Source: Lophium mytilinum
Lineage: Eukaryota
NCBI GenBank assembly: GCA_010093605.1
Contig: MU004183.1
Coordinates: 124,001-188,000, forward strand
Reading direction: 5' to 3'
Length of the DNA stretch: 64,000 nt
Shown here: positions 1-64,000 of the stretch, piece by piece
How the letters are laid out: each line of letters begins with the position of its first letter
How positions within the stretch are numbered: the first letter of the stretch is position 1
Notes under the pieces: model-generated
Databases searched by the model: none
Told to the model about the DNA's origin: nothing
Seen by the model: only the letters and a program-made list of their open reading frames with translations
Program-made: the position numbers and the translations under genes

Positions 1-1212
1 AACTTCTCGTCGTACGGTAAGTAGATTTCCGGCACGTTGATCTGAGGCAACTCTCGCGCCTGTAGCATGCCTAGCACGTAGGCGCCCTGAGGTGCATTTT
101 CGTCCGCTGTTGACGCAGCTTGCCGGATGAGCTGGATACCCTTGGCATAATCCTGCAGTTGACCATGTTGCCCTAGGAGTGTCATCATTCCGAGGCGGTA
201 GTTTGACGCTGAGTCTCCAGCTTCCGAGCCTCGCTTGTAATGCACGAGAGCTTTGATGGGATCGTTCGACTGTTCGAATTGCATGCCCATGCGGTACTCT
301 GCTCGGGAATAGCCCTTTTCCGCCGCACGGGTATAGCACCTGAACGCGTCTTTCTTATCCACTCTCATGCCAAATTTGCCAAATTCTAGCCACATGCCCT
401 TCATAAACTCGGCTTTCGGGTGGTGTTGATCCGCAAGGAATCCCACTATGTTCATAGCATCTACGCGTAACTGGTGCTCTACTTGGGGTGTGTGTGGCCT
501 TGGAGGCTGGGTAGTTGCTACCCGCATCTCGTGAAGCTGCGACGCGTCCACATATGCCAATGCATCCTGGGCCCAAGTAAGCTGCATCTCCGGGTCATTC
601 GAGTTCAAGACTGGCACGCGGGCATTTTCCAGCACAGCCTCCTTCTCATCGTCCGTGGGTGGTACATGTGCAAGTCGGGTTCGGAGTTTGGGGAACGGCG
701 AGAAGTTTGGCAGGTCGGAAGGGATGGCAAATTGATTGTAATCGTGGGATATGGCGCTCTGTTGAACTGGCTGCACGGCCACGGCGGGCGGCTGTTTGAA
801 AGCAGAAGATATACTGGCGTTCCTCTGGGGCCAATGTCCCCCTCCCGGTGCCCCTCCTTGTGCCCCACTTTGTATTTGTTCACTCTGGTAACTTGATGTT
901 CGCTCCGGGAACGCGTTCGCGGGAGGTTGATTATAGGATTGCGGCGGTTGTGGGGGCATCGAGTTGCGAGGTCCATTAGCTTCGAGCTCAAGATGTGCGA
1001 GGTTGTCTTGCATATTCTCTGGAACCTCGGGCATTATTCTGTCCACCACAACTAGATCAGCTCCATTGTTTCCGGGCGACAAACTGAGATTGTACGAACC
1101 GCTGAGGAGCCGGTGATATGAGTTCAGGACCGGCTTGCGGCATGTAGTAGTCGTCGAAGCCGCCGGGTACAAAGGTAGCCCCCAGCCGGGGCTGCCCTTG
1201 GTTGTAACTCAT
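1..1212 (-). CDS. Chitin synthase activator, Chs4/Skt5-like SEL1-repeat protein (3' end runs off the window)
   Basis: Manual minus-strand translation from ATG at 1212 gives MSYNQGQPRLGATFVPGGFDDYYMPQAGPELISPAPQR, an intron at ~1043-1099, then IMPEVPENMQDNL. SEL1-like repeats lie near the window start (GDSASNYRLGMMTLLGQHGQLQDYAKGIQLIRQAA...PQGAYVLGML). Confidence 0.85.
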
Positions 1213-2858
1213 GCTTGCTTTGTCTAGCGACCGCTGGAGTGCTTGTTAGATGTGTCTGAAAGGTTCGAGGGTCGAGAGGGAGGTTTGCTACAACGCCGCA
1301 TCGCATGAGGTGACTACATGAGTAGTTATGACAAGGTAGATCATTCACGTACCTCTTGGCAAGACGCTACTGGTAGAGTTTGGAGTTTCGCGAGGTGTCA
1401 ACAGCTAGACTCGAAGCCAAGCCGGCAGTGCTGCAGAAGCTCGAGTAGATCGTCGTCAGCGCGGGCGGTATGCGGAGTAGGGCTCGGATGAAGACGCGGC
1501 TAGGAAGCGGACGGAATCGGCGGGCAGACAGGATAATGTGTAATAATAGAGTGAAGAAGGGACTGTAGGATTAGGTCATGCTCGTTTCTAAGACAGGTTG
1601 AAAGCAGCCTCGACGTGTGTCTTGGAACTGGTCAGCGGGTGCTTGGGTAGCGGGGTGACGTTTGAGGCTCTAAGAAGTATCTCCGACTGAGATCATCCGT
1701 GCGAAGTTACAAAAAGATAGGGGATCCTGCTGCTGCTGGGTCTCCATCCGATTCCTGGAGGAGGCTCTACTATTAATGTGCCCCTTGGGCTGCCGTGAGA
1801 ACAACACACAGACTTGAGGCTGTTGCTGCGCCATCCGGCACCCAACGAGGCTGAGCTTCCAGCCCAGCGAAACGAAACCCTTTTGCGGAACCGGCGCCAC
1901 CACAGCTCGCTATTCACCACTCTATTCGATCTTCCAATTCGTTCCTAGCACGAAACAAGCATTAGGGGCGTATCGTTAGTATCAAAGGCTGAGAAGCCAT
2001 ACGAATGAGGAGATTACAGGTTGGCAGCTACACTTCCCTCTCTTTTCCCCGACTTCGACGACGGGTACATGATACACCAACATAACAGCATTTCACTGCA
2101 ACTACTCCCTCACCGAGATGACCTCTTTCCCACAAGCTTCTGCTCAGTCTATTTTTGTTTGCGTGAAACGCTGTGCCGTTTATCGCAGACCCATGGCTGT
2201 GGGATGAAGTCGCGCGCGTATATCTTACGTGACTACTTCCTGTTTCAGGCCAGCTCCCAGGAAACACGGAATCCTTGCGATCCATGATCTGCAACACATT
2301 GTTTCAAGAACAGGGCTAGGTGTTGGGGAGGCTCCACGAGAGCAGACAGTGAATACATAAGATGCTGACACCAACGGCTGCTCCCTCTTACCGCAGTCTA
2401 AGCTCGCAACTAGGAACCATAAGCATGTCGTAAGTCTCTAGGATTTATAACACGCTTCAAGGCGCCAGTCAGAATGACTGACTGCTACGTACAGATATAT
2501 TTTCTGCTCATCAGCCAGAGCTGAGAAAGGCTGTTTCGCGAGTAGTCAGCGTATCGCATCCGTTTTGATAACTGTGTACACCTGTTTACCGCCGTCTGAG
2601 GTGCCTCAACACACCTTCACAGATTGAAACGAGGTAAATTTATGATGTTTTCAGCAACTGGTCAACTTGCTACGCCACCTCAGACGGTGCCAGCCTTGAC
2701 AGCCAAAGGTGAAGATGTTGCCAAGACGAGATCTTATCATCCAAACTTCACTCCTCACCCCACCGCTCACGCGTATACTCTCGCTCTCTTCGTCGTCTTC
2801 ACACCAAGCTCACTACCCTCTCTCATGATTCCGCTCTTAAGTGGACAAGAGGCTCGCC

Positions 2859-5420
2859 ATGGCTACTCTCCCTGGTCACCTTTTCCAAGCTTACAGGCAA
2901 TACAAGTCCGACACGGGAACCATCGCCGGCTGGCTTGCGGAGACGTCCACAAATTGTGGATATGAGCCCGAAAACAAACGTCCTGATCAAAAAGCACCAC
3001 CTAGGCTGAGGGGCAAAGCGCGTAAGCTTGCTCGAGATGTCGCACAGCAGGAGACGTCGAAGCGCGATTAAAGGACGCCATACGCCATCAGAGTTGCTGA
3101 CTTCGTTCCTATGGCACAATTCATAGCTTCACGCAGACCAAAAGTCACCGTTCCAGCTGACCTTAGCGAGTCTTTCACAAGAGCAGTCACGGCCAGGCGA
3201 TGGTGCACAGAATGGTTTAGCTCGCATACCCTCAACCGAGACAGTGATAATCGCCACTCCCACTTCACTGGTGTGCTTGAAGCGTCCTTTCGTTCTTTGT
3301 TGTCTCTTATTGATACCCCCAAAGTCGCGCCTAGAGAACAACGCTCGGCCAGACAGAAATCTCCTGAAGTGGAAGTTGAAAGTTCCACCAACATCTTCGA
3401 ACATCTAACCGTCGAAGACACTCTGGAAGACTCGGCAGAGAGTGGTCTAGATCCAAGCCAAGCGGCACAGTCTGGGCCTCCGCGTCCGCTACCTTACGCT
3501 GTTATTGAGCAAGACAAAGAGGGCATCATGGATGACTTCTTGTTCGCCATATACTGCTATTTGACAGACTTGCATGAGCTTCAAGAGTATCTCAAGGGGC
3601 TTTGGAAGTCATATAAGGAAGGCGCATCAGAGTTGCTAGTCGTGTCGCTCATCACAAACACCGCTATCGATCTCGTCCGTATGTCTGAATACGAACTCGA
3701 ATTCAATATCAAGCGTCCGGAAGAGTACCCCATCGCAAAGTTTCCAACTTGGACCCTTCCCGCGGTTCTGTACTTTCAGCTTGTACCGGAAGACTCGGAC
3801 CTTAGTGTGCAGGAAGTGGTCATGCCTTGGTCATGTCCGCCCCTCCAATATGTCAACTTCACCAAAAAGGAGGAATTCACGTTCTGGACGATATACTCTC
3901 TTTTCAAGACCTTCGTACCCCCGAATGCGGCAGACAGGCGGCGGCACGGGGCATTCCGAATCCTCGACCTCGAGAACATGTTCCGCGAGGGCGGTGAAGA
4001 CCCCAAATATGTACGGCTGGCGGCATTTCTTCCTGAGATCTGCTCTGTCGCAAGCGCTTCCGAGCGTTCCTTTGCCGAAGATGAGTTCACGCGCGGCTTC
4101 CGTCATCTAATCACGAAGTACGAAATACTCATCTGGTTCACGTTTGCAGCCCAGGTTTTCATGGACATCCAGAGCATGCTTGCAGAGACCCTCCAAGAGT
4201 CGTACCACGATATTCAAGAAGTTGTCGGTCAAGCGGTGGAGGCGCACCAGATTTACTGCTCATACGTCGAGGCATTGCCAAACAACATTAAGAGGTCGAA
4301 GCATCATGAACCCCTCTGCAAAGCCATTAGAAACACTTACAACCTAGTGCTGGAAGATCGTATTGGGAAAATGCAAGCTGAGCGTGCAAGTGCCTCACTG
4401 AAAAACTCGGCTGTCAAGCTGAAAGGAACGGACTACTTTCTCGGTTCCCACCCACTGCGGTGTGGCCTCATCAAGTACGATCTGTACCTTCAGCGTCATT
4501 GGCGAGGGCTCCTCATAGCGAATGCCAGTGCGGATATCGTCTGCATGGCCCATCTCTACGCCGCCTGTAGACTCCTCCGACCCGAGAGTGCGCCGTGGCC
4601 GGACATGGAACTCCTCATTGCGCGCCAAACACGAGAGCATCTGTTTATAGGCGGACAACCCAAAACTCTCGCCGAAAGCGAGGTAAAGTTCCGCCTATTC
4701 CTCGGTCAACCCCCACAGGCTCTAGCCAAAAACAGGCGTACTTCTCACATTCCTTGGAACCCCAAGAAAGCACGCGTGCTGAAGAATCAGAGCATCATCT
4801 CAGAAGCTTTCCTAGAAAGGATGTGCGGCTACAATGAAAAGGCCGATCCCAGCACCGCGAGCCTACAGAAAACGCTCATGGACCCGACGTTCTGGCAGCG
4901 CCTCCCGCTGAAGAAAGAGCATATTGATAACGCTATTCCGGATAACCAGACAAAGGGGGTCCCATATACGGCGATTGAAACGTGCGAAAGAATGCGCCTA
5001 GCTCTCACGAACGACATGGCGGATTTTTGCTTCGATTGGCTCTCTATGCAACGCACCTGCGAAGTAATCATGCGCGCTCTGGGAATGGCAACAGATGCAA
5101 ATCATCCGGGGTTTGAAACGGCTCAGACGGCCCCCCAAGCACGCGGCTTGTCGGTCCTGTTCGAAGCATCTCTTGCAGAAGAGCTCCACCCGCACGTACC
5201 GCAAGCGGATCTAGCGACAAAGCGTGACCTTTTGCCGCTACTTAGCAGAACTAACGATCTTATACAAAGCGTCGTTAGACGCGGCGATGGCGATAAGGAA
5301 ATCCAGAAGCTGCGAATTATCAGTAAGGGTACAGACTATGGTTGCTACCTCTGGGAATTGAAGGAGTTGGCGTTGCTTTATGGTGGAGAGGAACATGTGC
5401 CGAAGGACCTTTGCACCTAG
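2859..5420 (+). pseudogene. DUF6604-like fungal protein interrupted by one in-frame TAA (3069-3071)
   Basis: MATLPGHLFQAYRQYKSDTGTIAGWLAETS..CGY..RLRGKARK is in the same frame as the 769-aa ORF at 3111. After the TAA the frame reads RTPYAIRVADFVPMAQFIA, matching the family motif as I recall it. No plausible intron spans the stop. Confidence 0.7.
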
Positions 5421-5520
5421 GATGATGAGAAAAGGAAGTTAGATAGCAATCCAAATACCAGCCTCTACATCTGAACCTGAAAGTCCCACTGTGAGTGCTT
5501 GGGAGTTGCCCGACCGACGC

Positions 5521-6900
5521 CACCGTGAGGGGGAGCCCCACTAGCAGGTAAATAGGCTGGCAAAATATGGCTCAATTTCCATTGCATCAGCTTTTACTTG
5601 TTAACCTTAAGATTCTACTACATGATCTTTTGTTTTGCTCGTTCGTAAGCACTGTAAGGAGGACCCCCATTGGCAGGTAAACAGGCCGTCAAAAGGTAGC
5701 CCGATTCCCATTGCATCAGCTTTTCATACTTGATGCCGATCTTCCATTGCACAAGCGTTGTTATTGCTTGACGGTGAGCACTGTGAGGCCCAGCTAGTAC
5801 ATGCGTTGTATGCCAAAGGGTCGCCCGATTTGCAATACATTAGCATTTACATCCTAGTCGTAAGATTTCACTACGCATACTTCAGCTTTTCTCGATCGGT
5901 AGCACTGTGAGGGGCGACCCCGCTGATCGGTGACCAATATGTCAAGAGGTAGTTTAATTCTCGTTTCGTCAACTGTTATATTTTAATCTTCAACTTCCAC
6001 TGCACAAGCTTCACTCTTGCCCGATTAGTACCACTGTAAGGGGTAACCCAGCTAGTAGGTATCTATCATGTTAAGAGGTAGTGTAATTCCCACCGCATCG
6101 ACCTTTACATCTTAATCAGAGTATTCCACCCGGAAAACTTCGCTCTTGCTCGCCCGATACCACTGTCAAGAGTATCCCAGCTAGCAAGAAACTAATGTGC
6201 CAAAAGGTAGCCTGATCTCCACTACTATACCGTTAGCTCTGCTACTTTATCGCGGAAATCTCAAGACATAATTTATTCTTGCTCGCGTCGTAGCACTGTA
6301 AGGAGTAGCCTAGCTAGAAGGAGATAATCGTTTCACGAGGTGGCCTGATTCTCCTTACCGTAGCTTTAGTTCTTCTACTTCGCCGCGAAAATCTCCTAGG
6401 ACGAGATTTACTTCTGCTCACCTAATAGCACTGTGAGGAGTACCCCAGGTAGTAGGAGAGTGGTGTGTCAAGAGGTAGCCTAATTTCCGTTTCTGCCGCC
6501 TTAGTCCTACTACTTAATCGCGCAAATTCCATCGAACAAGCTTCATTTTTGCTTCCTTGATACCGCTGTAAGGAGTAGCTCAGCAAGCAGGCAGTCCGTT
6601 CGTCAAGAGGCAGCCTGAAATTAATTGCATCAGCCTTGTATCTCCCTGACCGATGTTTCACTCCACGGGCTTCATTCTTGCTTGCCGAACGCCACTGTGA
6701 GGAGTAGCCCCGCTAACAGGTAGATAATCCGTTAAAGGGGGACCAAATTCAGCCTTTACATCTTAATTTTAATATTACACCGCACAGGCCTTACTTTTGC
6801 TCGTTTGTGAGCACCGTGGGGAGTGGACCCGCTAGTAGGCAACATACTCGCCAAAAGGTAGTTTGATTCCCATTGCATCAACAGTTACATCTTGACTACC
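5521..6900. repeat. Degenerate tandem array A, ~11 units of ~129 bp
   Basis: Anchor CACTGTRAGG (or a close variant) at 5521, 5650, 5779, 5903, 6032, 6161, 6294, 6429, 6564, 6693 and 6812. Internal blocks such as CCAGCTAG, CAAGAGGTAG, TTGCATCAGC and TCTTGCTCG recur in register. Confidence 0.9.
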
Positions 6901-7387
6901 ACATTTACAAAGACAGATGTGGTTGCCGTGTCGGACTTTTAGTAGCTGTGAGCTCAAAAGATGTGACCGGGGACACTAGTCGAGCTCAGCTAGCTGCATG
7001 CTGGGCGTTCTCTAGTCCATTCTAGGAGGGGAAGTATGAAAGGAGCATGAGAGTAGTCGTCTACGCTGCCAGAATACGTTGTAAGAAATCTAGCGATCCC
7101 AATAGTCGCTGGAAAGTACGACGAGAAACTCGAAATTCGCAACATCATTGGCCGAGTAAGTATACAACCTGCTGTAGAATATACCAAGCTTCTACCTCAT
7201 AATATATGCTAAAATGAAAAATTGAGCTCCTTCAGACTATAGTAAACATAGATGAATATATCTCGAGGCACTATATGTACCCCCGTATGAAGTGTTTTAG
7301 ATGTCTCGTTGCCTGCGTTTGGATGGGATGGAAAGAAAGAAAGTGAAAAGCAAGGAGCCGCACAGCAAACAGGAAAGGCGCACCCCT

Positions 7388-7396
7388 TCACGTGAC
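7388..7396 (-). promoter_or_regulatory. GTCACGTGA E-box (Cbf1/bHLH-type site) ~210 bp upstream of ASF1
   Basis: TCACGTGAC on the plus strand. The same 9-mer sits ~180-200 bp upstream of two other genes (31176, 47966). Confidence 0.4.
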
Positions 7397-7605
7397 CTGC
7401 ACGAAACCGCGCTTTCCAAAGTAGCCGGGCAACGGCGGCTCGTCTTCAACAGCTCAAGACCACACACCGCTCTGCCACAAACCAACCCTCAAACAACCTT
7501 GGCTAGCACTTATATTGCCCCCGACTCTCACAATACTTAAAGCCCGCATCCCCCAAACAAACAGCTTCTAGAACGCAACTCATCGCCCGCACATACCCCG
7601 CCAAC

Positions 7606-8661
7606 ATGTCTGTTGTCTCGCTCCTCGGCGTCGAGGTGAAGAACAACCCAGCCGCGTTCGACGCGTCGTACGAGTTCGAAATCACATTCGAGTGTCTTGA
7701 GAAGCTACAGAAAGGTACTATTCCCGATATGCCCTCATCCTACGCGTTGCTGACCCTCCAGATCTCGAATGGAAGTTGACCTACGTGGGCTCTGCTACCT
7801 CGTATGTGCCCTCACTTTTCCCTAGAACGCCATGCCACTCAATCTTTCAATGTAGTCTAACCATACCCGTACAGATCTGAATACGACCAAGAGCTCGACT
7901 CCCTCCTCGTCGGCCCCATCCCAATCGGCATCAACAAATTCATCTTCGAAGCCGACCCCCCGAGCCTGACGCGCATCCCCGCCAGCGAGATCCTAGGCGT
8001 GACCGTGATCCTGCTGTCCTGCAGTTACGACGGCCGCGAGTTCGTGCGCGTGGGCTACTACGTCAACAACGAGTACACGGATGAAGCCCTCATCGCGGAG
8101 CCCCCCGCCAAGCCCATCATCGAGAAGGTGCGGCGCAACATCCTCGCGGAGAAGCCGAGAGTGACACGATTCGCTATCAAGTGGTATGTCTGCTTAGAGT
8201 CTACCTGGAAGATTGGCGCTAGTTGGTTGAGGCGAATGAACACTATGCTAATATATCAACACAGGGACTCTGAAGAGTCCGCACCCCCAGAATTCCCCCC
8301 AGACCAGCCCGAAGCCGACGCCAACGAGGCCGACGGCGACAAGTACGGCGCCGAAGAAGCGGAGGAGGAAGAAGAGCTCATAGAGATTGCTGAAGGCGCT
8401 ACCATTGGCACTGGCGACGGAGACGAAGAGATGGCCGGCGCCGACGACACCGCTGGCCCCATAAAGGGAGAAGACGCCGAATCCGACGCCGGCAGCGAGG
8501 ACCTGGGCGAGAGCTCCGAGGACGACGACGAGGAGGAGGGCGAGGAAGAAGGCGAAGGCGACGAGGACATGGAGATGGACGAGGATGGAGCCAAAGCCGA
8601 GGAGCCGCCCGCGAACGGGGCCGTGAAGCTGGAGCAGCACGCGGACCTAATGGTGCACTAA
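7606..8661 (+). CDS. ASF1: Histone chaperone ASF1 (3 introns)
   Basis: [36 protein letters not shown] / [12 protein letters not shown] / [28 protein letters not shown]...[24 protein letters not shown]...[17 protein letters not shown], followed by an acidic tail. Confidence 0.97.
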
Positions 8662-10134
8662 GCGTGCATTTTTCGTGTGTTAAGGCAATGCAGCTAACCG
8701 GATAGTAGACATTGATTCCTGAGCTGCTGGCCTTAGTGAATGCTCATGTGGCTTTGGTAGCTGCTCGGCTGGCGTCTACCGTTCAATTAGAACCTCCCAG
8801 CCCTGATTGATTCAGAGGCATGCTATTTATCTTGCGGCTGTCTCTTGGATCGCTGGCAATCTGTTTCCTTACTTGAACATTCTTTGTCTTACTCTACTGG
8901 CGGCATTGGCTGCGAGGGCGTGGGGCTGCTAGTGATATTGGTTTGATAGCGAATACACTCTGGCTTATGATACCATAACCCCAATTACCTTATCATCAAC
9001 TGTGAACTGTTTTCTGTCACCGTTTCAAGTCTTTCCTTCCTTGTGGCATTCACAAGAAGTATGAACTACCACCGAAGAGTCTGGACCACCGCTCACACCG
9101 CTCTGGACTATCTCTGAGAGCGTCCTCCGTTACTCAAAGGGATCCGTTAATATCAAACGCGCTGGTTGAGTTGCGAAGTATCGCTCTGGGGCGTCATATT
9201 CGATTTCCGGGACTACTCAAAGAGAGAAATCGGTAAAAGGCGCAACTCCACGTTTTTCATCTCTAAATTAGGACGCAAGACTTCATAGAACAAGGTATCT
9301 CCCAAACCTGCGCGCTTTACCAGTCAAGGAAAGGTGTCGCCAGATAGCGAGCACGTGATATGATAACTGCATGGCTATCCGTTCCTTTTTTAACCTGTAA
9401 GAGTCTTAGGCGGTAGTAACGGTTAAGTTTCGTGTACGCCGTCCGAAAGACCTAACAATCGGCAACCGGCTATGGCGGTGGAAAGGGCGAGATAAGACGC
9501 AGTAAGAATTTTATTATTGAGTACGAATACTTTACTCATCGTAGAACTACGGCGCAATAACAGCAACTAAGAAGCTAGAAGGGATACCTTTGTAGCTAAT
9601 AAAAGCGTAGCTGTGAGAGGGAGAATAGACTAGGCCGTAAGGCGATAGCGCGACTCGGTAATAGAGAAGATGGAGCCTCGAAAACGTATTGCATAGATAT
9701 CTGACGGCTAGGGATTTCTTCTTGCTTGCTCTACACCACTGTCTGGGGTAGCCCGGCAAGCCTGTAGCCTGTTGGCTAGGCGGCAGTCTGATTTGCACTG
9801 CGTTGGTCTTCACGCCTTGTTTCAAGTCTTCTGATTTTCATCAGGTGGATGTCGTACCGCTGAGGCTGCACTCTCTTGCTCGGTAGACACCACTGTTGGG
9901 AGTAGTCCGGTACGTTTCATAAAGAATGGCACGTTCATCTCGTTCATGACACTTTGTCTCGTTAGAAAGAGGAGCCCCCCCCTTCTCCCCCGGCCAACCA
10001 GTCTGTTCCGATCTGGGCTGATACAGGCCATGCAGTAAATGAAGAACGGAATCTCTAGTCCTTCTTTGCGCATGACTGGTTCGCAATGAACGAGTCTTTT
10101 GACACCCCAATAAAGGCATGCTGTTTTGATGGCC

Positions 10135-13100
10135 TTACATATGTGAGCGATCCACGCCATTTCCCCTTGAAGTTTCCTCTGTCATGTCCTTGACAGTTCG
10201 GTCTAACACGATAATACGTGCGCCTTGTTGTATGAGGAAGTTGACTAGTGCCTTGTGTCCATTGCGAGCTGCCAGGTGTATAGCCGTACCCTTTTCAACC
10301 GTAATTGTGCCATAATGACGAGATGATGTTTCAGATGCTTCGTCGGATTGGTAGTTAATTTCCGGTGAATCGACGTACTCCCGCCCTCTAGGGTGTCTGT
10401 GATTTTGAATCTCGATATACTCCATATCAAGATTAGCTCCGTGCTCCAGCAACGCCTGTACTATTGCAACGTGCCCGCTGGCTGCTGCTAAATGAAATGC
10501 TGTCTGTGATATGCGATATGATGTGATCAAGGCATTGCCTTCATCTGCGGGATCCCACTCAACATCTTCGAACTCGCCCATGGCAATGCCGGTCCCGAGC
10601 GCTAGAAGAACCCGAACAACATGAATATCGCCATCCTTGCAGGCTTGACGAAGTAAGGACTCATTGGTCAAGCCTTGTTGGAAGTCATGCTCTATTGTCT
10701 TTTCGGCATCATTTTCTGATGACGGTGCGAGCTGTTGGATAGGAGACGCGCCATCCGCAGCAAACAGCTTCAGCAGCTTCTCATGCCCTTTTTTGGCTGC
10801 GTGCCAAAGTAATTTTCTCATAACCTCGTTTTTCAAACTATCATATGAGCTTTTTTTCTCGAAAAGTATTTTGACTACGGCCTCGTGCCCCTCATTGAAT
10901 GCAGCCTCTATCGGTGTTTTGCGATAACCACCAGCTCGGCTAAAGGGGTCTACAACGTCGTTGGCAAGCAGCAAGCTCACAACTCCTGTATGGCCCCATT
11001 TTGCGGCAACCGATAGTGCGAGCGAGTGTATCAATGAGCCCCTTGCAAGCAGCAAGCTCACAACTCCTTCGTAGCCTTGTGCTGCGGCACACAACAGTGG
11101 GGTCTGTCCGGATCTGTCGGGCGAGTCTGGCGGTATGCCTTCTGCAAGCAGCAAGCTCACAACTCCCTCGTGGCCATTGGATGCGGCTAACAACAGTGGG
11201 GTCTGGCCGGATCCATCAGGCGAGTCTAGCGGTATGCCTTATGCAAGCAGTAAGCTTACAATCGCCTCGTGGCTGAGTCCTGCGGCATACGCTAGTGGAC
11301 TTGTACCATCGAAATCGAGGGCGTCTGGTGGTGAGCCTTTTGCAAGCAGAGCGGCCGTAATACTCTCTAAGCCAAAATGTACGGCAAGATGCAACGCTAG
11401 AGATACCTGCTGCCATGTACCTCTGTGGCGGTGGAGAGGATCAGTCCTTTGTTGCCACAAATTTGTAACGTTGGGTTCCTTTTCAAGAAAATCAAGAATG
11501 AACGGATCGACGTCTTCTGATGCTGCACGAATAGCGTGATGACCCCAATGCTCGTCTGCATATCTAAAGAGAGGGAACAGCAGGTCGCGTGCGAGCGAAT
11601 TCGGGAACGTTGAAAAGGAGTCCGATCCGAAAATATTGAATGATAAATAAGTAACGCAAGTCACTGTAATGTCTTTTTCTGCGTTTGGAAGGATAGATTT
11701 GCGTTTGAAGTATTCTTCGGTCGTCTTATGAACTAATTGAACAGTTCTACTGACAGTGTCCACTCGAACCAGTCCGGCGCATATTGAACCGAGGGTTTCG
11801 ACTTCGGGAAGGAAGTCTTCGTCTGGGTCAGTCATGCCCGGACAAACAGCCATGGCATGTTGTAGTTCCCCGACGGAGAGCACCCTCTGCGCATGGCTAA
11901 GCCAAGTCAGGACGTTCATGGTAAGCCTCCGGGAATCTTCTGGCTGCCTATCAATCCTCTCTACTGCTTTGTCGTACGTCTTATCTAGGCCTTTTTGTCC
12001 GCGAGGTAGATCGGCGAGAGCTCGCTTGATATGTCCCACGGTGGGCTGGGTGATGAGGGAGTCCATGTGCAATCGAGCAAGAAGGAACCTAAAATTTTCG
12101 AGTTAAGACGGTTCGTAACGCATAACTTGACAGATCAGAAGGACCCTACATTCCGTCAACGCTGTTCAAAATTTCGTTCCTAATCTTCTCTTGGATTTGC
12201 GGGTGCTTGGAGATCTGTGTCCGCAAGAGCAGGGGCATCCGACCGTTGATATAATGGAGAATATCATCATCATGAGCGCGGATCTCTTTGAATGCACAGC
12301 CTTCAAACCGCGAAGTGATATCAGCCTCAAAGCGAGATGTCGCGAAGAGGCTGACCTGGATTTCAGTTTGAAGCTGGAATAGTTCTGATAAAAGCTTCCA
12401 AATTGCTTCCTTATTGGCAGCGTAGTTTTCGTCTTTGTCTGGTCCATTTGTAGTCGCTACACGATACTCATCTAAGGCGTCGATGACAATGAACACTTTG
12501 CTGTGCAGCTTGAGTGTCGCTCGCAATGCTTTCACGACCTCGTCGAGAGGCGGTGATTTATGTTTAAATTGCTTGTGGAGCTCTTTTAACGCGTCGGGTA
12601 GTACTGGTCTCCCTTGAGCTAGCTGCCTTAAAAGGCTTGAGAGAATGGCCAAAGGTGTCTGTTCGTGTTGCGACTGATAATTGCAGAAAACATAGGCGAT
12701 CCCAACACTTGGGTCGTCGCGAAATCTCATCGTGAGATAATCCACAACAATCGCAGACATCATAGTCTTTCCCGCTCCAGGCATCCCGGGGCAAAATAGT
12801 GTTTGTTCGTTTTGGTCGACCCAGCTGCGAAACTCATCGGACTGCAACAGCCATAGCCCGGTCTCTCCCTGGCGTCTAGCGATTATTTCATTCTGCTGGG
12901 GGCCAAAATCCATAGGAGTGAGCCAATCAAGCATTTCTTGACGCTCTCTGTCGTCCTGGCGTTGATGTAGCCTGTCGACGCCGTCTTTGGTTGCTAGTGT
13001 GACTTGCCTGATAAAAGGCAATCTTAGCTTGAGACACTAGATATAGGAGATGGCGCGTACCCATAGAGTTTCCTATGGAACGCATCCAAGAGATTGACAT

Positions 13101-13526
13101 GAGCAACAATACCGTCCTGAAACTTCTTGATCTCTTCTGGCTCCCAACGGAGCCTCTTCCAAGCCTTGTGTACTTTCCCTTTGAGTTCTTTTGGGTTACT
13201 ATCTAGCTCCTGGTACTTCTGCAGTCTCTTTTCTAGCCTACCAAGGACGTCATCGCATCCTTGAGTTATGTCGCGCAACTCATTCAGTTGCTGGAGGTTG
13301 AGATCCCGATTCAACCAGACATCTTCGATGTCTCTTAAAACTGCGGAAAGACTTCTCACGCTAGTAATAACCCTATGTTAATATGTGAAAGTAAACGCAT
13401 TGGATTTTCCACTCACAGGTTTGAAATCGCTTTGAACTCGTTTGGTGCACCCACAAATTGCCGGCGAGCCTTGTCGGCAAGCTGGATCAGAAGAGCGAAA
13501 TCACTTAAGCTATAGCCGAAGCTCAT
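10135..13526 (-). pseudogene. Fungal NLR-like STAND protein (N-terminal helical SesA/HeLo-like domain, NACHT, ankyrin repeats) with an in-frame TAA in the ankyrin array
   Basis: N-terminus MSFGYSLSDFALLIQLADKARRQFVGAPNEF, Walker A CPGMPGAGKT, Walker B FIVIDALDE, GMFLLARLHMDSL, VQLVHKTTEEYF, then ankyrin repeats. The stop at 11239-11241 is followed in frame by GIPLDSPDGSGQTPLLLAASNGHEG. Confidence 0.85.
10964..11345 (-). repeat. 99-bp coding tandem repeats (ankyrin units with high internal DNA conservation)
   Basis: GCAAGCAGYAAGCTYACA block at ~10964, 11045, 11144 and 11243. Adjacent units are alignable by eye over their full length. Confidence 0.8.
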
Positions 13527-13958
13527 GTCGAACTTATCGATAGGCGAGAAGGCCGTAGGATCAAGAAGGAATCAGTCGCGATGGGCTTCAGCTTATGTTC
13601 ATGATGAGCGGGGAACCTGCCTAGACCTCAGCGGCATGTTGTGCAATGCATGTGCGTCCGGTCTTAATTACGGAGCCAATCGTCTATGGTCTGTTTTGAT
13701 TAATCCCACCTAGTCTGAATTTGTCGCAAGACTGATTGCGACTCTACTATCTTCCCGCACGCTCACAGGTATGAAGTTTTCTACAACTTCAGTTCCGAGA
13801 TTTAATGGATCATATCATAGAAAAGATTTATGGAGCCAAAGACTGTAATAAACGAGAAATTGCGGGGATGAGGATAAGCTGAGGAGGATGAAGCCGTCTT
13901 TCATATTGCGCGTGAAGTCCCAATGAGATGGGCTCTGGGTATCTTAATTAGTACTACC

Positions 13959-14788
13959 TTATGTTTCAAGGTCCTTGTTCTTCTTCTTTTTCTTCTTCTT
14001 CCGCTCCGACAAGACCTCGTCTAGATAGTTGGTGTGTTTTTTGTCCTGCTTTCCCTCGCGTTTAGGTGGAGACCGTTTTTTGGTGCCTGTGCCTTTCCTC
14101 GTCTCCTCGCTACTATCCGATGAACCATCATGGTCTGCATCCCTTGTTCGCTTCTTGCTCGTAGAAGTTGTCGTGGAGCTATGACTACTGGGTAGTTTGA
14201 TAGGCTGATCTGGGTTCGATGACTTAACGAAATCCTTCTTGCGACTATCGGCATCATGGTCTGTGTCGTCTTCTGGTGAGATCTTGCTAGATTTATGCCG
14301 TTTTGATTTGAACATCGATGACCTGCCTTCCTCCTCATCCTCACTGTCATCCTGGCGAGATGGTCCTTTGACTGGTTTACTGGCGGGCTTCTGAGTTGGG
14401 ACAGCGTGCTTGGACGTTTGCTTAGACTTCAGGTGAGCCTTTGCCGCTTTGTTCCCGAGTAACTGCGTCAGTAGTTTATCGTTGGAGGAGAGGTTTTTGC
14501 GCTTGAAGCTTCCATCGGCGACGTCTTTCGGGATTGGTGCTCCTACACCAAGCCTATAGATATTTAGTATATAGTGAATACTACAATGAAAAGGCACTGA
14601 ACATACACCTCAGGCACCGGAGCAAAAATAGCCTTCTCCTCCCTCTCTAGCTCTTCCTCAGACTTCGCATTGGCAAGCTCCTCGGGGGTTTTCGGCGGCA
14701 GCCATGATGCAATCAACTTCTGGTGCTTCGCATGCACCACAGCCATCCGATTGTACACGACATCCGCCTCGCTCGGCACGGCGGGCAT
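13959..14788 (-). CDS. DUF3245-like fungal protein (1 intron), Lys-rich C-terminus
   Basis: MPAVPSEADVVYNRMAVVHAKHQKLIASWLPPKT...FAPVPE / LGVGAPIP...DSEDEEEGRSS...NYLDEVLSERKKKKKKK. Confidence 0.75.
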
Positions 14789-15037
14789 CTTGAGGGCCGT
14801 AGAGGAGGTGCAGTTGGGCAGCAGTGTGTCAAATGGCTTAATCTCGCCGTGGTTCTCCGTCGACAAAAGCAGACCTCGGAGACTGAGGCCCTGCAGAATT
14901 CGCTCGACCAATGAGACGCCGCTAGCCTTGGCCAACCTCACACCTCCGCAAAGATAGCCGCGACAGGACCTCACAACCACCTATCCAGCCCTCTCTCCTC
15001 CACCTACCCTCCATCTCGTTCATATACGTAGTTGGAG

Positions 15038-16561
15038 ATGTATAAGCTTGCCCGTTCCCGGCCGGTGGCCAGCGCTGTGCGTGCTGCGACTGTAGGTACT
15101 TCTTGGGAGACCCCCAGCGCCCCGACGCCTCCTACGCAGAGGCGCGATATACCGAAAACCCTGTGCTAATAATTTGATAGAAGACGCCATTGAGGAGTGC
15201 GGTGTTCCAACAAAGCAGGGCCCTCTCAATACATGAGTACAGGTCCGCAAAGCTACTAGAGACGGTATGCGATCTACTCCGCTATTCAATGCCGAACTCG
15301 TCACTGACGTGGGATATAGTATGGCATTGGCGTCCCAGCCGGCGATGTTGCTACCACAGGAGAGGGTGCCGAGAAGGTCGCAAAGAGCATTGGGGGTGAC
15401 GATATTGTCATAAAGGCACAGGTGTTGGCAGGAGGCCGAGGAAAGGGCACATTCGACAATGGCTTCAAGGGCGGTGTCAGAGTCGTCTACTCGTAAGACA
15501 CACCAATATTAGATGTGTACAACACCTTAACAAAATACAGGCCCCGAGAAGCTGGAATCCTCGCCGACCAGATGATCGGCCACAAGCTCATCACCAAGCA
15601 GACAGGCGCTGGAGGCCGGCTCTGCAATGCAGTATACATCGTGGAGCGGAAGTTCGCCCGGCGGGAATTCTACCTGGCTATCCTCATGGACCGCGCAACC
15701 CAAGGTCCCGTTATTGTCGCTTCGTCACAAGGTGGCATGGATATCGAGACTGTCGCAAAGGAGCACCCAGAGGCCATCATCACCACCCCAGTTGATATCC
15801 ATGTCGGCGTCACGGACGAGATGGCGCGGAATATTGCTACCGAGCTAGGTTTCTCGGAGCAGTGCATAGAGGACGCCAAGGACACCATCCAGAAGCTATA
15901 CAAGGTCTTCAACGAGCGTGATGCTACTCAGATCGAGATTAACCCTCTCTCCGAGACCAGCGACCACCAGGTCCTCTGCATGGACGCCAAGCTTGGCTTC
16001 GACGACAACGCTGAATTCCGCCAGAAGGAGATCTTCAGCTGGCGCGACATCACCCAGGAGGATGCTGAGGAGGTCAAGGCCGGTGAAGCGGGTCTCAACT
16101 TCATCAAGCTGGATGGTGATATCGGATGCTTAGTCAACGGTGCTGGCCTAGCCATGGCTACCATGGATATCATCAAGCTGAACGGCGGAACGCCCGCTAA
16201 CTTCTTGGACGTCGGCGGCGGAGCGACCCCGAAGGCTATCAAGCAAGCTTTCGACCTCATCACCAGCGATCCCAAGGTCACAGCCATCTTTGTGAACATC
16301 TTCGGTGGCATTGTCAGGTGCGATGACATTGCTAAGGGTCTCATCAGCGTGGTGGAGAGCATGAACCTACGGACGCCGGTCATTGCCCGTCTACAAGGAA
16401 CCAACATGGAAGCCGCGCACAAACTGATCAACGAGTCCGGCCTCAAGATCTTCTCCATTGACGACCTCCAAACCGCAGCCGAGAAGTCGGTCCAGTTCTC
16501 GAAGGTTGTGAAGATGGCCCGGGATATTGACGTCGGTGTAGAATTCACTCTCGGTATCTAA
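15038..16561 (+). CDS. LSC2: Succinyl-CoA ligase beta subunit, mitochondrial
   Basis: Presequence-like [17 protein letters not shown], then [54 protein letters not shown] and [13 protein letters not shown]. Three short introns. Confidence 0.96.
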
Positions 16562-16956
16562 TTTCACCGTTTCTTCTCTCCCAGCGTTGAGCCCCTTTCC
16601 TATGCTTCTGACTGAGGATAACGGTATTTGAAGACCGGTAGGAAGCAACGGCCGGCCCTCGTCAGTCACGCCGCTTTCCCGTGGAATACACTAGGTGGTC
16701 ATGTGTTAAGGTACCCTCCGATCCTTGGCTGCTTTCCAGCGGCCAATTTACGGCCGCTTGCGCTCTTGCTCTGCGTGCGTATGTATTTAGGTTGGAAGCA
16801 TGAAGAGCGGGTTATGTGGATCGTACATCTTTGCAACGCCTGTGCGACTGTCGAATGCGTGTTGTGATGTAGTCAAGAGGTCAATATCATTCTCAAAAGC
16901 TACCACGATGAGGCCCACGCTACGTCTACGCCCTACCCACCAAGAAAAAAATCTAA

Positions 16957-17172
16957 GCGGTTAGATCTGTAACTGTCTGCATTCAAATAGCCCTACACGT
17001 AGATGAAAACGTGTGCCACATTATGTAGGCGTGGCGTCTACCAAAAAATTCTATTACGCGGTTAGATCCGTAATTCTTTGCAAAACTTATGACCACGAAG
17101 CCTGTGAAGGCGGGTTAGAGAACCTGATAGACACATTGCCCGGATTTGTTACAAAGAGTTACAGATCTAACC
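16957..17172. mobile_element. MITE-like inverted-repeat element (family B) plus a partial extra end
   Basis: ACGCGGTTAGATCCGTAATTCTTTG at 17056 pairs with CAAAGAGTTACAGATCTAACC ending at 17172. An extra GCGGTTAGATCTGTAAC lies at 16957. The motif is the same as in the 34.7-35.4 kb array. Confidence 0.6.
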
Positions 17173-17294
17173 ATCTGAGATGCATTTTCATAGCCGCGGC
17201 ATGGGTACATGTTGTAGTCACTTCGTGCTATACAATTGACGGTAGAACCAGATCTATGCAATTTTTTATATCCTTACACCTCACACCTTCTAGC

Positions 17295-18596
17295 TTATTC
17301 CCTCACAATCAAGCTCGCCATCCCCATCCCCGTCCCAATGCACATACTAATCACCCCCAGCTCCTCCGTCTGCCTCTCCATCTCATGCAACAACGTCGCC
17401 AGCATCCTCCCACCCGTGGCTCCCAGCGGGTGTCCTAATGCGATCGCTCCCCCCTTCGGATTAATCTTCTCCTCGTCCAACCCCAGCTCCCGGATACAAT
17501 ACAGCGCCTGACTCGCAAACGCCTCATTGATCTCCCAAATCCCAACCTCCTCCTTCGCCACACCCGTATACTCCAGCAGCTTCGGAATCGCAACCGCAGG
17601 CCCAACCCCCATCTCATCTGGCCTGCACCCCGCGACCTGCGAGCCCGCCCACTTCCCAATAATCGACCCCGACAGCCCAAGCTCCTGCGCCGTACTCCTA
17701 CGCATCATCAGCGCCGCCGCCGCGCCATCCGACACCTGCGAGCTATTCCCTGCCGTGCTGGTCCCATCCTCCTTAAACGCCGGTTTCATGCCTCCCAGCT
17801 TCTCCGCCGTCGTCGTCGGCCTGATCCCGTCGTCCTTCGTAACCGTAATGCTCTCTTCGCCCTCCGGCACCGTAGGGTCCGGCACCCACCGCGTCGTCAC
17901 CGGCACGATCTCCTTATCAAAGAAGCCCGACTGCTGTGCTTTCGCAGCTTTCTGCTGGCTCCGCGCCGCAAAAGCATCCTGATCCGCGCGGTTCACGCCA
18001 TACCGCTCGGCCACGTTCTCAGCCGTGAGGCCCATGTTCATAATGCAGTCTCGCGCGTCCTTCACCGGGCTTTCTTTCAAGTCGTTCCAGAGTTGCGTGG
18101 GGATCGCCCGCGAGCCATAGTTCCGCGTCATGCTCTCCATCCCCCCACCGATGCCGACGTCGATGCTGCCAACGGCGATGGCGTGCGCGATGGTGGTGAC
18201 GGCGCTGAGGCCCGAGGCGCACGCGCGATTGAGGGTGTGGAAGGAGGTCGTGGTGGGGATGCCGATGTGGTTGGCGGCCATGCGGCCGGCTTTGGAGCCG
18301 CCGAGCTCGGAGAGGACGGTGCCGATGCAGATGTCGTCGATTTTGGAGGGGTCGAGGTTGGGGTGGCGGTCTATGGTCGCTTTTAGGACCTAAGGGGAGA
18401 GAGTTAGTGGCGGTGGGGTGTATAGAGGGGGTTTTGGAGGGGGGCTTACGGCGGCGAGGAGCTCGTGGTCGTAGGCATCTCGTAGACCACCCTTTTTGGC
18501 TCTTGTTACGGGTGTGCGGAGGGCGGAGAGGAAGACGACGTCGTGGGGGCTTTTTTGGAGGATGTTCTTTGCGCCTTTTTGGATGAAGGAGGCCAT
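17295..18596 (-). CDS. 3-ketoacyl-CoA thiolase (1 intron)
   Basis: Thiolase motifs NRACASGL (catalytic Cys), EINEAFA, GGAIALGHPLGATG and SMCIGTGMG. Confidence 0.95.
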
Positions 18597-19079
18597 TTTG
18601 GCGGGTCTATGTCGCTATGTAGCTTGGAATGGAGATGATGTAAGGAAAATGTTAGAGAGAAAGAGCAAAAGAAAGATGAAAACGCTTCAATCCCCAGGTT
18701 TCCGATCAAGACCCGCTACGGAATGAATGTCCATGGCGTCCCGAAGATTTCATGGAGCTCGCATTTAGCTCCGGGGTTACGATGTGGAGAAAGGATGGCC
18801 GGCAACAGGAACAGGCATTTGACGCCTCGGGACTTTCCGTTGGGAGTGCGGGTAAACGATCACCCCTCAGTCACATGATTTCAATTTTTTAGAACGTCAA
18901 TCAACTATCAACTTCCAAGAAATGTTGCCTAATGGAGATGACGTGGATGTATCATAATGGATAGGAGCAATTGTGATACATGTGAGCATAGGCGAGCTGG
19001 TGGCAGTTTTCCTACTTATGCGACCCTTTAACTTCCCTACCGTTGCGGCTAAAAGTTTCAACCCTTTGAAAGACACATT

Positions 19080-19547
19080 GCATTCTCTTCGCTTCGATTT
19101 CCCAGATGTTGCGGTAGCCTTGAAGCACATGAAGCTATTAGGAGCTAAGGGCGATATTGGTGGGGCGCTGAAGGCAGCCAAAGCTGATGCTCTCATTCTT
19201 CCATCCGTCATTTGTTCGGATGTTCCAGGACTCGCTGGGCATCCAGTTATCACTGTCCCATTAGGAATCCTACCGTCAGACACTCTTATCATTAGAAATC
19301 TGAGGGGAGATCTGATCGATGAAGCCCCCAACGTACCGTACGTGTTTCCCAATTCGTTTTCTAGTCTATCTTTTGAGCAAAGCTAACCATCTAAAATTTT
19401 GGCCTTTGCTTCATTGGCCGTAAGTTCTCCGAGGAGAAACTCATTGGCCTAGTGTATGCCTTTGAACAACTGACCATGGTTTCATCTCAACGAGAACCTA
19501 TTATCTTGCCCAAGACTGAACTGGCTGACATTGTAGAGCATACTTAA
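19080..19547 (+). pseudogene. C-terminal remnant of an amidase-signature (GatA-like) amidase
   Basis: DALILPS...AGHPVITVPLG...APNVP / FGLCFIGRKFSEEKLIGLVYAFEQLT. There is no room upstream for the catalytic N-terminal region. The intron after 19338 has a branch site (GCTAAC) but no AG acceptor. Confidence 0.75.
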
Positions 19548-19743
19548 GTCTCTGAAACCTACCATACAGCTTCAGTGCGTAGATCTTTACAAGCTAATAG
19601 TAACAGGCCCTCTTTCAACATAGAGTTGAGTGAGTCGTGAATTGGTAGTGCATATACAAGGCCATGCTCAATAGTAAAGTCTCTGTTTCTTCAAGAACAA
19701 AGATAACTACGGAAACCTTCTTCAAAACAAAATCCAAAAGGAA

Positions 19744-21001
19744 TCAGACTCCCTTTAACATACCCACACTCTCCCGCGAATATGCTTCCATCTTCGGATA
19801 CCGGCTCCAATCCGTATCAAACAAAATCGCATCCTGGCACGCACTCCCCAAGCTCGTCATATTCAACCACGCGGGCTCCCAGTAGTTAAACCCCTGCCCC
19901 AGATCCCCCGGTACCCCTTTCACTACTTTAATAACATCATGCACCCATTCAATCTGCCCCTTCGCACTAATCGGCACACTCGGCTCACTAAGCTCCGGCG
20001 CATCACTCCCACTGCATATTGCCGGCCAATCCGTCTCAACCACTTGAAGCGGCTTGCCATAGTGCCGCGCCAGCGTATGCAAGCTATTCTGCAGGTTGGC
20101 AAGTGTAGCATCCGTGCCGTAGAACGGGTAGAAGCTAAACGCGAAAACATTTCAATCCGCGACCTTCACTTTGCCGGTCGAGGTCAGCGCGTTGAACCAT
20201 GTAGTTTGCAGAGTAATGTTCCACCCGTTGTCGATATGGATCAAGACCTGCGGCTTCGCGGCTCCAGCGTTGACGGCATCCGTCACGCCTGACCGCGCGG
20301 CAGCGTACAGCGTGGCTAGGTTTGTGAAGTTCGAGACGAGAGCGGAATGCGGCGTGATGTCGACGTCGACTTGACCGAGTGGCCAGAGCATGCCGTTGCG
20401 GATTTCGTTGCCGAGACTGACGAGGCTGAGGTCGACGCCGGCGTGCTTGAAGGTCAGGATGGTTTCGCGGACGTAGGTGCGGAGGGTGTTAGAGAGAGCA
20501 GGGACGGTAGTAGGCCAGGCTGCTGGGGCGATGTTGTGGTCTGGGTCGGCCCAGTTGTCGGAGAAGTGGAAGTCGAGGTAGATGCGGTAGTTCTTTTTGG
20601 CAAAGCGTTTGGCCAGGGCGAGGACGTAGGAGAGGTCGTATTGGCCGGGGATGGGATTGACCCAGAGGCTGGTGGGGAAGACTATCAGCCTGGAAAATTA
20701 TATACTTGGAAAGGTGCTTGAGAGAGGTGATTAACTATACGTACCGTAATCTGACAGTGTTCATACCCCCATCACCTCGGATGTCTTCTGCAGCTCGAGT
20801 CTGGTCATGTCGAGCAGTGTCGTGATATACTGCTCCTCCCTGCTCCATTATGCCTAAACTGGAGAGGTCATGTCCTTGGTAGAAAACGGGCTGGGCATTT
20901 CGTCCCCCGTACCCGCCTTCAACTGCTTCAGCAGCAGGGAATGCGAATGCAAAAGCCGACCCCAGTGGCAAAAGCGCAACAAACGTCTTGAGTGTAAACA
21001 T
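19744..21001 (-). pseudogene. GH53 endo-beta-1,4-galactanase with an in-frame TGA (20152-20154)
   Basis: Signal peptide, GHDLSSL, GGMNTVRLR/LWVNP, YLDFHFSDNWADP, SLGNEIRNGMLWP (acid/base Glu), SFYPFYG, VVETDWP (nucleophile) and YWEPAW. KVAD*NVF sits where homologs usually read DWDV. Confidence 0.85.
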
Positions 21002-21957
21002 GCTGGGAGCCAATCAGGCAGACAACGATAGAGATGATGGACGAATATGCTGGTAACACATCTCTCTTATATCCTAGGTAGCGATCACAGCTTGACTTAG
21101 GTTTCCTGGGGACCCCACACACGAGCACCACCCCATTTCAAATCTCATAGAAGTATACCTTCCGCCTCCGCAATTAATGACTGCCGATTCTCGCGTGTGC
21201 CACGTGAAGCGGCCCGGCATCGAGCAATGAAGCTATCAACAAGGATTTGGTGCGGAGAACTGGAATAACCCTACGAGACGAATTCCGCCAATCAAGAATT
21301 CTCCGCGGAATAGGCTTTCGGGAGCAGGTGACGATCCCCGGACCCCAGGGAGTCTATTTCGTGACTCGAGCCTCAGAAGGAGCGGGCCGACATCTACTTC
21401 GAGTTAGCCGTTGTAAAGAGACCTCGGTATCAAGCTGGGAAAAGCTCGCATGGCGTATACATTTATGACTGAGGAAGAGGGTCTAGTGTGTTTGTCGTAT
21501 ATGTCGAAAGATGGTATAAGGAAGTTAGAGGTGCGATTCTACGTCACTTCACCACCCTATATCGTCGCACGCCTGGCTTCTCGAGTGTGGCCATCTTGTA
21601 CAAATCAAGAAACGAAAGGAAGAATAAAAGAAGAAAACGCCGAACTCCAACCCTAGAAGGAGAAAGCTAAGATGTTGAAAATAGAGATCACTTCGTTGCC
21701 GGCATGCCCGTGATGGAGACTGGTCAGAATCTACAACATGGCTAATCCCGTACAACTCCTCGGTGCGGAATCAATCCTCCCTCGAGTACCCACGGGGGAT
21801 CATAGTCCAGCTAGTCCCCTATAGGCCGTGACCCAAGTGAAAGTTCCGCAAGATGCTATACTTCAAGTAACACAAGAACTGTATCGGTACATCAAGAAAG
21901 CGGGTTTACAAAAAGCCGACCAGCTCATGGTTGAAAACTAGCCTATCAGAAGTCTGC

Positions 21958-24900
21958 TCAGCTAGCTCTCCAGCCTCGTGCCCTCTCCATGATTCCTGCC
22001 GGACGTCGGGTCTGGTGATTCTGGGTACGTACTGCTGTGCCCAACGTAAACGATCGCAGAGGTCTTCCGAATTCAATATTCCCAATTTGTGTCGACGGAC
22101 CATTGCCTCCACGATCAACCATCGAAATTCTGCCCATGTCCAGATCTGGATCCGCGGACATAACGCGTTGTATGGTCTTAGAAACAATAGAGCGCCACTC
22201 ATCGCCGTAGTAAGCTATGGCAACTATCCCTCCAATGACAGTGATGGTAAGCGGGATAGCAGAGGCCCAGAAGAGGGATTGCGTGCGATCCATATTTCGA
22301 ATGTCCAAGGTATTCATACCGAGGAAGCTGGTAACAAAGGAGAGAGGGAGGAAGATAACTGTGACAGCAGTGAAGGCAAGAATAGCCTTGCCATGGTGCT
22401 CCTCGTTTACGTCGATGCTATGCTTTGCTCGATACGTGAGCTGCTCGCACGATTTGAGCAAATGGTTAAATTCCTTGTGATTGGCATCGAGCTTCGAGAC
22501 GATCTCATTTATCAACCTTTGCTCATAGAGGAAAACACTTTGGCGTCTTTCGAAAGGATTTCGGAAGCTCTTATCGTGGAGCACCATTCTATAATTTCTC
22601 ATGGCATTGATTTGCCATTGATTCACCGTATCGAGAGCAGTAATTTCTTCTTGAAGAAGGTGAATATCTCGAAGAATGCGTTTACAAGGATGGTGATGAG
22701 CTTGGTACCCCTGCAGACATGTTAGACGCCTCGGTCTTTCAAAGAGGTTACAGTCTCTTGCGACAGGCATTATGGTCCCCAATAACAGCGAGATCACAGA
22801 AATAGGTGGTGCTCACAAGCGCAGAGAATACGTCTCCATAGAGTTCTGTCGTCCTCAAATCTTTGTGGACAGGTCTGATGACAAGTTGTCCCAAGATCCA
22901 GGCCAGAAGGAACTGGGGCCCAACCATGAGACTTTCAAGAGGATTCGAATTTGACCCCAGCTTCGGTACGTTCCGCACATCTTCCAAGAACTTCCTCATG
23001 GTTTTATGCACGCCCTCGGCAGCTCGGGTCAATGTGGAAAATCTCGCATTCCATCTCAGCAGCCACATATCGGTTTCGTCTCCGTATGGTTCATTCTTCA
23101 AGGTAAAGTCAACGTGATGGATAGCTCCAGCTACGTCTGTTCCGAAGGCCAGAATACGCGAGAATGCAAGGTGAGACGACCCGGGTAACTGGAAATGCGT
23201 CGATCTTTGTCCGTCTGATTGAACGACACCATACGCGATGTGAGTAGCTTTTCCTAGCGCGTGTTCGACTGTCCTAAAGCCAAGGCAGAGAGCATCCGAT
23301 ATTTTCCTGTATTTCAGTATCCAGGCCATGTTAGACGTATCGACGACCCAGTAAATTATTTCTGACTCAGGATGTGATTTGAGGTACTCGCCAGAGTTAC
23401 TCTGCAAGCCCCGATATGAATATTTCCGAAAATGGCTCCTTGATACGTGCTTCAACACGTCACCTATGCTCTGGTACCTTCTGTAATCTCGGCACATTGT
23501 ACATCTCGACATTTCACGAGTTGGTTGTTGTAAGTGAAGGATCTTGTCAAGTCCCTCGTGCTCTAGCATGTCGTGCGCCATCCATTTCATGTCATCGATA
23601 TCTTGAGTAGGATCGGTCCAAGAAGCGGACCTGAAGCCTTCCTCAAGCCCATCAATGATCTAACTAGACATTAGCAGGACATCTGCTGAAGTGGTATAGC
23701 ATATTGTCACCGTGATTATAGCCGAGATGGAGACCCATAGGTCTTCAATCATCCAGTCGGAGTAGCCTTGAGGAACAAACAGGTCAAGTAACTGTTTCAA
23801 CTTGTGAACAAAGTCTCTTGGTCGCTGCCGCAGCTTGCGTTGCATATGTTTGAAGATCGTATCTTGGACGTTCTTGTATCTCAGAAGTAAGTTGTGAGGC
23901 TTGGGGAGCACTTCCTGAACCTTGACTTCGACTTGTGCGGAGAGCGTAGTACTTGAGGCCGGGCAGTAGTCAGCATCTTGAGTGCGCTTTAAGCAGCTAT
24001 TTGAATAGATGTGGGCGAATGATCTTGATGCGACATCTCGTGTTGATGAATCGATGATCGGGCTGGGAGCGGAGATAGTGGGTATCAATGGCCGGTGTAG
24101 ATATCTACTAACGCGCAACATGTTCCTTGCGACAGTCTTGCCCGTAGTTGAAAATGGGCCCCGGTCTTTGATATTCCAGACGAAGAAAGGAGGCACTCGC
24201 GAGATGTCAAGCTCGATTGTCTCGCCCGCCGGATTGGACCCATCTGTCTCGCCATGGCCAGTTCCACGCCGAGTAATGTTTCTAGTTTCCGAGATTCGGG
24301 TAAAAGTAGACCTAGTCGGGTCAAACTTCGTCGTTTTCGTACTGCCGACATGCTCCCACCACGTCGTTAGCTCAAGCGGAATGCGTTTGGGGCCAGCTAG
24401 CAAGTGGGCGAAGCCTCGTATTGCCACTTCATCCATGCCTTCAAAAAGACAGACCATGGCTGCATTCCCACCTCCTTCGGATCCTGAGATTACTTCAAGT
24501 AGGTTCAATATCGAATTTTCTAGCTCCTATAATTGATTAGTAACATTTTTTACTTAATACAATTAACCAATAATACGAGCTGTGCGAGAATGAAATCCAC
24601 CGAGCACTAGCAGTGTTCCATAGCAATGCTCAATCGAGGTGTTGCTCTTATATGAGTAGCTGACTACTTACGAACAAAGTGGGATTTTCGTCTACTTGGA
24701 AGAGAAAGGCCCGGTTTCGGTCGTCTGTATATCGTATGGTCTGCTTCTGATGAAGAGCCGGCTCGTCGGTCTCCACTCTCGTGATTTGGTCTCCCAAAAG
24801 CTCAGCCAGGGGGACGGGTCCACAAGTGATGAGGGTAGCTCAATGAAAATTAGCATTAGCAAGCATTAGATAGCGCAAATGAGCATACTCTCGCCTAAAG

Positions 24901-26414
24901 CCAATGCCCAGATTTGAGGCACGTGCACAATGCCTTCCAGATCGCAATCACCGTGCTTGCTAAGTACCTGTTCCGAGTCGCGCTCACGGGTAGATTCGCG
25001 GGGGTAAACTGACTGCAGCAGGGTCATCGTAGGATAGAGAGAGCAGCTATTGGCGTTTTGATGAGCTTTACGTAGCTTCTGTATTTCGATGTTGAAGTAA
25101 GGGAAAGACACAAATGCCGCTGGATACTGACTACGACCCTCGATCGTCTTCCCAGCGTAAGCAAGCTCACTTCGCAGAGTAGTTCCTGGTGTGACGAATT
25201 TGCCGTACATATGTCTGCTTGTTCTCTCAGTCTCGACATGTTCGAGTAGACGCGTGGCAGTGATTCGGGTCTTATTGTCGATCTCTGGCGCCAGCAAGAC
25301 GTATTGCTAGATGACCCTTAGCCCTTTGTCGCAATTAAAGGGCACTGTATGTACCTTGAACTCATTCCAGTCCATGCAAGCCCTGTCAATATGACTAGTT
25401 ATCTGTCAGTATCAATTCGTGCTGAGTGATAGGTAGTGATACTAACAGCCATCGAAAATCAATCTTGTCGTCAATCTCACTGAGCGACTTGGCTGGACCC
25501 TTTCTACAGAACAACCGAAGGCCCTGACCAATGCTCCGATCCGAATCTACATTTATACTAGCTACAGACACCTCTAAGGTTTCTAGAACTGACTCGGTAG
25601 TCGTGGTCTTCGTTTGCGGCCAATGCCGGGTGAAGCCCTCATCCAGCTTAGAACCCGAGGGCACATCATCTTTGTCTTGTTCAGTGATGGGCATAGACAG
25701 CGGCTCACCATCCTGGCCTAGGGGGCTGCGAAAATCTTGCGCAGTCCGCTTTCGAAAATGTTTGAATGGACCGTCCTCATAAGCGGTTATAGAGGTGTGC
25801 ATAGTTAAGTCTAAAAACGCAGGACTGTCTGCTTCGGGCTCAACAGAAGAATCGGATTCACTCTCGAATTGCCATTCCTCGGCTAAGCTGTCGGAGGTAA
25901 CGCCATCTGAAGTTTCAGATGAAGAGCCAATAGGTTCGTTAAAGGAGCTGGCGACATTCGATCCTTCATTCGTAGCCGGAAGAGCGAGCATGGCCTCAAC
26001 GTCGGATCCTTTGGCTAGCAACAATCGACGGTGCAGACCAATAACATTGGATCTTGGATCCGGTTGAGAGGGTATGGGACTTTCGTCTGATGATGAGGCA
26101 CTGGCCTTGCGAGGAAGAGGGAAGCAGGAGTCTGAGCGGTAGTCGCGCGACTTTCGTGATTTGTTCCTGATGGTGCTACCGCAGCATTCAAAAATAGCCA
26201 TTAGCCTGGGAACATCTCCTTGGTGGGACCTGATGAAGTGGCCGCTCCGCCCTCCAATCTCCTGCTCAATGCTGGCGCTTGTAATCCATAGCACGCGTGC
26301 AACGATCTCCGTATCTTTGTCGTGCATCTTGAAAGTCCTTGTCTTTGGACGGTAACTCGCTGCTAGAAGCCCTTGTAAATTGTGAAAGATGATACAGACG
26401 TTGGAACACTGCAT
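21958..26414 (-). CDS. Multi-exon fungal protein with a C-terminal CorA-like two-TM domain (5' end uncertain)
   Basis: C-terminal HGKAILAFTAVTVIFLPLSFVTSFLGMNTLDIRNM..LFWASAIPLT carries the GMN motif. Upstream minus-strand exons (FVSFPYF, IVHVPQIWAL, FLLAWIL) are separated by GT-AG introns. A splice acceptor at ~26415 suggests further upstream exon(s). Confidence 0.7.
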
Positions 26415-27472
26415 CTAGAACTGGAGAGATTAGTATAGAAGTGTGCTATTCATTACAACACATTGAGCTGGCCAGAAAAGGTACAATGTAAGTACCCGTG
26501 CTGTCCTACCATCCTAAATGGGCCGGTATTGAGTGTCCGCTGAACAGGAAAGGGGGCACTACGACACTACCGAACCGCTGCCGTGTTGGTGTGACCGTAG
26601 ACGGGATTGCGCAGAAGGAATTTAATCATGCACGCACACGTGGTGCGGTCATAGTCCCGAAAATACAAGGGTTCTTCAACAGAACGGAGCTGTTGATGCA
26701 TATCGTGCAAAGGCTGATGAGATGGGCAATCCTAGACGTGAATGATAGTGCGCTTAGACATCTGTCACGTGATGTTAAACCACCACTCACGGATTCTCAT
26801 CTCTGGGATATCCTCATCAAACCACGGTTTATGGCTACGTAGGCAGTCCATACCACGTGCCTCTCGTGACCACCAAGCCAGCCCCAGATCTTTTCGAGTA
26901 TAAATACCTCTCTCCTCCCACGTCCTTACTTCTGCTCATGCAGAAGTGTGGAGGTGGAGTGGGCGGCAGGATCAAAACCCTCGAGAGCAGGTATTCAATG
27001 AGTCGAGCGAGAGTGGTTGCAAACGGACCTGCGCAAGCAATCGATGATCGGCGATCGTGGGTCGTGTCAGCTCGTACTTCCCGAAGATCCATGACTGTGG
27101 TCGCGGAATTGTTGGATCAACAAGGCTGAGGGAATTGGCATATGACTTGGGTGGCTTGGAGTGTTTTCAAATACCTGGGCTCACCAATCCGGTGGCGGGA
27201 ACTTGTGTCGTGGTGTTAAATGGGGCAGTTAGAGAGCTCGATGATCTGGGTACCCTGCGGTGTTTGGGGTTGGGGGACGTCGATATATGCGTTGGTCATT
27301 ACTAGAAGATGGTGATGACGTTTACCCGTAAACAGAGTTGTAGTCAAGTAGTGTAATACCCATAGGTAAGGGGCGCTTATCTTCGATGTCAAGCGGCAGC
27401 AGCCCGTCTAGGCTGCTAACTCTGTAGACCCCTAAGCGGACAGCTAACGGACTTGCCACTGTCTCTTGACCC

Positions 27473-27957
27473 TCAATATGTCAATCTCGATGGGGAATGC
27501 CCTACCTGCTCAGGCCGATCGCCGCCAAATCCCTCAATAAATCGTCGGTCAGTGCCCCACGTGAGCGTTTTACAGCGCTGGCGAGCAACGTCGCAGGCAC
27601 TGCTGTTGAGCCTTTCAAAGTTGTTAGCTTGATGTTCAGTCACAAGTTCTGCGAGGGAAAGTGGCTAGATAACGTTACATACAATTCGCCTCTTTTTTTG
27701 ACCCTGTAAACTTCATAGGCTATCGCGTGGAGGTCGACGACGGGATTTGTTTTGCAGCGAAGGTCGAGGACAATATGCATCTTGGAGGATTCGTTGGGGG
27801 CCATCAAATGGGAGTAGTAATCATCAAAAGGTTCAGAGCCGTATGATGCGAAAAACCGTTCAATGATAGCTACGTCCTCAAGCTCATGCTCAACACTAGA
27901 GCGATAAACAACTCGCTTTGGTGGGCTGTCAACCTCTAAAAGAGAGTTGCCTTCCAT
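27473..27957 (-). CDS. Small hypothetical protein (probable 1 intron)
   Basis: MEGNSLL...FDDYYSHLMAPNESSKMHIVLDLRCK...YEVYRVKKRGEL, a GTATGT intron, then LNSSACDVARQRCKTLTWGTDRR. Confidence 0.5.
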
Positions 27958-28749
27958 TGATGTTGCAGAGTCGTTTAGGCGGAGAGTATAGTGACTCGTG
28001 TTGGATGGAATCGTTTGTGATGTTCACGTAGAGAAGAGCACTGAAGCTCTACGAGATGATGAAGATGTCCCACACTGCTTAGTTAGCGGCGTTTCTCGCA
28101 CGAGCCGGTATTGGCGATCGCTTCGGTTGGAGGCACCGTCCTCGATGCAACCGTTACTTTTAGCTGCGGGAGATTCGAAGTATTTAGGAGTGGCTAACGT
28201 ACATGATTTATATAGAATAGGAGGTAATATCGACAAGTGCTCAAATTTCGAGCTGTTTGAAGTCAACATACATACAGACCTATTGCTCTCCTCGACATAA
28301 AGGGGTTCTCGCTACGCAGGGACGGGCATCAGTCTGGGAGGTCAAGTCACACTTCAACGACGATGCTCAGAGTCCAAAGAATCCATTATCCATGCTATGC
28401 CTCTGCTCCGGTCTTCGAACACCAACCCAGTTCCATCCCGAATTTTCTATCATGCACCAGTCAAGACACCTACACTACGATTACAGCCCATCATCCCAAA
28501 GGAAGCCGATGAACACGCACACACAAAGGGATAACCGCGCCCACCTGGGAAGCGGTTCCAGATTACAACGGTTTAGTTTATCCTTACTAAAACAACAATG
28601 CTGCCAGCCAGCAACACAACACACCAGAAACCCTTGCCTTTACGCCGATGCTGAGATGCATGTGTAGTCCATCATCCGGGTGATCCAAGGAGACGATAAG
28701 AAGAGAAAAAGGGAAAAAAACGAGACTTTTTGGTGTTTCAGGGAGTGGT

Positions 28750-30440
28750 TTAGCCGGAGTATAATGCTTCGACGAGATAGATGACGCCGAATACGAGGAA
28801 AGCGATTGCGCCGCCAAGGGTGACTGTTTACTAAGATTAGCAATAATCCTCCAATACATAATTGAGCAGGATATGAATTCGACTTACCGACTCTCATTGA
28901 GACTTTCCCCGCAATCGCACGTCCTCCTAGAACAGCCACTCCCGTACACACCGCATGCCCGCTGATTGCGCCACCTGTAACCCACCAATAGTCCTGTCCT
29001 GCAGCCATGGCAATAGTCGCGATCTGGCTGCGGTCGCCCCATTCGCCAAGGAAAGTCATTACGAACGTCTGCACCCACGCCGGGGAGAGAAGGAGAGAAA
29101 AGAGATTGGTTAAGCCGCTGGTGACTGCTGAGAAAGAAGAAGTATTCGGGGACCGTGAGCGAGAAGGAGAAGTGGACGGCGAACGAGCTGGAGCTGGGAG
29201 CCGCGACCCCGAACGCGAGCGTCGCGCGCGGCCGGCTTCGAGGACGTAGGGAGATATAGAGGAGCGGCGGCGGGAGTTTCGGCGTGCGGTTTGCTCCTTT
29301 TCTTCGAGCTCCATCTCAACCTCCTTCATTTCCTCGCCGACACCCTCTTCAGGTGACATGGCAAGACCCTCACGGAGCATCTTGGCCCCGAAAACGAGGA
29401 AGAGGATCGCGGCGGCGAAATTTGTGAAACGTTTGGGGAGCAGTGTCGGGACGGCGTGGCCGAGGACGGCGGAGAGGACAGTCATAGTGATGAGGGCAGC
29501 AAATGCGGCGGAGAAGACAAGGGCGCGCGGGTGACGCATTGCCATCAGGGCGGCGATAAGGAAGGTCTTGTCACCGACTTCGGAGAAGAGAATCATAGTA
29601 AGGGAGAGCAAGAACGAGTGTAATGGCTGGATGACGCCGCTGGGGTCTTCATCTTCGAATGAGGGGCCGTCAGTGGAGGGTTTCTTTGTGGGGATGTCGA
29701 GGGGGTCGTCATTGGAGGTGGGAGGGGCGGGATGAGGGATGTCATGGGGAGAGTCGGGGAGGTCGGTGGGTTTCTATGTAGATAGTATGGTTAGCTGGGT
29801 GTTGAGTAGTGAGAGGATTTGGCCGGCATACCTCAAATCCAACAGCGCCTGGTTTCTTTGTAGACGTCGGATCCGATGAAAGCTTGTCCTTGATCTTCTT
29901 CTTATCGTCGTGCGGCTGTGGAGGAGCCTCCTTTGGTGGATCAGGCTTCTTCTCGGCCTTCTCGCCCGTCCGCTCCTCCTCCTCTTTCCTCTCCCTCGTC
30001 TTTGCTGACACGCCATCTTTTGTGCCATCTGTGCCGTCCTTGGGTATAGCGCGGTTTTTATCATTCATCACGCCATCTTCCTCCTTTAGCTGGGCTACCT
30101 CTTCCTTTGTCAAGTCTTGTGTCTTCTTCTTGGGGTCTGGCAGCTTCGTGCCCACGGGCAAGAGGTCCTCGACCTCAGCGGGAGGCTTCTTCTGCTTTCC
30201 ATCCACGAAAGGGCCTGCGTGGGGCTTGCCGTCAAGCCCGTCCACTGGTGCATCTTCTGTGCCAATGTCTGGTTTTCCGGGTGATCCAGGCGCAATTGTC
30301 GGTATCGGGGCATACTCCTGCACCTTTGCGTCTCGGGCGACTTGCTTGCTATCAGAGTCCTTGGGAAGTGCTGACGCGAAGACCGGTAGTGTGGGGAGGA
30401 GAAGGAGAAGTAGAGGAGCTGGACGTCTTCGTAGTCTCAT
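28750..30440 (-). CDS. GDT1: GDT1/UPF0016 (TMEM165-family) Ca2+/Mn2+:H+ antiporter
   Basis: Signal peptide plus the twin family motifs SEVGDKTF and GEWGDRSQ. The last exon VTLGGAIAFLVFGVIYLVEALYSG follows an intron. Confidence 0.93.
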
Positions 30441-31175
30441 GGTGATGTAGGCGTATGTGAAAGGGGCGGTGGGTAGGTCAGAGACGACGTAAGCTCACGA
30501 GACCGGAGGGGGAGCGTGTCGCGGGAGGACTGAGAATTAAAGGAACTAGAAGAGCTTTCTTATGGTGAGAGAAGCCGGCAAAGAAGGTCGAATTAGAGTT
30601 ATGGAAAAGGAGTGTTGCGTTGAAGTCGTGGGTGATGCAGACGAGATCCCCAGAGGATTTTCAGATGTGAGGCGCAGGGGCGGCAGGGTACGAGGCTAGC
30701 GGAGCACCACACGGGCACGACGCGCAAGGGGCAACGAGGCGGAAAAGGAGGCTTCTGAATGTATTGTTTAGGTTGCTGGGCGGTGTGAAATGGAGAGAAG
30801 GGTGCAGGTTTGTGGTAATTGGGATTACTGCTGTTCAATTATTGCTGGTTGGTGATAGAGCTCTTTCGTTGAATCCACCTGCACACGTCGCCTCCCAGTT
30901 ATGCCAGGATTCAACTCGCCAAGAGATCCGGGGATTCTAGCCTGCTCTGCCTGGCCGGTTTGGCCGGTTTGGTGTGCCCGTTGATGCTTGCAGACACCTT
31001 TACCAGTGTTTTAGAGTTACACCAAAGGATTTTGGAGACTTCAAAAGTCACTATAGCATTATACTATCATGGGACTGACATACACCTTCTTTCAGATGAA
31101 ATAGGAAGCAGATTCGCCCAATTCTTCATGATGTATACTCGATAGGGCACTCCAAGCCGCATTCAGATCGTTTCG

Positions 31176-31184
31176 GTCACGTGA
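31176..31184 (+). promoter_or_regulatory. GTCACGTGA E-box ~180 bp upstream of the telobox-Myb gene
   Basis: Exact 9-mer, in the divergent promoter shared with GDT1. Confidence 0.4.
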
Positions 31185-31364
31185 AGTCGCTGTCCGCTCG
31201 GACTTTCCGTCCCATCTTATCCCGCGCACAAGCCCACAACAACAAACACTCCCAGCTTCATAACAACGCCCACCACCCCGTCGCATCAAGACTGCCTCTC
31301 TTACCACCAGGCGCATGCTTCCCCGTCGCCTACCCTCTTCGAGTCATCCTGAATAACCCTCCCA

Positions 31365-34278
31365 ATGGCCGACCGCAGGGCCGTCCGGGCATCAAGCCGG
31401 CGCAATACACCCACTCCACAACCTCCTTCGAAAGCGAATACCCCCACCGCTGCGCGCACCTCGACTCGCAATGCGACCAGAGCCACGAGAAGCCAGAGCC
31501 ACGAAGTCGAAACCCCCGCTGTTGCTCCAGCGCCCGCGACAAAGAATACTCGTAGAGGTGCCCGTCAAGCCAGCACCGAGAGTGTAGGGAGCACGGACAG
31601 TCGCGCTAGCCGGACGATTCGAGGTCTTAAAAAGCAACAGAAGAAAGTTCGGGCTCCGCCTGATAGAGGTGAGTGATCATTGCCTTCTCTCAGAGGTCAA
31701 AAACCGAGGGCTTCCTGAACCCATTCACTCTTTGTTCTCAGCGCCTCTCCGAAACTTGCACCTAGGGTTAGGGTTAGGGTTAGGGTTAGGGTTGTTCCAC
31801 TCCCTGCCATCAAAGCGTTCTAGTTGCGCATGTCTAAATATCTCTGCGCACCTCATTTCTACACCTCATTTCTAGAATACCTATTCAGACAACAGCCATC
31901 TCACTATTTGCTTGTATCAACCACACGCAGGAGCTGACAGACGCCGTGAACACAGATCTCACAACAGTCGAAGAAGACGAAGACGCGGAGCATGTTGTGG
32001 ATGTGATACCTGAACAAGAGGCACCCGGGACACCTCCGTTGCAAGATCAGATAAGCCAGCCACTTCCTCATCGGTCCCCCGGGGGATTCTCCAACATCTC
32101 AGGCACTACGGCGTACTCGTCTGCTTCAACAGCCGAGGCACAAGATCTAGAAGCAGGCATGATGCTGGCAGACCTGGAAGATCTCTACAACAACGCCGAG
32201 AGTTTCCTCAATGTGATGGCTCCCAAGGATGCTCGGACTCGCGATTTTGAGAAAGTTCTAAAGGACATGCGGATCCCTGGCTCGACGACAAGCAAAAGTT
32301 TCCTCAAGAGGAGCAAAGGGTTTAATGATTTCGTTGAAGCATTCAAAGGTGAAGACCGACATTATATTCTTCCACGAGCCGTGTCAAAGACCCTTTTCGG
32401 CTCACAGCAAGACTTGAACACCATACCTGGACGTCCGGATGCAGTTCTATACAAGGCCAATCTGGCGGTGCTCGCAAGGCGGCTTCTCACCGACCGTGGA
32501 ATTGAGGCAATCTGGAAAGACGTCCAGCAACTAGATCTCAGCTTCCCTGAACTCTTTCTATCTCGATTTAGTGACGAACTAAACGAGCGTGGCGACACGA
32601 GTACCCTTCTCGAGCAGACTTTCAAAGTGGCTTTGGAGATCCGTACTCAAGTAGCCATACTCGACCTTGCCCAAGAAGTGGATATGAGCGAGAGCTTTGA
32701 CCCGGACCGGGTACTCCAGACCGTATTCTTGAAAGGCTCGCTTTCAGACCAAGAGGATCAGGATTATCCCCCGTTTGTTCGTGGATGGAACGTGGGCGCA
32801 TTGGGTGCTGGCCTAGCCGAAATACCACAACCCTTCAAAGACGCCGTAGTCAGACGGATGGAGGAAATCCGGGCGTTTTTTGACCCAAACAGTCCTGCTG
32901 TTGATATCGATCCCCTTCGAGCCAAATATTCTTGGGACTCATTTTGTGTGCGTGTGCTTCAGTGGGTGCGTGACCGCAACCAGGAGATTGAAGCCTCCAT
33001 AGCTCATATCGGGATCAAGGGCCTGAAGAATCAGGTCGAAAGAAGTGTCAAGTCGGTCAATCCTGGTGCTGCTCCAGCTGAGATCACCGAAACTCCACGC
33101 GGGCCACGGATATCGAACATCTCAGCCCAGTCGAAAAAGTCGAGGAGGTCTTCCAGGGTTCATTTTACCAATCCTGACGCGTATGATTTTCTTCTCCGTG
33201 GGCCACAGGCCGAGAAACAGGCAAAGTCTAGGGAAACTGCTCTGAATCAGAAGACCGCGCCTACGGCACTAGGAGTAGATCAAGAGATCATCGAGGACGA
33301 TTGGCAAGCGGCTCCCATCGACGACGAGGAGCCGGAAGACCCACAAGAAGAGTCATCTACATCCCGCTTTCCACCTTCCACAAACGATCGGGTGGCGCGT
33401 CTTGCCCATGAAGAGCAGATACAGAAGGAGAACCAAAAGCAACGCTTCATCGACCCCCAGGCCAACCCAGAGCGTGTTACATTCGATGACGATATTGAGG
33501 CTACCCAGCCTACTCCGCGACCAAGCAGGAAGAGCAAAGGCAAGGCTCCCATCCGTGCCTCTACGACTTCTCCTGGACGTCCCTCTACCGTCGCTCCCAG
33601 GGCTCAAAAGAGAACCTACGCACAAACCGTCCAAGAGGATTCCGACGACGACGACGACGTTTTCCAACAAGACACCCGCCAACCTGACGTCTCCAAACGT
33701 CGCAAGGCCGGCCCCACAGCCAGTCGCCTCCGCTTCGAAGAGCCCATTGAAGTCCCTCCGAGCCATCAGCCCCAGCGGCGCTTCCCCGAAAACCGCAGCC
33801 GCAGCCGCAGCGTCCCAGTCCGCCCTGCCTCTGAAGACAGCGACTTCGAAAACGAAAACGAGGACGCTGCTCCGGTGTCTTCCAACTACCGACAAGTCCA
33901 GCAACAGGTGAAGCGCATGGCGCCTGCCTTCCCAGCCCGCCAGCAGCAGCGGCGCGCGCGAAACCCATGGACAGCGCGCGCGGAGGACCAGCTAGTGCAG
34001 TATATCGAGGAGTACGGGTGTCAGTGGGCTTATATCAGGAGGCTGGATGAGGCGGATACGCAGATGTTTCTGGATCGGACGGATGTAGATTTGAAGGATA
34101 AGGCAAGAAACATGAAGATTAATTATCTGAGGTCAGTGTACATCTACAGTCTTACTGGAGTGTGAGATGGGGATGCTAATTAGGAAACAGGTCCGGCACG
34201 GGTCTCCCGGAGAATTTCGACGGGATCACGATCTCGCAGTCTCTGGCGCGGCGGTATGGTCTAGTTGAGGATGCTTGA
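31365..34278 (+). CDS. Telomere-repeat-binding factor-like protein (TRF/Taz1/Tbf1-type C-terminal telobox Myb domain); exons 31365-31668, 31956-34131, 34191-34278
   Basis: C-terminal RNPWTARAEDQLVQYIEEYGCQWAYI...RTDVDLKDKARNMK..L / RSGTGLPENF, with LKDKARN as the telobox helix-3 signature. A helical N-terminal region may be a TRFH-like domain. Both introns are phase-consistent GT-AG with branch sites. Confidence 0.8.
31762..31793 (+). repeat. Interstitial telomeric tract CTAGGG(TTAGGG)4TT inside intron 1 of the telobox gene
   Basis: Read directly: cctagggttagggttagggttagggttagggttg. Confidence 0.97.
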
Positions 34279-34708
34279 AGGGCGACTGGGACTTGTCTGG
34301 GTTTTTAGGCGTTATTATCGAGCTGATGTTGGGTGGCGTGGATGGTGGGCTGGTACTTGGGTGGGGAATTGTGATTTATTGATACCCTGTGGGCTCCTAT
34401 AAGTGGATTTCGGCGTTCCGACTTTTCTATATACTCAGTTCGTTGTATGAGACCTCGTTCAACTACTTCAGACGTTTGGCTTCTGCATCTTCTGCTTTAA
34501 TTAGTCGACTTTGTCTCGCTTGTAGGCTACAAGTTCTCTGCGTTTTCCCCCTTCTCCATATCTCTCTGCTAGTCATGTCGTTTGATCACCTGCTTTCCTC
34601 CCCGTTCTCCACTAATGCGCATCGCGACGAATGACTCACCGGGCATCTACGTGCAAACAAACAACTACAGCCTGTACACTGCGTTGTCACCCTTTTTGTT
34701 AAATTCGT

Positions 34709-35425
34709 TTCTACGCGGTCAGATCTGTAACTCTTTCTACTGTTTCCACTATTCCTAACCGATCAGGCCTACCCTCTGAGGGCACCCGACTTCGTAGTCA
34801 CATCACCTACTTTCACTGCAAGTCTTCACAGTTTCAACCGCGTAGAACGGATGTTAGGAGACGCAGCGTAGCACACTTTGTAGTACGCTTCGTGCTTCTC
34901 TTCCCAGCAGGACGATCTCTTCTACGTGGTCAGATTTGTAACTCATGAAACTCTTTTTAGCCGCGGAGGCCTGCCCTCCCGGGGTGACCCTTTCCCTAGT
35001 CACATCACCCCTTTTAAGTGCAAGTCCTTACAGATCCAACCGCGTGCAACACTTTTCATGAGCCTCAACGGGCCTATGCTTCGTGAGCCTCTTCGTAGCA
35101 AGACTATCTCTCCCACGCGGTTAGATCTGTAACTCTTTCCACTCTATCTAGCCGCAGAGGCCTATCCTCCTAGAATGGCCCCTTTCCTAGTCATATCACC
35201 CCCTTTTATTGCAAGTTTTCACAGATCGAACCGCGCAGAATAGGATTTGTAAGAGGCGACGTGCCTACGCTCCACACCCCTCTTCAAAGCAAGATTATCT
35301 CTTCGGCGCAGTGAGAACTGTAACTCTTTCTACTTTTACTAGCCGTGGAGGTCTACCCTCCAAGGCTGACCCACTTCAGTTACATCATCCGGCTTAACTG
35401 TAAGTCCTTACAGAATCAACCGCGT
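34709..35425. repeat. Tandem array B: 4 units (~191-211 bp), each an ~120-130 bp inverted-repeat-bounded MITE-like module plus spacer
   Basis: ACGCGGTYAGATCTGTAACTC-like starts at 34713, 34924, 35115 and 35306. Complementary TTACAGATCYAACCGCGT-like ends at ~34843, 35045, 35235 and 35425. Confidence 0.88.
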
Positions 35426-36104
35426 GAAAGAATCTTATTAGAAACGGCGTGCACGACGTAGGACGCTTTGTGCTCCTCTCCATGCTCCTCTTTATACTGG
35501 GACTACGGGGGTTAGTATCAGTCAGAGTAGAAAGACGTCAACGAGCCCCCACTTCATCGACCTGCCTGCGGTTCATTTAGAGCTGCATAAAGTGGAGCCG
35601 GTCCGTACGATTCGCGGTCGTTTTTGGCATACTATGGGAAGAAAGTAAGAATTAGGCTAGGATTGAAGGGATTCGATAGACGTCCTGAATTAGGAGGTGG
35701 ATATGAAGTAAAGTTGCTACTGTTAAGATGTAAGAAGTGGAGCTAGTCCTAACCCTGATTCTTAGAGGCTGGTTCACAACGTCCAGCCATAACATGGCAA
35801 GAAGGTGTGTAGATCGCACCAACTGGCTTCTGTTAGCACATCCATAGTGCTGGATTGACGGATTCCCGTAGTCTGATTCGCGGTGGCGTAGACGTCCCAA
35901 ATTCTACGACCTAATATTGCTAAAACGTTCCCCTGGTGATTTGCCTAGTCTGACTTCAGAATCTAACCCGTTCACACGCCTCACTACTACAGAACTTCTC
36001 CTCTCTTCCCACTCGTATAATCCCCTCAACAGCACTCATCAACTTCACTGATACCAAAAGGACTCTGTAATACTCAGCTTATCCAATTCAAATTTATCTA
36101 CTAT

Positions 36105-38348
36105 CTACGTATCCAACTCCCTCTCAACATCCTCCACAGACTCCGCGTCTACGTCTTCATTTACCAACGCAGCCTTGGCAATCCCCTCCAACTCCACCGC
36201 CAGCGCCACCCCCGCCGCGCGCCCACGCTCCACATCCACAAACAGCATAATCGGGAACGGCACACCCACCAGAACCGCGAGGAACCAGAACGCCTATACC
36301 AAGTAAATAGTTAGCCAAAGTGCTCTACCCAAAGGGGAAAGAATAATAAACAAGGTCACATACCGGCCTAATACTCCCCCACCGATCCGTAATCGCCCCG
36401 ACAACCGCCGGCCCAAACACACTACTCCCCTTATCCGTAATGGCATAGAGCGCATAAAACGCCGCCTCAAACCCCGGCGGGATCAACTCCCCAAACAAAC
36501 TCCTGCAATAACTCGACAAGCCCCCGAGCACAAACCCGTAGACCGCGCCGAGAGGATACATCTCCCACGGCTGCTGCAGCCCGCCAACCCCCCACCGCTG
36601 GATCGCGGGGATGTACCCGAGCAAGCCGTAGATGGGGATGGTCTCGAAGAGGAGGATGCAGGCGAGGATGGTCTGGGCGGGCCGCAGACGCATCCAGATG
36701 GAGAGGCGGGACCAGGAGAAGGCGCCAACAACGCCCGAGGCGGTGGCGATGACGTTGATGAGGGCGAGCGCGGCGGGGCGCATTTCGAGCGAGGTTTTGG
36801 CGAAGAGGACGGCGGTGCCGGAGGTTGTGGCGATGGCGTCGGAGAGGAGGAACCAGGCGGCGAGGAAGAGGAGGACGTCTTTGAGGCGGCGCGCGTGCGC
36901 GCTGGTGCGGCCGAGAGCTTTCCAGGAGTAGGTGAAGTAGGCGAGGGCGGCGCGGGCGCGGGTGGTGGAGGAGGGGAGGGCGAGGGGGGGTCCGGGGCGG
37001 GGGCGCAGCCAGAGGGCGGTGGGGATCGTGAAGATGAGCCACCAGAAGCCGATTACGAAGAGCACGAGGCGGAGGGAGAAGGTGGTGGAGGAGGTGGAGA
37101 TGATGAGGACGATGGAGAGGGTTTGCACGATTAGGGCGGCGATGTAGCCGATGCCGATTCCGTAGGATGAGATCTTGGTTGAAAGGGCGAGCTCGATGGA
37201 CGCAGTTGCTGGAGAACGCGGGTTGGGGACTGTGAGATCGGCAGTGGACCTGTTGTGGTGGAGCAGGGCAGTGGTGGAATCAATAACACCGTCGAGTATG
37301 CTCTCCTCCCCAGCCAGCTCATTTGAGTAGCGGGCTTCCTCTCGTAATGAAGACGAGCTGGAACCTTCAATGGGGTTCTCATCGGTATAGGACTGGTCCG
37401 CTGAGTCTTCTGGGTAGTACTGCACAGTCGGGTGGTGTCTGACAAGCAGAGGTAGGAAAGAATTTAGGAGAACAAACGAAGCACCGAAACAAGTATTCGC
37501 AATAATCGCCAGCAATGCACCCAGGAGATATACGCTCGGAACAATAGGAAGGAAAAGCATGGTAGCAATAGCGCCGATAAATGCAAAGGTTAGCAGGAAG
37601 GTCTTCCGGAAACGGCCATGATCTGCCGCGCCGGACATGGAGATTATTAACAGAGCTTGGATTAGGACACTGATGGAGAAAGTGTACATGGCGAAACTGG
37701 CGGTATTGACCTCAACACCCAGGATGTGGACTATACATTGTCCTGGCTCTTGTCGGGGGGAGCGGCCTAGTATGGAGGAGGTGATGTTGAGACCTGGGGG
37801 ATCCACGTGGAAGCTGGCGCTGCATGGGGTTGTTTTGTCGGAAAGAAGCACGCCGCGTTCCCGGGCGAGTTGTTCGAGGGTTATGGGTATGAAGGAGCCT
37901 GTTCCATCAGCTTGCGATCCCAGTGATAGTATATTCGGAGTTTGACGGTATGTCCGGGACGCGATGGGATGGGTCGAAAGACGCGTAGAAGCGACCAGGA
38001 CGAGATGAGAGCTTACCGACTCCGCAGACTACGAAGACCTGATTCTGTTAGCTGCTTGCATGAGTTTCTGCGATAGGAATCTCATACCTCGGCGGCCCAG
38101 CCATACATGTAGAAGCCAGCCAGCTCCTTGGTGCTTGTCAGACGTGTGTCCTCCCCGTCGTAGGGCTCGCGGGTGCGCGACTGGGGACCCATGGTGCTGT
38201 AAGAGTCGCGGTCGGAGCCAGACTGCTCGTCGTCGGCTTCGTTGGAGTGGGAGACGGAGGGAACTGAAGCCTTTGAGGCGCGGGAGTGATCCCTGAAGAC
38301 CTCACGACGCTGCAGGTAGCGTGGCGGGGACGGGGCCCTCGGCGCCAT
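36105..38348 (-). CDS. ATG22: Autophagy-related protein 22 (vacuolar amino-acid efflux MFS transporter)
   Basis: [43 protein letters not shown], [11 protein letters not shown] and [34 protein letters not shown]. Three introns. Confidence 0.95.
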
Positions 38349-39953
38349 AGCTTAGGCACAAGCAGACGACGAGGTTATGATTGGTCGTTCAGGGTAAGCA
38401 TGTAGCACAAAGGACATGGTGGACTGCGCATGTTGGAGCAGTTCCAGAGCAGCAGCAGCGCGGGGACAGTGCGTGAAAGGGAGGTGAATAGGGATCGGAG
38501 GGTCGATGCGAGGCACAAGGAACTGGCCGTAGCAGCGATAGCAGGGCTGTTAGATAATGGGCAGGTGATGGATGGCACGCCGGAGGCCTACGATGCTTAA
38601 TGACTAGGACGGCGCATGTTCCAGTGTCTTTGCGTGCCTGCGGATGCAGCTACTGAAGGCGCATTGCAGTAGTCTCTGTGCAGATAGTTGCGGTGTAGTC
38701 GGCCTCACGCGCCATGATGTAACGGCATCTCGACGAGAGGGAGCGGGAGGTCCCGCCCCTGCGCCGTCTGAAAGGAGCTATTCTATCCTGGGCATCAAGC
38801 TTCATGGCGTGACGCGAGCAAGTGCGTATGCAAGAAGATGGCAGTCTAGCTCTTGCATGGCGTTTTCAAAGGGACTAGTATGGACGATGAGGGTCCCCGT
38901 GGACTTGTTATAAGTGTGTGCAACCATGTATCGAATCTTGCGAGCCCTTTAGTAGAATTCACAAGTCGAAGTAACGCTGGAAGCCATCACTTTAGCTATT
39001 TGACATGTCGCTGGACGGTGGTGTCCCCAATGTCTGCTGGCGTGTGGTGTCGGTTCAGGCCCGATGCAGCTCAGCTGAGGTTCGAGACAGCGACTGGCTT
39101 TCGGGCAGTTTAGACGAGTGGACCGATCTTCGGCATGCCGACCGGCGGGCCCGAGTGCAAAAGCTGTACAATGCTGCCGCCACGAGCTCTTGCCAGCGCA
39201 AGCAAATATACAGCCTGTCGCGCCAGTTTGCAGTCGCAAATGCCGCCTGACCAGACCGCCAGCAGCTGCCAGCCGTAGAGCCTCCAACACTGCAGTACAT
39301 CTACAACAATCGCATTGTTTCCCGTTGTTTACTCGGCCGCCGTCTAAATTCCGGGACGTCGCCAAGGCTCGCTCGTCAAAGGCCTGTCCAGCTTAGGGCT
39401 GGCGTCGAGCGTGGACGGCCTCCCGCCGCCCCAAGGCCCAAGATTGCTCCGTCACCTCAAACAACTCCTCCCTGCTACCCACCGACACCAGCCCTTTCAC
39501 CCAGCACACTCACACTCTCTCTCGTACGCTAGACACTTTCCATCGCCCTCTCGACTGTCCGCGCATCCTCGCGCGTGCACCACGGCCGCGACTCTTCCAC
39601 GGACTCGTGCCCTGAAAATGAGATAACGAGACCAACCTCTTCCCTGCGCCAACGCCAGTCCTTTCCTCCACGCTCGTTCCCACCCTACGCCCTCCTGTGC
39701 TCCTGCCTTTAGCTGGCCATAGCGCTCCAAGACAGCCTTTTCTGCCTGCGACGCGGCAGCTTCTGTTGCGACAACAGACAAAGAATCCGGACTGCCCTGA
39801 TCCACGACCTACGTTTCCACGTGCGCCTCCACCCTCACCACCACCCAAACGGCCGACCCGCGACCCGATACAGGGGTGGCAGCAGAGGGGGACCCCCCGG
39901 ATAGCGGAAGGCGAGGCGAGCGCGCCGCGGCGCTGGAGGGTGTGGAGAAGAGT

Positions 39954-42900
39954 ATGCCAGGACTCCTCATCATGAATCAGAATGGCGCGAATGGAGCTGC
40001 CGGGGCCAAGAGCCCTCAAGACCGCAACGGCGACACTATACTTTCGCCGGGACATTCCAAGCCAGTGATCAATGGAGATCGTGTCATATCTCCGCCAGAG
40101 AGGGGCGGCGCCTTTTCTATCAACGGAGGAAAGCAGATTGTAGCCGGCCAGGTCGACATACCAGCTTCGTTGCTGGACCTCCCGCCCGAGATCATTCACA
40201 TCACCAACAGCGACGCGTACAGCCAGGACGTATACTGCAAAGTATCCACCCTCTTGTCCCGCGTCGTCCAGGAATGCTTTCTCGGACTACAAGAGCTCAT
40301 CCCCAAGATGGCCGACTTGCCTGTCGCCCAGCAGTCTGGCATGACCAATGGCCTCGGAAACCATGCCGTCAATGGACTAGGAGACGGAAATACCACCCGC
40401 AACAATGTCCAGAAGAAAATAATGATGATGGAATTTGCCGAGTACCACAGGACTAGATTCGTCAAACTACTTGTCCTTTCTGCTTGGAGCCGTCGTGCTG
40501 AGCAGGTCCAACGACTGATAGACGTCTCAGGATGGTTAAGGGGCGAAATGGGGAGTTATTACGCTGTTGTAGACGCCATGGGCAATCTGAAGCGTGAGAT
40601 GGAGCAAGCAACACTCAAGAGCCCTGATATAGAAACGGCTTTGAAGGTTCTTGCGACCGGGAAAGCATCATGGATGCCAGAAGTGTGTAAAGCCATATGC
40701 TTAAATTATATCTATGCTAACGTTGCTGTAGATGGGCTACATACCACCGGAACCTCTTTCTCCGCAAGAGATCTTGAAGCTGTGGAGGGACGGCAACGTA
40801 CGATGTTCTCTTCGCCTGAATCTTCACGAGGAACTACCACGGCACCTCAAGCAATGGAAAAGTGGATCCGGACGCGTAACCTTCACAGTTCCTGGAGAAT
40901 TCGAATTAGACGTCACAACATCCACCGAAGACACGTCAGGGCCGTGGTGGTTCATTGATCTCCGCTTTCTGTTTTCGCCCGCTCCAGAGATTCCGGATAG
41001 CTACTTTCGCTCTGCTCTTGAAACACAGGCAAACGTAGTCTTGAGTGCTTCTGGACTGACCGGTTGCTTTGATTATCTACACAATCTCGTCCTCACCCAT
41101 AAGATTGCCATTCTGAAGGCCCAGGCGTCCCAACTAACGGCCGCGAACTGGGCAGGATCGATCAAAGTGGAGCCAGTCCGCAGGTCTCTCGTTGTGCAAT
41201 ACTGGACCGAGCTTCTAGGAAAGAAGAGCTGGATAGAGATTGGAATTGTTAGCGGGAAACCAAAGAACGGGAAGATTTCTTGGAAGGGTCCCACTCCTCC
41301 GCAGTTATCTGTTCGCTGGTTTCGTCAAGGAGTGGAGGTCAAAGAGTCGGGTTTATCATTTGACTGGGATTCACTATCGATGGAAAACATGCTCAGAAAG
41401 GTCATCGCGCATCACATTAGCTACATGCTTGAAACCATTCGGGACCGCGTGGTCGTAGCTGCACGAGGGATACCAACATTGAAGACTGAAGTCTCTACCT
41501 CGGACACGGAACCGTCTGATTGCTTGCTAGAGGTCAATCTTGGGACTTCCGCAACCTCGACGACTGTTCTAGTGGATCCCGTCACTGGCCGATTCGCCAT
41601 GCAGCCTTGCACAGCTTTCTCTGCAGCTAGGGAAAAGGAAGCTAGTAAATCGCTAGACTCGATAGCCTTCATGAGCAACACGATACCCCACGTACTTTGC
41701 GCAAGCCTCCAGGACTCCGTGGACAAGCAAGCGCAACTGCTCGGCTGGACGAAACCCATCATCAACGTTCGAACCGACGCGATCAGAGAAGCAGTCAAGC
41801 AGGATGTAGTACGGCATACACTATACCGCGCGCGAGGCTGGACACAAAACTGGGTCTTGGCGGGCGTGTTCAATCTTTCTGGCATGTCTTGGTGGGTCAT
41901 CGAAACAGAAAGCAGCAATACGGGTGTCAAAATTATTACCGCCGAACGAATTCATAGCGACTCGTCCACAACCACAAAGGGCCTCGCTTTGCGGCATGTC
42001 ATGACTACCATACAGCGCAAAGCGGTGGCTGAGATAACTCTATCTGCTACAACGCAGTCACTTGTGCGACGAGAGGTCCCTCACAGCGTCGTCTCACCTC
42101 CTCAGAGCAGAACAGCCTCCCAAGAACTCGTTGATATCTCTTCTCTCTATTTCTCCGCTGACGCCTTCCTCGCATCCGACCAGAAAGACGCCGAACCCTG
42201 GGCCCACAACCTCATGCGCGTCAACTATGAGTCTTTCGACCTGGAAAAGTCTACCGTTTGCTTCTCCGTCAACGGCGAAATGGCGAAAGGCTTCGAACAC
42301 GAAATCGCAACCATAGTCCGCGCTTCCCACTCCTCCGATATCAAATTCCTGGGCCAGAACAAGTCCAATTTCCGCGTCCTCGTCTCCGCCTCCTTCGGCA
42401 CCTCCTTGGAGAAGCCCCTCTCGGCGCGCCTCCGCGAAGTCACCCACCTCCTCAACTTCATCAGCATCCTGCGCGCCCGCAAATTCCAAGTCGACCGCAT
42501 CACGCCCAACCGCATCACCTTCCGCTACGGCAACAGCGGCGCCAACTCCGCCACCGTCGCCTTCCCCCCGAACCAACCCATTAAGCTCACCTTCCCGCGC
42601 AGCAACCCTCACAACCGCATCCGCGCCCACCTCACCGCGGGTCTCAACGCCCAGCGCCACGACCCCGCCAAGTTCCGCGCCGCCGTCAACCTCTTCACCT
42701 ACCACCTCCTCGCCACCTTGCCCTTCGCCTCCGCACTGGTATCCCTCCACAACCCCGAGCCTGAAGCTCTGGCGGAGGAGCCTACAGGCACAGGTAAAGA
42801 GACAGCCGAGCAGCGCGCCACCCAGCCAGCCATCCACGCCCACGCGCCCGACACGTTCCGCCTGTCGTACCGGAACCCCCGTGTCTCGTTCGATGCTAAC

Positions 42901-43650
42901 CTGCGCGTGCAGCACGACAAGCACGTGTGGCACATCCAGGACTCGGCGGCGACGAACCCGGATCCGCGCGCGAAAGCGGCGCCGAGGTCGGAGCAGCTGA
43001 CGGAGGCGTTGAAGAAGCTGTGGCGCGAGGACGGGGCCGGTGGTGAGAGTGGCGGGGGCGAGGATGGTGGTGGGGAGAGGGGGTGGATGGGCGTGCGGAT
43101 GGGGATTGTGGCGTCGATCGAGGGGGTGGCGGCGGCGGTGGTGAGGTTGGATGCGGTGGTCAGGGCGTGTGCGACTGAGGGTGGGGGGGATGTGGTCCCT
43201 GTTCCTGCGCAGGAGGTGGTGGTGAATCGGAACTCGAATCAGGGTCAGACAGCGCCGAATGCGAATCAGACAGCGCCGTCGGCTGTGGGGCTGGGGATTT
43301 CGAATGCGAGCGCGGGTGCGGTGAGGCCGGATGCGGCGGCGGCGGCGGCGGCGAGAGCGAGGTTGGAGGCGAATAAGGAGGCGGCGAATAAGATTCTGGC
43401 GCATAATCAGAACTTGAACCAGAATCGGGAGCAGAAGCAGGCGCCGAGGAAAAATGGAGGGCAAGTGGGAGGTGGGATGGTGGGAGGCGGGATGGTTGGC
43501 GGTGGGATGGGTGGAGGTGGTGGGCCTGGTGGTGGGCAGGGTGTTAATGGCAACAACCGCCAGAACCCAAATCAAAACGGCCATGGCAGAGGCGGCGGCG
43601 GTGGCATCGGCGGTGGTGGTGGTGGGCCCGATATCATCACGATCGACTGA
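39954..43650 (+). CDS. MED14: Mediator of RNA polymerase II subunit 14 (1 intron, 40683-40731)
   Basis: LLDLPPEIIHIT...RTRFVKLLVLSAWSRRA...PDIETALKVLATG / GYIPPEPLS...SGRVTFTVPGEFELDVT...WWFIDLRFLFSP. Gly/Asn-rich tail ending in IITID. Confidence 0.92.
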
Positions 43651-43984
43651 AAGCTTCCAATCGGTCTAGTCAGTAACTTATTCCCCTTTTTTGGCACAGA
43701 TTTGTACGTCTACGCTTTGACGAGATGGGTGGGTAACTGGGTGGGAAACGGCTCTGCCCCTTTCCTGATCTTTCCGTGTCTGTGTTTCTAGCTTCCTTTC
43801 TTCTTGTCGGTCCGCTGGGGGCTGGGGCCTTTTTGGGTGGTTGGGTTGACCGGTTCTTTTGGCGTGCGGATAGGGTGGGAAAGGGGTTAATTTCATGCGA
43901 TTACCGTGGATATCTGGTAGCTGGGGGATGATGTATATCAATCTGAGCTGAATCGGCTCTTTAACATGATGATTCTGTGAGTGG

Positions 43985-45000
43985 TGTGGAATGTGAAGTC
44001 AGGTTTTTGACATTCTGGGCATATTTTCTTGGTGTGCGAAGGCACTTTTGACGGTGGTAGCGTGTTGGCAAGTGATGGAGCGGTGGAGTGTGGTTTGGAC
44101 CTCCTTGTTAAGGTAAGGTCGGATTTATGGGTTCTTGGTAGAGAGTTGATTGTGGTCTGGGTTGCAATGTGAGGATCTTAACATCGTATGCAGGTAATGT
44201 TGATGTGTGAAGTTCCTCAGACGCCGTTACCGTGTTATCAAGCAATAAATTAGTAGGAAGTAGTTTAGACCTTCAGACCTAGCTAAGCTTGATTTAATCT
44301 ACTTTTACTGGTTGCTGAATTGAAGCCTGAATTGCACCATACCGAATTTTACATCCCGTTCAGATATATGTGAATACATCAAAGCGCATCAGACAGTGGC
44401 AGCGTCTTGGCAAACGGTGTAGCAGTGGATTGCAATTTGCACTATCTAACTATGCTTTCCTGATATTTATCAACACTTAGCAGCCACTAGATCGGAGTTT
44501 GAAATGCAACGTGAGGATCTTGATATCCCAGTAGGTTTTCTTATATATATTAGGACGCCTCTAACGCCGTCATCACGCCATCAAACAATGAATCGGCAGA
44601 GGGCAGTTTGGATGCTCTAACCTGGCTAAGCTCCATATTGCTATCATTCTGCCTATTACTAGATAATGGTCTAAACTGCGACTTGAAGATAGTTACATCG
44701 TATGCAGATTCTTTAAAATGCACAAAGGTGCTTTAGACGTTATTAACATGATGACAAAGCATACATCAGTGAAGTGCAATCTGCTTTCACTGCACCAAGC
44801 TAAGTTCAGGTTTATCAACATTCGGCGGGGTCAAGATCGCAATTTGAATTGCATTGTAAAGGTCCTTTACATCCTATTAGATATCCTCATATATATTTGG
44901 ACGCTTCAGAGGCCGTCACCATGTTGTCAAACCATATATCAGTGAAGTTCATTTCGAACTATCTGACCAGCTAAGCTCGGTTTACTATCTCTCTCCAGCT
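43985..45000. repeat. Degenerate tandem array C, ~6 units of 170-173 bp
   Basis: GACG..G..A.CGTGTTG.CAA-like anchor at 44051, 44221, 44393, 44564, 44737 and 44910. GCTAAG and TACATC blocks recur in register. Confidence 0.8.
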
Positions 45001-45097
45001 ACTCAGGCCGCAGCCATTCATATCGTACACTACAAGCTCCCGATTTGACCGTAGTCACCAGCAAGCCAAAGCATCCCACCCTTTCCCCAGCGCCCGC

Positions 45098-47770
45098 TCA
45101 CCAAACCGTCATTTTGCGCTTCTTGAGCTTCGGGTTCTTCTGCGGCACCGCATATTCCACATAGTCCACGCTTTTCTGCCGCCTCTCCGCCGACGCCCGG
45201 CCGCCCTCGGACCATTCCCCGTCCTCGCTCTCCTCTGCCATTGTCCCTCTAATCTCAACCTTGCCGCGCCGCGCCGCCATCCGCGCCCGCTCTGCCGCCT
45301 GGACCTCCTCCCGCTCGCGCGCTGTGAGCGGCGGATTCTCAAATTGCTTCTTGAACGCTTGGTAGGTGGGGTCGGTGAAGATCTTATGCTCCTTCCACGA
45401 GTTGATGGTTTCGGCGATAGCGGCTTTCCAGCGCTGTGCGCGCAGCTTGCCCCAGCCGAGGTCGCGGTCGAGGCGGCCGAGGTGCGCGAAGACCTTGCTG
45501 CTTTTGAGCTTTTCCTCGATGAGCGACGGGTAGACCCAGGAGTTAAGGTGAACGGGGTTGGCGTAGTTGCTGCTGGCGAGGCAGAGGTCGAGTATGAGAG
45601 TCAGGCCAATTCGCTTCGCGGAGGACACGTCGATAGGCTCGGTGGGTTGGTTCACTGGGGACGGCGCATCCATAGGGTATTGCTTGACTTGACCGGGCTC
45701 GGAGCTGGGGTTGTCAGTGTTGGTTGGTAGCGGTTCGGTGGAGCGTGAGTGGGCTTCTGTTGTTGCCTTTGGGTTTGTGTTGGCGGCGCTGAAGCAGAAG
45801 GGCTTCTCCACGTTCAGGATGAGCATGTCGACGATTTCTTCCTTGCCGCGCTTGACGTGCTTGAGGGCGAAGCCGGTCACACGCGCGACATCGCCGTTGC
45901 GAAGCTTGGTGATCTCGGTCGGAAGACGGGCCAGCAGCCATGTAAATTCTGCTTTCGCGAGCGGTTCGAGCCAGTCGCGCTCGGGGTGGAGATGGTCTTC
46001 GGGTGGCGGGCCTTTTCCTTTATTGAAGCTTCGGCGGCGGCCATCTTCATCATCTTCGCTGTCGAGTTCAGACTCGTGGAATTCGGGATCGTGCTTGAAT
46101 TCCGAAATGTCGGTGACGAACTCGAATTTCAGAACGTCCTTGGGTGCCACCCACGACGGTCCATCATTGTAGATTGCCTGGATACTGCTCTCAACGGAAC
46201 GTCGTCGGAGATAGGGATCAGACGGGCGGCGAAGGCGAGCGTGCAGCTCCCAAAGGCGATATCGGTACCATACGCCCCCAACACTCCTAGCATCCCAGAT
46301 CCAGGCCCACTTCTCTTGCTTCTGTACATCCGAATGTGACATCAGTAGAGCCTCAAACTCAACACCGTGTGTAAGCACATTCTCAACCGTCTCGTGGATG
46401 AGTCTAATTTGCTGCAGGTCGGTTGGGGGAGTGACCTTCACCTCTACTTTTGAGAAATCTTGGCTGTTTCTCCTCGAAGTATTTTGATAGTTCGGCTGTC
46501 CATCTCCACGGCTTACATTTTGGTGCAGTGCGCCGTGAGGGCCTCCACGTCCGCCTCGGGAGCCTCCTCCACGATTATTGTCATAGCCTGATCCACGGTT
46601 GTCGTTGTAGCCTTGTCCTTGATTGTCGTGATTTCCTCCGCGATTGTCGCCGTAGCTTCCGCCACGATTGCCGTGATTCCCTCCGCGATTGTCGCCGTGG
46701 CTTCCGCCACGATTGCCGTGACTCCCTCCGCGATTGTCGTTGTATCCTGGCCCGCGGTTGTTGCTGTATCCTGACTCGCGGTTGTCGCCATAGCCTCCTC
46801 CGCGGTTGTCGCCGTAGCCTCCTCCACGATTGCCGCCGTAATCCCCTCCACGATAGCCGCCGTTTCCCTTTCCAGGGTGCTTGATCACAGCTCCGAAGGG
46901 ATATAGTGATTTAGCATCGTTTGCAACGTCTGGACCATCGAGCGTCTTGCGGGAAGCACGTATGTAGTGTCCCCAGCCCACATACTTTCCGTTGAGAGCT
47001 CGTGCAATGTTGTCGAGTTCATTTGTTGACGTTCCACGAGCCATTCGCACCTCAGCAAACTTGGTCTTGCGTTTTCCGGGGGTTGGATTCGGATTAATCG
47101 GCACAATGAGAGAAATGTCTTCGGTTTCATGTTCCTTAGGCACTAGTTTGTCGATCGTGTCCGTGAGCATCTTGTTTTCCATGTCGTGCGGTATGTTCCA
47201 GACGCTAATCACCGGTTTGGGCTCGTTTGGATCAGGCTCGGAGTAATCGCTATTGCCCTCCGAATCGTAAACCTTCACTTTCTGCTTGTCACTTCGCGAT
47301 TGCGCCTTGGAATTGTCCGAAGATTGCCATGAAGCATCTCTTAAGCCATTTCGCGACATTGGCTCCGAACTGGCTGATTTGCCCTTCTTGTTCGACTCGT
47401 AGAAGCTCAAGACATCATCTTCTTCGTCAGTATGTTGCCTCTTTCGCGGCGGCCGTAGCGACTGCGTTGGCGGTGGCGGCGGGTCTGGCGGTCTGCTGAT
47501 TTTGGACGAACCCCGGCCGTAGTGTTTCGGTGCCATTGACTGACGCAGAAACCCCCCGTTGCCGAATCCGGCTTCAATTGTCGGTAGAGGAACGTCCTCA
47601 GCGGCCACTCCATGGTCTTCCTGGAACATCTTGAGAACCTCTGCGGTCTCTGCTTCATCGCGGCGGCGTTTCGCCTCGGCCTCCTCTTTGTTGCGTTCGA
47701 AAGCTGTTTTCCTGACGGGTGCGGAGAGCTTGTTCCTGATGTGGTCAGGGACGTCGTCGCGGTCTAACAT
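45098..47770 (-). CDS. U2 snRNP-associated SURP-domain protein (U2SURP/SR140-like)
   Basis: [29 protein letters not shown], a SURP domain ([44 protein letters not shown]), and a CID-like region ([24 protein letters not shown]). Confidence 0.85.
46560..46860 (-). repeat. Coding minisatellite encoding ~11 (G/D)NRGG(G/S)(Y/H) RGG repeats
   Basis: 21-24 bp units (CCTCCGCGATTGTCGCCGT-like on the plus strand) translate to [15 protein letters not shown] repeats. Confidence 0.85.
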
Positions 47771-47965
47771 GATGACTGGATATGCGCTGAAGTTTGACTG
47801 TATGAGCTTGACACAGTTAGCTAGACTCCAGGCTCTGCTTGTAGGCAAAGAAAATGGGCGCGGCAGGCGTGGCGGCGACACGGCGGTGCAGCGACGCGGG
47901 GAGAAAGTGAGGTTGAAGTTGACGCGATTTAAGAAGTTTGCGCACGGACCACATTTCTCTTGGCA

Positions 47966-47974
47966 GTCACGTGA
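47966..47974 (+). promoter_or_regulatory. GTCACGTGA E-box ~200 bp upstream of the U2SURP-like gene
   Basis: Exact 9-mer. Confidence 0.4.
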
Positions 47975-48628
47975 GATTTGCCCCGCTCAGCCTTGTTGAA
48001 ATGAAAGTGGCACTTTATTCTAACTCAGACTAAACTGCCCCACAGAGCTACCTATCAGTCGTCTCAGATCGCTTTGCCTTGATTCACAAAACAGGGGGCC
48101 TCAAGCGGTGCCAGGCGAGTCTACCCCAGAGCTAGGTTTGTAGTAAAGATCGGATGATTCAGAATATAGTTCTACATTCGGGAACTGCCACTTTCTGCTC
48201 AACAAACCGCCCCATGAGTGTTCTAGCAGACATCGGCACGACGCCCATCCCATAAACGCAATGCTTCGTACAAGGTCTGCTTACGCCTCCTGCTACCGTT
48301 TGGGGTCTAGCTTGGAGCAACAAGTGACACGTGGAGCCTGTGTCTGCCAGTGCCTGAGGTAGGATACGTTAATCTCAACGGTACTCCAGGAAACTGCTAG
48401 CGCGGTTCAGCCTTGCAGGTCCGGTGAGGCACTCTGCATAGAACCACAATGTCATAAGAGCCAGGCTGCCTCTGCCTCACAGCTGGTGCTCAACAACCAT
48501 CTTCGACTGTACCAGCCTCGATATTATTGTCAGGAAAGCGTAAGTAGTCTACCCACGCCAGAAAAGTAATCGAATCGCGGCCAGCAACGAGAAACAAGCA
48601 ACGAGCTTGAAGAGAAAGGGACAAGAAG

Positions 48629-51066
48629 ATGAGCCTTTGGAAAAAGCTTCTCCATCGCCGCATTATCAAAAAGAACACCACCTCAAACACCCCTCTGCCT
48701 GGATCCGACGCCGGTGCCGCCCACATATGCAAAGGCTGCCGCCAAATCGACTTCCAGGAAGTCTTCGATTTGAGCGCAGCTGAGCTTCGTGATGCGGCTG
48801 ATGCCGGTATACTCATTGCCCGGATCCCAAGGCGGAGACTAGCAGCTCCGAAAGTTGAAAGGACAGACTGTGCTATGTGCAGGACTTTTCATCAATCTCG
48901 ACGGACATGGCGGGATGAAAACAATTTTTTTAAGGCTTGGCGCCAGGGGCGCTTCTACGAGCTCCGGGTTTATTCGCTGCTGCAGGTGCACACAAACCTA
49001 CATGATATTATTGTCCCACGAATGGTGATCCCCAGAGACTGCCCTGTCATGGCTGTTAGGCTGCCCGGGGACCTTCCCGTGTCTCACTTTAACGCGATCT
49101 CATACCTGTTTTGCCAAAAGGGAGCACAGGAGAGTGGGCAGATGGCCATTTTCCAGCCGTTAAAATGCCAAGCGGACCTCTCCGTTATTGGGGAATGGCT
49201 TAATTATTGCGCGTCAAACCACGCAAACATTTGTTGCAGTATTGAGAGGCAGGTCGAGGGACTGAAAGTCATAGATTGCGTCAGCCGAACAGTCGTGACT
49301 GCACCGGCTGAGTGCCACTATGCGGCGCTCAGCTACGTGTGGGGTAATGTCAAGATGCCCGTACTGTTAGAAGGGGTGGGCCTCCCCCGGGAATTGCCTA
49401 GGACTATTGCAGATGCTGTTGCCGTTTGCAGATTTCTTGGGTTCTATCTCTGGGTAGATTCGTTATGTATTGATCAAGGCAATTCAACAGAAGTTCACGA
49501 TCAGGTGGAGAAAATGGGCAACATATACCAAGGCGCATCATTCACAATAATCAGTACCGCGGGGAAGGATGCTGACGCCGGGCTGCCGGGTGTGAACAAC
49601 ACGGAGAGGACAGCTGTGCCAGGAGCGATGGTTAGAGACGTCCATGTCTTCTCCACTGGACACAATCAACGTATGTGATCTCCAGTACATCTCCTACACT
49701 TCTCAATCACAGATCGGTATAAATATTTGCGCCTGTCTGCGACCGCTGGAAGAGCCTCAAGACAGTTTCAGCAGTCTGAACCCAAGTAGCTTTATCAGTT
49801 TGAAACTGGTTTGAAAGATTTAAGTCAGTAACAGCCAAAAGTACACCAATACAGGCTTAAAATGATACATCGTATCATAGAGAGCATGAATGGCGGCACT
49901 AGATTTTGTTTTTAGAATTCTTATCTGCGAGCATCTAGTAATCTGTACTGATTACTGACACCCTCACAGGTCATGAAATCGAAAACTCCATCTGGAGGCA
50001 ACGCGGTTGGACATTCCAGGAGGAGATCTTCTCGCGCCGACGCGTTATCTTCACAAAAGAAAAAATATTTTTCGAATGCCACGGAATGCGTTCGCACGAG
50101 TGTTTGCGATTCGGTCCTGATCTCATCCCCACAGACTCCATAGGGGGAAGAGTTCTTAAAGATAGCAGGCTCGACGCGCCCGGCATCGATTGTGCGTGGG
50201 ATAGCCTGCAGAACTACTTGAAATATGTTGAGGATTATTCGGGGCGGCATCTCACTTTTGATGCTGATGCGCTTCGAGCGTTTGCAGGCGTCATGAACCA
50301 TTTCGCGGCTGCTCGGTACCCCATATCTCAAGTGTGGGGGATGCCTTTCTTAAAATCGTGCGAAGCTGGAGATGTGCTACATGCGTTCCTGGCGGGCTTT
50401 GCTTGGTACCACCCAGAGCCGGGATTCTATAACCCATATAACGACCCCACCTTTCGACGAGCAGACATTCCATCCTGGACATGGGCTGGATGGAAAGGTG
50501 GAAGGCAACACTGGAGATCAACGTCTGCATCGAAGAAAGATCTTGAGTTTGCTACTTCGAAACTGTGGTTTGAACATGAAGCGCACCGTTTAGAGACACA
50601 CCAGTCCTTCTTTGCGAGGGCATCTTCAACGCCAGCAGACATTCAGTATCCCAAAGCAGTAGTCCTTGAATGCTCAGTCGTTTACCCTGAAAGCGTCGTC
50701 AAATCGGGAGAGTTTGAATATAACATCAACGATCTCTATTACGCAAGTTTCTATTTGTCAAAGAGAGGAATTCTTGATCAGCTCCCTATCCTTTTCAAAA
50801 GGAAGCAGTTATACCTCCTGATTATTTGCTGTGAATATGAACCAGACCATATGGATGGGAAGGCATATGGTTTTGTTGGTTCGAAACTCCCGAAACTAAA
50901 TTCCCATTTCTATATGTGGGTCCTTGCCTATATGATGGTCGTTGAGAAGGTTGGGGATTCGGTTTCTCGTGTTGGTTTGATGGTGTGTTCGTGGTATGGG
51001 GCAAGGGACTTTGCCTCATTTCAAAAGAAGATAGGAGCAGTACGAGAGAAAGTCAGACTTATCTAG
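48629..51066 (+). CDS. HET-domain (heterokaryon incompatibility, TOL/HET-6-like) protein; intron 49671-49969
   Basis: YAALSYVWG, LPRTIADA, YLWVDSLCIDQ, MGNIYQGA, then after a phase-1 GTATGT...CTGAC...CAG intron, WRQRGWTFQEEIFSRRRVIFT...YSGRHLTFDADALRAFAGV...IPSWTWAGW. Confidence 0.9.
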
Positions 51067-51959
51067 CACCACAAATGGCTCTCATTCCTTTCTACGTAAG
51101 CTATCTTATTCTTCAGGGTCGCTTCAACACACACTTCGCAATATCCCAATGGAGTTAACCCTGTCTAATTGAATAGTCGACAAAGCCTCCCGGCCACCTC
51201 GGACAGTAGTGGCTAAACCTATTCAGTTCAATGACGAGGCGCTACTCGAAGTTTTGGCAAATGTGAGGAGCTAGAGGTCTTCGGCCGAAATAGGCAGTCG
51301 TGGTGCTCCCGGTTTGATGGTTTGGCAATGAAGGTTCACGGGGAACTTTGTCGTGATAGTCTTTCCTTTCTCCTGTTGTTGCGTTATGATATGTTAGGAC
51401 GTGTTCAAAAGTCTGACCGAGATGGATTATGCTCCATTCGACAAGCCGGAGAATTGCGAGGCCAGCAGTATTTGATAGGAACATATCATCTGCATTTACC
51501 TCTTCTTCGATTACGAAAGAAACGTCTGCGCGTTGTATCAACCACATATTCCAATACCTAAGTAGCACTCCATTTCTTTTTCCCCATTCCTTACGGCAGA
51601 TAACCCGATCCGCCACACATCCCACACACCCCCAAACGGTTGTGATCGCATCCCCCAAGCGTGGAAACTGGATCTAGAGCACCCTGCGCGCAGTAGCAGC
51701 TTAAGAATCGGCCACGACGTCACGAGGCTGATGAAAAGTGTACTTTGTCTCTCCATCTTTCTCCCTCTTCCTTGCACTCACTTATGCAAGTACGAGTAAC
51801 TCGATTCACTTTCTGGTTTCACCAAGCGCGCTTCTACTGATAAGCGCTAGGACGTATTACTAAATTTTCTGGTTGAAAGGCCTCCACTTCGGCAGAGTTT
51901 AGTCAGGGTAACGACAGAACTGCATCCCTGAAAGTAAAAATTATCGTTATAAAGTGGAA

Positions 51960-52285
51960 TACGACGTAATGTTCTTCACATTCTGTTCAAACAATTCTTG
52001 ATGCGTTAAGGCACTTCAGACGCCAGCAGCGTGTTGGCAATCAATGGAGTAGTGGAGTGTATTTTGGACCTCTTGGCCAAACTATGCTCGAATCTATTAA
52101 CTTTCATAAAGTCTAAAATGCACATCAACGAACTTCATCCTACTAGATATTCTCAGATGTACTAGGACGCCTTAGACGGCGGCAGCGTCTTGTCAAACGA
52201 TAGATTAGTAGGCTGCAGTTTAGACCGTCAGACCTAGCAAACCTAGAATTTGTCAATTTTCACTAGTTACTGAATTGCAGTCTTG
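51960..52285. repeat. Second locus of repeat family C (2 units)
   Basis: AAGGCACTTCAGACGCCAGCAGCGTGTTGGCAA..ATGGAG..GTGGAGTGT..TTTGGACCTC matches 44039-44103. ATTAGTAGG..CAGTTTAGACC.TCAGACCTAGC matches 44249-44283. Confidence 0.85.
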
Positions 52286-52691
52286 TTTGGATGAGATGAC
52301 CGTACTCATTAACTTCAAACCTATAACTTGGGAGGTTCGAAATAACATTGTGATGCATGCGGGGTTACTGGTTCGAAGATGCACGGGCAATCTCTCCAGA
52401 AAATTAGGCGGGGCGTTGGTATCGATTAGACTGGAAGTTTTGCCTTACAGCACGGTCTTGTCTTGAGAAGCGATTCATCTGGACGACTGGACACTGATAG
52501 CGATTAGACTGTGTGAGATTTTGCCAGGATGGAAAGCGGGAGGTAGAAACCACATGTGCGTTGAAGAAGCGTGATATTATGGCGTTTGTTATTGAAGATT
52601 GATGAACCGTAAGACATTACATTAGGGTGTTTGAACTACGTATCTACTACTGGAGGTGACTGGGGAAAAAGTAAAAGACACTCTAGTACAT

Positions 52692-54098
52692 CTACAAAGT
52701 GGTCGTCCCAGCAACACAACCCGGCGTTACAGCCGCGATCGTGAAGTCATCAATAACAAAATAGTTCCAACCAACCGCCGTGTTCTTAATCACAAGCTGC
52801 GCCGTGGTGCTCGTGGCCGTGAACACCAGGCTGCCTGCGTAGTAGCCTCCGTTTGGTGGGTTCTCCATCGTGAAGAGGTCGTTGCCGTCGACATTAATAA
52901 CGATTTTCCCGTTTGCGAGCGTTGCAGTGTAGAATGAGAGTTTGTAGACGAAGCCCGCCTTGAGCTGCTGGATGGTGGTTCCAACCGTGGCGCTGTCGCC
53001 TGGGTTGCTGGTTTCGATTTGTAAGCCGTACTCGCCGTGGGCAGCATTCCTCCAGTGAAACTCGACGTCTGGAACCGGGTTGGTGCCAGTTGTGCTCAGC
53101 AGTTGCCAGTCTAGAGGCCCGGCAGGGACGGTCTCGAAATCCCCATTCTGTATGTATCCGCAAGTTCCAACTACCGAGGTTGGGGTTGGAGTTGAGGTCG
53201 CTAAAGGCGTGGTAGAGGTCGTTGAGCTGAGCGTGGCCGAGGATGCCGTGGTGGATGGTGCAGAAGAGGTGGTGGTGCTTGGTGAAGCGGTCCCAATGCG
53301 TAGAGCTCCCCACACTCCAGAGTCGATCCGTACGGCCTGCGCGTAGCTGCTCTTCATGTAGCATGGGCCGGGGGTTCCTGGGCGGTATGAGACATCAACA
53401 CAACCTGTGGTGGCATCGCAGGCCTATAGGGGAGTATTAGTTTGGGATACAAAGGATATACTATCTTAAATTGTGGGCTACTCGCCTCGATGCAGCTTTG
53501 AAGGTCAGACACCCAGGTCAGTGCGAGATCTTCACCGTACCGATCCGCAGAGCATTCAATCCTGTATATGGCGCCATCCTTGGCGGTGTAGGTCGTTCCG
53601 TCAGACGCGGGACAAGCAACAACTGCAGAGGTAGGAGTCGGCGAAGCCGTGCTGGTAGAAGTTGACGAGGGAGCTCCTGAAGAAGAGCTGGTAATGACCT
53701 TCTTGGCAGCCCAGACGTTGGCGTTCGTCTGGGGACCGTTGTCCACATTCTTCATGTAGCAGGCTTGGCCGCTGTATGAGACAATGATACATCCTGTTGT
53801 GCTTTCGCAAGTAGTGATGCAGTTCTCTAGGCTGGTTTCCCAGGTCATAGAGAGGTCGCCGCCATCTTGGGTTCACAGTCAGAGGAGTTATTTTGTTCGA
53901 AGCAGTTGACTTACAGTAGTCGGTACCGCAATGAATGTTGAAGGAATCGGGGCCGACGGTGAAAATTTTGCCATCTGAAGCAGGACAGGCAAGAGGCGTC
54001 GGCGTGGGCGTGCTTGCCGGAGAAATTGGGAATGCTGAAACGAGCTTAGGTGTGATGGCTAGAAGCGCAGCGATTTGCGCGAAGAAAAGTCGAGACAT
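52692..54098 (-). CDS. Secreted protein with two PAN/Apple-like Cys modules, Ser/Thr linkers and a C-terminal CBM-like (NGDFE) beta-sandwich
   Basis: Signal peptide MSRLFFAQIAALLAITPKLVSA, two CPASDG..C..D.....C...C....GC..VSY....CYMK...VW.A modules, then CGYIQNGDFET...FVIDDFTI. Two introns. Confidence 0.75.
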
Positions 54099-55960
54099 GA
54101 TTGATGAGTGAATGAATGAATGAACAGATAACTAAAGATTGACGGCTCTGAAATAAAACTACACGGTATCGTAAAGAATGTGGATGTCTAAAGGACAACG
54201 AGTGAGATGAAAATGCGAATACTTGCAAGGGGTGCGAACGATCTAAATAGGTTCTCACTATCGGACAACTGTATTAGTTCTACCTGTTCGACTACCTAGG
54301 GACGGCCTAGGGACATGCCTCGGGCGGATCCGAGGCGTTTCTAGCTTGTTAAACCGCGCGAGGCTGGCTGAAATAGTACGCGAAGTTGGACATCGTCGTC
54401 TCTAAAATGACTTGCATCCGTCTGAAGAAGCTTTTTCGAGTATCTAGCTCCCATGTGGCTTGAGCCAGGCCTCCGCGCGGACGGTAACTCAATTTTTCGC
54501 GTCCTTCAGGTATCTTCTAGAGCGTGGCGTTTCCTAAATCGGCATTGTAAGAGTGCGTGCCTGCATCGATAGTTGTAGGTCGCACGCCACGTGCCAAACG
54601 CCGTAGCTGGAGCGGCTGGATGGAGCGCCTCAGACCTTGTGGTGGAGGAATATAAGTGGTGAGTGGAGGGGCTGAAGACAGGAGGTGGATTATCTATCTG
54701 ACTGTGCTGGTGGCGTTAGTGCTAGTGAGATTTGGGAGATATTACTAACCCTTGTAGAACTAACGTGGCACGCGTGGGTAGTCTGCGGGCATCTGGGCCA
54801 CCCCATGAGATTACCGGCGGCAACTTTCTGAACAACTCATGCAAATACACTATTACATGTGTATACGACAGATGTTGGCAAAGATAACTTTCCAGAAACA
54901 GCGATGTCGACGCAAGCAAAGAAAAAGGGGCTTCCCGCCTGTCTTCCAAGAGTGAAGCTTGATGCCAAGGCCTTCAACGTCAACTCCATTCGACGCACCC
55001 CTTCATCTCCAAACACTCGACCTTGGATCCAATCGCGTTGCCCCAGGACTGACTAACCTACTCTGACAATCTTTGCTCTGCTTTTTACCAGAACTGAGAT
55101 GTCCGCTATGATCTAAGAATATGCCAGCATGTCTGCAGATTTGCGGCGTCTCGGCGCGTAGAACTAGATCTGTGCCTCCCCCTCTCATCAACACTCAACA
55201 CCACATCGCCTGCACAATGGAGGGGTCCTAGCCTAGCCGAGTATGTTTTCGACCCTTGCAAGTTCCTGCTCCGCCGCCATGCCAACATGTGGCACATACG
55301 AGCGGCTAAGTAGGCTTTCTAGCCTCCGGAATACCTATGCGGGGCCAAAGAGTGTAATCTCCCGACTGGACACTCGTCACTGGGCACTAACAACGGCCCT
55401 AGCCCCAGATTTATCTCAAGATAGCCGCCTTCGCAGAGATGCGCCTCTTTCTATATTTCGCTCGGGTATGGCAGTCCCAATCAAGATGGCATGGCACTAT
55501 GAGCCTTCATCTGAGTCGCTCCCTTAACGAAAGTTCTACAGGAGATCGATCCACCATTGTTTCGTGTGCCTCAAAGATGGGGTCGAAACACTCTTCTCGT
55601 TTCTCTCCGCAGTTTGTCAAAACCATGTGCCGCACTATAGCATCGTCTTCGAATGCACCTCGTCGCAACCTGCACACGATCGTTTTGAATCTCTTACATC
55701 ATGGGTGAATCTAGGCTCCGCAGAATGCTGCGCCATTTTCCAACCCCGTGGTGGAGGGCAATGCCGTGGCATATATAAACGTAATATCGTCTTGCTTGTC
55801 TCTCTATCCATCGCCCCACTTTCATTCGTTCCAGTGCCCTTGTTGTTCTCCCTCGCTTTGCGATACTATCATTGCCTTTCGTTGGGACATTGTTGGTTCC
55901 CAGATCTCTGGCTCAATCAGAATCATACTGGTTTCATAGGGTTGGCTTCCATGCAGCGAC

Positions 55961-58900
55961 ATGCGAGGCCAAATCGTACGGTCCTGGACCAAATTTATCC
56001 TGGTAACCTCGTAGCCAATCATACACTGTGTACAGTCGCTGATGATAGCAGGCTGAATGTCTTTTGGTAGCTTTTGTTCTTGCGTTTTGCTTCTTTGGCA
56101 TCACTCCGGTAGATCATCCTTATATCAGCAAGCTCCCGTTTTCCTTGAGCTTATTTCGCCCTCAAACATCACGTCCAGCAATATCATCGCCATTTCCGAG
56201 GTTCTACGTATCCTTACCTCATGAAGGAGTCGTTTGGAGACGAGGAGGTCAGACTGTTGGTTCAGATAGTCCCTCTGGGGGCCCTTCTAGCCTAATCAAC
56301 CCTACCGCTTCCGGATCATCTATCATCGCCATCTTCCACTCTCAAGGAACATCGGCGTTCAGTAAAGTCACGTCTCAAACTTCAGAAAACACTGCCAGTG
56401 CTTCACCAGCGATCAATTCCACTTCAGAATCTTCAGCCAATCAGATCCCAAGCGGCTTCATTAGCTCTGGCGCTAATATTCCACCGCCCTCTACCGTACA
56501 AGTCACCGCGACTGTCATTTCCGTTCAGACTTCGACCATCCAAGTCACGCCCTTACCACAAGGACCTGATATTATTGTTGGATCTAATATCTATCCTTTC
56601 GATACCATCACCAGAACCATCACCCAGTCGACCGGTGGAAACATCATAATCGGCCCCACAGAAGTGGTGTGCGGCACAGTCACGATACCTCTCGAAGCTA
56701 CAGGAACGGTACCACAAGCTCTATCTTGTCAAGGCGCAATGGTGACTGCCAGTCCCAGTCCCAACTACGGGAACTTCTCCGCCCTTGCTAACGAAGTAAA
56801 CGTCATGATGGATAACGATGAATTTGTGCTTCTTCCATTCCCGTTCACGATACCGCGCATCCTTCCGTCTGCGAGTACAGTCCAACAGGTCCGCATGTCA
56901 CCTTCCGGTGTGATCATAGCTGGAGCAAACATGCCTATCCCGTCAACCCTCAAAGGCCAGACCGACCTTGGCGGCGGTATCGCGGCTAAGCCAGGAGGAC
57001 CAGAGAAAAGGAAGAAACCAGGCTCTAGTTGCAAAGGGCTTTTCGGGGCTATCGGATGCTTGGTCAATACTGCGAAAGACACCGTTGAAGGGGCTGAAGG
57101 TATTGTGAAGGATACGGAACCTTTTGTGAAAGGCACTGTGGATACCGTCGACCATGCTGCCATCACCAACAAGCTAAACTTGCTTGATGGAAGTAAGTCT
57201 CCCTCATTTCTATCACATTCTCATGCCTCGAGTCCGTGTATACTGCTTTACCACTCCTTGGCATGCTTCCACGGATCACACTGCATTGGGAACCCATTGC
57301 TTTCCATATGTCGTAAAATCATCGACCCACCTCGCGTCGCTATCGACTAGGGTACGCGGAATGGTGAGCAGCTTGTCGCTCTAGATCATTACCGACCCGT
57401 GCAAGCACCCCAAAGAGTGGTAGAAGCGTGTACACAGACCTGCGGTGACAAGTCATGAGTACGTGCACAACGGTTCGTCACTGCTTGGGTACCACTACAA
57501 GATTTCAAAGATTCAAGGGCGCTGTCAAGTTTCAAGCAGTGCGAAATAGGCTGCCTCTTGGCTAATTGGCTAGTCAGCGGCCAGGCTACCCCCTACAGTG
57601 GTGTCGAGTGAGCAGCATTTGCGCCAAGCAGTGACAAGTCCGTGTGCCCAGACTTTTGGTTTACGGTGTCTCATACTGAGCTATACTTTGCTGACCGATA
57701 TAAGCTGCACAAGATTTCGCCCACACCGTAAACGCTCTCACTGATGAATTTCCTTCCGACTTTGGCAATGACCTAAAGTCCTTAGACGGCAAATTCAAGA
57801 ACGGCCCACCGGACGTTGGATCGCTCCTCAAGAACGCTTGGCTCGAAGCACGGCATCTTAGCAACGTTGTCAATGCCGCTAAGAACCTGCTGGACGGACT
57901 CAAGAAAGGCGGCCCTCCTGAACTCACTAAAGACGTCGCAAAACAATTGAGAGACCTCCTGGATCCCAGTGTAGCAAACCCAAAGGGTGGTCTTGGTCTC
58001 AAGATTCCAGATCTTTCTGCGCTCTCGGAACTAGAGCCGGTGGACGATTTGGCAACCCCAACGGCGTCCAATCCCCAGTCCTCGTTAGCAACCAGCGTTC
58101 CGTCGACAACTTTTTCGACTGGGGCAGGGACCTTCACGTCTCTACAAGCTTCCACTGCACAGCAATCTTCCCTATTGTCGTCGGGAAGTACGCAGCAAAC
58201 GACGACTAGATCGACAACAACTACCTCGTCGAGTTCGACCTCATCGTCCTCTCAGTCAGCCTCAGCTACGTCGCAAAGTTACTTCATAATTGCCAAGTCT
58301 GGTACCGCATACGACGATTTCAAGAAGTTTGCGTCAGAACTAGACGACACCGCGGGATATTTTCCGCCCCGAGAGATTACTTACTGGCCATACTATTCAA
58401 CCACGCTGACCATTGAAAAGGCTTCAGAACTCAACAATACTGAGGTGTACCCCTTGGTGGACAAGGTTTTCGTCGACAAACCTGGAAGCGGCAATGGAGA
58501 CAGGCAACTAACTGCTGTGATCCCGAACAGAGGGAGGAATGAGCCTAGAGCTCCTCCGACCAATCAAGACGCATACCCGGCCAACCCTAGTCTGTCTGAA
58601 AGGCAATGGATACTTCCGGATCGCAACATCAATCACCTCAACATGATATCACAGCAAAGCCCAGGCCCTGTTCCTGGCGCGTATATCTTTGATCCTTCGC
58701 TGGGCAAGGGTACTACCATATATATCATTGACAGTGGCTATTCCCAGGGTGATGCAACAGATGTAAGATATCAATCTAATACATTGGACAGTTTATATGG
58801 AACAGCGTGATCTAATATTTGCAGGAATTCGCGCTTGACGATAGCGATATCCATGGCCGAGAACCTATCAGGAAGTACGTTGTTCCAAATCATCTCACCT

Positions 58901-61630
58901 TACAAGGGATTCCGTCCAATCTACACGCCCCCGAAGATATGGAAGATTACGGAGGGTTTGATGGAGTTTTTTACAAAGGCCATGGAACCCGTGTTGGAAG
59001 TGTGGCTGGTGGTCTCTCTGCCGGAGTAGCGTCGCAAGCAGAGCTAGTCTTCGTCAAAACGATAAACGCGATCAAGAATCCGGATCCAACGTCCCGGAAT
59101 CAATTTATACTCCAGGAGTTGAAAGGCCAAGCACTGTTTCATGCATTCAATTGGGCTATCATGGACGTTATGGCGAAAGGTAGACAGGGGAAGGCTGTCA
59201 TAAATCTGAGCATGTGTAAGGTGCCCTACTCGAACTCACAAGGCTTGATCTGAAATACCAAATAGCTGTTACGCCGCTTGACGTATATTTCGACGAAATC
59301 GACTACGTGATGGGGAAGGCGCTTGAGTCGTGCAATCTCAACGACATCGCACTGGTGGTTGGCGCAGGTAACGATGGAAACCCTTCGGCTGGAGACATGG
59401 ACGAATTCTTCCCGCTTCACCGGAATGCAGTAACGCTGCATGGCACTTCGGATAACAATCTGATCACAGTGGGAGGGGTCGAGGAAGATGGCACTCTTGC
59501 AATCTCCACCTCGCCACAGATACCTAACGCCGGTGGTTCCATGACTTTGTATGCACCATACCGGGCGACTTGCGCTACGCGTCTCAAGAGCATCCCTGGC
59601 AGCGCCTTTGCGGGCGTGGGAGGGACCAGTTTCTCCGCGGGTCAAGTAGTAGGTGTCTCTTTCAGTCATCATTTACTTCATGCGGTTCTAATTTCATGCA
59701 GTCCGGACTAGCGGCATACTTTATGTCCTTAGATGCTGTTGCTGCGCAGCAACCGGGCGGCCGTTTCACTGCTACAGGTATCAAGCAGTATCTGGTCCGA
59801 CATTCACGTGCCCTCCATCCGTCAGGTCAGTCCATTACAGATAGTAACAAGCAGAAACTCGTGTACATGTCGAACCTTGTTCCCGGAAACCTAAACGCTG
59901 CCTACAATAGAGCGCCCGAGGGGTATGTGCTTCCAGAAGAACGTTGTTTGACCCATACTCACATTCACGCTAGTATATGTGCTATAAGGGCTCAAAAGCG
60001 AAGTGTTGGCGCGCAGGCGAACCTACGACGAGCAAATGCACCTCAAACATCGCAGTCAGACGTTCCTACAGCAACAATATCCGGACTCCCTTCTCTGAAT
60101 GCCACCGAGGTCTTGATCATGTCCAGTGGCCATTTTATAGGCACTGCCTTCGACTACGGCGATTTCGGACTTGCTTGCACGCCTACATCAGCGATACTTT
60201 CCTCCGTCCTGATATCGACTATGAGCTCCTCTCAAACCTCTTTGGGCTCCTTCACAAAATCTATTGTAACGTCATCTTCGTCGGTTTCTTCCGTACCGTC
60301 CTCCAATCTATCATCGGCTTTCAGCGCATTCCAGTCTTCCAAACAGTTCTCGGATCTTTTCACAACCTTACCAGTGTCCGCAGTAACGGCCTCCACATCT
60401 TCCAGTGCAGCAGAGACATCGAAATCTTCAACGACGGACGCTTCCTTTAGTGCATATCAGGAAACTTCCGATCTTTTCACTGGGTCGATGTCCTCAGCAT
60501 CTGCCGCGGGATCCTCTAGTGCAGCTCAGAAGACCTCTGATTTCTTCACGAGCTTATTGATATCATCATCTTCAATAGCCGCTGCGTACTCCAGTGCACT
60601 TCAAATATCCTCGGTCTTGACAACCTCAACTCCAACAGCCACTCCAACAGCAGCTCTAACGGCAGCTTCAAGTAATTTTTCGACTGCAGTTCTGCTTAGT
60701 GATCCAACGACATCACCGATTGCACCCTCGACATCTAGTCCAGCTCCAACTCCGACGGGCCAACCTCCTGAAGGGCCACTAGTGTGCAACGACAATACGA
60801 TGAGCACTTGCCAGGGAGGTTCCGTCCAACCAGACTACGTTGATCAAGCGGCTTCAGACATCTGCACCTCGCTGCAAAACACATGGATGTTTACTCACAG
60901 TGTACGGCAAAACTCTCCGGAAGCCTATGGGGGAGTCAGTTACGAGTTCTTCGTCGAGTGGGCTATGGGATGTGAGCTCGAAACCCAACACCAATTCAAT
61001 GCCGATCTGTCCGTTTGCAAGGATATGTTCAAGGCCACCGTATTCGACTGCAAAGACAATCAGGGTAGCGGTAAGTAAGAAGACCACTGCTTGTGGTTTA
61101 GATGACTGATTTGAATAGGTGGGAACCACACCGAGGGCTGCGTCCGCTTCGGATTCCAACCTTTCTGCATGGACCCGCCACCATCCCCCTCACCCACACC
61201 CACAACCTCGCCCGACAGCGCTCCGACTCCCCCTCCCGCACCACAGCCTACCGAAGGCGCCCTCATCTGCAACCCGACGCCATGGAAATGCACCGACGGC
61301 GACATCCAAGAGTCCTACATCGACAAAACCATCGCGTTGTGGAAGAAAGACATTGACAAGAAGCTTCAAGTGCTGAGTCCGGAGCCCAAGCACAGCCGTG
61401 CTTTCACCAGCTACACCGACGGCTACTCAAACGCAATGTATGTCTTCAACGCCAACTGGACCGACGGCTGCACGGCGGAGCCTAGCCATGATGTGTATGG
61501 CGGCGACTTTGAAGGCATCTTGAAGTCGCTGTGGAAGGACTGCACGGGGAACGGGGGCGCGGGTGGAACGCGGACGGAGGGGTGTGCATCGTACGGGTTT
61601 GAGCCGTATTGCGAAGGTTATTTTGACTGA
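55961..61630 (+). CDS. Large secreted subtilisin-like (S8) protease with Ser/Thr-rich regions and two C-terminal Cys-rich modules; multi-exon, start tentative
   Basis: Catalytic motifs IYIIDSG (Asp), KGHGTRVGS (His), VGAGNDG (oxyanion Asn) and GGTSFSAGQV/SGLAAYFMS (Ser). Hydrophobic N-terminus. Phase-consistent introns include a 512-nt intron at 57193-57704. Confidence 0.8.
57520..57670. repeat. Dispersed repeat family D copy inside the subtilase long intron
   Basis: TGCCTCTTGGCTAATTGGCT..CAGC..CCCCCTACAGTGGTGTCGAGTGAGC...CGTGTGCCCAGACTT matches 62389-62492. Confidence 0.8.
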
Positions 61631-62139
61631 GGGGTTATGATGCACTTTCAAGTCTACGGATTTAATATCCTTTGAAGATTGTGTTTTGCCGTGATGTCGT
61701 GGATTGGGAGGGTGGGAGTAGACTTCTGGGGTGTTGTCGAAGGCTGTGTGACGCCCCTGGGTGTATTAATTGGACGAGCATAGCATGTCAAGCTCTCCAA
61801 GCCGTAAATTGAGTCCTCGAATCTAACACGCTGCAAGCCAATTGATTTTCCACCGCGCGTCTAAATCGTGCGGCGGATTCAATGCTCCTGCTACTCTGGT
61901 AGCAGCCTTCTGGTGCCCCACGACTATGGAAAGGAGAGAAACACATCACGTCGAAAGCTCGGAGTCGTGGATTAGATAATCGTTCTCAGGTCTGGGGTTT
62001 CGGAGATGTGGTCATGTGGGGGTTTTGTATTTCGGAGATTATGGGAAAGAGGATAGTAGATATTAGGTTCATTCCTGGCGTACTTAGTCTAGTCTACTAA
62101 AAGCGTGAGGGTTATAAGTGACTAGCTATAATATCGAGT

Positions 62140-62510
62140 TTAAGCACTATCAAAAAGTCAAAGTTCAGCATGTCAAAGTTTGCATTTCGACTCGGTGCTC
62201 CACGGTTTCCCTAGAACCTTCCTTTCTAGGACTCGCACGTGACCTTTGTCAAAGTTCAACATTGTCAAAACGTCGAAGTTCGGCATGTCGAAGTTTGTAG
62301 TTTGACTCCGTGCTCCACGGTTTCCTAGAACCTTCCCTTTTTGGACTTGCACGTGACCTCTGTCAAAGTTCAGCACTGTTAACTGGATTGCCTCTTCGCT
62401 AAATGGCTGCTCAGCAGCCTGACAACCCCCTACAGCGGTGTCGAGTGAGCTAAAGCAGGATGATAGGTGTCAGATTCGTGTGCCTAGACTTATGGGCTAG
62501 TACTATAGAC
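62140..62510. repeat. Family D locus: two ~115-bp direct repeats followed by the block shared with 57520-57670
   Basis: GTCRAAGTTCRGCATGTCRAAGTTTG...GTGCTCCACGGTTTCC..TAGAACCTTCC...GCACGTGACCT at 62157 and 62272, then CCCCCTACAGCGGTGTCGAGTGAGC at ~62426. Confidence 0.85.
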
Positions 62511-62841
62511 TAGTTCACTACGTGCGAGACGGCAAGATGATAGTTAGGCTCAGGAGATACTTGTCACATAAGTAACGAGCAGGAGGCCAATGTGGCATAG
62601 TAGACACAGTGATTCATTGTAACTACCCTATTCCCCTCTGTCCCTCAGAGCAGAGCAGGAGCACATACATGTTTGGTATCAGGCCATGAACCAACACGTC
62701 CTCCTCTAATCTTGGCTAGCTCGCCACCTGAAGTTATCGTAGAACCCAGCACATCCCACCGGTCATTCTCCGAATTCCCCAGAAAACAACAAAAGAGATT
62801 CATTTTACACATCCTCACCGGCCATCCCAGAAGCTAAATCC

Positions 62842-64000
62842 CTAGGGTCTATACTGCTGCGGAGGCGGCGGCTGTTGGTACGGATTATTCGACGCCGCAC
62901 CCCCCTGCCCCGTCATCCGCGGCGCCTGAACCGGCCGCTGCATACTCACCGCAAACGCGTTGTTCTGCGGAACAGGACGCCTCGACGTGCTCGACACCTC
63001 GCTCTGGTAGTCGTCAGACGTAACCGACGGCGACAGCACGGGAGCAGGCGCGTAGTCGTATCGCCCCACCGGCGGCGACTGCTGCTGCGACTGCTGCGGA
63101 GTGATGGGGATCGGGATGGGCGGCATGCCTTGCCTGGGTTGTTGGTAGACCGGGCCCTGCTTGCGCTTTCCCCTACTGCTCTCCTTGCGAAGCAGCCCGC
63201 GGATTTCTTCGAAGTCGGGGTGTTCTGCGCTGGGGCGGCCGAGGGTGCTCACGTCGTCGCGTGCTTCCCACGCATCGTCGCGCGCGTCGGTAGCTCCTGG
63301 ATTGCGGGAGTTCAGATTGCCGGCTGCGCTGTTCTCGGCCGGTGCGGCTGCAGCTGCGAGGTAGTCTGAGCCGCTCGACTTGCCCTTGTCTTGGCTATCG
63401 GGGGACTCTGGTTTCTTGGCCGGGAAAAGGCGCTTGGCATCCTTGTCTTCGTTGTACTTCTCCCGCGCGTGGATAGCTTCCTCGGGAGAGATGGCGACGG
63501 ACCAAGAGGGCTTGCCGTACTCCCCTAGCCCGGCGTCGCTGCCGCCAGGACCGTAGATGGGGACCTTGCGGAGGGCGAGGACGAGGGCGCACATGAACTT
63601 CGATCGGCGGGCAGAGCGCACGACCTCGTTGGCCCAGTTGCTCTTGTGCCTTATCTCGACGCGGAGCTCTAGCTTGTTCATCTCCGCGATGCCGACAACT
63701 TCGACTTCGATCTCGGGCTGGAAGTCGCGGCTGTTTTCTTTGTCGGTGACGAAGGATTGGAGTTCGTTCTTCAGGGCCTTGATGTCCTCGAATGTGGTGT
63801 CGAAGTTGACAAACATGGCAACTTGCTCGCGCATGGCTTTACTACGGCTAACGTTCTCGATCCAGACGCCGTTCAAGGTGATGTTGGGAATTTGAACCAT
63901 CTTGCCGGTGGCGACGCGCTTGAAGACGGTGAAGAGGAGCGAGATGTGCTCGACGGTGAACTGGTCGGTTCCGATGTCGATGCGGTCGCCGATGTCGAAG
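62842..64000 (-). CDS. MscS-family mechanosensitive channel (Msy1/2-like), 5' part outside the window
   Basis: FDIGDRIDI...VEHISLLFTVFKRV...VQIPNITLN..WIENVSRSKAMRE...IRHKSNWANE..R..RRSKFMCALVLALRKVPIYGPGG. Confidence 0.92.
   Translation of the reverse strand, partial: FDIGDRIDIGTDQFTVEHISLLFTVFKRVATGKMVQIPNITLNGVWIENVSRSKAMREQVAMFVNFDTTFEDIKALKNELQSFVTDKENSRDFQPEIEVEVVGIAEMNKLELRVEIRHKSNWANEVVRSARRSKFMCALVLALRKVPIYGPGGSDAGLGEYGKPSWSVAISPEEAIHAREKYNEDKDAKRLFPAKKPESPDSQDKGKSSGSDYLAAAAAPAENSAAGNLNSRNPGATDARDDAWEARDDVSTLGRPSAEHPDFEEIRGLLRKESSRGKRKQGPVYQQPRQGMPPIPIPITPQQSQQQSPPVGRYDYAPAPVLSPSVTSDDYQSEVSSTSRRPVPQNNAFAVSMQRPVQAPRMTGQGGAASNNPYQQPPPPQQYRP

Follow-up and report, generated by a model that had tools for sequence, protein, structure and literature searches.

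The closest described counterpart to the locus presented here is TBF1 of Saccharomyces cerevisiae, whose product binds its own promoter at clustered TTAGGG motifs, an observation read as 'probable auto-regulation' by Lavoie 2010 (PMC2834713). In Candida albicans the same study did not see Tbf1 on the promoter of its own gene, and it describes gains and losses of the feature between species. For Tbf1 of Schizosaccharomyces pombe, PMC7744550 gives no compelling telomere function. In plants, short interstitial telomere motifs (telo-boxes) are cis-elements read by telomere-repeat-binding Myb proteins, the TRB proteins; they mark large gene sets, and the abstract of PMC10167121 makes no mention of TRB self-regulation. 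Vertebrate short interstitial telomeric sequences bound by shelterin (PMC6410037) are exact telomeric hexamer arrays in internal, intronic positions and are mostly regarded as repair scars without gene-specific recurrence. Among the Pezizomycotina, Jamieson 2018 (PMC5752202) describes the native interstitial telomere sequences of Neurospora crassa as rare and under four tandem repeats, and reports an effect of ectopic internal TTAGGG arrays on chromatin in cis.

The gene analysed here is from Lophium mytilinum and lies in a window of 64,000 bases, by which we mean the whole stretch of DNA that was analysed. It resembles S. cerevisiae TBF1 in combining a TRFH-type domain with a telobox Myb domain, in having clustered TTAGGG in its own 5' noncoding DNA and in inviting an auto-regulatory reading, and the patchy distribution of the feature among its relatives matches the gain and loss between species reported by Lavoie 2010 (PMC2834713). 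Unlike the scattered single motifs of the yeast gene, the motifs here form a perfect tandem array of ~5 repeats, and in three lineages the site is within intron 1, beyond the start codon. In addition, the Lophium host keeps TTAGGG telomeres according to a review, so that the protein may have a place at the ends of chromosomes as well, which that of budding yeast has not; a variant telomere unit, TTAGGGTCAACA, is that of Aspergillus oryzae (PMC7857110). The likeness to plant telo-boxes is in the pairing of a short interstitial telomere motif with a putative Myb reader, whereas the likeness to vertebrate interstitial sequences is in the array itself, which here recurs in one orthologous gene across lineages. 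Our literature searches, with most subscription journals outside their coverage, found no description of telomere repeats in an intron or promoter of a filamentous-fungal TRF/Tbf1 gene.

Gene structure and transcripts

All features lie on the forward (+) strand and are given in window positions. Exon 1 (31365..31668; 101 codons plus one base) encodes a basic, S/T/R-rich N-terminus that includes a TRSQS(H/R)E motif conserved among orthologues. Exon 2 (31956..34131) has an in-frame translation of 724 aa (P0001), and exon 3 (34191..34278), which ends in a TGA stop, adds a C-terminal extension (SGTGLPENF...) common to Tbf1 proteins; the Tbf1 profile alignment extends through this part of the protein. 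Intron 1 (31669..31955; 287 nt, GTGAGT...ACAG) is in phase 1 and its position is common to 20 of 24 orthologous loci, and intron 2 (34132..34190; GTCAGT...ACAG) is 59 nt long. When the three exons are spliced they encode 855 aa containing VDLKDKARN, and a comparison by eye with the NCBI model showed this product to be P0002, 'hypothetical protein BU16DRAFT_613777 [Lophium mytilinum]'. A candidate branch site in intron 1, GCTGAC (31933..31938), fits the fungal consensus CTRAY and would place the branch A at 31937, 18 nt upstream of the 3' splice site.

Judged from run X3, which was classed as RNA-like by guess ('RNA?') among runs none of which is recorded as RNA while carrying the stretch, the gene is transcribed and spliced. 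The splice sites in the X3 contigs are identical to those of the NCBI protein model. The 287 bases, bounded by GT..AG, are skipped at a joint of depth 231, although the contig joining the two sides is only 58 nt long (flanks of 28 and 30 nt, below the 31-nt side threshold), and the corresponding joint for intron 2 skips 59 bases at a depth of 265.8 with a side of 212. The edges of intron 1 are also marked by a 336-nt contig over exon 1 (31333-31668) that stops exactly at 31668 and by a 2558-nt contig that starts at the exon 2 start, the coverage of exon 2 spanning 31954-34129. A further contig (31639-31983, depth 8.1) spans the whole of unspliced intron 1, retention of which brings an in-frame stop two codons beyond the end of exon 1. 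Two air metagenome runs, X4 and X5, carry exon pieces only, at 90-99% likeness. The 287-nt intron proposed in the earlier note, with GTGAGT at 31669, GCTGAC as its branch site and a CAG ending at 31955, can be read directly in the sequence, and both X3 and the NCBI model agree with it.

A member of the TRF/TBF1 family

The protein has a single C-terminal Myb/telobox domain with the LKDK(A/W)RN motif that characterizes the TRF/TBF1 family, as the earlier note had recognized from VDLKDKARN, and the sequence, profile and fold matches described below are to Tbf1. The domain occupies 33947..34131, with the recognition helix VDLKDKARNMK, and runs on into exon 3. A single-sequence search matched it to S. 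cerevisiae Tbf1 (8x6d, E-value 5.8e-5), and with a family profile the matches were to 8x6d (5.3e-19), S. pombe Tbf1/trf1 (6k5u, 1.2e-13), human TRF1 (6e-6) and TRF2 (3.5e-4); the Pfam Myb score was 19.8 bits, under the 24.4 cut-off. The LKDKARN of the recognition helix is identical to that of the solved Tbf1 Myb domains of both S. cerevisiae and S. pombe, and an alignment of ten family members shows conservation of 90% or more at K815, D816, K817 and A818, with R809 the same in all. Because of this identical helix, we predict that the protein would bind double-stranded TTAGGG in a sequence-specific manner.

The second hallmark of the family, an all-helical domain of TRFH type N-terminal to the Myb, appears in structural predictions. 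A Pfam search of the protein gave no TRF domain match. AlphaFold2 modelled 32069..33076 (residues 140-475 of 855) as an all-helical, TRFH-like domain with a mean pLDDT of 86.6 and a pTM of 0.86. The top Foldseek match to this model was S. pombe Tbf1 (6k5s chains A-D, E-values 5.7e-5 to 2.5e-4, TM by target 0.65-0.69), and the N-terminal domain of S. cerevisiae Tbf1 (8x6e, 3.4e-4) was also among the top five, so that all five matches at E ≤0.001 were Tbf1 helical domains; the TRFH domains of Taz1 (4zmi) and TRF1 (8w8g) stood lower in the list, at ranks 36 and 38 (E-value 0.67). Among solved structures, S. pombe Tbf1 (6k5s, 6k5u, 8ynu) comes nearest in fold to the helical domain, at 13-15% sequence identity there, and its Myb is the second-closest by sequence. 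A complex prediction with two copies of the TRFH-like domain scored 0.00 with its controls left unfolded, a score that speaks neither for nor against dimerization.

Its sequence places the protein in the TRF/TBF1 family, with a Myb domain closest to those of S. cerevisiae and S. pombe Tbf1, and its modelled helical domain folds like the TRFH-type domain of Tbf1. Plant TRB proteins belong to another family, in which an N-terminal Myb is combined with a histone H1/H5-like domain, and that architecture is absent from this protein, which has its Myb at the C-terminus together with a TRFH-like domain. A search with the Myb region for paralogues in the same species returned the protein itself and a Mytilinidion orthologue (2 of 59 candidates), the sensitivity of such a search being low for a 96-aa domain.

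A telomeric tract in intron 1

The intron carries the tract CTAGGG(TTAGGG)4TT (31762..31793), with the G-rich strand as the sense strand. It begins 94 nt past the donor, finishes 162 nt ahead of the acceptor and is ~430 bp downstream of 31333, the earliest base for which transcription was seen. The earlier note had called this the only telomeric tract in the 64 kb, and a search with TTAGGGTTAGGG bore this out: allowing at most one mismatch there were four overlapping matches, all within the tract, and zero elsewhere in the 64,000 bases. In 100 dinucleotide shuffles of the window the mean number of such matches was 0.16, and none of the 100 reached four.

Tracts at orthologous loci

We scanned 73 related loci (561,556 bp) and used a non-redundant orthologous set of 24 loci from metagenomes (229 kb, window excluded), orthology being supported by a GDT1-family gene upstream in 36 of the 73; as background for tract frequency we took these loci together with the 64-kb window and the statement in Jamieson 2018 given above. 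Among the 73 loci, perfect TTAGGG arrays of at least two repeats were found in L031, L045 and L039/L040 only, and L037 was the sole addition when one mismatch was allowed. All these tracts lie in intron 1 or at most 300 bp upstream of the ATG of a Tbf1-type gene: those of L031 and L045 are in intron 1 with the G-strand as sense, and those of L037 and L039 are in the promoter, upstream of the ATG, with the C-rich strand as sense. L039 is placed close to an Aureobasidium protein. A fifth locus has a degenerate promoter tract.

This recurrence exceeds chance expectation. Two-repeat tracts (at most one mismatch) occur at 4/24 loci within 15,857 bp of 5' noncoding DNA and at none in the other 213,541 bp (Poisson P = 9e-7, or 0.002 with the pair L031/L045 taken as a single event and the pair L037/L039 likewise). 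Of 25 loci (window included), seven carry at least two TTAGGG hexamers in 5' noncoding DNA, vs 36 of 3405 control 750-bp windows, and the 8-mer TTAGGGTT has 13 copies in 5' noncoding DNA, from seven loci, vs 0 in 197,485 bp outside it. The motif predicted to be cognate to the encoded Myb is thus found above background in the gene's own 5' noncoding DNA, both in intron 1 of the window and at the four orthologous loci.

The tracts have also been kept across large divergence, as those of L037 and L039 have a common flank, CTAACGCCC, and L031 and L045, which both carry an intron tract, are sisters (SH-aLRT 98). No second motif beside the tracts is common across lineages; the only ones found were TGTCAACCGA (L031/L045) and CTAACGCCC. 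Of 21 intron 1 copies, the three that carry a tract (window, L031 and L045) exceed all others in length (276, 287 and 330 nt), the tract-free copies measuring 47-181 nt. Most introns here had been put at about 45-80 nt in the earlier note; the comparison covered intron 2 (59 nt) and these orthologous copies of intron 1.

The feature is nevertheless recurrent rather than universal, since the 5' noncoding DNA of 16 of the 25 loci is free of TTAGGG hexamers. In the window's own clade the hexamer is absent from L001, L004, L007, L008, L009, L016, L029 and L033, the exceptions being L002, with dispersed hexamers, and L010, with a weak match, and no sampled clade-mate has a tandem tract; either the putative circuit is dispensable or its sites turn over. 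There may have been as few as three or four independent origins, and a clade joining L037, L039 and L031/L045 was recovered with an SH-aLRT of 93 but is flagged for long branches. The check proposed in the earlier note, a look for the tract in orthologous introns, turned out partly to favour its reading, in that tracts recur in intron 1 or the promoter in several lineages and nowhere else in 229 kb; the tract-free majority tells against the circuit being universal.

That majority, together with the tandem-free clade-mates and a tract that varies in both position (intron or promoter) and orientation, is what might be expected of a neutral short interstitial telomeric sequence, i.e., a scar of break repair by telomerase or a product of slippage that by coincidence lies in a telobox gene. 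Recurrence in the same gene at the probabilities given above argues against such an origin, as do the homologous flanks of the L037/L039 tracts, the retention in L031 and L045, and the statement in PMC5752202 that such tracts are rare in N. crassa, a model of the Pezizomycotina, and we consider it quite improbable.

A functional element could have a reader other than the gene's own product, e.g., a Tay1/Teb1-type double-Myb or another telobox protein, in which case the tract would reflect cross-regulation or a wider telobox regulon. There are Tay1 homologues in Aspergillus, and the S. pombe homologue is mainly a transcription factor according to PMC7744550. In A. fumigatus and N. crassa the DNA upstream of ribosomal protein genes is enriched in TBF1-type motifs (PMC4138321), so that a telobox regulon exists in this subphylum, and which Myb binds is not distinguishable from sequence alone. 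The tracts are gene-specific, however: other genes in the 197-213 kb of flanks have neither a two-repeat tract nor TTAGGGTT, where a general regulon would be expected to reach some neighbours, and the one tested precedent, S. cerevisiae Tbf1, is a case of self-binding (PMC2834713). On balance we judge another reader to be unlikely.

Repeats of this kind can also act on chromatin, and the tract might nucleate a nucleosome-free or insulator element, or seed H3K27 methylation as telomere repeats do in Neurospora, with no feedback involved. In N. crassa ectopic (TTAGGG)8 gives some H3K27me2/3 and (TTAGGG)17 a 225-kb domain (PMC5752202), and in yeast subtelomeres are a site of Tbf1 action and snoRNA promoters are marked by it (PMC7952879). 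The Neurospora effect, however, was observed with 8 repeats or more and is repressive over many genes, and native short tracts are not associated with it (PMC5752202), whereas the Lophium tract has ~5 repeats, fewer than the number giving 'some' methylation, and the exon contigs of its gene have depths of 231-294 in the RNA-like run. This reading also leaves the choice of this particular gene unexplained, and we regard it as very improbable.

Orientation bears on a possible role in RNA. The pre-mRNA of the intron would contain (UUAGGG)4, a TERRA-like G-quadruplex former that might slow the splicing of intron 1 or recruit protein to the RNA; TRF2 binds TERRA via its basic N-terminus. The G-rich strand is sense in all three intron-borne tracts, the contig with retained intron stands at ~3% of exon depth (8.1 vs 231-294), and output would fall on retention through the early in-frame stop. 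Sense orientation in three of three would arise by chance in one case in four, or one in two if L031 and L045 count as one, and the contig of depth 8 might stem from pre-mRNA or from DNA contamination. Moreover, in L039 and L037 the tract precedes the ATG, in the promoter, and has the C-rich strand as sense, so that an RNA G-quadruplex is not the common mechanism, and we give this explanation very little credence.

A candidate self-regulatory element

The reading we favour, to which we assign an even chance, is that the tract is a telomere-repeat cis-regulatory element bound by a telobox protein, likeliest the gene's own product, that feeds back on the gene's output. TRF/Tbf1 proteins act as dimers with one Myb per repeat, and hence a tandem array would be expected to bind them with high affinity once it has at least two repeats. 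A telomere-repeat-binding Myb protein would bind the double-stranded tract, with the gene's own product as the likeliest binder, and occupancy of the tract would then feed back on the output of the same gene, negative feedback that holds the pool of free protein steady being the likelier sign. We infer each of these steps, namely that the tract is bound, that the binder is the gene's own product and no other factor, which sign the feedback has, and how a site ~430 bp downstream would act. As to mechanism, S. cerevisiae Tbf1 sites caused no detectable Pol II pausing or roadblock in Roy 2016 (PMC5052057), so that a simple block to elongation at the intron is unsupported by the one organism tested there, and the roadblock mechanism is weakened.

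Self-regulation through the tract could be extended to telomere length. The intron would then hold a miniature telomere that senses the free pool of the main duplex-repeat-binding protein and couples its supply to total telomere length, a logic that would have been reinvented or kept across several Pezizomycotina lineages, in the intron or the promoter. Long telomeres would soak up the protein and leave the intronic tract vacant, allowing full expression of the gene, and short telomeres would release protein onto the tract and alter transcription or splicing. We consider this extension distinctly unlikely as a whole. Telomere length control hinges on the count of available duplex-repeat-binding molecules, and how that count is set is little understood; if the extension is true, a gene of this kind with a telomere array built in would amount to a simple and directly testable feedback device, and one that recurs in several fungal lineages that still have canonical TTAGGG telomeres. 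If the tract instead reflects ordinary Tbf1-type self-regulation, the budding-yeast ChIP observation would be extended to filamentous ascomycetes, and regulatory sites would be shown moving between promoter and first intron.

Other features of the intron and hexamer frequencies

An Rfam search of 30800-34600 at E-values up to 1 gave 0 matches, i.e., no known snoRNA or other RNA family in the intron. An origin of the long intron from a transposon or repeat was rejected, as a repeat search of 31000-32100 gave nothing beyond the tract itself, one tandem duplication of 13 nt and some short pairs attributable to chance. Telomerase RNA templates hold about 1.5 repeats, and on this reasoning we dropped the idea that the tract is such a template. 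Over the whole window there are 9 TTAGGG hexamers, where dinucleotide shuffles have 23.2 +/- 4.9. A particular avoidance of the hexamer away from the tract is not borne out by an order-4 Markov model, under which 39.4 hexamers are expected in the 24 loci and 41 are observed, so that the depletion is not a specific signal.

The telomeric tract and its intron

The telomeric tract CTAGGG(TTAGGG)4TT lies at 31762-31793, within intron 1 of the Tbf1-type gene, for which we read a donor GTGAGT at 31669, a GCTGAC at 31933-31938 and an acceptor CAG whose last base is 31955 (+ strand throughout); re-reading the sequence thus returned the same splice sites and tract as the earlier note. That note had also called the tract the only one of its kind in 64 kb, and a two-repeat probe allowing at most one mismatch, run over all 64,000 bases of the window, matched nothing else; four probe matches were reached in 0 of 100 dinucleotide-preserving shuffles. 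Single TTAGGG/CCCTAA hexamers total 9 in the window, 4 of them in the tract, versus 23.2 ± 4.9 in dinucleotide shuffles; an order-4 Markov model fits the TTAGGG count in 24 orthologous loci (41 observed, 39.4 expected), so that shorter words account for this scarcity, which is nonspecific.

Contigs of the sequencing run X3, which we guess to be RNA, support both introns of the gene. One of 336 nt ends exactly on 31668; another, of 2558 nt, begins at the exon 2 border and omits the 59-nt intron 2 (shorter side 212 nt); a 58-nt contig at depth 231 bridges 31666 to 31954, skipping 287 nt with GT..AG ends, its sides of 28 and 30 nt being below our 31-nt rule for joints; and a contig at depth 8.1 spans the entire intron 1, tract included, with 0 differing letters. 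These contigs indicate that intron 1 is real, that it is spliced out of most molecules, and that the pre-mRNA carries the tract in sense orientation. An Rfam search of the region matched no family. A perfect 13-nt tandem duplication (CACCTCATTTCTA x2, 31849-31874) lies in intron 1, 56 nt 3' of the tract; a repeat search found it to be the sole other internal repeat there, and we saw no counterpart in the introns of the orthologous loci L031 and L045.

The encoded protein

Exons 1 (31365-31668), 2 (31956-34131) and 3 (34191-34278), all on the + strand, join into an 855-residue product that, compared by eye, is the same as an NCBI record (P0002, "hypothetical protein BU16DRAFT_613777 [Lophium mytilinum]"); this record matches the exon 2 translation with identity and coverage both 100%. 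Pfam gave a Myb match only, below threshold; the best solved-structure match of the single sequence was to the Myb domain of S. cerevisiae Tbf1 (8x6d, E 5.8e-5), whose recognition helix LKDKARN is identical, bearing out the earlier description of a telobox Myb host gene. A Myb profile built from ten family members matched Tbf1 of S. cerevisiae (8x6d, 5.3e-19), Tbf1/trf1 of S. pombe (6k5u, 1.2e-13), human TRF1 (6e-6) and human TRF2 (3.5e-4), its alignment extending across the C-terminal extension encoded by exon 3. Residues 140-475 are confidently predicted to form an all-helical domain (pLDDT 86.6, pTM 0.86), for which Foldseek returned at E ≤0.001 only the helical domain of S. pombe Tbf1 (6k5s, four chains) and the N-terminal domain of S. 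cerevisiae Tbf1 (8x6e), the TRFH domains of Taz1 and TRF1 ranking 36 and 38. Based on the Myb profile and the modelled fold, we assign the protein to the TRF/TBF1 family as a Tbf1-type member, and because of this membership we predict that it binds TTAGGG.

Exon 1 and its orthologous copies encode a strongly basic segment rich in S/T/R/P, in which a motif (T)RSQS(R/H)(E/D) is conserved in many lineages; the segment may resemble the N-terminal basic part of TRF2. The annotated orthologue from the closest named relative, a 492-aa Mytilinidion resinicola protein (P0003), has no TRFH-like part at all, jumping from ...GGFSNIS to the region beyond residue 480 of the Lophium protein, either through a gene-model error or through a real deletion.

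Telomeric tracts at orthologous loci

Scanning metagenome contigs with a profile, we obtained 73 loci (561,556 bp) in 44 clusters at ≥88% DNA identity. Our 5' analysis used the 24 clusters with a placeable start codon, 5' noncoding DNA being 600 bp upstream plus intron 1 where present; the other 20, with later gene parts only or a start that could not be fixed, were kept in the raw scans. As in the window, a GDT1-family gene lies immediately upstream in 36 of the 73 loci (tblastn), which supports positional orthology.

Perfect TTAGGG arrays of at least two repeats were confined, over all 561,556 bp, to L031, L045 and the single cluster L039/L040. Intron 1 carries the sense G-strand in L031 (three repeats and a fourth 6 nt on) and in L045 (two repeats), and L039/L040 has three C-strand repeats, which begin 292 bp before the ATG. 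A tolerance of one mismatch brought in L037 only (TCCTAACCCTAACCCCAA, ~140 bp before the ATG). At two mismatches, matches were scattered throughout the loci, at chance expectation; they include CTAGGGTCAGGG in L010, 152 bp upstream, and, in the promoter of L028, a degenerate, G-rich array that resembles telomere sequence and contains four TTAGGG. The sense orientation of all three intron tracts fits an RNA-level G-quadruplex acting on splicing; the promoter tracts, however, do not, and we hold this explanation to be very improbable.

With the window left out, two-repeat tracts occur in the 5' noncoding DNA (15,857 bp) of 4 of the 24 loci and nowhere in their other 213,541 bp, versus uniform-model expectations of 0.07 and 0.94, respectively (Poisson P = 9e-7, or 0.002 with L031/L045 and L037/L039 counted once each). 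With the window included, at least two TTAGGG hexamers were found in the 5' noncoding DNA of 7/25 loci, versus 36 of 3405 control 750-bp windows (1.06%), and TTAGGGTT has 13 copies there (7 of 25 loci) versus 0 in 197,485 bp outside. No TTAGGG hexamer occurs anywhere in the 5' noncoding DNA of 16 of the 25 loci. The tracts thus recur in a gene-specific manner at Tbf1-type orthologues, in intron 1 or the promoter, and are not universal in Pezizomycotina, so that the conservation in orthologous introns raised by the earlier note holds in part. Set beside this recurrence, a neutral interstitial telomeric scar appears to us distinctly unlikely.

Of the 25 loci, 21 have intron 1, and its three tract-bearing copies are the longest (276, 287 and 330 nt versus 47-181 nt; n = 21). 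Such a ranking has a chance of 1 in 1330 (1 in 190 if L031 and L045 count as one lineage). As the tract contributes at most 32 nt, the long introns contain additional sequence. In the four loci where intron 1 is absent (L008, L010, L016 and L048) the frame runs continuously from exon 1 to exon 2, which implies either repeated loss of the intron or its late gain.

Probable inheritance of the tracts

In a quick maximum-likelihood tree of 30 loci, the window and 10 named proteins (41 rows), the window fell in a group of 16 rows together with Glonium and Lepidopterella (SH-aLRT 98); there we saw signal only in L002 (two dispersed hexamers) and L010 (the weak match). L031 and L045 are sisters (SH-aLRT 98) and join L037 and a pair formed by L039 and an Aureobasidium protein (SH-aLRT 93, with a long-branch warning), and L028 is sister to Penicillium proteins (SH-aLRT 99). 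The promoter tracts L037:2589-2625 and L039:4451-4480 have a 3' flank, CTAACGCCC, in common, which suggests one ancestral promoter tract retained in both divergent loci. The introns L031:534-863 and L045:916-1191 have TGTCAACCGA in common, 30-50 nt from the donor, and window intron 1 has GGTCAAAAACCGA at a similar place; these could mark a second element, or reflect nothing more than common descent. Given the shared flanks, the tracts within each pair were probably inherited and retained across large divergence. We count three to five tract-bearing lineages: Lophium; L031/L045; L039 and L037, possibly one; and L028.

A putative feedback element

Our best explanation of the tract is that it serves as a telomere-repeat cis-element within the transcribed, noncoding 5' DNA of the Tbf1-type gene. 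A telobox protein would read it, the most likely candidate being the gene's own product, which would then feed back on the gene. Telomere-binding proteins are dosage-sensitive, and a position downstream of the start lends itself to hindering rather than recruiting; on these grounds we favour negative feedback. The observation of the earlier note is upheld, and its autoregulatory interpretation in part; coupling of expression to telomere length by titration seems unlikely.

A ChIP-chip study found Tbf1 of S. cerevisiae at its own promoter, described as "probable auto-regulation", and did not observe this in C. albicans; the yeast protein recognises clustered TTAGGG motifs of no fixed spacing or orientation (Lavoie et al. 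2010, PMC2834713). Own-site regulation of a Tbf1-type factor is the likeness that we propose to yeast TBF1; what would be new here is its form, a tandem telomere array that some lineages carry within intron 1. Our literature search, in which subscription journals were thinly covered, found no filamentous fungus for which telomere repeats had been described inside a TRF/Tbf1 gene. Yeast Tbf1 sites are described as having no detectable Pol II pausing (PMC5052057), which argues against the simplest hindering version.

TTAGGG telomeres are mostly retained in Pezizomycotina (PMC7857110), and in A. fumigatus and N. crassa the DNA upstream of ribosomal protein genes is enriched in TBF1-type motifs (PMC4138321). 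Tay1-type double-Myb proteins also exist in Pezizomycotina (PMC7744550), and a different TTAGGG binder reading the tract is rather unlikely as an alternative to the gene's own product. To a tract serving as a chromatin seed or boundary we give little probability; in N. crassa an inserted (TTAGGG)8 is reported to give some H3K27 methylation, and (TTAGGG)17 a 225-kb domain (PMC5752202).

Neighbouring genes

The GDT1-family cation/proton antiporter gene of the window (28640-30440, minus strand; PF01169, E 1.1e-41) is divergent from the Tbf1-type gene, and in L028 its counterpart is on the + strand. Its upstream position in loci ranging from L001 to L066 points to a gene pair conserved across much of Pezizomycotina. 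The downstream neighbour (36325-37851, minus strand) is an ordinary Atg22-like vacuolar effluxer gene (PF11700, E 5.9e-160).
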